Origin: Raillietiella orientalis
Lineage: Eukaryota
Assembly (NCBI GenBank): GCA_036172245.1
Contig: JAYWIR010000003.1
Coordinates: 6,014,001-6,078,000 of the forward strand
Direction: 5' to 3'
Length of the DNA stretch: 64,000 nt
Shown: positions 1 through 64,000 of the stretch, in pieces
Position numbering within the stretch: the stretch's first letter is position 1
How the letters are laid out: every line of letters starts with the position of its first letter
Translations under genes and position numbers: made by a program
Notes under the pieces: generated by a model
What the model was told of the DNA's origin: nothing
The model's database searches: none
The model's input: only the letters and a program-made list of their open reading frames with translations

Positions 1-121
1 AATGACGGTTGTTTAATGTCAATCTTTCGAGAGAAAAAAAAAAAAAGAGAGAGAGAAGAGGAGGAAACCATGGCTGTAGAACTTAAAGCATCACCCAGAA
101 AGCGCGCAGAGGATTTTGGTC

Positions 122-930
122 TCAAAGTTGACGGAATTTCCAGATGAGCATTTCAATGCCATTTCTTCTCGTTCCCCAAACAGAACGAAAAAACAGCCAA
201 GCGAAGGCACTTCTGCAATTGAACTTCTTAGGCATAGGTTCTAACGCATTCACAGAGACTTCCAGCCATGATAAATAGCCATGATTCCAGAATGCTCTTT
301 CATAGGAATAGTTGATCCAACATTTCGACTCGTCCGTATTGAGGGACCTCTGGGAAAAGGGAATTGGCCATTTTTTGGCCATTTTTTTTCCAATGGTGAC
401 AAAGATTTGTATAGGCAATTATTTATAAGTGTGCCGCCCGACGCTGTACAATGGACTATGAAATTGAACTGAGGTGTCTCTTCTCCGTAACAGATGATGA
501 TGAAATTTTCGTGAAATCAGTACCATCTCTGTGCCATCGGAGTTACCGTGATCGACTGACACCATCGATTTGAAGAGTCTGCTCGTGGAGATGGATCAGA
601 ACGTCAGTTTCAGATGTCTGCGTACAAGCTCCAACCGTCTCCCTGCTGCGTCGCAGGGAATGATGAGCTTTGTGAAGTTTCAAGGCTACACGTCTCCATT
701 GGTGCTCGTCTTTGTGCCGGTGGCACGAAGGCTCATCTCCACGCCGTTCTGTAACCATGGGAGATGCTGCCGAAACACCATCGCTGCACTGCAGAGTTTA
801 CTCGAGCACTTGACGCCAAATTGCGACCACTCTCTTGCACGCCCTTTGCCTCGGTTCGATCTGAGCCCACGTCAAGCTCAGCTTCTGAAGCCGGGAGCTG
901 TCACTCCGGAAGAGTGGCAAAGAGTTCACG
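122..930 (-). mobile_element. Decayed RLE-type non-LTR retrotransposon (Utopia-like) fragment, N-terminal part of the RT (domains 0-3)
   Basis: Minus-strand remnants occur in the expected order: TAPG (~900), QWRRVALKLHK (cf. NWRPISL..YK, ORF 543-758) and FWNHGYL...AFAWLFFRSVWGT (cf. C.EH.F.L...VAWLDL.NAFGS, ORF 122-418). Frameshifted. Confidence 0.7.
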
Positions 931-1209
931 TTCTGAACGCACTCGGGTGTCTTCTTCGTTCTGCCAGCACGCAATGGCGTGACAAGGAATACGGACGCAT
1001 AGCGACAAGAGCGTGGATATCAATTGCATCCTGAGTTAATTAACTCGGTCCTGACCACCTTGGAGACCTGACGTGATGAGGAAGAATGCTCGATTCGGTC
1101 AGACGCGCGCCGGGTTGGCCGCAATCGATAACTTTTCGTCCCTTGAATTACAGTTTTCGTCTTGAAGTTTTCATTTTTCGTGGGTGATGAGCTTCGGTGC
1201 AGATGTAGA

Positions 1210-3200
1210 ATGTAATTATAACTGTAGTAATTGAAAGATACGGAAAATTCTCATCCTTGGATGACGGGCTGTTAAATGAAATGGGAAGGATAATTGATAA
1301 TAAAGCCCTATAATCACTTTAGTGCCCTGGATGACATCCAACTCTTGTTGGATTGGGATAACAAGCACTGCTCCATATTCGCTGTACGTTGCCGTGGATA
1401 CTGGTTTCTATTATCCCGATATCTTGTCAGGTTGTTCCCATCATCTCATTTGGGTGTTGTGCGCTTTTCTTGAGAGAATCCTCCTTTGAAACTTGGACTC
1501 CCACGAGCAGTCGAGTCGAGTTTCCTGGGATGCCACGGATAAAGGCTCCAACATGGTAGCTCCTGGCCGACACAGTGCGACTGGGGCTGCGGCTTTTCGA
1601 TTAATTTAATGAAAATACCCCTTGCAGCCCTGCCATCTCGGAACATCTGCTAATGGGCAGCAATCAAACGGAGCAGAGGTCGGCAAATTAACCGAAGTAG
1701 TTTCCGGTTCCAGCAATTTGGTTTCCGTAGGTAGCTCGGTCGCGTTGCATCCTGCATTGATTCGGGATGCTCTTTTGCCTGTTTCTAATAGAAGGACAAC
1801 TGGGTGCAGCCAACTGCTTTTGGAGAATTCTGTAGAACCAATGGATTCCTAAGAAGCGTTAGGGCTCGCATTCTCGATTACGCATCTGTATGTGGAATTC
1901 CATTACGTCGTATATGTGTAGAGTCAAACAGCTTACAACGGTACATAGAGGAACTATGTACTGTTCCCTGATCACACACGAACTCTATCACGTATGCAGG
2001 ATGGACTCTGCTCTGGCTGCTCCGGGGTCTCGGAGGAAGAGCGGCAGCGTTTGCGTAGGCAGATCTTTATAATCGGGCGATATATAAAACAGACTCTGTT
2101 TTTGCAGAATATTTATATCAAATTAAGCAGTCCATGCTGCTAAGCACCAGCTGTTGAATCGATCGACGTGATCGACGTAAAGTGCAGATAGCCTTCATGA
2201 GTTCCATTGCTGAAGTGGCTATTCTGAACGAGAATCTCCTACGCAGAAAACGAACCACATTTGGTTCTCCTCTCCCCATGCCAACAGAAACTTGTGGTGC
2301 AGGTGTGTAAGATCACTGCATCCCCTCTGCACAGCTTCTTCTGATCCTCGAGACGAGCTTTCCTGGCTCTTCACGGTTCCAGTTGCATGTTCTTGAGCTT
2401 TGCAGGTCAAGCAACGAACTGAGGGGTGGGACATATGCCAAAGGACGAACGCTCACTATTGTCACTACAGTTGCCATTGCCACTGCTTTTTCTTCTTCCC
2501 TCTGAGTGGAACTCTGCAGATCTCAGTTGCATCTTCTCCAAGTTCAGCATTGCTTGTGCCGATCACCCGTTCTCGGTGGCGATGGAGAGCGTCATTCATC
2601 CCAACTAAGACAAATGGGTTCGACAGAGCAGCGCAGACAGCAGCAGTGGTAAAAACGGCCACCAAGCAAACTTTGCCAAGAAATGGGGTGTTTTGCCGTT
2701 TTACTTAAAACGCAGCCCTGAGACCCGGGGGGGGGGGGGGGAAGAAGGGTTTCTGAAGCGCGACATGGGATGCGCACAGGTTTTCCTCCATCAAGCGTTC
2801 ACTAACTGGTTTGATGAATCTCTGCTTCTTTTCTTCCTTTTCGAACGCAACAAGCTCTTGCGTGCTCTGCGCGCAATGCGAGGAACACGTGACAGGGTGG
2901 TGCGTCACCATCGTGGATGGCTTCGTGAGAGCTCTTTGAGCACCGGAAAGACAAACCGCCACGGCACCATCTTTGCTTTCGTCATGTCGTTCAGCGTTGG
3001 ATTCCGCCCCGAGCTACTTCTGTCCTCCTTGCCTTCGGGAATTCCAGCGTGCAAAGGGAAGCGGAAATTTTCGCCACATCTTGTTGATTTTCTTCCTCAC
3101 CTGCCTGAACGACTGCCACCTTGCGCGACGGTGTCCCCTCCGTCTTGCGAGAAACTGTCCCAGCCTGTCCTGCAGCCTGGAAGACCAATAAGACGCTGAA
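1210..3200 (-). mobile_element. Decayed Utopia-like fragment: RT domain 7/thumb through RLE endonuclease and 3' UTR
   Basis: ELGEDATEICRVPLRG (cf. L..GE.Y.YLGVP.G, ORF 2465-2665), LPTSAPFD (cf. DVTVPFEN, ~1665-1685) and a frameshifted VGA(L).WHPGN (cf. VGALGSWDP.N, ~1520-1552). Confidence 0.6.
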
Positions 3201-3799
3201 TGGGAGTCAGGCAGAAACGAGGAACGCCACTGCTACTACCAAGGCTGCGTTTCCAGCTCTGCTGTTGTGGTCCGAAGCTCAACTGCAAGCCTCGAACGGG
3301 GCAGAGCTTTCATGAGCGGAGTTCCCATTTGCCATGACCACGCAGTGCACCCGTAATGATGCCTTTTTAGAAGAGGGGAATCTCAAAACTGGGCAGGGAG
3401 GCGCGGCTGTCACACTACGCTTTGGCAACCACAATTCTGTTATGACGACATCGTTGCTCTCCTGTTGCAATCGGGGAGTTTTTCCAAAGCGACAGGGTCT
3501 CGCAGCTTCCCAGAGTCTGAGATAAGACCTTAAGCTCCATCCAAATTGCATCTTCTCTACAAAGTTTCAAGCAAGAGCCGGTTGAGCAAAATGCGACCTG
3601 AGCGTCCAGCACGTGAGCGGGAGCTACGAGTGGGAGACGACTGACAAGTCTACAGAGTCATTCCATACGTCAGCCGGAGAGGGAGGCACAGCTACCAGAT
3701 CTCGCATTTCAGATAAAGGGAAAGATGCTATCGAACGGGACCGTTGAGAACGGTGGTGGAGTTTGGTGGTGGTACATTCTCCGGGGAGTTTCAGCTCAC

Positions 3800-5400
3800 C
3801 TTCACGAAGAAGAGTGCATGCTAAGAGATTCTATGAAGAATGGAGTCCAAGCGTAACCTTGAAATGGACGTCACCACGGAGATCGTTTGCTTGTCCACCT
3901 CACCATGCGACATCGGGTTGTGCGCTTGCAGCAAGAGCTTGCCATGTAGAGGATCAAATAAAACTGAACAAAAGTTTACAACCGCGAGCTGCGGTGGCTG
4001 GAGAAAGATGCAGATCAGCTGCCTCACGACCTTCGGGTTGATCGGAAATGGACGGAAAATTCACATGGCTTTTCGCACAACGTTCCATGGAAACGGAAGC
4101 ACATCGCGAACTTGTGATGGAAGTGCACCTCGATGGGGAGCATATGTACTCCCATTCCTTCCCCATATTGCATCCTCCCTTTTCAGCATCTGCAGCTTCC
4201 AGCATTTACCCACGGCAATACATCACAAATGGGATGAATCCATGTTGGAAATTTCTCCTCGGGATAAATACACTTTGATCCCTTATTCCAGAGGCAGGGC
4301 TTGGTTCTGGATCCGCAAGCAAGGTGCAAGGAAAAGAGAAGGCTTGGGCATGTTGCATGCACTGTGGTACTTATTAGATTCATCGAAATTATTTGGTACA
4401 ACAACAGAGAAACACGTGAAGAACAAGATGTGGTTCAAGGGGATGCAATCCACATGGTACCATGAAAACTCGAGGAAGACAAATGAAGTATGGATGAAAT
4501 TTCCATGACGGAAACATCCTTGCAGATGCTTAGATGATACTCCAGGATCTTCTATTGGTATCCGTCAGAGAAACTGTAGCATCTGATTGGACGCAGAAAG
4601 ATTGATTCCTTTACGATCAAGAAAAGTACTAATGTGTATGTGTGTGCGCGTTTTTTTCCTTTTTTTTTTTTCCTGGTCGTTAAGCTGATCGTCGAATCCA
4701 AGCAAATTCTCTGGTGGCAATCCGCACAGGAATTCGTATCCCTTCTTCCTGAAAGACAAAGCTTCGGGGAATCGCGAGAAGTCGTCTTATGGAGATCTTT
4801 TTCGGATCATCCCCTAGGGAAAAATTCTCCACTCATTACGATGAGAAGCGTCGCGCTGGAAATGCGAACACATCTCTTTTCTCAGCAAAGGGGGGAAAAA
4901 AGGTCCTTTTCCATTTCTCCGAGTCTGGTGGCCCTGTCTCAATCCGGAGAAGATTTGGAGAAGCTGGTGGAAGGTACGTCCACCAGCTTCTCCTGCAGCT
5001 CAGCTGCCTCACCACCCTTGAGTTGATCGGAAGTGGACGGACGACCTTCACTGCGCACTCCCACCAGCCTCTTGGCACCATGCGTTTCCGTGGTAGCAGC
5101 AGGTTCCTATCTGGCCCAACTGAGGCGATGCGCTCCTTCTGGGGAGATCCATCTTTCGTTTTCCGTCTAGGAATCGCATTTCAGGGTACCGTGGAAACAT
5201 GGTTCTCCATGCACGGCTGACACATAGTAGAGAGTAGTGCAGCTGTGCTCCCTGAGGGGCGCATCAGCTTCCCATGGCCTCCAGATTCGAGATCGCCAGC
5301 TCCAGTTTCCTGTCGAGGTCAGAGCTGCGAGCCGGTCAGAACAGCAGGTTCCCACGGCGAGAATTTTGATGCTCCACGAGCTTCCAGGAAAGGTTCCCAC
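3800..5400 (+). mobile_element. Decayed Utopia-like RT core (domains 2-7)
   Basis: ORF 3840-4508 has ISPRDKYTLIPYSRG (cf. ISP.QKGF.P..G) and HALWYLLDSSKLFGT (cf. AWLDLSNAFGS). ORF 4634-5026 has SLVALSQSGEDLEKLV (cf. DDLVL.A.S.E.LQ.LL). SRFLSGPT (cf. YRYLG.P.G) lies at ~5100. Confidence 0.7.
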
Positions 5401-5649
5401 AGAAATAGAATGCTGAGGAACTGATGAAATTAGACCATCAAAGGTATCCTGTGTTCCTATTGCTGGTTAGTAAAGCGAATGCATCGTACGTCGATTCCCT
5501 GATCCTCTTCTATGCCACCTCCCACCCTACCCCCAAAAACAAAAAATCGGGTTTTCCGTGTCCCGAGGAATTTTGGTTTCATCGTTGGCCTCATCTGGAG
5601 AAGATTGGTTTCTTCCAGACATCATTCTCGTTTCTTTCGCGTTTTCTTT

Positions 5650-7763
5650 ACCTTCCAGTTACCGGCGGCAACCGTGCAAAGGGTCTTAAGGATACGAATC
5701 AGTTATGAATTCGGGGAGAAAACATCCGCGAGATCTCACTGAGAAATTCTGACTCGCAACTGAGGAAGTCGAGAATTTATGTACCTTTGATCCTTCTGAG
5801 AAAAAAGGAAGCTCTCTGAGGTATTGGGAACGTCCAATGGTTGCCAGTTGCCTTTCCTCTTTCTGCTCGTTCCAGAATCCCCTGCCAAGTCTTCGCCTCG
5901 ATCCCAGCCTCTGGCCTTCTTTGGGTGGAAAGAGAAAGATGGAACCAAGACCGAAATGGGTTCACTTTTACAGTACCAGGGAATCCAGGCAGCGGACGTC
6001 AGAAGCCACATCTCTTCCAAGGTCTCTACGCAGGCTGAAAGCATGCACATATTCGTTTTCCTGGAGGTGCACGGTTTCCCACCAGCAGAGGCGCCTAGGA
6101 TGCGGCGGTTTCAGGGAGCATCCTGCTGTTTCATCCCTGACTGGAACCGAGCTGCGGAGAGAACTTACTGGAACGGAGCAGTGAGATAAGTTCACGCTGA
6201 AATGGGATGCCCATGAGATGTGCACCTGAGGGGAGATGGCTCCGTGTGCGTGGCAAGGAAGTCTTCGTACTTTGCGTGCTCCTAGACGTCTTTCAGCTCC
6301 ATACCAGGAAAAGCACGAACCCAGTATCGTGTTTGACGGATACCAGAAGGCAGTTGTGATCTTCCTGTCCAAAAATTCAGAGCGAGTGGGTTCCAAGAGA
6401 CGTGAGACGGTTCGGTGCTTATTAAGAGAGATCCAAATGTCCATCTTCGTTCTTCCGTTGCTGAAAGATGATGCCGAACTCATGGGGCAAACCACGGAAT
6501 GTGAATGCTTCACGTGATCTCCAAATAACGAATCAGGGGCTTCGTTTTTGCGAAGTCAAGCACAGTCCACGCATCCAGCATCTGTGGATCCCCTTCCTGG
6601 ACCATCAACAAGTATCCACGGTTCAAGACCGGTCAACAGTTCGCTGATGCAACCTCCAACATGGTAAAAGTGGAAGGAACAGTGAACTTTCCATGAAGAG
6701 TACCTCTAAAGGCGGCCGACCGCGTAGATGGTTGGGAGAAATCTGAATCCTTTGGGCGCGGATGGTTGAAATTTGTCACTCCGCGAGCTCCGCTGCTTCT
6801 TGACGGGGATCAAGCGGGAAGGGATACGAAGTAGGGTGTGGATTGGGGCTGACATCGTATCCAACAGTCGTTCGTTCGCTTAGAACTGAACTGCCCAAGT
6901 CAGAAAAATGTCTTCGGACAGCAGCAGCCTGCTAGGGGAAAGTAAGAACGCTCGGCATGTTGCCTGCTATCAGAACACCCCACGTAAGTAGCAACAGTTG
7001 CTCCGAGCATCATTCCAGTAGAAAACAGACAGAAGCAATTTTTGATTCGTGGACCGCAAGGCATATCCTGTTGAAATATAGATGCAGAGAAGTAGCTGTT
7101 GCTCTTCCTGGAGGATCTTTTTTTTTTTTTTTTTCGGTGTTTTTCTTTGTGCTTAATGGAGTGTAGTGCGAACATAAATGGCAAGAGGGTGGTCATTCTG
7201 CCGGTTGCCATGGCTGAAACTTCCTCTCGGTAAAAATGAAAACATCTTCGATAGCTGCGGATGCACCTTCGCGCCCTCGCAACCTCAGCAGTCGATTCTC
7301 GATCGATGTTTTTTGTTCGGAAACACCCTTGTTGGCAACTACCATTTTCCGATTTCCCTCAGCATCTTTTTTTTTTTTTTTTTTCCACTTTTGACATGGA
7401 ATATCGTTAGCGCAGTCATCCGGTTGGATGCTGGTCAGTCACCTTCTGGAGATGTGACAGATAGGAAGAATCATTTTATTCTCAGTGCAGAGTGCGCAAC
7501 TCTCGACCCGCTTTTGTTTTCAGATGAGATTGCACGTTTCACGAAAGCTTTCCAGCAGTGTATCTTAGCAACGGGATTGTAAAGTGTCGTGCATCACGGC
7601 ATTTGTTTATCATCTCACAAACAGATCAAACTCCTTCATCTTCATGCTTTCTTCCAATGTTAAAATGCCCTCCCCGCATCACGAATTTCGGTACCTACAT
7701 ATTATCGTATATTAAATAAGCATTTTTGTTCAGTTCACTGTTTAATGATAACACTGCTATTAG
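5650..7763 (+). mobile_element. Decayed Utopia-like fragment: RT7, thumb, CCHC knuckle, RLE C-terminus and 3' UTR
   Basis: GSLLQYQGIQ (cf. G..Y.YLG.P), TPHVSSNSCSEH...EAIFD (cf. TLPHV..HC...HNAI.D, ORF 6957-7166) and a C-terminal LLFSDEIARFTKAFQQCILATGL* (cf. LMVSDTIRWSRDIY.EH.TG) ending at 7582. Confidence 0.6.
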
Positions 7764-8049
7764 ATCAGTTTCTAACCAGCTAATCGCTCCAAGTCACCCT
7801 CGGAGCTTTGGAGATTGCATTCCAGGATTTTCAAGCAACTTTGCTTTCTTCAAACAGCCCCCTTCTTCTTTAAGCAGGGATCAGGCACTCACTTAGCACT
7901 TAAGGACTATTAAACAGACACTGCCGAGACAGATAAAGGGAATGGTATGAGTCGTTGGAGATCCTGGGAGGATGAAACATTAGGAAGAGTGTCGATAGTA
8001 GGCTCGTGCAATGGGTGCCAACTCTCGTGACTCTCGCATTCCGAAGATC

Positions 8050-9010
8050 CCAGAACCGAAGATACCAGTCTGACGAAATTCGAATTGCAGTTTGTGATTG
8101 ATGCTGGAAATGTTGAAGGAGACGCAAAGAAGAGTGCAAGAGAAGTGTTGCACTCTCTGGAACTCTGGTGCGACCAGGACGAACGGAAACTGATAGGGAA
8201 GAATGTGGAACATCTCCACTGCCTCGGAAGAATGAAAGGTGAGCAGCCAAGAGATGCAGGAACTTCGGCGGCGACGTCAAACAGTGGATTCAAGCAGAGG
8301 AGATAAAGAGGGGAGGGAGCATTTTCACAAACCCCTAGGGGGAATTCTGATCTGCGATTCCCAGGATTAACTTTCAAGAAAGTAGCCTATTTGAGGACAT
8401 CGTCGAAGCAGCAGAGGAGCAAAGTTTGCTCAGGCGTGCACGTCGTGTGTTCAGAGAAACTTGGGGTGCTATTAGGTCCTCTATAGAGAAAGAAAACTCC
8501 AGCCTTTGATGAAATCAGATGGAGGCGGCCGGAGAGGACCACGGAATGATTGTTCAGTATAAAATGATTACGCCATGCACGACGTTCCTGTGGTAACTCT
8601 GTGTTTATAGCACCACTTTCAACGCAACCAAATATCGTGTCGCTTTTCGTGTTCATGGCATGCCCAACGTGCATCCATCCATTCCTTAAAAGGGAAAACA
8701 ACTGAAACACGACTGAAGTGTGGGCTCCTTCGTTTTAGGAGCACAAGGCCCACTCTGGAGTCTGTCTGCCCCATTACCTCGCCTTCGGCGAGTGAGGAGT
8801 AAAGCTTCTCTTAGCTTCCGGAAAGGCGTTCTTCTGTCCCGGAAGGCAAAATTTCCCCATCGATTCTCGACAGTGGAGCCTTTTTTCCCAGGAATGATCA
8901 CTGCCTTCAAAGTGATTCGTTTTCTTCCCCTGGAAGTTCACTCGATCAATCGCTATGGTAAAGAATAACCTGCGGGTAGGAAGGCTTCAGGAACATTCCT
9001 TCGTTGCCTC
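8050..9010 (+). mobile_element. Decayed Utopia-like CCHC/RLE 3' fragment
   Basis: GSFVLGAQGPLW (cf. F.VGALGSW, ORF 8720-8968), preceded by a degenerate CxxC..ETL-like segment at ~8425-8470. Confidence 0.5.
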
Positions 9011-9149
9011 ATTGAACCATCTGATATTCCAGTTCTCCCATCTGTGCAATCCTTCCGGTCAGAGCCGTTCCGAAAGGATTGCTCACCCCTTCGCTCTAGC
9101 CACTCTCCTTCCTCACTACTAATTTTCATTTTTATTTATTTATTTGTTT

Positions 9150-9750
9150 TTGCGAGGCTGGCTGCGCTCTTTTCTACGGTTACGGAATACCTTCAATCCG
9201 AGCGAATTCTTCACACAGGCGCGCCTAGCCTTTCCTGTGGAAGGGTAACACAACTGTCTACTTCGATTACCTCCAAGAAGAGGGCGGCACAGAACAAAAT
9301 CGCTCCCCAACAGCTCCCGGACCGCGGAAACCATAATCTTTGATCGAAGACATTCCGGTGCTTTTCCATGGAATCGAAAATGACCACTCCCGTGACTGAC
9401 AATGAAATTCCTCGGCAGTTGGCCACAGAACGACCCTGTCTTTCTCAGTAGAGACCGTTTCTCACCGGTCCTCCAGGATGACGGTGTTTTTCGAGGTCAT
9501 GTCATGCTCCGTGACGTGCCACTTGCCGGGTGTCCTGCAGTAAATTACCCCCTTGCCTAGATACCCCTTCCGGTACATCCACTATGTTACGACTTATCTA
9601 ATCTTATATCAGAGCGACGGGCGATTTGTATTCAATGATTATTACATTCAATCTACCTTTCTGAGTAGTAGAGTGAAGCTCTACAGTCACCCGCTAATGA
9701 AATTATTAATGAAGAAAAAGAAAAAAAGAAAAAAAAAGGAAAGACTTAAA
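9150..9750 (+). mobile_element. Decayed Utopia-like RLE 3' fragment with 3' UTR
   Basis: ETIIFD (~9328) and LGSWPQNDPVF (9411-9443, cf. LGSWDP.N..V), followed by a stop near 9541 and an AT-rich tail ending in TTAAA. Confidence 0.55.
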
Positions 9751-10099
9751 GTTGTTTGTTACCAGTTAAGAGCTGGTTTTAATAAATTCATCCTTCCGCT
9801 TGTTGGATTTGGGGAAAAGAGTGAAACTCCACCACGAGTGAGACTCGAGCTCTTGAGCCACCCCGGGAAGGTGCGTCCAGGATGAAGTCGCTGGAAACAC
9901 TCTGTGAGAACCACGGACGAGTGGTGACTCCTCCCCGTGCACTGGGTCTAGTGTGACCGTACTTGGCTGCTCACGGATCCGACCCGAAATTGTTGAAACG
10001 CTTGTGTGGCCTCGTAGGCAAATCAGGAGTAACCATTGACTCTAACTGGAAGGAAAAGCAGGCACCGGTGAGGATTCACTAATTCAAAAGCCGGAGCAA

Positions 10100-10800
10100 G
10101 GAGCTATGGGAAGCACTGGCTCTGGAGGTTCCTTGCTTCCTTGCCATTCCACGGAAGACGCGGCAATGGATGCACCCATGGTCCAGATTCGAGACTGCAA
10201 ACAGTTCCATACGCCGCTGCTCCAATACGCCAAAAAGGGCAAAGGAGGAATCGCCCACAGGACACGAGAAATGTCGCAAAATCAGGACGACGACGCTCGA
10301 TCCGGAACCACAAGGGGAGATGGTTCGGGAATACATTCCACAGACGAACAGAAATGAAGGCACCCCCATCACAGTTTCCAACCGCTCCTGGATACGAGAG
10401 GCTGGAACAGTTTGGAGGACGATCTCCTTGTGATTTTACCACAGATCCCCTCTTCGAGTGGCTCGAGGATTGAATACTGGGTAGGCAGCATCCAAGACGA
10501 GTCCTGCACGGCGTGCGGGCACAGGGAAATCCATCTCCACGTGCCGACCTGCCCGACACTGTGCCAAGACCGGAAAGAGATCAGCAGACCTGAGACCCCT
10601 GGAGAGAATGTTCGAAGGGACCGGCGGCGTTCCCTGATACAGTCCCGTGGTGAGGACCACGATTGGTCACGAGCTCTGTGACAAGAAGAACCAAAGTCCC
10701 ACATCGGCATCAAAATTTCTGATAGGACTAACGCGAAAGGAAACCGGGATCAGGAAATGAGGCGGGGGGGGAGTTCCCTCCTGGAAGCATCATTGCTTCC
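10100..10800 (+). mobile_element. Decayed Utopia-like RT N-terminal fragment (domains 0-2)
   Basis: FPTAPGYERL (cf. NTAPGPDGL, ORF 10141-10473) followed by a degenerate VL...GNPS segment (cf. TVLIHKKGDP). Confidence 0.5.
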
Positions 10801-10939
10801 TACGGAAGGAAGATGACATTGCCCAAGCGAGCGAGGCAACCAGCAACTCCTAAGCGTGGACCCCAAAGGACAGAAAACCCTCACTGAACTGGGGGAAACC
10901 TTGGGGAGTGGAACCCCACGCTAGCAATGCAAAGCATTA

Positions 10940-12300
10940 GGTGGAAATCTCGTTCGGACTTGTCTTTCCCTGACGGTAAGGTCGAAGAAGCTGGAGTGAA
11001 CGACCCTTCAGGGATGGATGACTCGCAGGCATTGCTGTCTGCTGCCTGGGAAACCCTCCTCTTGCTACGCTCTCCGAAAGAGCCGACCAGGTAAAACAGC
11101 AACTGCAGCACACTGGACAGAATGGGGTAGGCTCAACCGGGGTTGTGGGTAGAGCTGCGGGGAGGGTGAAGGAGAACGAATGGGTGCTAAACATCAGCTG
11201 TGCGTGGACCGGAAGAGGAAGGGTACTTTTTTTAGTTTTTTGGAGCGAGCCGAGGAGAAAGTGCCTTCTCCCTTCCCTTCCCACTCTTCCCAAGCATTCC
11301 CCTAAAGGGAGGATGTACGCCAAGACTTGTGGTCCAAAATCAGTGTCGGGAAAGAGTATTCCGCCTGAATGACCTTGATTGCTCTGTCCGCTAGATTCTC
11401 GCAGAGTGGCAACGACCTCGTTCGGAATCCCTTCCCCTCCCATCTCAGCCATGTACGTCTCAGCCCCTCAGTGGACGTTCCCCATTCCGTTGCCCTTCTT
11501 GCGGAAGCGTGGCAGCCGATCTCGGCGGGATATCTTCCAAACGGACGGTCCAGAAGCCATAGACCCCCATTTCGGTTCTTCGTTTGGGAAGGTTCTTCTT
11601 CCACCTGGAGGTCCTGTTGCCTGATAAAATGGACGCGGGATCAACACTGAGAACCGGAGCAGGAGTGAGGATGCCGTGTCGGTAGGTAGGGGTAGCCACT
11701 TCCACATTCCAGACCAGCCGACGTCCCCTGAGAGAGGGCGACCATCGCCTGATCGGCATTCGAGACATCGTGCTCTTGGCTCCCAGCTGGGTAGTCGCCA
11801 CCCAACTGTCAGGGACGTGCGCACCCTCCAGCGGCAGAGCCGTAAGGAACGTCGCGCAAGGCGGAAAACGGACAGCGAGGCGTCTACGAAAGGTCCCAGC
11901 AGTGGAAGTGGCTTAAGTCTGCCGACGTCCAGTCTGCACCTACAGGCTGTCTTCCACCCGGACACTTCTCCCCGTGTCGCGGGCGCACCGCTGCGGTCTC
12001 ATGGAGCTGCCCGTGACCCCGGTCAAGCAGCGGTCAGTTCACTCCGCGCGTTCGTACCTCCAACTAACCGAAGGTGATCCGATCCTGTTCCAGGTTCTCG
12101 ACAGAGCTGCCTCGGGACGCCTCTCTCAAAGAGAAGAGGGAGAAGAGTTGCCTCGAGTGAGAAGGGTAAAGACCTTCCTCTCCCCTTCTGCACATCTAGT
12201 CTTTCGGACTGCTTCGCTTCACATCCGACAGACAGCCCGTGTAGCAAACTGCTGTTTCGGAAGAGCACGGGAGATGAATCTCCCCTCGCATTTGCGTGGA
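10940..12300 (-). mobile_element. Decayed Utopia-like RT domain 4 to thumb fragment
   Basis: A frameshifted RGN/LLPLLF (cf. QG.PLSPLLFN) at ~12125-12155, ADWT...LKP (cf. ADW.GL.F.P), AIKVIQAEYSFPTL (cf. LDAI.TF..P.L) and TKKSTLPLPVHA (cf. K..L.LP.RA). Confidence 0.55.
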
Positions 12301-12321
12301 AGTCCTCCCGTTAAGAAGGGT

Positions 12322-12473
12322 AATGGGCCGAGCCCGGAGGAACTGCAATACCGGGTCAACCCGCAACAGGGGAGAAGAAAGCTCCAAGCATCCTCTCCAC
12401 TTCCCAAAAGGTAGCTTAATGTGCTGGCCACCAGATGGGTGGCGTATCAGATGTCAAGCTGATAAGAACAGAT
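12322..12473 (-). pseudogene. U2: 5'-truncated U2 snRNA gene (approx. nt 38 to the 3' end), interrupted by a Utopia insertion
   Basis: The minus strand reads ATCTGTTCTTATCAGCTTGACATCTGATACGCCACCCATCTGGTGGCC...CTTTTGG...GGGTTGACCCGGTATTGCAGTTCCTCCGGGCTCGGCCCA. This covers U2 stem IIa (TATCAG/CTGATA), stem IIb, a degraded Sm site, stem III and stem-loop IV with the TATTGCAG loop. The 5' part (stem I and the GTAGTA branch-point recognition sequence) is missing. Confidence 0.93.
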
Positions 12474-14900
12474 TTGTTTCAGTAAGGTATTACAAAATAT
12501 ATATAAACAAATAAAGACGGGATGGCTCTGCCGTATCTCTCTTTCTTGGGCTGAGATGATGATCAAATTTCATGACTTAAAGAGAGACTCTTCCCTTCTG
12601 CTACTGCCCCTCGCTGCAGATTGCAGGCGTCATCTGGAGGATGTCCTAGACGGTGCGTCCAGTAGATGTCCAGTGAGGCCACCATTGAGTGCTTCATTTT
12701 ATCCGCATACAACTTCAGGATGACTTCACCGTTTCGAGGGTCCCACGATCCTAAGGCACCTACATTGAACTCACAGACTTGGGTCTGAAGACCTTTTCTC
12801 GTAAACAGCAAGGCAATGTCGTGGTACAGTGGTGCCTCGGTACTCGTGGGTAATTCGTCCCGGACTTCGTGACGAGTGCCGAAGCCGACGAATACCAAAC
12901 GAATTTTTTTCAGGACCCACGATTAACGCTTAAGAAATATGCACAGGAAACACACAAATAAGGAGCATTCTATGGAAGTGTTCGGCACTGTTCGCGAGCT
13001 ACCATGAAACGAAAGTGTTCACTCGTTTCATCATGGGAGTGGGGTGTCGAGTTCCGAGCATGCGCCGAGCGTCGAAGCATTTCCTTGTCGTCGAAATGCG
13101 ACGAGTACTGAGTTTGACGAGTACCGAAGCATCACTGTACATTTTTTCTATTTCCGATCCTGTGAGGCTGAATACCCTGTCCTTGTTTTCGAAAGGATAG
13201 GATACAGTCTTGTTGGACGGCACCAACCTTCATGCTTCTGCCTGTTCTCAAGGACCGCGGCACTCGCAGCTGGAAGAGGGTGGACAGCTGTTCGAGGAAG
13301 CGAGAGAAAGGTGGAAGAATCCCTCTCGGAAAAGCTGCGGTTATCCTCAGAGCCTCTCGTCCGGCGGTTGCCTTCGTGCAGGACAGAGGGGAAAAACCTG
13401 TTGCGCGTGCCTCGACCACCGTGTGAGCAAGCGGGAGCAGCCACACGGCTGCTCTTAACTCTTCCCGTTGTTCCGCTCTTGAAGGGCCGCTTCCAGAACA
13501 GGATCCTGGAATCAAACGGCTTTGTGTACGTCTCTCACGGAATGGCATACAACATGCATTGGGTATTCATGTCACGCATTCACCATGGGAACGCGCCGAC
13601 TGATTCTGCTTCCCATTCTGAAACCGCTTTGGAGCTGCCTGAAGTGCTGATGCGGTTCGAGATCCGGGATGCTATGCGAGGTAGAGACACCACCACTGAC
13701 CTGGGAAGCCGTGAGCGGTGGTCTCGTGAAAGTAGAGGACACGGGAGCTGAGATGTGTGCCATGGAAACTTTCTGTCGCAGAGTGGCGGAGTCAGAAACA
13801 CTCATGAGCACTAGTAGAAATGTTCCTAACCTTTGAAAGAGATGTGGATCGCGCGTGGTTCGAGTAACCAGACTGGGAATAATGCAGAAGCAGAAGAATT
13901 CCGTGAATGCTTGAGGTTTGCGGAAGACTTTTGAGGATCGTGAGATTGCCCCAGAGGTTGGGACCAAAACACGGTTCTTCTCGTTAGCTAATTTCGTTAC
14001 CTAAACTGGAAACGAGTCCGGTAAAGCCGCAGCGGTTGGTCATCTTTGGAGACAAAGATTGATCGGACTCGTTTTATTCACCAGACTCACTGCAACCGAA
14101 TTTCCGGAATAGGATGCTGCTGTCGATCCTACTTCCATCTTTCGTTGGCTCCTGTAAAATTGGGTGTTGGAAGCTGAGAGGTTCTGAATCCCAAGAATCT
14201 CCCCAATACCGAATCTGCAAACGGTAGCTGGCCTCATCTCGAGGCTACCATGAATAACGATTCACGGCACTCAACACAGCCCAAACCAATAAGTAAGCAG
14301 CATGCTGAGAACTCTACAGTAGCACTGAAAAAAAAAAAGGAAAAAAAAGAAGTCTCGAAGTGAGACAGCAGGATTGGGAACTTTTGCAAAACTCGGATTA
14401 TCTTCGGCATCCCACCGGAGCAGTTTGTTTGGCAGCTGATCCCAAACTTATGACAACGGTGCCATGTGCGATTTCTACGGCATTCCAAGCGGGGAAGTGA
14501 GATTGTCTCTGCTTTCCGGTGCTTCCTCCGAACAAGGGCAGAGAATTATGAGCCTCGGGACGTTCATCAAAGCTTACTGACCTTGAACTCATGATAGGTT
14601 GCTCTCGCCACAATGCCAAAGATGAAAGAAAGCATGACAAAGGAGATCAAAACAGGGGAAGCATTTTTCGTGCTCACTTTGCCATGTCCTGAGGATTTGG
14701 ATGGAATGCCTTGCATATTGGATTCCATTTGACGTAGATACGTTTTGTACACGAGCCCTCAAAAGAAGAAAACCACTTGTGCATTTTATTAATAATTTCC
14801 GAAGAGCACCTGGGGCTATAAAGTGTTGTCTTTGTTTTTGTTTAGTGAGACGCAGTTTCATTAATCCACCTTTTTCCGAGATCTCCCATTCCTTTCAATA
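12474..14900 (-). mobile_element. Utopia (U2-targeting RLE non-LTR retrotransposon), decayed RT-thumb-CCHC-RLE with 3' UTR abutting U2
   Basis: D(+1)VSYPFEN...EKMY (ORF 12999-13226) and YHDIA...VCEFNVGALGSWDPRN...SLDIYWTH (ORF 12563-12898) are characteristic RLE C-terminal motifs. VHKA (cf. IHRARLN) lies at ~13525. The 3' UTR ends in AAA and joins TCTGTTCTTATCAG. Confidence 0.88.
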
Positions 14901-15499
14901 TGAACTGGTATCCCAGCTTTCGAAAGGATGCGGAAACGCAAGCCAGGATCCAGCGACTGTAAAATCGGTCGTCTCCTTTTCATGCTTTGAAATAAGCATA
15001 TTAAGTGAAAACACACCAAAGGAAAGCTATCTTTCCGTAGGAAAAATAATGAAAAATTGCACTTTTTATTACTTGATCATGGTTTCAGAGTTTGAAATAA
15101 CTTTTTTGTTGTAAAGAATGAAATAAATAGCTGCATCAAAATGAGCTGCATCAAATGACTCCTATAGAGTACAAATGAAAATTTAATTTCTGAGGTCGAC
15201 TGCCAGGAGTAGTACGATTGCTCGGTCAAAATGAGCCTAACGCCTCTCAGACTCGCTCTTCCAAAAAGCTCCCAGAAAAAAAAAGAAAACAAATACAGCT
15301 TCGAACCTGGTTCTCATGGAACTGTTCCTCTTAAAAGCCACGATGAAATCCTTATTGTTTTTACATATCTTGAGCAATTTGCAAGAGAACTTTTACATTT
15401 TATTTGAATAATTTTTCGGAGTTTCTCACTTCCCCGATACACGGGCATTTCTGTATGAAGCGTCATAAGCTCCATTTCGGGACTGTTTGCTTCCTAGAT

Positions 15500-16450
15500 T
15501 AAAGTTTACTTGAGATTAAGTTCCGAGACTTTTACTGTCATCCTAGATTTGCCTTTCTCTGTTTCTGTTTGCAGCATTTTGTTAAAGGTATCTGTTAACG
15601 ATTATCCCCTCACTAAGCACGACTTTGGCATGTGTGGGTCCTCAGCAGAAAAGAATTTTTTATTCCCAGGATTAAAATGAGAAGCAAATATCCCCCTGTT
15701 GATGAGTGATAATGTTGTTCAATCTGCTTGTCATGTAGTCAACCTCTTCGGCTTCTCCTCCGCAATTTTTGTGCGTAATGTAATTTTCACGCTCGCCTTG
15801 TTAAGGATTCTTATTCACAATAAAATTCCAGTAAGTTCAAGCAATCTGGAATTAAAATATGTTCATGTGTTTTTCGAAAGAGGATTTCGCTTCAAATGAA
15901 TTCTAAAAATTAGCAAGCCTTCTTTCTGTTTTCCATGTTTTCCTCGGAATTGTAGTACGTAAGACGTAAGCTTGTGCCATCGGTCGAAGATGTTCTTCAT
16001 AAATAATTTTCGGCTGCTGAATAACTGTTACCACTTTTGCTGCTAGGCCAATTGGCGTGCGCACTTGAACGCATCCTGGAAATGCTGATTGAATTTCCTT
16101 TCCATGGATCAAAAGTGGAGTTAGCCTAAATTCACGCGAATGGTGGAATCTCAGCAGATGTCGAAAAATACCACTGCATCATCCAGTCGCCCAACGGTAC
16201 TTTTCCGACGTTTCGGTTTCATTCCCTTGCCACCAGTGAATCCACAGGGCTAGTTCACATCTTCCGCACGGTTCCATAAAAATATCCGTGAGTTTAATGG
16301 GGCAGGAGAGGCTTTGCCACCTCCATCGCGACTTGGCAACCTTTAGCTGCCGCAGTCGCGTTGCGAAACGTTTCGCAACCGTCCGCAGGAATTCGAGCCA
16401 GACAATGCAACAACGCTCCCGGGTCGGAGCCGCTTGCACCATCTACCCGG
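15500..16450 (-). mobile_element. Decayed Utopia-like RT fragment (domains 3-7, internally deleted)
   Basis: RERCCIVWLEF (cf. R.C.VAWLDL) and QSLSCPIKLTDIFMEP (cf. QGCPLSP.LFNL.MEP) in ORF 16179-16442. IHGKEI...RTPIG...EEHLRPMAQAYVLRTTIPR (cf. IQG..I...GVPIG...S.LAPWQK.DA.RTF..PR) in ORF 15903-16112. Confidence 0.75.
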
Positions 16451-17747
16451 AAACCCGGAAAACGAAACGGTAGGCGCGGTTTGGGTGTTGAGGATGACCG
16501 GGGGCTGCTGAGCTGAAACGTATATAGCATTCGTGTTTCATTATATGCACATGCAAACAGCTGGTGATTCCAAAGTTCACAATGGAAGTTCAAAAAGTGG
16601 TATGTAAATATGTATGTTGTGATTCTCGTTGCCGAGGTGAACCTTTCTTGTAACCGTGAACTGACATCCGTGCACGGTGATGCCACGAATAAGCATAAGT
16701 AATTAGAGAAGAATGTGTTTTCGAGCCTTCAGTAAAAACGATAGAAAATTTTTGCATTTTCGTTTTTCCCTCGAAAGCACAAAAATCGAGACAAGAATGT
16801 TTGGCCAATTTGCTAATTGGGGTGGAATGTTTGGAATTACCATATTTTAGTTCGGTATGCATCCACGTAAATGAAATCTGCATATCTTTCAATCAATAGG
16901 TCAGTAGATTAACGATCACTAACACTTTTTTCAAGTGTTAGTAATGGTTAATTGAGTGGTTTGGACCGAAAAGGCAGAGATTGTTTAACATGAGCTTTTT
17001 GGTAGCAAAATTGGTTATTTCAAGTTTCTGGAAAGACCGTAAGATACACGTCAAGTAACATTTGGTTATGGAAACATATAATCATATGTTGCTCCGAATC
17101 GGATTATTTTAGCTAAAGTTTGTAATCATCAATTCCGATAGAGTGCCTGGAATATTGGAATACGGTTCTCCTTTAGCAGTGGGATGTTGAATTTCCATTA
17201 TGAAAGCATGGGTTAGACTGCAGAAAAATTATCCTGTATTCAGGTTTCATTGTTCGTACTATGCATGTTAGTTGTTCATCTTAGTAGCTTAGCTTAGCAC
17301 TACATGCAAGAGAATGTTGATCTACTCTAATTCAAAATTGCAAATCAGACAGAAAAATATGTCTCTAGTTTTGAACTAGAGACATAACATGATTTAGAAT
17401 ACTAGTTTAAATGATGCAGTGTGTCCAAATTTAAGAAAAAGTACAAATGCACGGTTAGTTTACTTTCATTTGGAAATTCAATGGTATAGGGGTGTGTAGT
17501 CTTTTGTGTTCATTTCATGATATTGTAGATAGATCTAAAGCTTATATGCAGTCATGCTACAGAAAAAGATTATTTGGGTATATAGTAATGTGCATAATAG
17601 GATACTATAGAATATTTTTGTAACTATCCTGTTTTTAAAGTTCCGGAAAGTATAATAAAAACCTTAATGGATTGAGGAAACATGAAACATAATATTATGT
17701 ATATTAAATGAAGTAAGACTTTAGATGCTGAATTTATATACTTTTAG

Positions 17748-20700
17748 CCACTTAGCTCCCATGTGGCCATTGGAGTTGGACAAGGCGAAAAGAGAACAAA
17801 TACCAGTATGAATTTGAAAGAACATTTTATTGTCTATCCAATTGAGAGCAGGTAATTGCCTGAAATCAACACAAATGTCATTCTTATCCAGATTGCAGAA
17901 AAATTTGTCTGTGGATTCTTCAGATCAGATAGAACAGAACCATGTTACATGGAGACGTTACAGTGATTTTGAATTATTGAAATCATTTTTGGAAGTTTGC
18001 TATCCCCAATGCCTTATACCACCACTTCCTGAGAAAAGAACTACATATGCTTGGAGGAAACTAGCTACAGATGTTCTGGATCCTAGTTTTGTGGAGCATC
18101 GCAGGAAGGGTTTGGAGGTGAGCATTCATGGTTTTTGTTGTTGTTTTTCGTTTTAATTTTTCGTTTCAAGAGTGATAGCTCCAACATGCATGTATTTATT
18201 TTTAATAGGTGTATTTTTCGTTTCTGCATTCTCAGTTAGTTGCCAGATTTAACATAAGGAAATATACAGAAATATCAGCTTTATAAAGTACATTTTTATG
18301 GCTACCTGTAGTCATGTGCTACTTTATTGATATCAAATTTTCATATTTTGACTTTCCCCAAGATTGCATGTCAACCTTTTGTTTGTAAAAACATTGTTTT
18401 AAATGATATTCTTATTGATATTGTTGTATTTATTTTAATCAATGCTGTGATTCAAATGTTAAGAGACATTTAAAGCAATAGTCGAGAATTTAGGAAATAT
18501 TGGAAAAAACTGATTGGTATGTGTTTGTATTATTCCTAACCTAAAGCAGTTAAGCATTGTTGGAATCTTTCTTGGGAATCTACTTGGTATACATTTTTGT
18601 GGTGCGAAATTCGGTGTGCTGTTTTGTACAATGTTGTCAGTAATTTGTGTATATACTTAGTGGAAATAAACATGCCTTTTATGTTTTTCAAACCAGTTGT
18701 TGTTGACTATTCAGTTAATTGAAAGAGCCTTGAGCCACAAGGCTTTCAAACTGGCTATTCAGCATGAACATTTTCATTTTATTTGGTACCAGTGAATTTT
18801 GTCTTATTGTCAGATGCAGATATTTATCTGTAATTTAGTATTCTGCATTCAAGCACGTTTACCCCCCCCACATTTCCTCCCCACACACATGCACACGCAC
18901 ACACCCACGTATACACACACAGATCTGAGTTAAGCATTTTGTAATCTTCCATTGTGGTATCCAAATTATCGTTAGCTTAACAAAATTGAGAATTGATAGG
19001 CTTCATTATGTTCGGTATTTGTATAGTATTACAAGTTCTTCATTTGGGCATTTAGGTTGTTTTATGCTATACTTGTGGATTATTGTATGCATTATGAAAC
19101 TGTATGGAGTTCTCTATCATTCCAGTAGGACAGGAAGTAGGGCTTCTTTAGCAATAATAGGTGGAGGTACTGTTATGATGAAGTGTATTGTGCTGAGGTT
19201 GTAACTATATCCGTTAAAAATTTGAAAAAGAACATTGAAACTTAGTGCAATGTTTTAAACATTGTGCTAAGTTTTAATTACATAGCAAGTAAATATTTTT
19301 ATTTGTTCTTATTTACTCTAAGCAGATGGCAAAATAAAGCTCAGCTTTTTTCCTGGTTTCACAGACTTTATTATTGTTGCCATGAATGGCATTTCGAATT
19401 CGTGGCCAAATTCTTTCGAGTGCTATTATCTTTAAGAAAAGAAAAAATAAAAACATGAGATGGGAATTGTTCACATCCATGGAATTTTAATTTTGATAGA
19501 CTTGGTTACTTTTATGAGGAAAACTTTACAAAGTAAAGGTCAAAACAGCACTCACAAAAGATGAAAAATTGAAAATTAACGTTAATTATGGCCACTGAAA
19601 AAACAGAATATGAAAGAAAATGAACAAAAGTGATTTCTAAATGAGGTAAAAATTTTCAGTATGTGTCACAGGATTATGATGTTCCATTGGTATATATTTA
19701 TTAGAATCTAGAAGCATAATGTTTGTAATATTGAATGAGTAAGAAAAATACACAAAGAAGAAGCAACAGTAATTATTTAACATTCTAATGAAAAAAATCT
19801 TCTGGGTTTGTAGGAGAAAAAAAAAATCTTGACTTAGGTTATATGCAAATCATAGACAATAAATTAAATGATGATTCGGTGTAGGGAGAAAATAGTTTTA
19901 CTTCAGCAGTTTCAGGACTGCAGTAAGTTATTTGCAATTAATAATGTGCAATTTCATTTTCTACGAAATGAAGTTCGTATAAATTTTTGAACTAGCATTA
20001 GATTTTTCTCCTGTATTGAAATAAGCATGCACAAACATGTAAGAGTACAATTGCAGCTCTGTACCAAAATGAGGTTGAAATTTAGAAAATCTGAAATAGC
20101 TTATGAACAGCTTTGTAGGAAATATATAACAAATAATAAAACGTGCATATTTAGCGAGTTTGGAAACGTTCGGACTCAACACTTTGTGTAGCATACCTTG
20201 GTGCATCATTTGAAAATTATAGAAATAATTGTGTTTCCTGAAATTGCGCAATTTACTCATTTTTGATGTGATGACAGGTTTATAGTTATACTTGCTTTAA
20301 AATCCCAGTGTGTGATCAGATAGTAACACTTCATAAATCTTTGTCTTTAAAGGACTAAAGAAAAAGAATGCAAATTATAGGCAACTACAGCTTTCTGGTA
20401 GCTGTGTAATTTTATCTCATCTGTCAATGAAATGCTGAATTCATTATGCATTATACTATGCCAGGTATTCCTGCATCGTGTTGCCAGCCATCCTTTGTTG
20501 TCAAATGAACGTTTGTTTTTGAGCTTCTTGAAAACAGAAGAGGATTGGAATAAGCAAGTGCACCAGTCAGGTCAGGTGCGAAATGATGGGTCTTAAAGAA
20601 CAGCTGCTGATTGTGGGTTGACAGAATGCTGGAATGCTAGCAACTCTGTGTTAGAACTATTGGTGGCAGCCATTTCATTGCATGAACCAGATATTCAACT

Positions 20701-21425
20701 TCAACAAGTATATGATTATAGTCAAGGGCTGCACTGTCATCTGTCAGCATTACTGCGAACACGGTCAAAAATGGCTGATTATCTTTATTCACAATCAGAA
20801 TTGCAGCGAGCATGTGGAGCCATTATGGTTCAGTGGAGCCATTTTGAAGACGGTGCCCTGGAAGACAGCTTACAGGTAATCATGTTGTTGAGTTTGTTGT
20901 TATATATTACATATTTAGAGTTGTGGTCACTTGTTGGAGGTATGCAGTAGTTGGGTAGAGGCTCTGTTGGAAGAGGAAGAGCACTGCATTGATAAATTTA
21001 AAGAATATTTATTTTATACGGATTCCTTAAACAACTTATGCAAGCGTCAGGCTTTTGTGGAACAATCAGTTCAGCATGTAATAAATGATATGCAGCACAA
21101 GAAAACTGAAATAGAAAAATCTAATGAAACACAAAGATCCTTCTCTTTGATAACTCGGATGTTGAGTGGAGGAGATGAGTATCCTAGAAGCCGCCTACAT
21201 CAACTCCAGCTCCAAGTGCAGAAGGAGGAATGCCAAGCAGCACTCCTAGAAAAGAAAAGGCAATGTTTTCTGAAACAAAGTCTTTATGATGTCGAGGTCT
21301 TCCACAAACAAAAGGAGCAGGATCTACGGCAGACACTGCGCCAGTATGCCCTTTGTCAAATCAATCTATGTAGACGTAATATCACCCTATGGGCACAATT
21401 TCGAAGTTGTTTAGATTCTAAATAA
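17748..21425 (+). CDS. SNX4: Sorting nexin-4 (PX + BAR); first exon/start codon not identified
   Basis: Exons 17748-17851, 17892-18117, 20465-20570, 20625-20875 and 20919-21425, all GT-AG and in frame. PX motifs WRRYSDFELL, PPLPEKR and DPSFVEHRRKGLE|VFLHRVASHPLL. BAR region with KFKEYLFYTDSL and QKEQDLRQTLRQYALCQI, typical of SNX4. Confidence 0.93.
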
Positions 21426-21444
21426 ACATATTTTGTATTGCACT

Positions 21445-22218
21445 TTAAACAGTTGGGTGAAGACTGAGTTTTTGCAACACAGTAAGCACCAAATTATGTA
21501 TATTTTGTGGCTTGCAATGTTCTTCCAACCATGTAAAGGTGCATGCAGATAATTCCGAGAATGAGGATACACGTACGCATGCATTGAAGGACTGATACAG
21601 AGAATCCAAAAGCAAGTGAAGGATCTGCATTTTTATCTCATCAGGAAGTTGACTTTCATGCTGATCTGGCATATTCTCATGAGTTTTCAGTATCTGCTCG
21701 TAGTTGGTTTTCATAATTTGCAATCCCGCCACTTCTTTACGAAGAGATCCTAGTTCTTCCTCTTGTTTTTTTTTTTGCTGAAGTAAATACTTTGGGGAGA
21801 TGCATCCGATACGAAATACCTATCTTACATTGATATAATCTATGGAACGCTGCAAGATAGTAGCTTTACTTAATTTACAAGGGCTAATGTTATCGAGGCC
21901 TTGTTGACACGTAGGGACAATGTACTGTAAGCTGGCATAACCTCGTTTTATAGCATCCCTCCGTTTTTGTTCAGCTTGTGTGTGTGCCTCTCTGCGACGA
22001 TCCTTGTAGCTACGAGATAACGATCGATGATCGCTATCATCATCATCAGAACAGGTGCCCACCAGGAAATCTCCAGAAACTCAAAACATATGATACCATT
22101 CACAGGACTTACCATGTGGCAAACTTCGATTGCATGAAAGTTGAGAACCATAATTTCCGATTAAGTTTTCTGTTTCAAAATTCTTTTCTTTTAATGATAC
22201 ATTTTCATCGAATTCCAT
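21445..22218 (-). CDS. MLX: Max-like protein X (bHLH-ZIP, Mlx/bigmax/MXL-2)
   Basis: Exons 22218-22113, ~22070-21829 and 21789-21445. Basic region SYKDRRREAHTQAEQKRRDAIKRGY, helix 2 KLSKATILQRSIDYI, zipper, and DCD-like SFSELSACTFTWLEEHCKPQ. Confidence 0.93.
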
Positions 22219-23599
22219 TACTAGTTAATAAAATCACAAGTATATACTTAATACAATGAAAATTGCCACATCACTTGACGCAACCCATACCTATACCTAC
22301 TTTGAACGAAACAGATTCATATAAGTTAAATAAAAACTAATCTTCTTAATGTTGAGAAACACACTGATTCTTACAGACAGCGTTGTTCAATTCAGGAAAG
22401 CACATATTAACTGCCCATTCTAATAATTAATTGCAATTTCCACGATGGAAAATTCACACGATGCAAAAAAGCAGGGCTACCAATCTTCGGAAATCAGCTG
22501 TCTAATTACACATTAAATATTTAGAACGGTGAAGCTTACGATATCATGGTATGAAGATGATGATAGAAAAAAGACTCTTCTAATAGAAGTGTTTTTGTTT
22601 AGTTGAAAATTATGACACACTGAAATGAATAATTTAAAAAAAAAAAATTAACAATAAAATTACGGAACTGATTTCGTGTTAGTGGAATAAATTTTTTAGA
22701 TCACAGTTTTCGGTTTACTTTATGAAATGCACATCTATAACGTTGACGAGCCACATAATGAAAGAGAGTCGCACAGCCTAGTTGCACTGTTATTGTTTTT
22801 GGAATGAAACGGAAAAAATAACTTTATTTACTCGAAAAATATGTGTTGAATTTTTTATATCTTTATCAAATATTCGCGTCAAAGGTTGCTTTCAAAATAG
22901 ATGTTTTAAAGCGTTTATTGTTTGAAATGAATTTAGAAGTTTGAAAGTCTCGAGTAGCTTATAAGTGAGATTACGACAAAAGATTGGCATTCCACTTTAC
23001 GAGCATCCCGATATCATCAGAATTCAAGCAAACTGCATGGATATAATGCAATTAGGAACATTTTTTGAGTATAAGCCATCCTCAGTGTCATAGCTGTAAT
23101 TAAAAAGATATGTAAAATGTATAAAATTAAACAGTGACTTCCAAGTCTTTAACGTGAAATCATGGAAAATTCGATCACACAAAAATTAATTCGAATCAAA
23201 CTACCCAAGGATGTAGTCTTTTTAATGACAACGTGGAATTATTCTTCTGAAACATTATTTTTCATATTTTTTTAAATATGCACGGAAACAGTGTTCCACG
23301 AAAAACTGAACGGACTAAATAACTATGCACGAGAAAATACCGAAGCAAAACAGATTTCCAAATAAATTAGAAATATCTGGCCATTCTGGATGCTAGATCA
23401 TAACCATCTGAAATTTATTTAAACAGTGTACTTGACAATGGCATTATTTTTATGTTATGGATATGGAAAGACTCGAAATTTCTGTCGACTGCGAAACTAA
23501 CGAAAAAGGAAAATTCGCGGTGAATTGAAGAAAATTCCTAAAATGAAACTTTCGTGACGTTATTCCCTTCAAAGTCTATTGGCAGCAAGAAGCGCATCG

Positions 23600-25500
23600 A
23601 TTCTGCATCCTCTGAAGTGATTCCAATATAAGATGGCGATGTCACATTCGTGCAAACTTGAACATGCACGCTATTTTCTACTAAGTATTCAAGGAGCAAA
23701 AACAGTTGGTATTTTCCTAGAACGCTGAGACTGGGTATGATGGATCAGCGAGTGAATAAATCATGGATGATATCGTGTTAAAGATTTCCCGCTACCTGGA
23801 TGAGGAAAGTGTTTTGGAATGCTGGAGAGCTTCTGCATAATAAAAACATAAAAAAGAGTTATGCGTTAATAATGTGAGATGCTAGTTATGCAGTTTAAAT
23901 ATATATAGATGTGTAAAAGATGAAAAATACTGCTGCAATAAGGACGGAGACGAAAAGTAGCAGTGCCTAAATTAAGGAGAGTATGATAAAAAAAAAAAAA
24001 ACACATGAAAATTAATGTGTGGACAAAAATCATGAGTAAAAAAGTGCTCATATTTTGTTATCTCCCATTAAATGCACGCAAACAATGCATAGTGACTGAG
24101 CATCAAGAGTCTTCCCACGGCCGAAAGAGTATTCCGTGTTCAGTTGCTGTGTTCAGCTTGGAAGGCACCACCACTTCGACTGCTAACGTCTATCCCCACC
24201 ATACAACCAGTTGAAGAAATTGTTTGAAACAGTGCTTCGCTTGCGAGCATTCGTAATAATAATAATGCGAAGAAAACAAGGAATGAATAAATACGAATAC
24301 GGTTACTATTGAGTGGGAATTCTTCGATAGAAAAAATGAATTGGTCCGATGGCGGGAAGAAGATGACCACCCTCACGGCATTCGCTCTTGCAGAGAAGTG
24401 GCTCGTCACCAGATGCCAACGCGATCTGCTGATGGCTCCTCTGGAAAATCTGTGTGTTTCCGTGAGCGATTCGAAACACGTCGGCTGCTCACGAAGGCAC
24501 CTAAAATGCCCAACTAGGTGTTGCCGGTCACGTGCTGCTTCCGGTTCGAATTCGTGGGAAGCGTGTGAGTCTTCCGAGTGATGGAGAAAGCCTACTTCCC
24601 CACAGCCTTTGAGAAAAAATCGCGGCCTCGTTCCAGGTTTTGGGTTCTTCAGATTTGATTTTCCGAAGCGCTGGATGCTTGACTGGGAGGTTACCAGGCA
24701 GCAAAAAAATCTCTGATTTTCGATTCGCATCCTCCTTTCAGCTGGAAAGGTTGTGCGCATTGAAGTGTCCCTTGGAACCCGTGGCACTCGGAGCTTTGTA
24801 CAGGCAAGGGCGGAAACGAAAATCGGGATGGGTCCTTTATTTAAAGACACAGGAATCTTCGTCACGAATGAGATCGATGTGGAGTCGATAGCTTCGTCTC
24901 ATCTACAGACGTTTATCTGGGAAGATGCCAATCTTCCCTCGGACAAAAAAAATCGATAGATGCATATTTATATGCTTGGAGCCATTGTTCCCTTGGAAGG
25001 AATCCTCAAGAAGTACCTCGAACGTTTGTGGCCCACATATTGCTCCGGAGCCAAGCTGAACGTAAAAGTTTTCGTCTTCCTGCGCAGCGTGTTTGACGTA
25101 AGATGGCGTAGAATGAAAAATTCCATGTCGGAGCGGTAGAAGACACCCGGGCAACGGTTCCCCCATCCATGTGGAAGCAATTCTTCGCTCTAGATAGATG
25201 AAGATCTATTTGCACTATCAAGTACATGACAAAATGGCGATTCGGACTCGAAGTTGCGGCATGGAGTTCTGTCTGGAGTTTGACCAGTGGTCCACGAAAC
25301 AATTTGGACGCCGTTCCAAACAACCGAAGGATAAGAACGGAACGATGGAAGATGGGATTTGACATTCTCACTTCCGGGCTTCGTAGAATACCTGTGAGGA
25401 AATAATTATTGTCCGTGAGGCATTTAAGGACTTTGATTTTATGTTGGATGGATCGAAACACCCAATCTCATTGCGTATGGGTATTCCAGACTGAAGGGGA
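23600..25500 (-). mobile_element. Decayed Utopia-like RT/thumb fragment
   Basis: LFGTASKLF (cf. L..T.YKLF), FVSALACTKL...TTF (cf. FNP.KCA.L...TF), RLWGSRLSP (cf. I..S.LAPWQK, ~24580-24607) and FIH at ~23755. Confidence 0.55.
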
Positions 25501-25899
25501 AGACTTTGGCGCTGCTGCTCAAGTACTCCTCTTTTTTGGCGCTTCGATGTCGTGCCGTGGATTTTTGCTCCGTTTCGCACATAGGAAGGGTCTGCCTCCT
25601 ATTTTATCTATTTTTTTTTTTTTTTTTCAATTCGCAAAAAAATGCGAATCGGTGAACGGAAAGGAATGCCGTTTGCTTTCTAATGCAGCCATGCGTTAAT
25701 AACTAGTAATCATTGAACTTTTGTTGTGGAATAAAGCCCAGTCTCTTCTATGACTCTCTAGTAAAGTTACTCTCTATTAATTTGTAGCTCACGAAAAGAA
25801 AGCCCCGTTAAGGAGAAGGAAAACTACTCCAGCTTACGCATACTTATAAAGGGATCCATCGTATTTATTTGGATTTGCTACGCCACGACTCTGTCCAGT

Positions 25900-28800
25900 T
25901 TCGTTCATATTGCGTGTGTTCTTCTGGACCATCATTCACTTAGAGGCCGAGCTAATGGCAAAAGGACATTGGAGACTTCAGAAGCTTCCCTGAATTTTTC
26001 AAACATCGATAAAACGTAGGTGACAACTGTACATTCCAAACTTGTATCCAAAGCACAGAAGGGGAAATGAAAAGTACGAAACGAGGAGAAGGAATTGGTG
26101 TTGTCGGTCTTTGAACCACCGGATGAAAATTTCGTAGGAATCAAACGGTGGTGCCCACGTGCCCTGTCACGCAGTGGTTCATCTGGAAACTGCAGCTGTT
26201 GTTCTGTTGACCGCATTAAAGTATGGACTCCTGCGGCACGAATAGGTCATTTCTGTTATTGATTCACGGAGCACCAAGAAAGACCCTGATGGTTGCATTC
26301 GCAACTCGACAGATTTATTGCTTTCACCGTGCTTGTTCTCTGGCGGTTTGGGAGCACTTTCGATTGCAGAACTGTTGACCGCAAACCTTTTTCTGCAGCT
26401 CGTTTTGTGCGTTTTAAGCGGTGTGTAAGTAAAACGAATGCACGGATTGAACCGAGTTTTATGGCCCTCTGCTATAACAGCCGCACGAGCTGTGCAAGAG
26501 AAAATTTCTGCTTGATGGTTGAGGCAACTCAATAAAGGGAAAGCTCTGGTGTAACATGCGTTGTACCTCGCACTTTCGTGAATGCTTTGATTTGCACACA
26601 CAGTGTATTTGAATACGCCTTGTCCTTACATGACCGCGTAACTGATGTCCGCAGTGGGAATGCGTTTGGATCGTAAAGTGGACCTGCGATGATCGGCAAT
26701 CGGCCATCAGTAAGCAACAGGAAATATAGTGCCTGTGCGTTGTCCAGTAATCTGAAGAAAAAGTCTACCTGCGACCTGTTGGCTAAGCAGATTATTCGCA
26801 GCGCCCGCTGACAGAGGAATAGGTGCACCTGAGGTCTACGTGAGGTCATCCCTCCTTGGGAAGAAGTAGCACTCGATCCACGCACAAAACGCTGATCATA
26901 GTGAAACAGTAAGTAAAAGTAAAGCAAGCGCAACCCAGAAGAGAACGTTGCGAGGTAGCGAGCGAACATCTCGTAAGGAGAGAACGAGGAGCAAAGAAAC
27001 GAGTGACTTCCTTGTGGTTCTTGACGGGGTCCTCTCATTCGTTGCTTTCCTCCCTCGCCAACCACCGCTGCCAACTGCAGGCAAGTTTCACACCAGCAAA
27101 AGGCGATCGGCACCGGTCCTTCGGCCTCCTCTACAGCCATTTACAATGCACAAAAGCAGCTTGTGATCTTTTCCACTTGCTCTGATTCGCAAAAAGTGGC
27201 CAAGGAAGCGGTGAGGATGCACTTTTCCCATGCAGCGAATTTTTCTTGGGTCCAGTTCCCTTCCTCGCCCGCCCGGAGGATTTCGGTCACCTTCCTGTCC
27301 CCCTTCTTTCTTTCTTGTTTATCAGGTAATCGCACCAACTTGGGAGTGAGGTCTCGCGCCACAGCGGCGGCGTTCTGGTGCGGCCCCGCTCGGCCAGCCA
27401 CGAGCCAGGGCTTCCATGCAACAAAACACGCGCCGAGGGAACACTCCCCTTGTCGATAGAAGGGGAATCTGTGGTTCCCGGAGTTCACCGTCCAACACCG
27501 GGAAGCCAGCTTGGCTTCCCGCCCCCACCCGTCAGCGAAAGGGAAGGTCTCGACAGGAAACGTGCTGCGCCTGGCTTCTTAGCGGGTCGCCTAAGGCCGA
27601 GAAAACTGTCCAAGGGAAAGGTCCGTTTCGGTTGAAGTCCTTCCGGAAGAGCCAGACGGCAGGCGGGTCCCGTCGCAGCCTGCGCGCAGGCAGCAGCGTC
27701 GGGTCTCCCACGAGAGACCAGTAGGGGGCGCGGTCGGCTGGCGGAACGTGCTGACTCTCTGCGAGAAGCGCGGAACTTGGTGCTTCCCTGCACCGGGAGT
27801 CCGCTCGCGCTCCCGGGTCCTTACCGGAGAAGACGACGGAGCAACCCCCTCTCCCCCCTGCAAGGATTCCGTTTCAGGACCGACCCGGGCGTGCTCCCGT
27901 GAGTTCCGGCCGCACTCCAGGGCGCGGAGGACTGCCGGAGACCGACGAGCGACGAGGCTCCTCCCCTCACACCCATCGACAGAGCAGCTGCCTCCGGGCA
28001 CGCACGTCGTCGCCTGAGCCTAGCATCCCTGCGCGCTCAGCCGCGCCCGCATCCACCCCTGGTGGCAGGATGGAAGCCACTCGAACGGTGACATCGAGGT
28101 GCTGAATGTGAGGGGACCTCAGCGTCCGGAGGCACAGGGGATGCCGACAAGCTGTCCCGAGTGACCTGAGGGCACCCGAAGATCCGAGTGGGTCAGAATC
28201 GAGCGACTGAAGCGACACCACGCGGCTAGGCGCCTCTTTCCGCTCCTCGTCTTGGAAAAAAGTCGCTCCGAAGGAAGGAGGGGGGGGGGGGGTCGCTGAC
28301 CGGTCTCCAGCAGACGCCGATGCTTGAGATCCAGAGGCTCCGAGCTTTCCTCTCCCCCCCCCCTTCCTTGGTCCGCTCTAGGAGGAAGGTTTCCTACTGC
28401 GCCCCCGCCTCCTTTGAGTGCTGGCGCTTCTGCGGCTGACCAACGGGGCAGCGACGCACGCGCTCGCGCCCGCGGCAGTGGCTTGGAGGAGGACCGTCTG
28501 CCGACCCCTGCGAGGCAACAGCGCCGCTGCCTCGGGCCTCTCCGGACCATCCGGGCTGGATGCTACTCCAGCCGCCGGAGACGCACCTCCCAGAGGGCAA
28601 CTGGTCCCGCTGGAAGGAGCGCCCGCACAGAGCATTCTGGATAGCGGGAGACGGCTGCGGCCCGCGGAGCTGCTGCCCTACAGAGCAAGAGTCGCTCGTT
28701 TTTCCCTCCCGGTGACCCGTCCGGAGCCGCCGCCTCCGCGAGTCTGGGTGGCCACCGGGCAGACCTTCGAAAGACGGGAGCGCAGCGCAGTCGTGCACCA

Positions 28801-29140
28801 AAAGTCCCTCAGGTTCCTTCCCGCCACCGGTCCGCGGTTCCGACGCAACCGTTCCGATATCCACTCCAGAGGCTTCTTCCACGCGTGCGCACCGCTGCCA
28901 GGAATGCCGTCGGCGGCATCCGCGGTCTAACGGGGGGAGGCTCGCGCGCACGCGCGGTCACTCGTGGAAACGAGCCAAGGCGCGCAGGCAGCGACATCTT
29001 GCCGCTTGGTGGAGCAGCACCGGAGGAAGCAGGAGATTTCCGAGGAGCAGCCGTCTGCATGATTCCGGCTGACGCCGCTGCCCAGACTTTGTTCGCGCGG
29101 TTCCTCGGCTGCGCGAACGCCCACGCCCTCGCTCGGTAGC
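25900..29140 (-). mobile_element. Long decayed Utopia-like copy with GC-rich N-terminal region and RT
   Basis: ACYTRAFPLLS...AEGHKTRFNP (cf. AYADDL.L.A...GLRFNP, ORF 26179-26601) and an RT3-4-like segment in ORF 26529-27140. The GC-rich 27.5-29.1 kb part contains Cys/His remnants (RNHADGC...FLRCC; CGRSF). The N-terminal assignment is tentative. Confidence 0.55.
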
Positions 29141-29459
29141 TAACGCGCTTGGGAAATTTGCGCGGCTCCTCTCCGAGGGAGGGGGATCTCGATGCTTCCA
29201 GGCCGCTCGGGCCGCTCCTCCCCCTCCTCCTTTTTTTTTTTTTTTTTTTGTCTTTTCCTCGCTAGAGAGTTTCTTTTTTCAGTTTCGCTCTTTGGCGCGG
29301 CCGCTTGGCGCCACGCCTCGGGAGGCATAACAAAAACAGACCTGTTCTTTCGTGCTCTGCAAAGCAGGGGGAGACCACCTGTTCCTTTACGCCATCTTTT
29401 TTTTTTTTTTTTCCTCTTCGCCCATCGGGGGAAAGGGAAAAAAAAAAAAAAAAAAAAGG

Positions 29460-30390
29460 TCTTTCAGAGCGTGCGTTGCAGATCGCGTTTCCCCTCCATC
29501 TGCGTTTTATCCCTGAACTTTCGCGAAAGTGGAAGGCTCTTCTGGATTCGAAGGACGCCGTGCCGAGCATCCCCTCTTCTACCTGTGAGTGCTGCCCCCA
29601 AGAACTCCCGAGGTTTCTTTCCACCCCACGAAGAGAGCTGCGCACACGCTGCTCTCCTCGTGGGTCAAAAAGTCTCCAGCCGTTTCCCCCCCGCCCGCGC
29701 GAAGGAGAGAGATGGAACAGCGCGCGGGTGCGATGGCATCTGTGCCGCTGGAGCACGAACCTCCGACCAGGTGAAGTGCGTGCGGCTTCGAGCGGCACGT
29801 GAGCGCGACCTGGAAACGCAGCAGCGGCGCTTCGGAAACGCCCGAAGGATTTCTCGTCTCCACGAGACCGTGGCGACCAAATTTCAGAGTATCCCTCGCG
29901 CCCGTCTTTCTCTGATATGCATTTCCTGTGCGTCTCGTGCGCTCAGTTCAGTGGGGAGAAGCATGGGAGGGAGGGGGGCGATGAAAGGGGAGGGGGGGGG
30001 GAAGGGAAACAGCACTAATGGTCATTCCTCTCGCTAATGAAGTTGTACGCATCACGGCTGCACTTCCGTTCGCGAGTCCCACTTCTCGCTTGGACTTTGG
30101 AGAAGGAAGCCCGACTTTTTCCAGATCCCAGGGGTTTCGCAGTCCGATCTCGATCAGCTCGTGCTCTGTGCAGAAACGCAGGAAGGGCTCCATTCTATTG
30201 AAGGCCTTCCCAGAGGGAACATCTTCATTAAATTTGCGTAGTGCAATAGAAACCACGGTTGCCAGCAGGCTTCGAGTAATTCGCGAAGCGAGAGCATCCC
30301 CTCTGGGAAACCATTCCAACGTAACGGAGGGGTACGCAGGAATGTGCCAGATCAATCAAAAGCTTTTATTCGTTGGTCGTAATTAGTGTT
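29460..30390 (-). mobile_element. Decayed Utopia-like RT fragment (domains 2-4)
   Basis: LLATVVSIALRKF...PFLRFCTEHELI (cf. LA.RL..W...GF...GC.EH.F.L, ORF 29948-30355) and SGVSEAPLLRF (cf. GV.QG.PLSPLLF, ORF 29579-29863). Confidence 0.6.
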
Positions 30391-30409
30391 GACTTAATTA
30401 CTAGCTTTT

Positions 30410-30845
30410 TACGTTCCCCCCCCCCTCCCCCCCTCTCTTTCCATGTCCGTGCGACGTAGACAAGTAAACAGCCAGCAATAAATTAACGACGATACGAACA
30501 GACTGTTCAGCGTGGAACGCGTAACGGAAAACCCACGATGCCGTGGACACACCTGGCTCCCTGCAAGCCGAGCAGGGAATGCCTCATAACAAAAAAATCG
30601 AAAACGAAAGTCGATAAAAGCCTGTAGGGATGAATGGGGGTTCGTGTCGTCGTAGTGCACTCCGTACATGGATGCACGCCAGGAATTCTCATCGTGGGGT
30701 GAGCGTCCCCATGGTATCACACACGCCACTATACACCCCGGTACACGAACAGACTGCATTTATTGACAGAAACGATGATAGAAGACAGAACAAAACGAAA
30801 AAAAAAAAAAAGGTGGATGCCAAGGGCAGCTTTTTCTCTTGACTG

Positions 30846-30934
<89 letters not shown>

Positions 30935-31310
30935 AAGAAGAAACAGGTCGAAGGTTCTGGACCGTCGGAAGGAAGGAAAACCTTGCTTGTGATCCAAGCG
31001 ATGAGGGGCGGTTCTTTGGAAGGGATTCCCGATGCCAAGCCACGTGAGGGACCCCATCCTGGAGTGCACAGGCTCCGCAGAGAGAGCGCCTCTGGAGGAA
31101 CACGGGAACCGGTAGGTGCCGCGTCCGCTTTGTCTTACAAGAACTCGCAGCTTTGTCTGCACCGCAGAACGCGGACCCCATCCGAACAAAAACCGAGGCA
31201 TAAATCTCCCGTGGGTTGTCTCGGGCTCCACGTTTGGCCTCTTTGGAATCGGATGCTGAAACACCGCATCCAATGCCGATCGGTTCGGGACTTTCTTTTT
31301 TTTCTTTTTT
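30410..31310 (-). mobile_element. Decayed Utopia-like thumb/CCHC fragment interrupted by a microsatellite
   Basis: RFMPRFLF (cf. TF..PRL.F) and AFIDFRFRFF...CPRHRG...STL (cf. RFADWRFIH...CRRCG..ETL). Confidence 0.5.
30847..30930. repeat. (CA)42 perfect microsatellite
   Basis: Uninterrupted CA dinucleotide run, directly visible. Confidence 0.98.
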
Positions 31311-31330
31311 TGCATGAAACAAAAACGATC

Positions 31331-31362
<32 letters not shown>

Positions 31363-31699
31363 TTTTACTTCGTTTACCATTCCCAATAGCATGCAGACGT
31401 GCACTCTCCTGTTCACATCTGAACTCTCACCTACTTGCACTCGGAAACACCCCCGTGTTTCACAAGATCAACGAAAGTGATTTTCACCATCTTCAGCTCT
31501 CTTGAGCGGCACCGTTCGATTCCAACCCTCCTCCCCACCCCCTCCCGTTCTTGGAAACAGAAATGCGATGCCCAAAAACTCATCCCCGAAAGGGTTGCAG
31601 CAGCGTCACGATGTACGGATCTGTACGTCGATCCAGGCGATGCGTGAAACTGAGGCTGATGCAGAATTAATAAGCAAAAGAAGGAATAGCTTGTCCGAC

Positions 31700-33100
31700 G
31701 GGAAAAGACAAATCAACATCCAGTGGTACAGAGCAAGAAATCTCCATCCTTCGTTTCACGAGGTTCAGGAAGATAATGGGGGATAACAACTTGGCTGCTC
31801 TTAGTTCCCTCCAAATTGATCGGATCAGCATAACAAAATTGGCGATGAGTTGAGACACCCAAGTGTTATGGGGTAATTCGCGCCAGCAACGTCGAGAGAG
31901 ATGAAAGCAGTAAAGCGGAGCGATCGGTTACTAAGCAAAGGTCTTTGAGAGAAAGCACGATGATGCTTTTTCTTTCCCCCCCCCCCTCCCCCCCAAGCGC
32001 ATTTGTCCCAAGACCTGTTATTAACACTCGGCGCGAGTACATTTAGCGGTTTAGGGAAAGGGTGGCACGGGAGAAGGACGAGGACTTTTATTAGTAAGAG
32101 GAAGATTGAAATGAAATTATCATCTTTCCCGACATCGAACTGATCGCTACGTTGAGGTATGCTTAAGGCAAGATGAATGAGCGGGGAACACGAACGCTGG
32201 ATCGCAAAATAAGGATGCTCGCGGGCTTGAAGAATCAGTCCTTCGGCTTAGAGGAACCCTCGCCGGAGAACAGCCTTCAGCCGGAGGTTCGGCGTGGTGC
32301 AGCCGTTCCGAGCGAGGAAAACGTTGAGGTGTCGGCTCTGAATCGTCCTTAGGTGAAAGGATTGCGGGATCACTCCTGCGCTAAGCACAGCTCTCCCATC
32401 TTCGCGTGGAAATTCGTGCGTGAATTTCTGCGGGGCTCCTCCACGCTCAAAGAGAACGAGCGAGCTCGGGCACTTCGTTTTTATGGCTCATTCTGCTCGT
32501 ATTCTGCATTTTTTTTTTTTTTTTCCTCCTCCTCTGGGCAGATCATGTTTCGAGGTGGTGCTTATTTATCGTGAGGATTTTTTTTCTTTTCTTCTTCTTC
32601 TTCTTTCCTTTTTTTTTTTTTTTTTTATTCTCTTCCCCTCTAATTGATTGCTGTTGTTATCACGGGAAGACTTAATGAATTAGCTACCGCCGTGACAGCA
32701 GCTATTCTTCTTCTTCGGCCGTGTACAGTTTTGTGGAACCGCAAAGGCCTGTTTCCTCGGACTCCATCGCTCATCCTCTGATTTTCTACTTCTTCGGGGA
32801 TGCCTTTTCGATCCTGCAACTCGTGTGCCTCGCGAACAAGAGCGCGGGTGCGAACACGACAGAGATGATCCCGAAAAGGACTTTTGGGTCGCATTCCCTT
32901 TAACCGAAGCCGTGGTCGCATCCGTTCCGGTTGTACGGTTCCACGGTACTTCGGAAAGATGCGACGCGTTTCGTTCGTCAAACTCGTGTTTCCCGATTTC
33001 GTTATCGCCCGGTCGTTAGAACCGGATGAAATTCGCAAGCTCTCCTCGCTGCCCGGAGAGGAAAATCACGTAAGGACCGTGTGGTACATCCTGCAGCTTC
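31700..33100 (-). mobile_element. Decayed Utopia-like RT fragment (domains 0-4)
   Basis: RLKGMRPKSPFRDHL...KGIPEEVE (cf. RL..M.NTAPG.D.L...IP..WK, ORF 32640-33038), ELCLAQE*SRNPF (cf. ELC.AWLDLRNAF, ~32355-32395) and a frameshifted RRG.PLS at ~32245-32265. Confidence 0.6.
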
Positions 33101-33397
33101 CGTAATTTCCTTCTGAGGAAGGTCCACGAAATCCGCGCGAGGATAAGGACAGACGGTTGGAAAAAAAAAAAATTGACAAAAGAAAGAAATCCCCAGGGCA
33201 TGGACCCAATCAAATGTGAATCAGCTCAAACGTAACTTTGCTCATCGAAACGCTTTTTGGCAACGTGCATCGATCTTTCCCCTTCAATACATTACATCAG
33301 CGCGCGCTTGCAGTTCGTAGATTACATAAGGACTCGCTGAATTATTCACAATTTGTAGCGAAAAGTAGCGGAAAAGCAAATCGGTTTTTTTTTTTTT

Positions 33398-33433
33398 CCT
33401 TCTTCTTCTTCTTCTTCTTCTTCTTCTTCTTCT
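33398..33433. repeat. (CTT)n trinucleotide microsatellite next to a poly-T run
   Basis: About 12 CTT units, directly visible. Confidence 0.9.
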
Positions 33434-35399
33434 TTTCTTTAGCTATTTTTCATCGAAAACTATTAGACCGTTGCTCGGTAAGGATTCTTTCTCCATGACA
33501 TTAGGTGTGTGCTTACCCACAATAGAGAACTTTTTCCAAGAATAAGAGTTCCCAATTCCTCAGTCCATTTTCCTGAACGCTGCTAGGGCATTTCTCTTTC
33601 GTAATCTTCTACTACTGTCAGCTAGACGGTTCCCTATGAACCTCACCTCCACGAAAATCAATTTCTGCCTACGGTTTCGGGCCGTTCGAATAAATCAGAT
33701 TTTCAAACACGACGCACGTTTCGGACTTTCCGTTTCCAACGGGAAAGCTCTGACCGACGTCGAAAACTGATAAATCAAAACTGCTGCAAGCAACACATTT
33801 TATTTAGGCTGAAGTTACGAAAGGTTTGGAATTTGTTTTTTTTTTTTCCCCTCCCCCTCCCCTCCCATGGAACATGGAAGGGCGGTAAGAACTCGAAGGA
33901 TCGATACGTAACCATTTCTTATCGTCTAATCGAACTAAGTTATTTACCTACAGCTGCTCTTCAGATTTCTGCCTTCTTCAGCTCGAGTTCGCAGCCGACC
34001 TCAAGGCATTTGACGGGTCAAAAGTCAATCCTTTCGTACGTGTTGAGATGCATCCCAGGATGGCCATCAGCTGGCATCGTGTGAAGGAAACGGAACAGCT
34101 GAAACATCAGATCGCAAACTACCTACTGGGAATTCTGGTCCAGCTCGTTGTTGCCTTGACGAAACCTGACGGCATGATTGCAGTCCCTCCTGTGACCACC
34201 AATTCGGCATAAATGAGGTGGCAGGTCGTGTGCTTTGGCTCTCCTCGTGCGTTCCTTGAGAAGGGTTGAGTTTACCTCACGGGGAGGGCATCTGCATCCT
34301 CGTCGATTTGCTCCCGTTCTCCCGGGCACAAGTTTCCTTTGCACCCGCTTGGAATTTCAGGAAATTGCCCCTTGCACTGATCTCTTGTGGAGGAATCTGT
34401 AGCGGACCTCCAAATAAATCGTCCTGATGCGTTTGGCGGTGCGTAGTTTGCCTCTACTTGTGAAATGCATTGCAAGGAAAATGTATATTACACAATGTAT
34501 ATACCAAAGTAATCTCGAATGGCGCTTCAAGAGCTTTTCTGGATGAATTTCCTGAATTTCCAGAAATTTAACTCTATGCAGTCTTGAAAGAGGAAACGAA
34601 ATATCAGCCTGCCACCTCTTGAGGACGGCTCCTGGACTCCACCTGCACATGACGTTGATTAAATCGCTGTGATTACTTCAAGACGAGTTATTCTTTTTGA
34701 ACGGATAAGTTCGCAATCAAAGTTTCAAATAGTTTCCTTCCACCCTCATCATTATACAGTCCCATCCCGTAAATTTTAAAGATCCCCGAACTTTCTTAAA
34801 ACTGATGCATTTGAATCTGTAGATATACACACTTTCACACACACACATTAACGTATGCTACGAAAACTAAATGTTCGAAAGTTCCTGTAGAACGAACGAA
34901 TCTGTCAACAAAATTTATTGGAATAGAAATCGCTTATTGTGCCTTTAACTTTAGGTAATGCGAATGTAGGCTTAAACGCCTTTTGTTTTATCCATTTTTT
35001 TTTTTTTTTTTTTTTTTTCAAGTGGACACAAGGCCAGCAAGCAAGCAAGCACAAAAGAAAAAGAAAAAAAGAAAACCTGGAGAATACAAGAGTCATTAAA
35101 AAAAAAAAATTGAGAGAAGAAGGAAAAAGAAAAAAAAAGGGGGGGGGTATTCCGATTCGTTTACGTGTACTTTTAAGTTTGTTAATTATTTGTTAATTTC
35201 CTGGTCAAATTAAGAAGGATCCTTTGAGGATGGGTCGAGGCAAGCAAGCAGCCGTAAACCATGGTAACGATGCATGCACATAAAAAGTTGGCAAAAATAT
35301 TCAAGAGATATTTACGCGTCTTGGATAAAGTTACTGGAAACACGAAAACAAACACTTCACAGCAATAGGAATTTCACTCCAACCAAGTTGACGTTTTCC

Positions 35400-38300
35400 A
35401 TGCATTCATAATATGCCAAGTTGTTTGCAAAGCATCAATTGCAATTATGTTCTACTTATTATCCAGCTTTCCATATTTCATTACTCTGGCTACTTGGGAT
35501 ACATCCGACACCGCTTTCTTTTGTAATTATTTGCGATACTGTGTTCTTTCAAAAGAAATCTGAAACGAGTTGTGAAATGGCGTTCGCATCCATGATGTGG
35601 AAAGCGTTTCCGGAAAGAGTGATCTTTCCAGGCCATCCAGAAGTCATTAATGATTGCTCCTCGGGAAAAGAATGCTTCGGATGAAACTGAAACTCTGAGC
35701 GCAGGACTCTGTTTGAAAGGCAGGAAACAAACGTACACCGGATGATCATTTTGTGCACGAGTTCTTCTGCTGTATACAACTGCGTTCAAATGGAATAGGA
35801 AGAAAACGAACGTGACGTTGGATCCAGAGTGCATCTTGCCTTGGATCCAGCATCACTTGAGGGATGCTGAAAATTCAACTCCCGCGTTCCCCCGTGACGC
35901 GCCCCTGAGACAGAAGGTTGTCTTCTGACTTCTAGATGATGAGTATAGTCAAAGAATTTCCCCGATTCGAGGGGAGGGGAACACGAGAAAATGATTGCGA
36001 AATAGTAAATAAGTGCACATTGGGAAGGAGTTCGTCATCCTCTGTCAATGCCATCAGCAAAAATAGCGCGGCACTGTCACGGCGGGCGACAAAAAAGAAC
36101 TGGCGCCTCCTCTCCTCCCCAAAAGCCTTGTCTGGGGGTTGTCTTTTCGTCAGAGTCCGTGACGGATGCTCAGAGTAGGTTTCCAAGCCTATGGGTCCAG
36201 CGAGCACACGCTCAACCCGGGCTCTCCACCGGCTGCTGAGATGATCTCCGCGTTTCTGGCGGATGAAAAGTGCAAGACGGCGAGGAGGAAGGCGTTGAAT
36301 GTGGGCGCGACAAACATTGGGAACATTTCTTCCCAGAGATCAACCAGGCCCGACCGGCAGGAAGAAAGTCAACCTACCCCAGCAAGGCGCAAAATGCATT
36401 TTCTCCGTCGCTGGGAACTGACGAGCTATAAGTTGCAGATATAGAAATCTATCGTCTCAAACGGTGCCGTGAAGCGTCAAGGGTTTTGTTCTTCCTTGTC
36501 GAATACGAATCTTGATGAGATCTTCGCACTTTCGGAATACGCACGTTTCCAGTGGTGGAGTGACGTTTTATTTCTCGAGACATGCAGGGAGGCTCACGTC
36601 GGAAGCAAAAGTCAAAATCCAGAGGGGAAAAAAAAAAAAGAAAAAAAATAGCAGCAAGCCAGATTCCAAAGATGTTTCGAAGATTCTTCAGGAACAAAGG
36701 ATGACTTGTCTGCATTCTTGTTTCCCTTCATACGTTATGTTTCGCTGATGCGAAAGCTTTCCGTGGGTGTACCAGATGTAATCCTCCACCGACTCACTGT
36801 GCCTCACGACTTTTTCAGCTCATCTTGATCGAGTTTTCCAAGCGAAAACTCGGGGAACTTCGAGTAGAACACTCTCCTGGATAACCTTATAGGACTGCTG
36901 CAAACAACCGGTGGCTCGTTGCCATACCTTCACGAATGAAGATGTAGCAAAAATCCATTATAGATCGCAGAGAAACCAAAGTCGACTAGTGGATATTGGC
37001 AGCATTCTTGCGCTGGCGCATTCATATCAGTAGTAGTAGTCGCTACTACGAAAGGGCCTGAAGATCGCACCCTCGAAGATTCGTTTAAAGTGTAGCTGTA
37101 ACAATGTGGTTGATCCTTCAGGAAGGATGCAGCAACGTCTTGCATCACCTGCATTAGCTGCGTCCCAGCTTCGGATGAGAAGAATCGTTCGGTATGGCTT
37201 AAAAAAAGACAATTCATTAACACTAAACACTTTTTCAGACAAAGATGTGAAACTCCTTGTTCAGAGCTTCCTTAAGAGAATAACGAAAATTCGTGATTCA
37301 ATGGAACCCACACACTTTAAGACCTTTTATATAGTGCAGTGTGTGAGGCGTGCGTGTGTGCGAATGACGAAGCTTTTGATTTTTTTTTTTTTTTCGATTA
37401 TCTCGGAGGGAGGTACAGCGCAGCTCCTACATCAGAGTGATGCAATGCAATCTAGGTAGGGTTTCAGCCAAGAGTGTTTAGTTATGATTTCAGTAGCTGT
37501 ATGCTCAGGAACCTGGTATCTCAATACATTGTAAGACAGTTCATGATCATAATTCATTCTGTTAACATGTGCCCATCATTCATCAAGGTATTCCCGTATC
37601 AAGGCAATTTTGAAACGTGCAAACATGAGGCGAGATAAGTCAGCAGCAGAAGATGGTGGACGAAGTAAAAACTGCAACTTTTAACGCGGCAGGGCTCACG
37701 GATCCGCTCACGTCCCGACTGGACCGAGACGATCCCGCGTCCACTACTATTCAGGCGTGGACTTTGCCTCCCGTGAACCATCGATGGCCGGGTACCACTT
37801 TAGACGCGTTTGTAACCTGACTTGTGGTAAAATTTTCCATTCCCTACAAGTGGAAGACTGGAGGGCTCCATAAAATAGAACGCATTCTCGCATTTTCGAT
37901 TTCGTGGCTTCCTCACGCTGTTGCCGATATCGCTTCTTGGCGTTCCTGGACCTTCTGTTTCAGTGAACCTGCAGCCCCGGAGATGCTGTATCTCACGCAG
38001 CAGCTTGGAAACGGGGCTGGGGCAGCACGAAACAAAGTCGCGAATTAAAAGAAGTCAAAAACAACATGAAATTTTTGATGTAACTATAATGCGAAGCAAT
38101 GATAAGATGGAATTTCGCAGTGTGTGTATCGGGGGGGTCTTTACGGATGCATGGTAAAACACGTACGTTTACCAATTGTATGCCATACGTCATTGGTGAC
38201 CACTGGCATCGTGGTCTGACGCATTCTTGCGGCAAAGAAAATCGGACTTTGAATGACCGAGGCAGGCTGAAAAATTAAAGTTGCTCTTGTTTTAAACTGT

Positions 38301-38400
38301 GGTGGAGTCTGCAGCGTTTGTGATGGGGCTGCTGTTCTCCCACTGCAAATAGGCACGGCCTAGCCACTCTCCAGGAAAAATTCTGAAAGGCGCGCTGCAA
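35400..38400 (-). mobile_element. Decayed Utopia-like copy spanning RT through RLE in colinear order
   Basis: VLPCIRKDPP...FHLIIASHYSYIKNF...SRL (RT1-2, ORF 37993-38235), LSHTERFFSSEAGTQLMQ...CQYPLVDFGF (RT5-7, ORF 36930-37223), PPDKAFG...QFFF (cf. KPDQGKAF...SN.F, ORF 35932-36207), and CFLPFKQ and NAFHIMDA (RLE-like). Confidence 0.65.
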
Positions 38401-39021
38401 AACGTGGGCACGAAAAAAAAAAAAAAAATTTAGAACTTGTTCTGCTTCCATAATAGTAATTCTAAAGAGTTACTCAGATTTGTATTGAAATATGCCAAAA
38501 ACAAGTTTGTGCAACTTTACACTAAAAATGCATTTTTTGTGTGTGTGTTTGTTTTTACTCAAAAGTCGTCGTTTTCAAATTCAGTTGATTACCCTATTTC
38601 TGGGATTTCAAGGTATTTTCAAAACATTTTTGACATTTCTGACCGAAATTCCCGCCTGTTAACTCCAAATGAAGTGCACAGGTGACAGACTCTCAAGTAA
38701 CTTGATTTATTCAACCGGTTCATGATTACCGGTGTTTACATTAAAATATTCATATAACTATGGGATGTCAAGCTTCCAGTTCTCGGTAATTCATGATTTC
38801 AGTGTAAACACAGTGATATAAGAAATAGACGATAAACATGCTCTATCCGCGAAAGAGCTGCAGCACCAAGAAAGGAAAGGAAAAAAAAAAAATAAAATAA
38901 AATAAAATAATAATACCCAAAAAGGAAAAAAAGCAGTATTTACGATCGCGGGTCTAAAGCGCACCAAAAAGCAGCTAAGGCACTTGACTAGAACATACAG
39001 CTGCACTGGGACAATGATTTT

Positions 39022-42000
39022 TCAATAAAAAATACTTCCGGGGGTCTCTCGGGATGCCTGCATGGACCCCGCGTGAGAGCTCAGTAATAATTGTCCAGGA
39101 GTAGCAATCTGCAGTAGCAGTCCTGTATTGGAGGCGGGCAGCGCGGCCACGGGGCTCAGCAGAGCAGTACCCATTACCGACATGGATGGTAGCAGAATGG
39201 GCACATTCTGTATGAAATTTACGGGTTGAAGCAAAGTTGTTGCCGTGGGAGCAAACATCATGGGGCTCGACGTGTGCGTTCCTGCTTGTAATAACGAAGC
39301 CACGGATTGGCTGGGAGCTTTCCGCTTTTTCGGTCTTTTGCTCCTCATGGCACTGCAGGAACGGGAGGCCGTTCCCGACTCAGACAGAGGGGTGCCGGGA
39401 ACTATCTGCAAGCTCAACGTCTGTGGCATAACTACGGGATTAACGATTTGCACTACAGGCTGACTGAGTACTTGTACCGCGGGAACGAGAGCCGACGATG
39501 TATCTTTAGAAGGGGACAGTAACGTGATGTGATGCTGGAGCAGCGCGGTTTGCTGTGCCAGATATTCGCTGGGATTATCCAGGAACGATGGACCGGACTG
39601 GATCTTATGCGATGGTTCCACGGTGCCGAGGGACTCTGGCACCCTCTGCATGTCTTTGGGACCGAAAGTGGAACTCGGAACCACATCCGAGCGCGACGTC
39701 GTCTCCACCGTCGCTGCCATCCCATTGTGACCGACGACTTCTTTGCGCCTCTTGATGGCTGCAACGTTTTCTGAAAGCACACGGAAAGTTATGCACATGG
39801 ATGGGATTCCAGGTGCGATGCATATTGGCATCCGATCCCAATCACGCAACAGATGTTTGATACCACAATAAAATCATGCGGAATGGCTTGCTGGAGCTTC
39901 GTGCGGGGATGCACAACGGAAAAAAAAAAAAAAATTGCAAGCTGGCAACACTGCACTCACCTATTCCATCATTCGCCACATGTCGGCACGAACGAGCTGC
40001 AGTGCTCAACAGGCCCGATGTGCTCTGACAAAAGGAAAACAGAGGTCAGGCAGCTGAAAGAGCTGTTTTCCACTTACTTCAGGATTAAAGTTGAAAAGTT
40101 TGTCAACTTGAAAGGGGCACGGCAGACCACACTTGCAGGTGCCATTACTGGACAGGTAGGCACACACGTCTTGAACAGAATGCAAATATGCGTTGCTGGG
40201 ACTGAGGGAGGAAACAGAAAATAAGGGAACCACAGTGGAACAAGGGATATCAAAAAAAAAAAAAAAAAAATTCCAAATGCTGCGTGGAAACATTTTCGGA
40301 AAATGGAATTCGAAAGTCCGAAGAGCAAACGGAATCTTTTTCATCTTTAAATGATGAGAGTGACTGCTCGTGAGACATGCAGAAAGCAAAAAAAGCCGTA
40401 CAGATCGTACGTCTGCCATTATGCTATGTACATGTGGAAGAACCGGGCGCCTGTTACAAACCAAACTGAGTAGGAAATGAAAAAAATCTCGGAATCTTGG
40501 TCAAAAAAAAAAAAAAAACCCACGAACGTGTAAACATATGTACACGCGGGGGCAACACACACACACACACACACACACACACCTTCATGTGAACAATTTC
40601 ATATTATTGACTGAATGAACATTTATGCTGTTCATCCCTTATGCGTGGGCAAAAATGATTGCTGACGGTCTCCGAGCTAAAAGGCATTAACCTTAGTTGA
40701 TATGTTCATCCAAGGCGCTACGGTGAAATTCCCCTTCGAAAAAGGAAGAAAAAAAAAAAAAAAACTGCTGCAGGGTGTAAAAAAAAAAAAAAAAAAAAAA
40801 GAAAATTCGAAAATATCTTCTCGTGAGGCTACTGTCCAATCGCTAGGAAACACATAATTGAAGGTGAACGCGATTACATATTTAGAATAAGTCTACCGTG
40901 ACTACCCGACGTCTTTGGAGCGCCTGAGGGAAACGCTTGCTGCAGTCTCCACAGAGTAGCGATTACACAAGGAAGAGCGCCAAAAGTTTGAATACTTAAC
41001 GATTTCCGGCACGACGAAATGATGGTGCAGAGCCTCGGATGGAAGGCAGAGATCTATGGCATGCAATTCGTAAATGCATGCAGTGAGGTGTTATTGATAT
41101 GCAACAAGAAAGTAAATAAAGAAAATCGCGAATTTCACGCGGGATAAAACATGTTGCTCTATTCATCGTCGCAACCTTTTGCTACTTTTTTTATAATTCG
41201 ATACTTTTGTCAGCATCTGGTCATCCTGGATGCAAACATTGTGTGTGTGTGTGTGTGTGTGTACAGTTTTCAAGACAAAATTTACAGGCATTCTTGTTTC
41301 AAGTATGGGAACATTCAAAGCTTTTATCGGCGGACGAGTGTTTTCATTATTTTTTACATTTTAAAAGTAACCGAGTACCGAGTACTTTTGGTTTATTACT
41401 TTGTTTCCGATGCAGCTCAAACATCCCATACTTACCTTACATAAACCACAGCACCCTCACATATGAGTCGTGTCCATCCTAAAGGCACACTTGTGTGATA
41501 CACTGATTCTTGCGTTTTCGATTTGCCATGAGAATCATACTTTGATGATGAATCACCTGGTTTACTAGCAGGCATTTGATCTCTTGAATGATGGAAATAT
41601 GAAACATGACGAGTAGTAACACAAGATGTGTTATGAAAAGGTCTACTTTGGTCAGTCATAGATCGGTACAACAAGGATTCTTCACGATGCAGCTGATAAC
41701 AGGGATCACTAAAGGATGCATCAAAAGGTGCTTCACAAGGATACCAATGATTCCGGGGAGCTACCTGCTCATTATGACTGTCAGCACTCAAGCTACTACA
41801 ACTGGATTCAGAACGTACACTTTCACAAGAAGTTGCAATGCTACCAGGGATATCATCAACCTTATCTACTACATCACTAGTCACTTGCTTTGGTATAACC
41901 ATATCTGTATTGTCACTCTGAACATGCAAGCTAGGATATGGCCTTACATGGCATTCTTCCTGATAAGGAGATAAATTACCAAGAGAGGGGTTACACTGCA

Positions 42001-42382
42001 GCATTAGTGCATGAGAATCAACTTGGGATTTAGGATGAGATTCAGGAAGACTCATAATTGCAGGAAAAGGATCTAGTGTATCAAACAAAGGACTGTATGC
42101 ATGATCAGATGATTTAGTATTATACACTGTACTGCTGAAGGGATTGTTTAGAGGAAAATGACCCATTTTGTTATTGATATCACCTAGCTGGATACTGCTG
42201 AAAGATGCAAAACTGGAATCCAAATCTACTTTGGAGAAGGTCTTGTTGGTTGAATTGCAATTGGTCACAGAAAGAGGATAGCATAGCATTGGTAGACAGG
42301 ACTTTACATTGGTATGGGCTGTGGTTGGCAAACTATTCACTAAATAAGGAGAACCACACGATACACTAATACTGCTGGGCAT
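39022..42382 (-). CDS. MBD5: MBD5/MBD6-like (six-banded-like) methyl-CpG-binding-domain family protein
   Basis: Exons ~42382-41436, 40201-40078, 40024-39961 and 39770-39022 (GT-AG, phases compatible). The spliced domain VPLGWTRLICEGAVVYVS|PSNAYLHSVQDVCAYLSSNGTCKCGLPCPFQVDKLFNFNP matches the MBD5/6 signature GTCKCGL.CP...FNF. Start and C-terminus are less certain. Confidence 0.85.
40555..40582. repeat. Short (AC)n microsatellite in the intron of the MBD5-like gene
   Basis: Directly visible AC run. Confidence 0.9.
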
Positions 42383-43979
42383 AGGGCAGCACAATACTTC
42401 TTATTATTACCTCTTGGGCATCAGCCACTACTATAAGAAGTATCTAATATGGAAAAACAATCTCTAAAATCCATAAGCTTTCCGCATTTGAAGGCTAATA
42501 CTGCAATAATCTCATATCTATTCATCTTTGAATCATTCTTATGTGATTCACTTCTTTAAATGAATACAATTTGCACTATGGCTGTTCCAAAAATGTACAA
42601 AGAAACGACACACACATGAAGTTTTTGTGCATATATATATCACTACATAATACTTAAGTTTTTTTAATGAAAATAATCTGGAAATAAATTACAGAAATGC
42701 ATACTTATTCACAACGAAAACTCGCAAAATGAAGTTTCGAACAACACATTAAGCTCATGAAAAATGAACATCTAGGACGATAAATGTATAATACCACATA
42801 AAACAATACATTCCGATAAAGTCGTGGTGTTCTCGGTCATGAATAAATTGGAGCTACCTGAAACTCGAGCATCAGTACAAGGAAATCAAAAAATTAAACA
42901 AACAAACAAACAAACACAAAAAAAAAAAATCGCTACAAAGTTTTACTTTTAGAAAAAATCGAAGAATCGATTAAATTTCATTTAAATTCAAAAATATGAT
43001 CATGGATAAAACCCACGATAGCAAGCAAACCGCAGTGAAGCAAACCATCGCAACGGCACAATTAGAAAACGTGACCAAGATGTGAAAAACTTCGGTTCGA
43101 GCACGAATTTCTGAAGCGTTTTACAATTCGTTAGCAAATGAATGGATGAAAACATAAACTTACATGATAAATTACGCTAATTATTTCGGATATATCAGTA
43201 CTACCACCAACATGAAACAATAAACGTGTAAAAAAAAAAAAAAAAAAAAAATACGATCTCTAGCAGTCAAGTGTTCGGAAACGTTGCTGCAAACGATTCC
43301 CATAAAAACGATTTTGTAGGTGAACTGAAACGGCACACTGAGGTTTTGAGTTTCCACTCTGCACCGTATTGAAATATTTGCTAACATGCCCTAATTTCAC
43401 AGAACTAAAATTACGCTGGACTCCCACACGTAACACCTGCTCGTGAAGTGCCATCACGGTTCCCACTGTAACTGCTCCCAGACATTGTGCCTCCAGACAA
43501 TCATTGCTGTATGGGAATGCAAACTATAATGGCGCAATTTTTATTGGAGAAACTAGTTTATTGCGTTATCAGCAGAATTTCGATCCGCCCGTGAGACGAA
43601 ATCAAATCGGGATGGCAACTGCCTCTTCCTCATCCTAAATTGCATAAATTTGCTCAAACTGCTTTCTATAATGGTGGTATGTTTTATCCCAAACATTGGT
43701 AAACAAAATACAATCCACGTATCGTCCAAGTGTACTTGCAAAGTACAGGTCTCACAATCAATGCTCGAACATTTCTGCCTCCGACGAAATCATTTGTGTA
43801 AATAGATCATCTCCAATTTTTTTTCTTTTTCTTTTTTTCTTTTTTGCATTTAGAGTGATGGGAGTTGAAATAAGAGCTTTCTTAGCAAAGGTTGCGGGTA
43901 ACTCGAATTTCAGGGTTTCATGCAATACATCTATGGGAAGGAGATTCGCCTTCGGATAAAAAGAAAAATAAAAAAATGC

Positions 43980-45010
43980 AAACTCGCGCCGATCTCCAAA
44001 AATCCCAACTACTTATGTGAATGTATATTTAAGACGTGATTTCAGGTGATTATCGAATGTTTTGCATCCTCAAATCCATTGACTTTCAAGTTTGGGGGGA
44101 TTTGCGACTTTGGCGTAATTTGCGATTAAGAAAGGAAAAATTGTAAGAAATCAACCAAATGAGCAGTTAAAAAAACGCTGCCAGTTTTTGTTTTTGTTTT
44201 TGTTTTTTCACGAATTCAATCAAGTTGTCATTCTTTCGATAGTTTTTTTGCCCGGATGCCAACCTTCTTTTCTTTTCTTTTTTTTGACGTTCTGATTATT
44301 CTTCCTATCGACGTTCATGGATCATGAATAGAATGTCTCACTTTCTCCGTAATTCTCTTTGCCCTCAAGAATAATTAACAAAAGGGTATAGAATACTTAG
44401 ATCGAAAGGAAGTAGCTCAGCTAACTAAAAAACCAACAAACGTCCAGTCGGAGTTCATGAGAGTTTTGATTCACTGGCTCCCTTCTACGATCCAACTCTG
44501 CCCAGGATTCCTGTTTGCATGTCCTTATTGATCAAATTTTCCTGTGAATCGCACTGATGGGATTTGCGGGTTAGCCTGTTGGCGAACACTCCTGGAAAAA
44601 ATTCCCGACGTGGACGCGGCGCCAGACACCGACTCTCCCTGTCCTCGTTCCTGGATGGCGACGAGATGTGGCGCATGGTCCAGGACAGCGGTCCTGGCGG
44701 ACGCGGCGCAGCTCGCGGAAGGCCCAAGATACACGGATGCCGGGCGAGCTAATCTGGAATCGTCTACAAATTTCCTTTTGTTTGTCAGCTGATAGAGGCT
44801 CGTCTCCCGTTTTCCGAGAATTCCCGCAAAAATGAACGGAGGCAATCCTCGCGCGATGAATTCGAAACACTCTTCTTGGACGCTTTTCAGGGTCACTCGA
44901 GACAGCATAGCGTGGCAAACATGACTCTGAAGTTTTCGAAGCGGCTGTGTTTTTATTATCGTCAGACCTCTCGTAATGTTGAAAATGAATTAGAAAAGAT
45001 AATGCCTTCT
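43980..45010 (-). mobile_element. Decayed Utopia-like CCHC/RLE 3' fragment
   Basis: RVFRIHRARIASVHFCG (cf. WRFIHRARLN.VP.NG, ORF 44571-45014), AVLDHAPHLVAIQER (cf. HVLNHC..H..AI..RH), IPF at ~44385 and an SR.IY..HI-like terminus at ~44015-44040. Confidence 0.75.
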
Positions 45011-45899
45011 TCATCGTGGTTCGCCCGAAGAGTGCATTTACGAAAAGGGTAAAAGAGGTAAATCAGGATTAACGAAGAGAATACAATGAAGTTGCGCGAG
45101 AACATCGGTAATCCACAAACGCAGAAAAAACATTCTCTTTTTCCATATGGAAAGCAATTTATCAGAATACTTTAATGCTGACGGATTCTGCAGTTCGTTT
45201 TGATCGGAGATTGCCACTCAAACCCCCCCGCGTTTATTTCAAAAGAAACTTGCAGTCTCATCGTCTGTTTGCTTTTCTTTCTCTCCTTTTCTTTTTTCTG
45301 TCCACTATTCTATTTCCATTAATAATTGAGGAAAGAAAAAAAAAAACGAGTGCAAAACTTTAGGGTGATTTTTTTTCTCTCACAACGTAGAAACGAATTC
45401 TAGGAAGTCTTATGTTTCAAAAGAAATTTACTATCAAGATTGAATAAAAAAGAAAATCTCTTCATCAGATCCTTTTAATGGATCATAGTAACATTGCATG
45501 AGATCTTACAGTAATTCTTCTAATGAATGGAACATATAAAAAGAGTCTTGACACGTGCGGTTAACAGAATTTTTTTTAAAAAAAAAAAAAAAAAAAAACA
45601 CAGTTGTTCTTTTGGCTAATTTTTGGGTGCATTTTTTTTTTTTTAAAGTAATACTGAAGAGTTCCTGATAACGGATCAGATGCGCGGAAATGAGTCATAT
45701 ACGTTTTAGTACAATATGAACCCTACTTCCATTTTAGACAGAGTGTATTTTAAAATCGATATGCCCATATGAATTTTATTATCATTGGCATTTTGAATGC
45801 ATATCTTCCTGCCCTAATGATGAAACATTTTCTCGTCAATATTCATACCGAGTTAGCATTTATTTAACAGCAATTCTAGGTTGATTTTCCTTTAACAAG

Positions 45900-47130
45900 G
45901 AGTCAAAGGTCAATCATCGTCCTGGTCCCAAGATCCTAGAACAGTCGTTCTAGGAATGTCTAATTCCAAACTTTGGCCGGCAGAGTAACGTCTCTGCACC
46001 ATTCCATCCCGACGTCTCCACAGCTTGGCGCCTCTACACCCTATTCAAGATAGCACTCCATTAAAAGACGATTACAAGACAAGTAGGTGCATTGGCTAAA
46101 TATTCGATAGGAAACTTCCTTCATCATTCAGTTTGCGATTCTGATGGATTTCAAAGTTGAAAATAACCGTCATCACCTCTCACCTGACATGAGCATAGCA
46201 ATCACCTACAGCCATTTTCCACCAACACATTTAATCTGTTTGACATACTCTTCCATCACGAAATGGAACTGGGTATGCCTCTGCACATCTTCAGAGGTGA
46301 GGTACTAGGTGATAGGTCGGGTGCGGACTATATAGATGTACGGCAGGAATAAAATGCAAGACATGAACTTATGAAGGAAAAAGAAAAATGATTTCGAGCA
46401 CATCTTTCATACAGGTGTTATCGCTCTTTCCGTTGAAATACTCTCTGTCTGTGAGGTTCTTGAAAGAAATTGTGGCCAAACCGATCAACATGCAACGTTA
46501 CGTGACTTTGCGATTCTGCTGAGCCTCCTGTTTTTAGTTTTCAAGTTTTTTTTTTTGTTCGTGCCTCCACTTTCGACAGAACGATCCAACCGAAAATTCG
46601 ATCCGAGGTCTGTCCGCTGCAACCCATTGGGTTTCATTTGTCTGTTCCAACGAGAGCAAGACTTTCCTGCTACCTTGGAGATCTTTGAATTTCAGGAAGC
46701 ATCATAGGATCAGAATTTATGCTTCATGAATAAATATTGCTGTCAACCCCAAAAGGGAATCGTGATGTCCAATCTCTCATTAGATACTTTCAATGAATTC
46801 TAATAGCAATCCGTTCGAGGTGGCAGAAGCTCTTCGGATGAAGAGGACACGTTAAAGACAATCCCATCTACATAATGTTGATGAGAATGATGTTTCCGAA
46901 TTCCTTTGGTCTTGAAAACTCTTGTATGTCTGCAGAGCTACCACGAAGCACAAGGAAGAGGAAAAAAGACAAAACGAAGTGCACAAATGAGTGTATCTCT
47001 GTAAGACTTGTGCATTTCGTTGTGTGTACGGACATGGCTCCTTCCATCAAACGTACTTAACCTTGGAGATCCCTGGATCGACGCATTCGATTTGAATCTC
47101 GTCCAAACCTCGTTCTTTGAAACCATCCTC
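45900..47130 (-). mobile_element. Decayed Utopia-like RT N-terminal fragment
   Basis: EVWTRFKSNASIQG (cf. EV..RL...NTAPG, ORF 46938-47126) followed by degenerate EH.F.L and LALV.TD segments at 46630-46760. Confidence 0.45.
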
Positions 47131-48299
47131 GCTGGACTTCGGATAAGTCACTCCCATCTCTATTCTGTTTTTCCCTGTCTCCTCATTCCAGTTAACAAAA
47201 CTGCAGTCCTGCAGTTCTTCCGCCTAACGCGGAAGAGGAAACCGGATCAGCGGTGGTTTGTGAAAAAGACAAGGTGCCAAGTTGAACTCTATCGCAGCAA
47301 GCAAATCTCTCTTTTGGGGTTCCCCTTTTTCAATAGTAGCACTATGCTGAAACGGAAACCGTTGCTATTGTGTGCTCTCGGTTTAAGATTTTAGCACCGA
47401 CAGTAGTAAAGTAGTAGACGTGACCAGATAGAGTGGTGCACATTAGATGGTTCTGCACTACAGTGCAATTATCCAGTCAACAAGAGTATGGTTACATGAG
47501 TATACAAGAGTAATCTCACACGAGCACGAGCACACTCCTGTGGTTATACCACCTATGATACAGAAGTTAGCTGACATTATGCCGCTCAGTATTGGAATGG
47601 CCAGAAATGACATTCTTCATCTAACTAACTTCAGATTTGGAACCCACAGCGATTGAAGCACATAAAGGAGTGACCATCTTACGTTCGAAAGAATCGAAAG
47701 AGCGGTGTGAAAGGGGAATTCGACACAGAATGGAAACCTGAATTTCTTCTTCATCAGAGTCTCGTCATGGCTCGGCCATGCCCTACAAGAGTATGACAAG
47801 TGCTTTCTCTACCAAGCAAAATAACTCATCCAAATGCATGCTGCTCTCAGCACATATTGGGTAGATGTCAAAACGAAAAGCACAAAGGAAGAACTAGGGG
47901 CTGCACTCGAAGAGACAATACTGCTGAATTATGCGATTAGCATCCACCATCACGTAATTCACTTGTCATTCAGTGCTTTCGACTAGAATTGCGAATAGAT
48001 GGTTCTTGAAAAGAGGAATTGCTGGCAAAATAAAAAATAAAAATCGAAACACGTAGACAGAGTATCTTGCGACTTTTACTGGTTCTACTGATGCTCCCCA
48101 CCCCCATCAGTTAAAAGGAAAAAAAAAAAAGGGAATCAGTGATTTTTTTTCCTTCTCTTATGTACATTACAACTATCTCAGGCATTTTAACTTCCCTCAT
48201 ACATTAGAATTTAAGAGCTAACCTTTTCATCTTACGTTGTCCACATTCGGTTGCTAAGCATGCTTTCCAGTGTTTTCCCACATGTGATTTTTTGGAACA

Positions 48300-49250
48300 T
48301 TCACACCCCAATGATGAAAAGAAGGAGTTCCTAACGCTCACTTACGTTTTCTTCCACGCGCTTCCTTTTCATTAACAAATTGAGAATAGAATGGGATACA
48401 GTTTGAAGTCGCTAAATCAATCCTGATTACTATGGATAGTTGGTAGCATTTCTCATGCCAAGAGCGCTGAAAATTGTCTTCGTTCATACGGTTTATTGAG
48501 CTAGTTGAGCCCCTGGCCTTCGGATTCAGTCTCAAATCCCACAGAGACGTGTTAAAAGAGGCTATCAATTTATGGGTCTAAATAAGCTGCGCCTAGAATA
48601 TCAAAATGGAATATAGCTTGTCTCGGGACGAAGAATACTTAAAGGATTTTCATAACAAATACGACAGATTGCCCGATCCAAAGACGAAACAAATTTCCCC
48701 ACAGAAAGTTGTACACCAACCCACGAGAAGACTGCTCAGCTTCCAATCAAGAGACGAATTTCTTTCTTTCTTTTTTTTTTTGAATTATTCGTTCAGCCTT
48801 AGATTTTCAATGCCCGAATGCCCAAGGGAATTCCCTCAACGAAGACACATGTGGAAAGGATATTCCCTGTTCCAAACCAGAGATCGTATTTGGAACAGTG
48901 AATTACATGAAACGAGATTTTCTGCATAGATGCAATCGGATTCAGTTTGTTTCTATGAGTTACCGTCTGAAATCTCTCTTGCAGTCGTTCCCTCAGGATG
49001 GCTGGCGCTCGTCGGGGCGGTAATAGTTCCCTCCAAGGAAGAACAAAAGAATGGAAATCAATGATCAGGTTGGCGAAAGTCTGATCTATGCTGGGGATTC
49101 AGAATTCCTGTTTCAAATCGGAGCCTCTCTCGTTGACAAGAACGTCTTGCCGAAAATTCAAAAAAAATGCCAACACTATGCACCTTCGAAGAGCATCCAT
49201 CTTTGGACCAAATTTGAGAATCCCTAATAGTGTCGGTGCACGCAGACATT
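48300..49250 (-). mobile_element. Decayed Utopia-like RT fragment
   Basis: DGCSSKVH...FSARRS (cf. GC.EH...ARR, ORF 49058-49249) and WDLRLNPKA (cf. GLRFNPKKC, ORF 48338-48568). Confidence 0.55.
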
Positions 49251-50199
49251 AATGCTTTGAGGTGTGTGTGCGTGCGTGCGTGTTTTTTTTTTTTTTATCA
49301 GAGAATTCTATTTCCTTCTGGATCCTATTTCCTTCTTCATAAACGTGACAGCACAGATTGTCTATAAGAGGCTAGGCAATCAACTTATTACTCAAGCCAA
49401 CTGATTTAAGTCTTCCGTCTACCGATTAAGAAAGCGCAAGAGTAAATGCATCGGCATCGATCAGATGCATTGCTTCTTGATAGTGAGAAACAGTGCAGCC
49501 ATCTCCTAATAGTGGTGGGATTTCGTAATCAAATCTTCGAACGTTTGAACCTTTAAACGATTCGAAAACGGTCACATTGCTGATTATTTGAATTCATCGA
49601 GTCAAAAAGTGAGAAATGATCCCTCGCATGGAAATACGACGGACTTTTGCTGAACCGAACTTTCAATGAAAGCAAAAGGACATTACCCCTATTAAATCAC
49701 CAGCTTCACACAGTTCAGAGACTAACAGTATCTTACTTCGTTAGAAAAGTAGCCTGCATTCAAAGCATTCTATTATGGGAATGGAAGCAGTAGGTTTCTG
49801 ATTGGAGTGGGCGCCAAGAAAATTCAGCCCATGGAACGTTTGGAGAACGTGCAAAGTAGGTCCACATCGGAAAACGCTTGGTTGGTTATGAACTCAAAAT
49901 GTGCGACACTGATGAAAGCACAAATCTCGACAGAGTGAATTATCGTGTCTTCCGGTGATTTGCCGTGTCTTGGAGAAATTAAAGGGCAATGGCAGCACAG
50001 GAAAATGGAGAGTAGCACGAATGAGACAACAAAAGCCATAGTTTGCAAAGATGGCATGGATTGGGATGCATGGAAGTACTGCTTCGATTAGTGGAAATGG
50101 AAATGAAGCACTTGCTTGTGGGCATAAATGCATTCCTCAAAATGAAACAGGCGAAACAGGCCATGCCGTTGCATTCATTATCATTTGGAAATAATTACA

Positions 50200-52750
50200 A
50201 CTCTAAATTGGACTGGCAAGGATCCCATTCTATTCTAGAAAATTCTATTGATATCCTAGGTTTACTGCTGCTACTTGGTGTGCATTAGAATTTTGCTGGA
50301 TTGTCCAAGTAGACTTCTACAAAATATGCCTGACGACGGATGAACGCTTATGCTACAACTTCGTTAGAATATTTTTTTTAACGAACTGTTCTCTCGAAAG
50401 CGACAGAATCATATCGAAGAAGATACAGCAATAAAATTTCATCCTGCTTGCATGAGTGATAAATTTCGAAATCCAACATTTCGTAGTTCACCGTTAAGAA
50501 TGGAAGAGTTTTCAAAGAAAACGACGACTAGACCACACAGACAAAGTCTTTCCAAAAATCTATCAGATCTCTCTTTCCCTTCTTGAATGAGGGAACTGAG
50601 GAGATTGCCATAATTTTTAATTGGAATGAGATGAAATGAAATTCCGTGTAATGTATCTGGCACATTCTGCATTAATGAGACGTATCACATGCACTTGTGA
50701 TCGCGAAAGTTAGGATTCGGAAATGCATGCAGCATCGAATCTTGGGGGGAGAAAATCCAGAGTCCACGCAAGGAGTATGCAGATGAAACACCGTTCTGTA
50801 CACTCTACCTGAACATTCGCAGAGTCACCATTTGGACAAAGATTCTAATGTCTGCCAGTGGGCAATGAGACTGCCCATTGCTGGCATGAAGAGTGCAGGA
50901 TATCTTACTCAGCAGGAAAGGTTTTTGGATTCCGAATGTGAAAGGTGAGAGAATTGGTAGCCTCAGGAGGAAAAACACACACAAAAAAAGCATTAGTTCC
51001 ATCATTTTCTTCCGTGTTTTTTGGGCTCATGAAAGAGCAAATGCAGACAAACCCCTCAGGAAGAGTGATTTCTATCTATTGCAGAATAGTTACCAATTTT
51101 GTTTAAACGTATTAGATGAATATCTCTCATTCTTTCTCTTCCATTCCAATTTTCAGATCAGTTCTTCGAACATTATTCTAATTTCTGCTTTAGAACTGAA
51201 GGGGATTTTTTTTTTTCTTACATAGTATCCTTGCTGATTGTAACAAAAATAAATTTTCCTTTTTGCTTCAAACAAACGTAATGAAGTCAACAGCATCAGC
51301 AGTTTTGTAGCGAAGCTGCAAGATCTTTGCGATTTTCGTCAGAATTGAATCCACAGCATCAGGAAATCCTGCATCAAAGATTCATTACGTACGAAAGATA
51401 AATAAATAATCTCTCATACGTATTCTCAAACCTTTCCCGATCAGGTTGTGGATGCATTTGCAGCATGACAGGCTTATTTAATTCCCTCCACATCCGGTGC
51501 CTTCTGTTTAAAAAATGGAATACACGTTGCATCATCATCATCGCCTAATATCAGCTTCACAGCAAACGTTAAAAACAATGGTTATGATATTGAATGGAGG
51601 CTGACTAAGATTCATATAGCAAAAGGAATATAATTCAAAAGGGTTTTAAAATATCGTAGTGAAGTTTTTTATCGGTTGAAGATCAACGTTTCGGACTTGA
51701 ATCATCGGATTGTGGTAACAGCAGAAGGCCATTTTCTAACCTTGAGCCACGTAACCTTCCACACAACTACTGCACGTATAGTTTTGATAATGGCTGTTCT
51801 ATGTGGAAATTCCGCTTCCTAACTATTTACAGATTTCGTTTCGTGGCCGAGAAAAACGAAAAGTTATTTCGTTCCGGTTTAATTTCACACGCAAGTCTTA
51901 TTTATTGCATTGTTTCGTTCAGTGTCGAATGCAAAAACCAAAACGAGACAGTCAAGTGCACGTGGTTTTTCAAAAAGAAATTTCCTTCGGTGGAAAATGG
52001 ATGGATCAGAAAAAATGAGGTTACCTTCATCAATGCTTTCTTACCACGTTCTTCATGTCTGTGTTATTAGGACCTAGTTATTGCTTGCAGGGCATAGCAA
52101 ATAACGGGATTCAAAGTCAGGAACGAATATCCTGGAAGTAATTATGACCGAATTCGGATTATATTTAGGAACAACACCTGAAGTCGAAATCGGATCAGAG
52201 AAATAGAATTTGCAGATTGAGTCCAAGCGATTTTCCATGCCGATAGAATCACGGACAGCTACGGAGCTTCTAGTATTAGGCTATCTACGGAGCGAAAATG
52301 GAATGAAAACACGTTCTGAAGGATTTAAAAGCCCAAATGTCAGATGAATCGATAAGGAAATGTGAAATACGTTTACAAAACAAGTGTTACGAGAGAATGT
52401 TCCGACCAGCATCTGAAAATGGTGGCAGCTCTACCGACTTGACGCATGGACGTGGTGAGCCTACAGGAAACCAACGTGCTGTCAGGCTGCTCGTGAATGT
52501 CTGTAGAAAACCAACACACATTTCGGAGTGGAAAAAAGTTTGTGTGTCTCCAGCAAGGAAATTAGGCTTTGACAGACACATGGAGGAACACCGCACTTAG
52601 CTTGCAGATTTTGGTGAGATGGACGAAGAGGCCAGCCGGAAAACGATCAATTCACAGAGTCTCGGCGAACCGAACGCCTGCGTTGGAGGCAAACCTTGCG
52701 GAAGACGAGTCGAACATTTCAAATTTCCAGAATAGGAAATACGTGAAGAT
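50200..52750 (-). mobile_element. Very decayed Utopia-like remnant(s)
   Basis: LVFRKVCLQRRR (cf. IFN.CL..RR.P, ~52675-52710), and DTLHGI and VVVFFEN (cf. ETL.HV; V.VPFEN) in ORF 50439-50672. Weak motif-level support only. Confidence 0.4.
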
Positions 52751-53527
52751 TTTAATAAATGCTCAGGAAGCATAACTTCTTGAGGAAACGGTTGGCGCCT
52801 TTGATGCTGGAAACATAATCACGGAACTTACGAGGAAAGGAAAAAAAAAACTCCTGCTCCCATTTCAGACTTGGTTTTATCACAGAAAGCCGTATGCATC
52901 TTTTGCATTCGGTTTCTGAATTACAAAGTAAGAATGAGAGCGGAAAGAATGGCACCACGTAATGCGAGAAATAATGGCAATGTAAAAATGTGAAAGTCTG
53001 CACTGCAAAATCACGGACGACTGCCTCGCGAACACGAATGTTTTCGTAGTTTCCTGTGCAAACAAGGATTTTAATTTTCTTTTACTGTTGTCATATCCTT
53101 TTCATAAAAAGCAAGCTCTGTATCATACAAACATTAACATGTAGCAGATTGAAGAAACACGTGGCTTTTCGGCCTAAACATGTGCATGGGCTTCACTAAC
53201 ACAAACATTGACAGCCGGAATATGGGTGAAAAGAATTCCAAGTGCCATCCAATTTTCTGTGAATACAGTTCGAAGACGGAATCACTCCCGGGCTTATGAT
53301 CCTATATTCATGCTGAAGAACTGTACGGAATGCAGGGAAATCTGTAGCTTGGTTTTGCATCCAAATCAATTGAATGTGAAACTGATGTCACATGATATAC
53401 AACAATTCTTGTCATTACAGATTTCTTGAAAACTAAGTACACTGACAAAGTACAAGTGCAGTACCAATGCATCAGCAATTTATAAATAAAAGAATCTTAT
53501 CCAAACATTCTATTGTTTATTTGCTAT

Positions 53528-53552
53528 TTGCATTGCATTGCATTGCATTGCA
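53528..53552. repeat. (TTGCA)5 pentanucleotide repeat in the DNAJA 3' region
   Basis: ttgcattgcattgcattgcattgca directly visible. Confidence 0.85.
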
Positions 53553-53746
53553 AGTGACACACATTACAGGTTTTAGCATGCTGATCCTGGGGGCATCTGC
53601 AAGGCTCCATCAGTTTTGCAGAGTCTGGGTATGAATGGAAAAAAGTTCGCAAAACGGGTACAATTTATTTGAAAACTACATCCCAAATAAGGAAGGAAGT
53701 GATGATGGGCTGCAAGTGCAGCAGGAGGGTAAAACAGCCTTGACAC

Positions 53747-56658
<2,912 letters not shown>

Positions 56659-56781
56659 CTATCTTAAATACTTTCCAGATATCTAACAAAACAACCTTTT
56701 AAAAACACCAAATACAAAACACAAGAAACCACAACCCCCGAACAAGCACTACTTTCTCTACAGACCACAACGAAGTGTGTG

Positions 56782-56794
56782 GAGTTTTCCAGAA
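56782..56794. promoter_or_regulatory. Candidate heat-shock element upstream of DNAJA
   Basis: GAGttTTCcaGAA is one mismatch from GAAnnTTCnnGAA, ~140 nt upstream of the ATG. A second imperfect copy, TAAagTTCcgGAA, lies at 57017-57029. Confidence 0.35.
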
Positions 56795-59700
56795 CACCAG
56801 CTGAAAACACTTAAGTATTACCATCATTTGATGTTACGTACTGCATCTGAAAAATTAGCGTCCGTGCCCAAGAAATAATTTTCAAACGATGTGATTAACT
56901 TTAAAGGACAACATCATATCACAGGTTCAGAGTGAAATTTCAGTTTACAAGTATGTAATTCTATAAATAAAGCTTAAAGTTTAGAAATAAAAAATCGAAA
57001 TAACGAAAATTCCAATTAAAGTTCCGGAATGCTTCTTTGAATGCTTCTTCTACCTTATGAAAACAATAAAGCTTCAGTATTCGATATGTGAAATCGAAAT
57101 CATTAAAGTGATGAAAAAGGCAAAATGAGTTGCAGCTCAAGAAATAATCGACGTTTTAGTAAGATGAGTTTCAATATGACCAACGTTGATGATTACAAAA
57201 CAAAGCAATTATAGATTTTCTTAGAGTTCAGTTCAAGAGGTTTGCAATCAATCTTTGATTGGATGCCTTCCTGAAGTACAATACATACTAGTGTGAATTA
57301 TCGGAAGCTCGATTTGTTGTCGAAATTTCTTTCAATAGAGAATACGAGAGTTCTTTGGAAAGACACAAATAAAGAAGGTTCACAATGAGGATCACACATG
57401 TGAATACCTTCACATAAATTCTTAATAAATTATGAATTCGTACACATAGAATTATGAAAAAGATGTAAATCTCGTTTCCAGGTGATACTAAGTTTACCAC
57501 ATAATGGAATAAATTTGCTATTCAGATGTAAATAAAAAAAATTCTTAAAGCTATTATCTTTTCAGCCAATAAAGAGTTTCAGCGAATAAAAAGAGCTCAA
57601 CTGAATACAAATGTGAAGAAAAATGAAGAAAAATGCTGATGATTCACAATACAGTAACTTGAATAAAAACTTTGGAGTAAATTTGATTAATAGTAAAGAT
57701 GCTGATTCCTCCACCAAGTTCTGATCTCGAATTTTAGAGTTCTAAAGTCAGTTCCCTCGAAATATTTTTCCAGTGATTTTTTCTCCTCAAAATATCATCA
57801 AAGTTCATTCTCACTAGTGTCCAATTACGTTTAAATTATCTAGAAAGAAGTGAAGGCACTTAGATACCCCACAGAATGAATATTCAAAAAGACATTATCT
57901 TTTTGAAATTTTGAAAAATCTCCCACAGTTCTTTTTGTGTCACGACTTTATACGAAGAATCATTTTTGATTACCTACGCAAGAATGGATAATAGCAATAA
58001 ATATATAATAGCGAGCCATATAAAAATTTGTGCTTATAAAATTGACAAAAACTGATGTATTATGAAATCCACCTCAAAAGACTATGGTTTTTTAGTTCCT
58101 GCAAATTGTTAGATTGTCGGTCTATAAAATAGCGAATTCTGGTAGTATTTCACTAAAAAAAAAAAGTGAGAAAGTCCTGCAATAAGTGTTGTGTATATTA
58201 ATCTTTGTGCTTAGGAATCTGTCCACTACACTTACACATAGGTCAGTTATGAAAACTTGATTTAAGGAAATGCTTTCCTACTCTATTAAGATTTAAACAT
58301 TCTTTTTTCCTTTTCATGCATTTTTTGTAATTCCATAGCTTTTCTATTAAATTTCTATCGAGCACTGTATTTTTATCAATGTTATTGTTTCATCAATCAT
58401 TTTTTTCCGTTTTTTACTTTGTTATCTCCAATTCTTTTACACACTAGATGGTTTTTAAAAAAAATCCGTTACCTCAAAGAATTCGAGGATACTTATTTAC
58501 TCTATCTGGTGTATGTGTCTGATTACTAGTCACATAGATTTAGATCTCAGGGGTAAGTATTCAAAAAAAAACGTGTTAATGTGAACAATAAAGCATGGAG
58601 ATTAGGAAGAACAACGAGGCATACATTTTAAGTAAATAAGAGTTATAAAACTGAAAATATCTAGTGTCTTTCTATAAAGGTTTTCAGGATAAAAGCACTC
58701 AAAGCGAAATTCACTTCGTAGAGACCAAAATAAAGTTCTTGTCCAACTTCTATTCTATGCAATTTATACATACATGAGTATTTTGAGCATCTATATAACA
58801 AATATAAAGTTGAGTCTGCATACGAGAAATTTATATATTTCTAATGACCAAAATGCTCAGAAATTTCACTCGATTTTATGCAAACAGAAACTACATTAGA
58901 GTCTGCGCATATATGGTTAAACATTAACAGAAATGTAAGAATGTAGGAATAAACTTTGATTGTTACTGTATAACCCATATTTTTCTAATTAGGCTGTCCT
59001 TCAAAATTAACTTTATGGCTTGAAATTTGGGATTAACACAAATAATCCACAAGTAATTCCACAGCAATTTTGTGTTGAATAAGTAATGGCATAGCAATGG
59101 CACAACAGCAATGCATCATTTGTCGCATTTCCTTGCTGTATAAAATTTTTGGAACGAAATAAAAAAAATAAACACTTGGAAACTCTGAGGATGCGATCGA
59201 TATCTGCTTCAAAAATCACGAATCTTAGTTTGAAAAGCAGAATCAAATACAGCATATGTCCATGAATCTGAAATTAAATGGAAGGGCCAAAAAAATGGAA
59301 AGATGAAAGTATTGCAGCAAATATTCACAAGCAAACGCAATGAAAAAAGAAAAACGTTGAAAAAGGAAAATAGATGAGTGTTTTAGAACTTTTTATGTTT
59401 CGTAAACAAAGCCTTTGATTCTTTTATTAGTAGCGTTAGCTCAACATCGGTATTATTAACAGAATGTTTGGCTGAGCTCACGCCGCATTATTAGATTACA
59501 TAGCATTGTGTCCATTTGATCCCTCCAGGCCATCATTTTCGAGAAAAGTTATGCAGAGGTCACCTCCAAAAACATTTCATCGCTTACCTGTTTTAAAGGT
59601 GGGTATCAAATATCTGCAACAGAAAATACAACATTCAATAAGTATATACAAGAAGAAAGGAAACAGAATGAGCTTTACGTGTTTTAACGAATCACTGTAG

Positions 59701-60504
59701 TCGGAGTCACCATGTTGAAAAACGAAATTCATGAATCAGATTTTAAGTCCGCATTCTCACATGAGATTGCACAGGTATTTCAAAGATGACGAAATCAATT
59801 ATGTTTGTTACATCAGGGACCAAATAATAACTGCGCTGAATGCAAAATCACGTAATGTAAACTACCACATAACTTAGTGGCCCTACGTTGTATTACATTC
59901 CGATTTTGGTCAAATGTTTAGCTCGCATTAACAGTGTTGAGAATAAATAAATACTACTACTGTTACTCAAGAACTAGCTGAGTTGTGAATTTTGTGGGCT
60001 TTTTTAAATCAAATGCGGATTAAAAATTTGGGAATTAGTCCAATTACCAACACTTTTAAAAGTAGAACCCAAGTTTCAACAAGCAAATAATCATTGCTTT
60101 ACTATTGAAGTAATGCAACTAATTGTGCACCTTACTCTAAATGATGTCTTAGTGGAATTTCCGAATAACTTTTTGATATGACTCTGTTTTAAGTGCTGCA
60201 TTATTTGCTTGAAATATCTCTCACAGCATAAACAGATTTGTGTCAACTGCAACACAAATAGGCACAGAATGGCGAATATAAGTAGTGTGTGTGTCTCACA
60301 AAAAGGGAAAAACGGGGTGCACCACTACTACATATTACACCATTGATGTACACAGTATGACTGAAGCTATTTTTCAAAAATTAAGAATTCTCATTAAGCA
60401 TTTCTTATTCCCACCTTTTAAAGGACATTACCAATGATACATTTTTACCCATCAGCATCGATGCCTAAAATATAGAAAACTTTATTGCAATTATAGAGGA
60501 AGCA

Positions 60505-62997
60505 TCATGTATCATCAGTCTGCTCTAAAACAGCTCCACTGTAAGCTAAATCCCAATAGTGTTCCACTGTATGCTTCTTAAGATGTTCACGTGCCATAGC
60601 TTCTGTTGGACACACTTTGTAGCGTACTTCGGCAAAATTGCGATGCTTGGCACGACCCTGGAAAACTTTGGCATGAGCAACCTGATTCTGCCATCTTTCA
60701 CTTACCTCCCATACCAAAGTGCACCCTTCTTCTTCTGTCCATTTAATGCGATTCATTAACAACCGGCGGTATTTTTTCTGCTGTTTAGGGCCACCCTCAA
60801 CCACTACTACATTAACATCTTTGTACAATACAATTGTTCCTGTCATTTGCAATTGCTGAGCATTTTTTTCTACTTTGAATTTTTTTGACAAATTTGATAA
60901 GTCTCGAATTCGGTACACACAAACATGTACTCCAGAGCTAGTATCTTCCCGCAATTTCCGTATTTTCTTATCACGCCTTTGCTGGGTGGATAGCTTTCTT
61001 GCTGTGTTGGTCTCTTCATGTGCTTTCTGTCGGCGGGCCATTTGCTCTTTCACGTGAGTTTCCATTTTAGTAGGGTCCTGCACAGCCTGTGTACCAATAG
61101 CTCGCATCAGATTTGACAAGCGCAATTTCGGCTCAGGAGGTTGTTCCAAGCCAAGTCGGATCTTCTCTTGTTTCTCCTTCCATGCTTCACGACGATTCAT
61201 TCTACGTAGCTTTCTCTGTTCCTTTTTTGTTAAAAAGGCTGAGATCTGGGGCATTTTATAGCTTGCTACAAATATGCATGTTGTAACTACAATTATTAAA
61301 AGCTTTACTTACTAAAACATTTTATTTGTGCTGGGTGCTCTACCAAATTGGTGACTCCTTGAATCTGCAACTCATTACCCAGTCTGTTCCTTATCAACAT
61401 GAGTAAATATATTTTTTCTATCCACTACCTGCTGTTTCGCATAATGACAGAGTCCCACCACTCAACATCTGGTGTATAGTCATCACTCAGTAGTTTGGTC
61501 TTGGGAGCAATTAATGCCAGTTTGGTCTCACAACTGATTCCTGTTTTCTTCGCTATTTCAGCAATTTCATTTTGTAGCTTGTCCAGTTGTGCCTTTAACA
61601 TGCACATACAAGAAAAAGAACATAAAAAAAATAAAAAAAGATTCCCAATATTTCAATTTGTCTAGTTTCTGTATTTACCTTAGCCCGAAGACGCTGGGCT
61701 TGTTGAACAAACTTTCCTTGCTCATGAAACTGGAAAGTTCTCTTGGAACGTTGAGATGGGCGAAATCCAACCCTAGGATCAAAGAATTTACTATGACTGC
61801 TTTCCTCAGGAGGTGGCTGTAACAACTGCTGCTTAAACTGTTCTCGTTTAATGGCTCTAATATTGGCCTATCAAAAAGGATTAGTATAAAACACAGCACA
61901 CAGAACTCTACCTTCAAAGTGGGCATACGTTGTGTAAGCTGAATTTCCTTTCCACTGCTGTCCACAGTACGCCCTTCTTTGTCCAAAATAAGAGGGGTAG
62001 GTTTGTTTGGTAAAGCAGGAAGAGAGAGTCCAGATTTAGTTAACTTGGACTGGATCTGTGCCTGAAAGTATATATATTATTGCCATACAGATACATATTT
62101 TAAAATAACATTACTAAGAACATATGCATCTTTACTTCAGTATACTCAGTAACAGATATAATGCCTTGATCTAAATCTCAGGACACTTTTGCAAACATGT
62201 CTGCCATGTAACGTTTGGACATACCCCCAAAATTTAGAAACCTGCCAAACCTGTAGCTGAGCAATCTTCCGAGTTTTCTCCTCTGCCTCCCTTTGCTGCT
62301 GTTGTTGCTGATGCTGATGAGCAAGCGTAAGAGCTACTTGTTCTGGAAGAGTAGGTCCAATCTGAGGCAGTTTTCCGATACCCAGGGCAGTGAGAGCTTT
62401 TTTTCGTTCTTCTATCATCTTCTGAGCCTGAGCCATCATTTGCTTAATCTAAAGAATTGCAAATATCACTTTAAAACTGTGTCAAAACAATTCTTACTTG
62501 GTTTGCTGATAAGTGATCATCAGAAGCATTTGAATCAGGTTTTTTCCTGGAATCTTCCCTATTTCGGCTTCGTTTGTTTTCAATTTCTCCTTTTTCATCA
62601 TAATCCAAGTGTCGTTTCTTTGAACTTGAATGTTTTTTTTGAACATCATTTAAATATTCAAAAACTTTATCTACTAATTTTATAGCTTTATCCTTGTCCA
62701 TGTAAGATGACAATTTTTCTGGAAAAGCATTTACTTTTTAATTTAAAAATCTTAGAAAGATGAAAAAGAAGGTGACTGCTCACAAAGATTAAGTTAAAAA
62801 ATCACATACATTATGTATTAATACTTGAAATGCTTAATAATATACTGACCACCAATACGTTTCTTATCATATCCATCTACAAGATAATTCATTGTAGAAG
62901 ACACCACTTTAGTATCTTTTGAGCCCAAGTAACGATCAACAGCTTTTTCAACATAAGGTTTAAAGGTTTCCATATCATGTTTGGCAAGTAGTGGCAT
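60505..62997 (-). CDS. PRPF3: U4/U6 snRNP protein Prp3
   Basis: Exons 62997-62850, 62718-62498, 62448-62251, 62061-61912, 61867-61679, 61592-61429, ~61389-61313, 61265-60706 and 60657-60505. N-terminal PWI-like region, then [60 protein letters not shown] and EHYWDLA. Confidence 0.96.
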
Positions 62998-64000
62998 TTT
63001 TGAATGTTTCGGATGACTTTATTTCGATAAAGTTCAATTCACTCTACTGAAGTTCTGTATGTAATTTTGCCAAACTGGAAAATCAATAAAAAATGAAAAT
63101 TTTTAAATCAATAATTTCAAAAGAAAATTACATCTAAAATCAAATGCAAACAAGGAAAAATTACTTGCATCCCTCCCTTATTACACAATGGATAATAAAG
63201 ATATCTTACTTGTACTTAGTAAATTTATTTACCAAGAAATTAAGACCACATTATGGCTTAAATCCAAATCATTACAAAATAATCATATTTTTTTAATACT
63301 ACCTACAGATGATAACATTACAGGCATTTACATGTAAACCCTTGGATTCAGTGTTGCCACGTTTCACCATTCAACTAACTAAAAAATTTTGGAACTGATT
63401 GACAAAACCTTCGATATCAACATACAATTATAAGTATCCATGAAATTTGAATGTCTTTGCATGTTTATAACAGAAACACTTTATCAACATGTCTGGATAC
63501 AGGAAAATCTTATATACAATATATAGTTCTGTATGTGACATTCATATTCACCCATATGTTTGCATCAAGAGATGACATATGAGCATGTGTGCATCAGTAT
63601 AAAACAGATATAATTAAGCTCTGCAGTGCATTTATACGTATATAAATATGTTATATGCATATATATGTGAATGGATTGGATCAAGAATCAAAATGAATTA
63701 ATATTGTCATACTAAGATAATCATAAGCATTATTGTTAAGCATTTTTCCTGAAGCAAAACAACACAAGCCTCTCGATCTAATCTTTTAAAAGAAGGTAAA
63801 TTCTGGAATAAGGAAGAACAGGCTGGATAAAAACGGACTTTATTTACACAGAATTTTACGGGTGGAGTACAATTTTGAATATAAATACCGATTATATATG
63901 CATTTTAAGCTGAAGAAAGTTCATTAAAGAGGAATGAGAAGAGATACATGTGCTGAAATAAAAGAAGCTCTGAAAACAAGAATAAGAAAAGAAGTGATGC

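Follow-up and report, generated by a model that had tools for sequence, protein, structure and literature searches.

The genome of Raillietiella orientalis contains a piece of U2 snRNA directly behind the end of an RLE-type retrotransposon, and the question raised by this locus is how the two came to be joined and whether the junction belongs to an array. The locus lies on contig JAYWIR010000003.1 (assembly GCA_036172245.1), in a stretch of 64,000 nucleotides (positions 6,014,001 to 6,078,000), which is referred to below as the window. A preliminary description had read 1090-12473 of the window as a decayed tandem array whose unit comprised an RLE end, a 3' UTR and a U2-like remnant, formed either by saturation of a U2 gene cluster with insertions, or by an element that carries its downstream target along by 3' read-through and so seeds new landing sites. 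Our analysis indicates that this claim is mostly pattern-seeing around one ordinary Utopia-U2 junction, and that the genome-wide pattern matters more.

Only one unit, a dead one, is present in the window. It consists of a truncated Utopia-type 3' end with its A-rich tail, followed by U2 nt 39-190 and by some 110 nt from the flank of a U2 gene. With profiles derived from the copies in this genome, one RLE retrotransposon end is delimited (13257-12473, minus strand), joined to U2 at nt 39, the Utopia site. Its coding end starts with a 5' remnant at 13141-13257 (minus strand; composite HMM match 13257-13121, E ~1e-7; tblastn match to amino acids 846-870 of the reference protein), and the element is 5'-truncated near here. 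The coding end is interrupted at a TA by a MITE (12824-13140) with 24-nt terminal inverted repeats, the arms of which (12824-12847 and 13117-13140) are 92% complementary; five further copies of this MITE, 73-76% similar, were found in other examined loci. The C-terminal RLE segment (GALGSW...DIYWTH; 12617-12823, minus strand) of the decayed Utopia-like element follows, matching amino acids 868-944 of the reference at 47% (tblastn, E=1e-13; HMM, E=3e-21), and then the ORF end, 3' UTR and A-rich tail (12473-12616, minus strand), identified by the composite HMM and 79% similar over 348 nt to locus L141, the sister of the window element in the tree (support 100/95). Duplication of one locus from the other was considered for the window unit and L174, which carry the same MITE at the same TA, and was rejected, as their element parts are only 57-62% alike compared with 78% for the MITE and belong to different clades.

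The A-rich stretch directly precedes nt 39 of a U2 snRNA segment (12321-12472, minus strand) that extends to nt ~190 and lacks nt 1-38 (Rfam RF00004; model R1, E=2e-47; 89% to the genome consensus). The Rfam match scores 86.8 bits and covers 12318-12504 on the minus strand, the alignment being good only from U2 nt 39 (window position 12472); the U2 copy reported at 12.3-12.5 kb is therefore real, but it is only the back part of the gene. Behind it, about 110 nt (12215-12320, minus strand, to ~+257 from the junction) are common to other dispersed copies, aligning at 75-77% to L045, L051 and L054. This shared flank includes a weak inverted U2 remnant (12211-12273, plus strand), which was detected by a 21-copy model with E=0.036 and was equalled in 0/200 shuffles in all six scoring settings; L059 has a clear inverted U2 arm at the matching place (E=1e-12). 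Neither a U2 5' half nor a promoter was found within 7 kb upstream of the window unit.

The reference protein, encoded at L044 of this genome, contains a reverse transcriptase domain (RVT_1, E=2e-32), and its best solved relatives are R2 proteins (E=5e-61). Two further motifs visible in its translation we take to be a CCHC finger and a PD..D/ExK nuclease. The window copy keeps the RLE end only, 47% similar to L044, with no RT, and a Pfam search of the six frames of 1-13500 yielded no family at E<=5. A mitochondrial-type insert is also present in this part of the window, at 9538-9665.

The proposed array rested on four U2-like motifs, each said to follow an RLE terminus. The motifs do exist, at 7764-7785, 9012-9044 and 9753-9777 on the plus strand and at 1110-1205 on the minus strand, but as U2 remnants they are no better than chance. 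None of the four sites was matched by Rfam up to E=10, by an nhmmer profile made from 29 genome copies (up to E=50), by the composite profile of element and U2, or by the 21-copy model with filters off, which gave 18 matches up to E=10, all elsewhere. Matches equal to or better than the 7764, 9753 and 9012 motifs occurred in 98, 30 and 46 of 6396 overlapping tiles, respectively. An anchored test of the sequence beyond each motif, with a simulated power of 0.97 at 50% divergence, gave uncorrected p values of 0.073 (7764), 0.95 (9012), 0.50 (9753) and 0.069 (1205) for U2 only, and of 0.027, 0.99, 0.62 and 0.041, in the same order, for U2 with its flank. In one of the six scoring settings of the shuffle test, 7764 reached 2/200 and 1205 reached 5/200. 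Scored against shuffled and background sequence, 9012 (anchored p=0.95-0.99) and 9753 (p=0.5-0.8) are thus background-like chance matches, the latter lying in a different dispersed repeat (9700-9830; seven matches at 75-80%). The sites at 7764 (p=0.03-0.10, uncorrected) and ~1200 (p=0.04-0.09, uncorrected) are borderline and would not survive correction, very old relics being possible there; neither has an RLE upstream.

Nor were the RLE termini said to precede the motifs found: one RLE end in 1-13500 was the result with tblastn, with a protein HMM from 55 fragments and with an RLE-only HMM alike, and a weak RLE-type match at 9696-9926 (5.0 bits) lies under the maximum of the reversed-sequence control (8.2 bits). 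Self-comparison of the window revealed no repeated unit. As there is no array in the window, neither a saturated U2 gene cluster nor a head-to-tail array applies here. The extension of this idea to the rest of the genome, namely that the element is self-templating, seeds landing sites and builds head-to-tail arrays, fails both in tandem arrangement and in inheritance. None of 55 junction loci has a second Utopia tail in tandem on the same strand. U2 mutations are star-like across the copies and do not follow the relatedness of the elements (Mantel r=0.02, p=0.35); related element pairs share 1.0 derived U2 states versus 0.8, with two pairs, one of them including the window copy, sharing 4-5. 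The existence of the motifs, the two borderline sites and the tandem Utopia insertion described in Nasonia (PMC4640811) speak for a decayed self-templating array over 1090-12473; set against the single RLE end, the lack of self-similarity among the supposed units, the two plainly null sites and the genome-wide results, they leave it scarcely credible.

The element itself is assigned to Utopia on the basis of its junction and its nuclease type. Utopia falls within the NeSL clade of RLE non-LTR retrotransposons (Kojima and Jurka, 2015; PMC4640811), and the features given in that account recur here: a 3' junction at U2 nt 39, the combination of RT, zinc finger and RLE, disrupted U2 copies outnumbering intact ones, and several coexisting families, some of them weakly specific. 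Location inside a U2 gene, with the 5' half upstream, was found at L043 but not at the window unit; since the same account also allows missing 5' halves, this lowers the case for the window unit lying in a U2 gene, not for its being Utopia. Keno, a Tx1-clade element that uses the same U2 site with an APE endonuclease and has no RLE, was ruled out by the RLE-type C-terminus directly before the tail. Three differences from the published picture were noted. The paper treats disrupted U2 copies as genes hit in place, whereas here junction copies occur on at least 24 contigs with no promoter and with a shared flank of variable length; L043 carries an 11-nt duplication, whereas arthropod Utopia is reported to make no target-site duplication (TSD); and the main text of the paper contains nothing on transduction, read-through or the promoter (PMC4640811).

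Across the 210-Mb assembly, Rfam yielded 46 U2 matches, a lower bound, none of them intact. Forty-one were taken with 10 kb of context and are located on 24 contigs; the other five, read separately, are two tail junctions, two 5' heads and one internal fragment. In all 41 loci U2 begins at nt 39, in 38 an A-rich tail precedes it, and in none is the upstream octamer intact. The junction pattern itself occurs at 63 sites in the genome, compared with 0 in the control; 31 further junction sites lie beyond the 41-locus set, of which 14 were examined with ~1.5 kb of upstream DNA only. The exact pattern of an intact U2 5' end has no match in the assembly, and the split-site pattern has four, all short fragments. 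No intact U2 gene is present in the assembly, so the flank of the true source is not visible in it. Matches to the U2 promoter region (817 bp) are confined to C389, one C30 cluster, C482 and C450, that is, two clusters and two tiny contigs. A promoter-proximal 22-mer was located at four sites, compared with one for the control, and at each of the four a U2 5' half comes next, followed by foreign sequence. L043 is a complete on-target event, with the U2 5' half upstream. A U2 head was found in only two of the 41 loci, L043, which is a real gene, and L074, which is atypical, while U2 5' fragments number 600 in the genome.

Dozens of units are thus scattered through the genome with neither promoter nor upstream flank, and what they share lies on one side. 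Downstream homology extends to +180 or beyond in 29 of 39 dispersed loci and to +250 or beyond in 14 of them, figures that come from permissive alignments and may overstate the ends, and that later insertions can have shortened. The lengths of the pieces behind the tail form a continuum between 20 nt and ~+417, many U2 pieces stopping inside U2, and several element subfamilies carry a long flank of identical type. An inverted second U2 piece occurs in the flank at 9 of 41 loci, the window weakly among them; at L052 it closes a long hairpin (z=-13). Upstream of 25 compared loci, the only matches were to Utopia or to repeats at varying places, and no promoter or upstream flank is shared among the dispersed copies. 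Most copies are old (80-98% U2 identity), L040, L041 and L049 being young (97-98%). No TSD above the null was found in 22 flank-bearing units, the window unit included, with unit boundaries that are imprecise.

The main alternative reading of this asymmetry is that the dispersed units were real U2 genes, DNA copies with promoter and flank, which Utopia hit on target and which lost the 5' half and promoter at insertion or later. The exact nt-39 junction in 41/41 loci is what such events would produce, Utopia of Phytophthora is likewise described without a 5' fragment upstream (PMC4640811), one flank is common to several element subfamilies, and the units are not bracketed by TSDs. As most copies are old, their promoters could have decayed since insertion, and, as the flank common to the two promoter-cluster copies is only ~43 nt long, short shared flanks may reflect plain functional conservation. 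However, more than 800 bp of promoter would have to be lost every time, in the young L040, L041 and L049 as well, whereas all four promoter-bearing loci keep the 5' half; moreover, dispersed promoter remnants and a shared upstream flank are lacking, and many U2 pieces stop inside U2. We regard this explanation as unlikely.

The reading that we prefer, and hold to be probable, is that U2 genes interrupted by Utopia gave rise to read-through RNA, which then underwent off-target retroposition, that is, 3' transduction. Utopia would insert at nt 38/39 of real U2 genes; transcripts would then extend across the element, through the remainder of U2 and beyond its end, and the element RT would sometimes start copying such RNA at a point within U2 or as much as a few hundred bases past it. 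The chimeric copy, 5'-truncated as usual, would be inserted off target. Each U2 piece would be drawn afresh from a conserved U2 gene, as a one-off transduction that is neither inherited along an element lineage nor seeds an array. The proposal of 3' read-through in the preliminary description thus gains support genome-wide, because a downstream flank is shared but no upstream flank and no promoter; it is not proven, given that transduced units should also be bracketed by TSDs, which the 22 units do not display. Off-target insertion is common: among eight protein-selected copies that possess a Utopia-type tail, five lack U2 behind that tail.

In 3' transduction by LINE-1, flanking sequence downstream of the element travels in read-through RNA to another locus, where the copy is 5'-truncated; L1 uses an APE nuclease, primes on poly(A) and leaves TSDs. 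Here, in contrast, the nuclease is of RLE type, neither a terminal poly(A) nor a TSD was observed, and what is carried is the gene that the element itself targets. The nearest precedent among RLE elements is a fish R2 lineage with a 28S-derived 3' UTR, in which the 3' end of the element likewise contains sequence of the target gene (Kojima et al., 2016; PMC5035012). There, however, the sequence is described as a fixed, diverged part of an element residing in rDNA and is explained by a shifted top-strand cut, whereas the U2 piece found here is not lineage-inherited and lies off target.

Capture of random DNA fragments of an interrupted U2 array, by break repair or another transposon and with no RNA step, would account for the missing TSDs, and uptake of DNA pieces by this genome is illustrated by the mitochondrial-type insert at 9538-9665. 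Such capture predicts fragments of promoter plus head about as often as fragments of tail, U2 and flank, yet no dispersed example of the former was observed, and none of 30 U2 heads shares upstream flank (0/30). We consider it very unlikely.

U2 retrocopies offer a further source. The 600 U2 5' fragments of this genome are of the tailless type known from mammals (PMC5322556), and three of 30 dispersed fragments are bracketed by TSDs, compared with 2/870 in the null. Tailless U2 retropseudogenes and U2-headed SINEU and Tx1 elements have been described (PMC5322556; PMC4494074), and they resemble the present case in their dispersed U2 5' fragments and in the U2 heads on retroelements; those described are vertebrate, L1- or Tx1-driven and derived from the 5' part, whereas the window unit consists of the 3' part and genomic flank. 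Utopia may have inserted into scattered pre-existing retrocopies of this kind, covering nt 1 to n. U2 heads are enriched in short-U2 loci (4/13, compared with 1/40 long-U2 loci; Fisher p=0.010), so the short-U2 class may represent insertions into older U2 retrocopies, and this excess, like the lack of TSDs, counts against transduction in that one process does not predict it. A few unsplit U2 pieces also exist, but they number two to four against ~60 split ones. A mature snRNA has no downstream flank and therefore cannot yield the window unit or the 29 flank-bearing loci, nor can this route yield L132, in which a U2 head and a duplication are present but the U2 3' half is missing, the head and element having therefore been inserted together. 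As a general explanation, we consider insertion into retrocopies, too, very unlikely.

L132 is one of seven promoterless chimeras of U2 head and Utopia (L107, L132, L138, L167, L169, L173 and L183), and exact repeats of 11-16 nt bracket such units in four of six tested, compared with a null maximum of 9. As products of RNA type, they count in favour of 3' transduction. A further possibility, to which we give slightly less than an even chance, is that transcription of Utopia RNAs starts at the U2 promoter and continues across the rest of U2 into its 3' flank, the chimeric RNAs being retroposed off target. No locus was seen that combines head, element, U2 and flank away from a promoter.

In the literature searched, which misses most subscription papers and Repbase notes, no report of Utopia-mediated transduction of U2 was found. 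For R2, the model RLE element, whether native templates include downstream target sequence is stated as unknown in a published account (PMC11194090). Should 3' transduction be the origin of the dispersed units, they show a native RLE element copying read-through RNA in which its own target is included, and they map where read-through RNAs end; tallies of disrupted U2 genes that rely on 3' junctions can then exceed the number of genes really hit. If transcription from the U2 promoter with read-through is also true, the scattered copies would record in fossil form which 5' and 3' ends an RLE retrotransposon RNA natively has, and many of the 600 U2 5' fragments may be products of that same machinery.

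In the window, the RLE end of the minus-strand Utopia copy (an RLE-type non-LTR retrotransposon) is split by a MITE (12824-13140), and a member of the same MITE family occupies the identical TA, in identical orientation, in the RLE end of the Utopia copy at a second locus of the genome (L174:813-1120). The two host copies belong to different clades, and either a hot spot or gene conversion is suggested by this arrangement. Their U2 pieces also have three derived states in common. Inverted U2 sequence (nt 39 to ~128) was found 3' of the forward U2 copy in the flanks of eight loci (L046, L047, L048, L051, L052, L055, L059, and L062), followed in several of them by an inverted Utopia-like tail. 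At L062, the inverted arm carries the same tail and the same junction mutation as the forward arm of that locus, a pattern suggestive of conversion from one arm to the other.

On contig C44 (L074), a U2 39-176 piece lies within the RLE coding sequence of a Utopia that bears a U2 head; no tail precedes the piece, and the arrangement is possibly a template switch. The locus that supplied the reference Utopia protein (L044) and its neighbours form a rearranged cluster (C30, 2.69-2.74 Mb) with several Utopia copies, one U2 3' half, and two promoter-plus-U2-head copies in opposite orientation to each other; a 4.9-kb tandem duplication lies in this neighbourhood, at the contig end. In addition, 600 fragments of the U2 5' part, with their ends close to nt 32-38, are scattered genome-wide; target site duplications of at least 8 nt flank three of 30 sampled fragments (L080-L109), versus 2/870 in the null.

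Other repeats of the window include dispersed-repeat pieces (9700-9830 and 10010-10575; 65-86% to many genome sites) and, from self-comparison, a 48-bp direct repeat (4009-4056 and 4994-5041; 87%) and a 68-bp palindrome (55849-55916). A piece of ~125 bp (9538-9665) has 39 genome matches at 87-97%. One of its copies, at L126 (26% GC), adjoins a match to bacterial-type large-subunit rRNA, as would fit the end of a mitochondrial small-subunit rRNA put into nuclear DNA.

Finally, two Utopia-related elements with long open frames (L134 and L140, on C81 and C83) have tails joined to antisense eukaryotic 28S rDNA at one site, presumably ~15 bp from the R2 site. They possibly constitute a distinct rDNA-targeting family.

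Follow-up and report, generated by a model that had tools for sequence, protein, structure and literature searches.

U2-specific retrotransposons

Utopia elements encode an RLE, belong to the NeSL clade and are inserted in U2 genes (Kojima and Jurka, 2015; PMC4640811). According to the passages of that paper that deal with the insertion site, the U2 flank downstream of Utopia starts at nt 39, and the 3' boundary of the insertions is precise whereas the 5' boundary is variable. Its S1 Fig prints Utopia 3' ends that are followed by TCTGTTCT... and that carry no poly(A). The same passages describe the loss of the U2 5' fragment that can accompany the integration of Utopia, as well as dispersed U2 genes and pseudogenes that serve as its targets (PMC4640811). 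A second type of element, Keno, is APE-type, belongs to the Tx1 clade and has no RLE, and the 3' U2 flank that it leaves is identical to that of Utopia (PMC4640811, same passages). Three Repbase entries, Utopia-1_AMi, Utopia-1_Crp and Utopia-1_Gav, are printed in the portion of the supplementary alignments of Mahbub et al. that is used below (Mahbub et al., 2017; PMC5678591). Cataloguing Utopia has since become routine, and a passage of PMC13580325 gives further lineages, for instance from sponges.

A U2 remnant joined to a retrotransposon stub

The locus described here was found in a stretch of 64 kb of DNA, the whole of which was analysed and is referred to as the window. A preliminary description of this DNA had reported RLE motifs and a short 3' UTR joined directly to U2 sequence, and all of these components are indeed present, on the minus strand and in the place given for them. 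From the upstream to the downstream end of the element, the features are as follows:

13229-13138, minus strand: RLE coding piece A, (RLVPSNKT)VSYPFENKDRVFSLTGSEIEKMY, with homology supported from 13205 downward and collinear with the profile
13205-13185, minus strand: peptide motif VSYPFEN
12827-13137, no strand assigned: MITE of 311 bp, with 24-nt terminal inverted repeats, CAGTG termini and TA duplications at 12825-12826 and 13138-13139
12826-12563, minus strand: RLE C-terminal coding piece B, Y-HDIALL...VGALGSWDPRN...DIYWTH...HEI, 87 codons plus stop, recognised by phmmer and by the clade profile
12763-12731, minus strand: peptide motif VGALGSWDPRN
12670-12653, minus strand: peptide motif DIYWTH
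12565-12563, minus strand: stop codon of the RLE ORF, read from the sequence
12562-12473, minus strand: 3' UTR of 90 nt, with the AT-rich end GAAACAAA and no poly(A), abutting U2 nt 39 (letters read directly)
12472-12318, minus strand: U2 snRNA remnant (cmscan RF00004, 86.6 bits, E 3.4e-18, model 39-192, 5'-cut flag)

Across the 64 kb, U2 (RF00004) is the sole Rfam family to reach its gathering score, with 86.8 bits (E 9.1e-16) at 12318-12504. In this match the 31 nt of AT-rich sequence at 12473-12504 are forced onto the U2 5' end, so that the alignment runs over model positions 1-192. These nucleotides are not U2, since they add only 0.2 bits to the score of 12250-12472 searched alone, which gave 86.6 bits over positions 39-192 and a flag for a 5' cut; a search of 12473-13300 likewise found no U2-like sequence at E<=10. 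The remnant is 155 nt long, extends from U2 nt 39 to the 3' end and begins with TCTGTTCTTATCAG. The junction lies at 12473/12472, with an ambiguity of 1 nt in that the last A could equally be U2 nt 38, and across it the 3' UTR of the element passes into U2 nt 39 without a spacer, the element and U2 having the same orientation. This is also the outcome of the Infernal search with the Rfam U2 model that the preliminary description had proposed as a check.

The U6-pairing and branch-point-recognition sequences of U2 are held within nt 1-38. The remnant lacks this complete 5' end, which is expected of a functional U2 snRNA gene, and because its first 38 nt are missing it is a headless pseudogene. 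The earlier statement that the U2 5' half is absent from the window is borne out as well, as two overlapping 20-mers (U2 nt ~6-38) gave 0 matches in the window at <=3 mismatches and no second U2 match was found at E<=10 in 10000-17000. Neither a U2 5' part nor another U2 gene nor a recognisable flank of a U2 gene is present in the window, so that a U2 gene may, but need not, have stood at this locus.

Protein relatives and assignment to Utopia

The last 87 codons of the ORF (12826-12566) were compared by HMMER phmmer with a library of 1.84 billion representative proteins. Ten matches were obtained at E<=1e-3, and two of these are retroelement proteins. The best match, the turtle protein P0001 (E 1.6e-12, 43% identity), contains several tandem RLE C-termini, and the other, P0002 (E 6.1e-7), carries a Pfam RVT_1 match. 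When both proteins were searched against the window by tblastn, the matches were confined to 12623-12895. The remaining eight of the ten are repeat proteins aligned over 17-32 residues only and were rejected as relatives. No protein more than 43% identical to the RLE of the stub was found among the 1.84 billion representatives, a word-indexed search for closer relatives with the same 87-aa piece returned no longer proteins at E<=0.01, and the nearest proteins of the Utopia clade show 37-43% identity over about 60-70 residues.

P0001 itself has 167 relatives at E<=0.001, and the hosts noted among the best 120 of these 167 are turtles, ants, bees, wasps, sawflies, spiders, barnacles and a dragonfly. 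Solenopsis invicta, Camponotus floridanus, Pelodiscus sinensis and Ladona fulva are among the relatives listed, and all four appear in the Utopia hosts given in Table 1 of PMC4640811. P0011, a full-length protein from a turtle, shares 84% identity with P0001 in the RLE region and can be aligned with R2 proteins of solved structure in two separate parts, the RT and the RLE. Compared by eye, its linker string GGANVPRMGDLCDIAV.THAFRLLTCPD and its RT block agree almost letter for letter with those of Utopia-1_AMi, Utopia-1_Crp and Utopia-1_Gav in the supplementary alignments mentioned above (PMC5678591). Some of the protein matches bear the name T26G10.4, for which a full-text search found no paper.

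Two profiles were built from these proteins, namely a clade profile of 191 positions, from 130 RLE regions of 122 relatives, and a full-length profile of 1209 positions, from 52 full-length relatives. Against the 3015 six-frame ORFs of the window, the clade profile matched piece B (12826-12566) with 32.8 bits and E 8.6e-9 over positions 120-177 of 191, the runner-up having E 2.8. With the full-length profile, the ORF at 12566-12922 that contains piece B matched over positions 1101-1170 of 1209 (E 1.4e-9; next best E 1; 3015 ORFs). Piece A taken alone is a weak match to the clade profile (2.7 bits, E 14), which falls on positions 99-123 and is collinear with piece B. Once the two pieces are joined over the MITE, with an X at the break, they form a single alignment over profile positions 99-177 with 41.2 bits and E 2.4e-11 (3015 ORFs). 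Only about 80 RLE residues of the stub align to the clade profile. A comparison of the stub with the 122 clade proteins matched 120 of them at E<=10, and the best single domains reached about 30-34 bits for hymenopteran proteins and about 25 bits for those of turtles. The RLE homology that had earlier been read from the motifs is beyond chance, as seen from the E values of P0001 in the protein library and of piece B with its distant runner-up in the window.

Among the R2 and L1 chains in the PDB the stub matches none at E<=10, and no Pfam family was found to cover the RLE C-terminal region. The only credible database relatives of the stub are those of the clade that contains the Repbase Utopia elements. 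Utopia proteins are recognised by a PD-(D/E)xK RLE at the C-terminus and the lack of an APE, and what the stub retains is a homologous C-terminal RLE half; the U2 flank from nt 39 in the same orientation, which is the mark of the Utopia site, is found exactly at 12473/12472. Since U2 starts at nt 39 and the RLE is homologous to the Utopia clade, an assignment to Utopia is supported, and the sequence abutting U2 is probably the C-terminal half of a Utopia-type RLE. The preliminary description had made the same identification, a Utopia element at its U2 target, and on these two grounds it holds.

The stub is a rather divergent lineage of Utopia, a family described in 2015, and the copy is a correct but ordinary one. 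Three strings of 10-12 nt from the 3' UTR end and the junction are absent from the 3' ends printed in S1 Fig of PMC4640811. A full-text search found no paper on this particular copy, although such a search cannot show that the copy is unpublished.

Extent of the remaining element

The frame is closed by a stop codon just above 13229, the homology begins at about 13205, and neither the RLE-region nor the full-length clade profile finds homology upstream of that stop. With this stop codon and no homology beyond it, the interval of about 13205-13229 marks the 5' truncation point. What remains of the element is the last ~115 RLE codons and the 90-nt 3' UTR, or about 430 bp. The truncation has removed the catalytic PD and D positions of the RLE, whose place is farther upstream, and the residues that match the catalytic aspartate of the relatives (...VDVT...) are not conserved in the stub.

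A complete Utopia protein has one or more N-terminal zinc fingers, an RT and a CCHC knuckle ahead of the RLE, and its RT groups with Utopia within the NeSL clade; this copy has lost all of these regions. The missing parts of the protein were not found elsewhere. Pfam detected no reverse transcriptase in the 16 minus-strand ORFs of 12563-16892 and no transposon protein families in the other window ORFs scanned, and the 1209-position profile, run over the 3015 ORFs, found no RT, linker, zinc knuckle or N-terminus in the 64 kb. Because the MITE splits the RLE and no RT, linker or zinc knuckle is found in the 64 kb, the copy is a severely 5'-truncated dead stub, and the window contains no second copy of the stub, of the MITE or of the U2 part. 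The preliminary description had spoken of an intact 3' junction, and the word is true of the junction and not of the element, a stub of some 430 bp that is truncated at the 5' end and split by a MITE; its suggestion that 12474-14900 be used for an RT/RLE tree fails in that this stretch holds no RT. It had also listed the three motifs together, and here it has to be corrected in that they do not share one ORF, as the 311-bp insertion at 12827-13137 separates VSYPFEN from VGALGSWDPRN.

A MITE nested in the RLE remnant

The 311-bp element divides the RLE ORF inside an ...EK-M-Y motif, so that VSYPFEN and VGALGSWDPRN stand in different frames. The upstream frame, ...EIEKM-Y, runs into the MITE and the downstream frame exits as Y-HDIALL. 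At both edges the tyrosine codon consists of the TA duplication plus C (TAC), the profile places the end of one piece and the start of the other on one and the same tyrosine, and deleting the MITE together with one TA restores the frame at a single tyrosine codon. An intron was considered for the gap between the coding pieces and rejected, given the terminal inverted repeats and the TA duplication. The terminal inverted repeats are complementary at 22 of 24 positions (92%), and no coding capacity is recognised between them. The element has the TA duplication, the terminal inverted repeats and the non-autonomous character of Tc1/mariner-type MITEs, and from its TA duplications we take it to be Tc1/mariner-derived (Stowaway-like). 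It would have landed in an already dead stub.

Surroundings of the stub

The ORF family scan placed the following features in the rest of the window:

17818-18153, plus strand: PX-domain (sorting-nexin-like) exon
21823-22080, minus strand: bHLH exon
54468-54701, minus strand: DnaJ zinc-finger exon
60508-61867, minus strand: PRP3

The stub is isolated among these ordinary genes. No tandem array was found around it and no tRNA genes were found in the window, nor was a target-site duplication found around a possible plus-strand retroposon that ends in an A-rich tract at 14327-14352.

Some side observations concern the neighbouring genes themselves. The PRP3 exon matches human Prp3 (E 1.1e-94) and has about 60-66% identity to its best relatives, which are from arthropods and lampreys; in a quick tree it has a very long branch (1.39) and no firm place among hexapods. 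These matches place the window in an animal genome. A MNNL-like ORF is also present in the window.

Proposed history and alternatives

We consider it highly probable that a Utopia-type element integrated into a U2 gene copy and is now a dead, truncated stub with a nested MITE. Judging from what is published for Utopia and R2, a nick made by the RLE in the bottom strand at U2 nt 38/39 would have been followed by target-primed reverse transcription from the 3' UTR end, which would have produced the precise 3' junction at 12473/12472 in the orientation of U2. A 5' truncation, during or after integration, would have left about 115 RLE codons and the 3' UTR, and U2 nt 1-38 would have been lost at integration or after it. 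The TA-duplicating MITE would have inserted into the RLE remnant later, in the order of events that we infer.

The same junction could have been made elsewhere, with a chimera of the Utopia 3' end and U2 nt 39 to the end being copied to this locus, either by read-through 3' transduction or by DNA-level duplication from a U2 array. The isolation of the remnant would fit such an origin, as it is the sole U2 match in 64 kb, has no U2 5' half and stands among ordinary neighbour genes, and so would the fact that the U2 homology stops at about the end of the RNA (model position 192). Furthermore, 14 nt at the U2 3' end match the 14-mer of the U2 target at 9 of 14 positions, for which we estimate a chance of about 5% within a span of 20 nt; this weak match, however, came to notice only afterwards. 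The locus has no poly(A), target-site duplication or second junction to mark a retrocopy, and the dispersed U2 targets and the loss of the U2 5' part, both described for Utopia in the cited passages of PMC4640811, explain the same facts. We therefore regard a copied chimera as unlikely. In one particular form of it the stub would be an orphan: a read-through Utopia-U2 RNA, terminated at the 3' end of U2, would have been copied into DNA at a site outside U2 that weakly resembles the target. This form seems to us rather improbable. Were it true, Utopia would scatter units of its tail plus U2 nt 39 to the end throughout the genome, and these could help to explain why, as published, disrupted U2 genes outnumber intact ones.

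Integration of a Utopia-type element directly at its target, the reading that we prefer, can also be set against two accounts in which no Utopia took part. A non-specific RLE fragment (R2-like, HERO or R4) may by chance lie beside an unrelated, 5'-truncated U2 pseudogene, and it is true that RLE C-termini are similar across clades and that the aligned part is short, at ~80 residues. Chance would nevertheless have had to cut U2 exactly at position 39 out of 192 possible ones and in the same orientation, and to set the 3' end of the element against it without a spacer; the nearest relatives belong to the Utopia-containing clade, and the R2 chains are unmatched. This makes a chance neighbourhood very improbable. 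Keno, the Tx1-clade AP-endonuclease user of the identical U2 site, would leave behind the same 3' U2 flank, but the section on Keno in PMC4640811 describes it as carrying an APE and lacking an RLE. Here the ORF, which stops 90 nt short of the junction, shows homology to RLE C-termini, and no L1-type protein was matched, nor was an APE or RT family found in the ORFs scanned. Because of the RLE homology in the ORF abutting the junction, Keno is disfavoured to the point of being scarcely credible as the source.

Implications for annotation

The stub represents one more divergent Utopia lineage in an animal genome, once again with the canonical junction at nt 38/39, and supports an ancient origin and a wide distribution of the U2 target specificity. 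It is of use for annotation rather than as a discovery, and no new mechanism is opened by it. Rfam gives the U2 match at 12318-12504 as full-length (model 1-192) when it is really a headless pseudogene, and neither the ORF at 12566-12922 nor that at 12999-13229 is a gene, both being debris of a transposon. The 311-bp MITE provides a marker for relative dating.

Comparison with known systems

The nested element resembles Tc1/mariner MITEs in its TA duplication, in its short terminal inverted repeats starting with CAGTG, in its small size and in the lack of an ORF, and differs from them in that no related autonomous element or second copy is present in the window. R2 (structures 9nl2, 8gh6 and 8ibw) shares the RT-linker-RLE architecture and the target-primed mechanism with the Utopia type. 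Its target is 28S rDNA, in contrast to U2 here, and the stub, which matches no PDB R2 chain, shows neither the 28S rDNA insertion nor the R2-type protein by which R2 is known. Keno and the stub have the identical insertion site and 3' U2 flank in common; Keno has an AP endonuclease without an RLE, whereas the ORF of the stub is RLE-like.

The closest system is Utopia. The stub differs from it in being only about 430 bp long and isolated rather than placed in a U2 array, and in its divergent protein, which has at most 43% identity to any representative. It is like Utopia in joining U2 at nt 39 with the same orientation, in an RLE C-terminus homologous to the clade that holds the reptile Utopia-1_AMi and in the absence of a poly(A) tail, and the passages of PMC4640811 cited above report 5'-truncated copies of Utopia as well as the loss of the 5' part of U2.

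U2 match and the nested element

Rfam gives the U2 match at 12318-12504 (minus strand) as untruncated (model 1-192), although its model positions 1-38 are aligned onto the 3' UTR of the transposon; complete U2 gene is the label that automatic annotation would give to this interval. The nearby RLE remnant, the C-terminal endonuclease piece of a 5'-truncated Utopia-type retrotransposon, itself hosts a nested 311-bp MITE, of which no further copy was found elsewhere in the 64-kb window.

Further features of the window
12827-13137, MITE, 311 bp, terminal inverted repeats of 24 nt, CAGTG at both ends, TA duplicated at the target site
14327-14352, plus, A-rich tract, period 13, 2 copies
16908-16952, inverted repeat, 20 nt, 5-nt loop, 90% complementary
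17818-18153, plus, PX domain exon (E 1.5e-13)
20919-21422, plus, Vps5-like exon (weak match)
21823-22080, minus, bHLH exon (E 3.2e-14)
26000-30000, GC-rich island, up to 63% GC versus 32-47% nearby
39775-40221, plus, Notch-ligand N-terminal match (sub-threshold)
54468-54701, minus, DnaJ CXXCXGXG domain exon (E 1.2e-15)
60508-61308 and 61598-61867, minus, PRP3 (U4/U6 snRNP) gene

A plus-strand retroposon may span approximately 13230-14350, with the A-rich tract as its tail, and this span directly adjoins the 5' truncation point of the Utopia-type stub; neither a target duplication nor protein homology was found for this candidate when sought.

Other genes

The PX, Vps5-like, bHLH, DnaJ and Notch-ligand-like stretches are exons of ordinary genes. 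The GC-rich island contains many long, overlapping ORFs on both strands, none with a Pfam match. The C-terminal 267 codons of PRP3 form a single uninterrupted ORF. Since its identity to the listed homologues is only 60-66% and a quick tree gives it a very long branch, this gene may be a paralogue that evolves fast or arose by retrocopying.

Related database proteins

In the gene models of both best retroelement matches of the remnant, P0001 (turtle) and P0002, the RLE C-terminus occurs in tandem in several copies: four in P0001, and one N-terminal plus two C-terminal in P0002. These models may have been read across tandem Utopia insertions, or they may be assembly artefacts.
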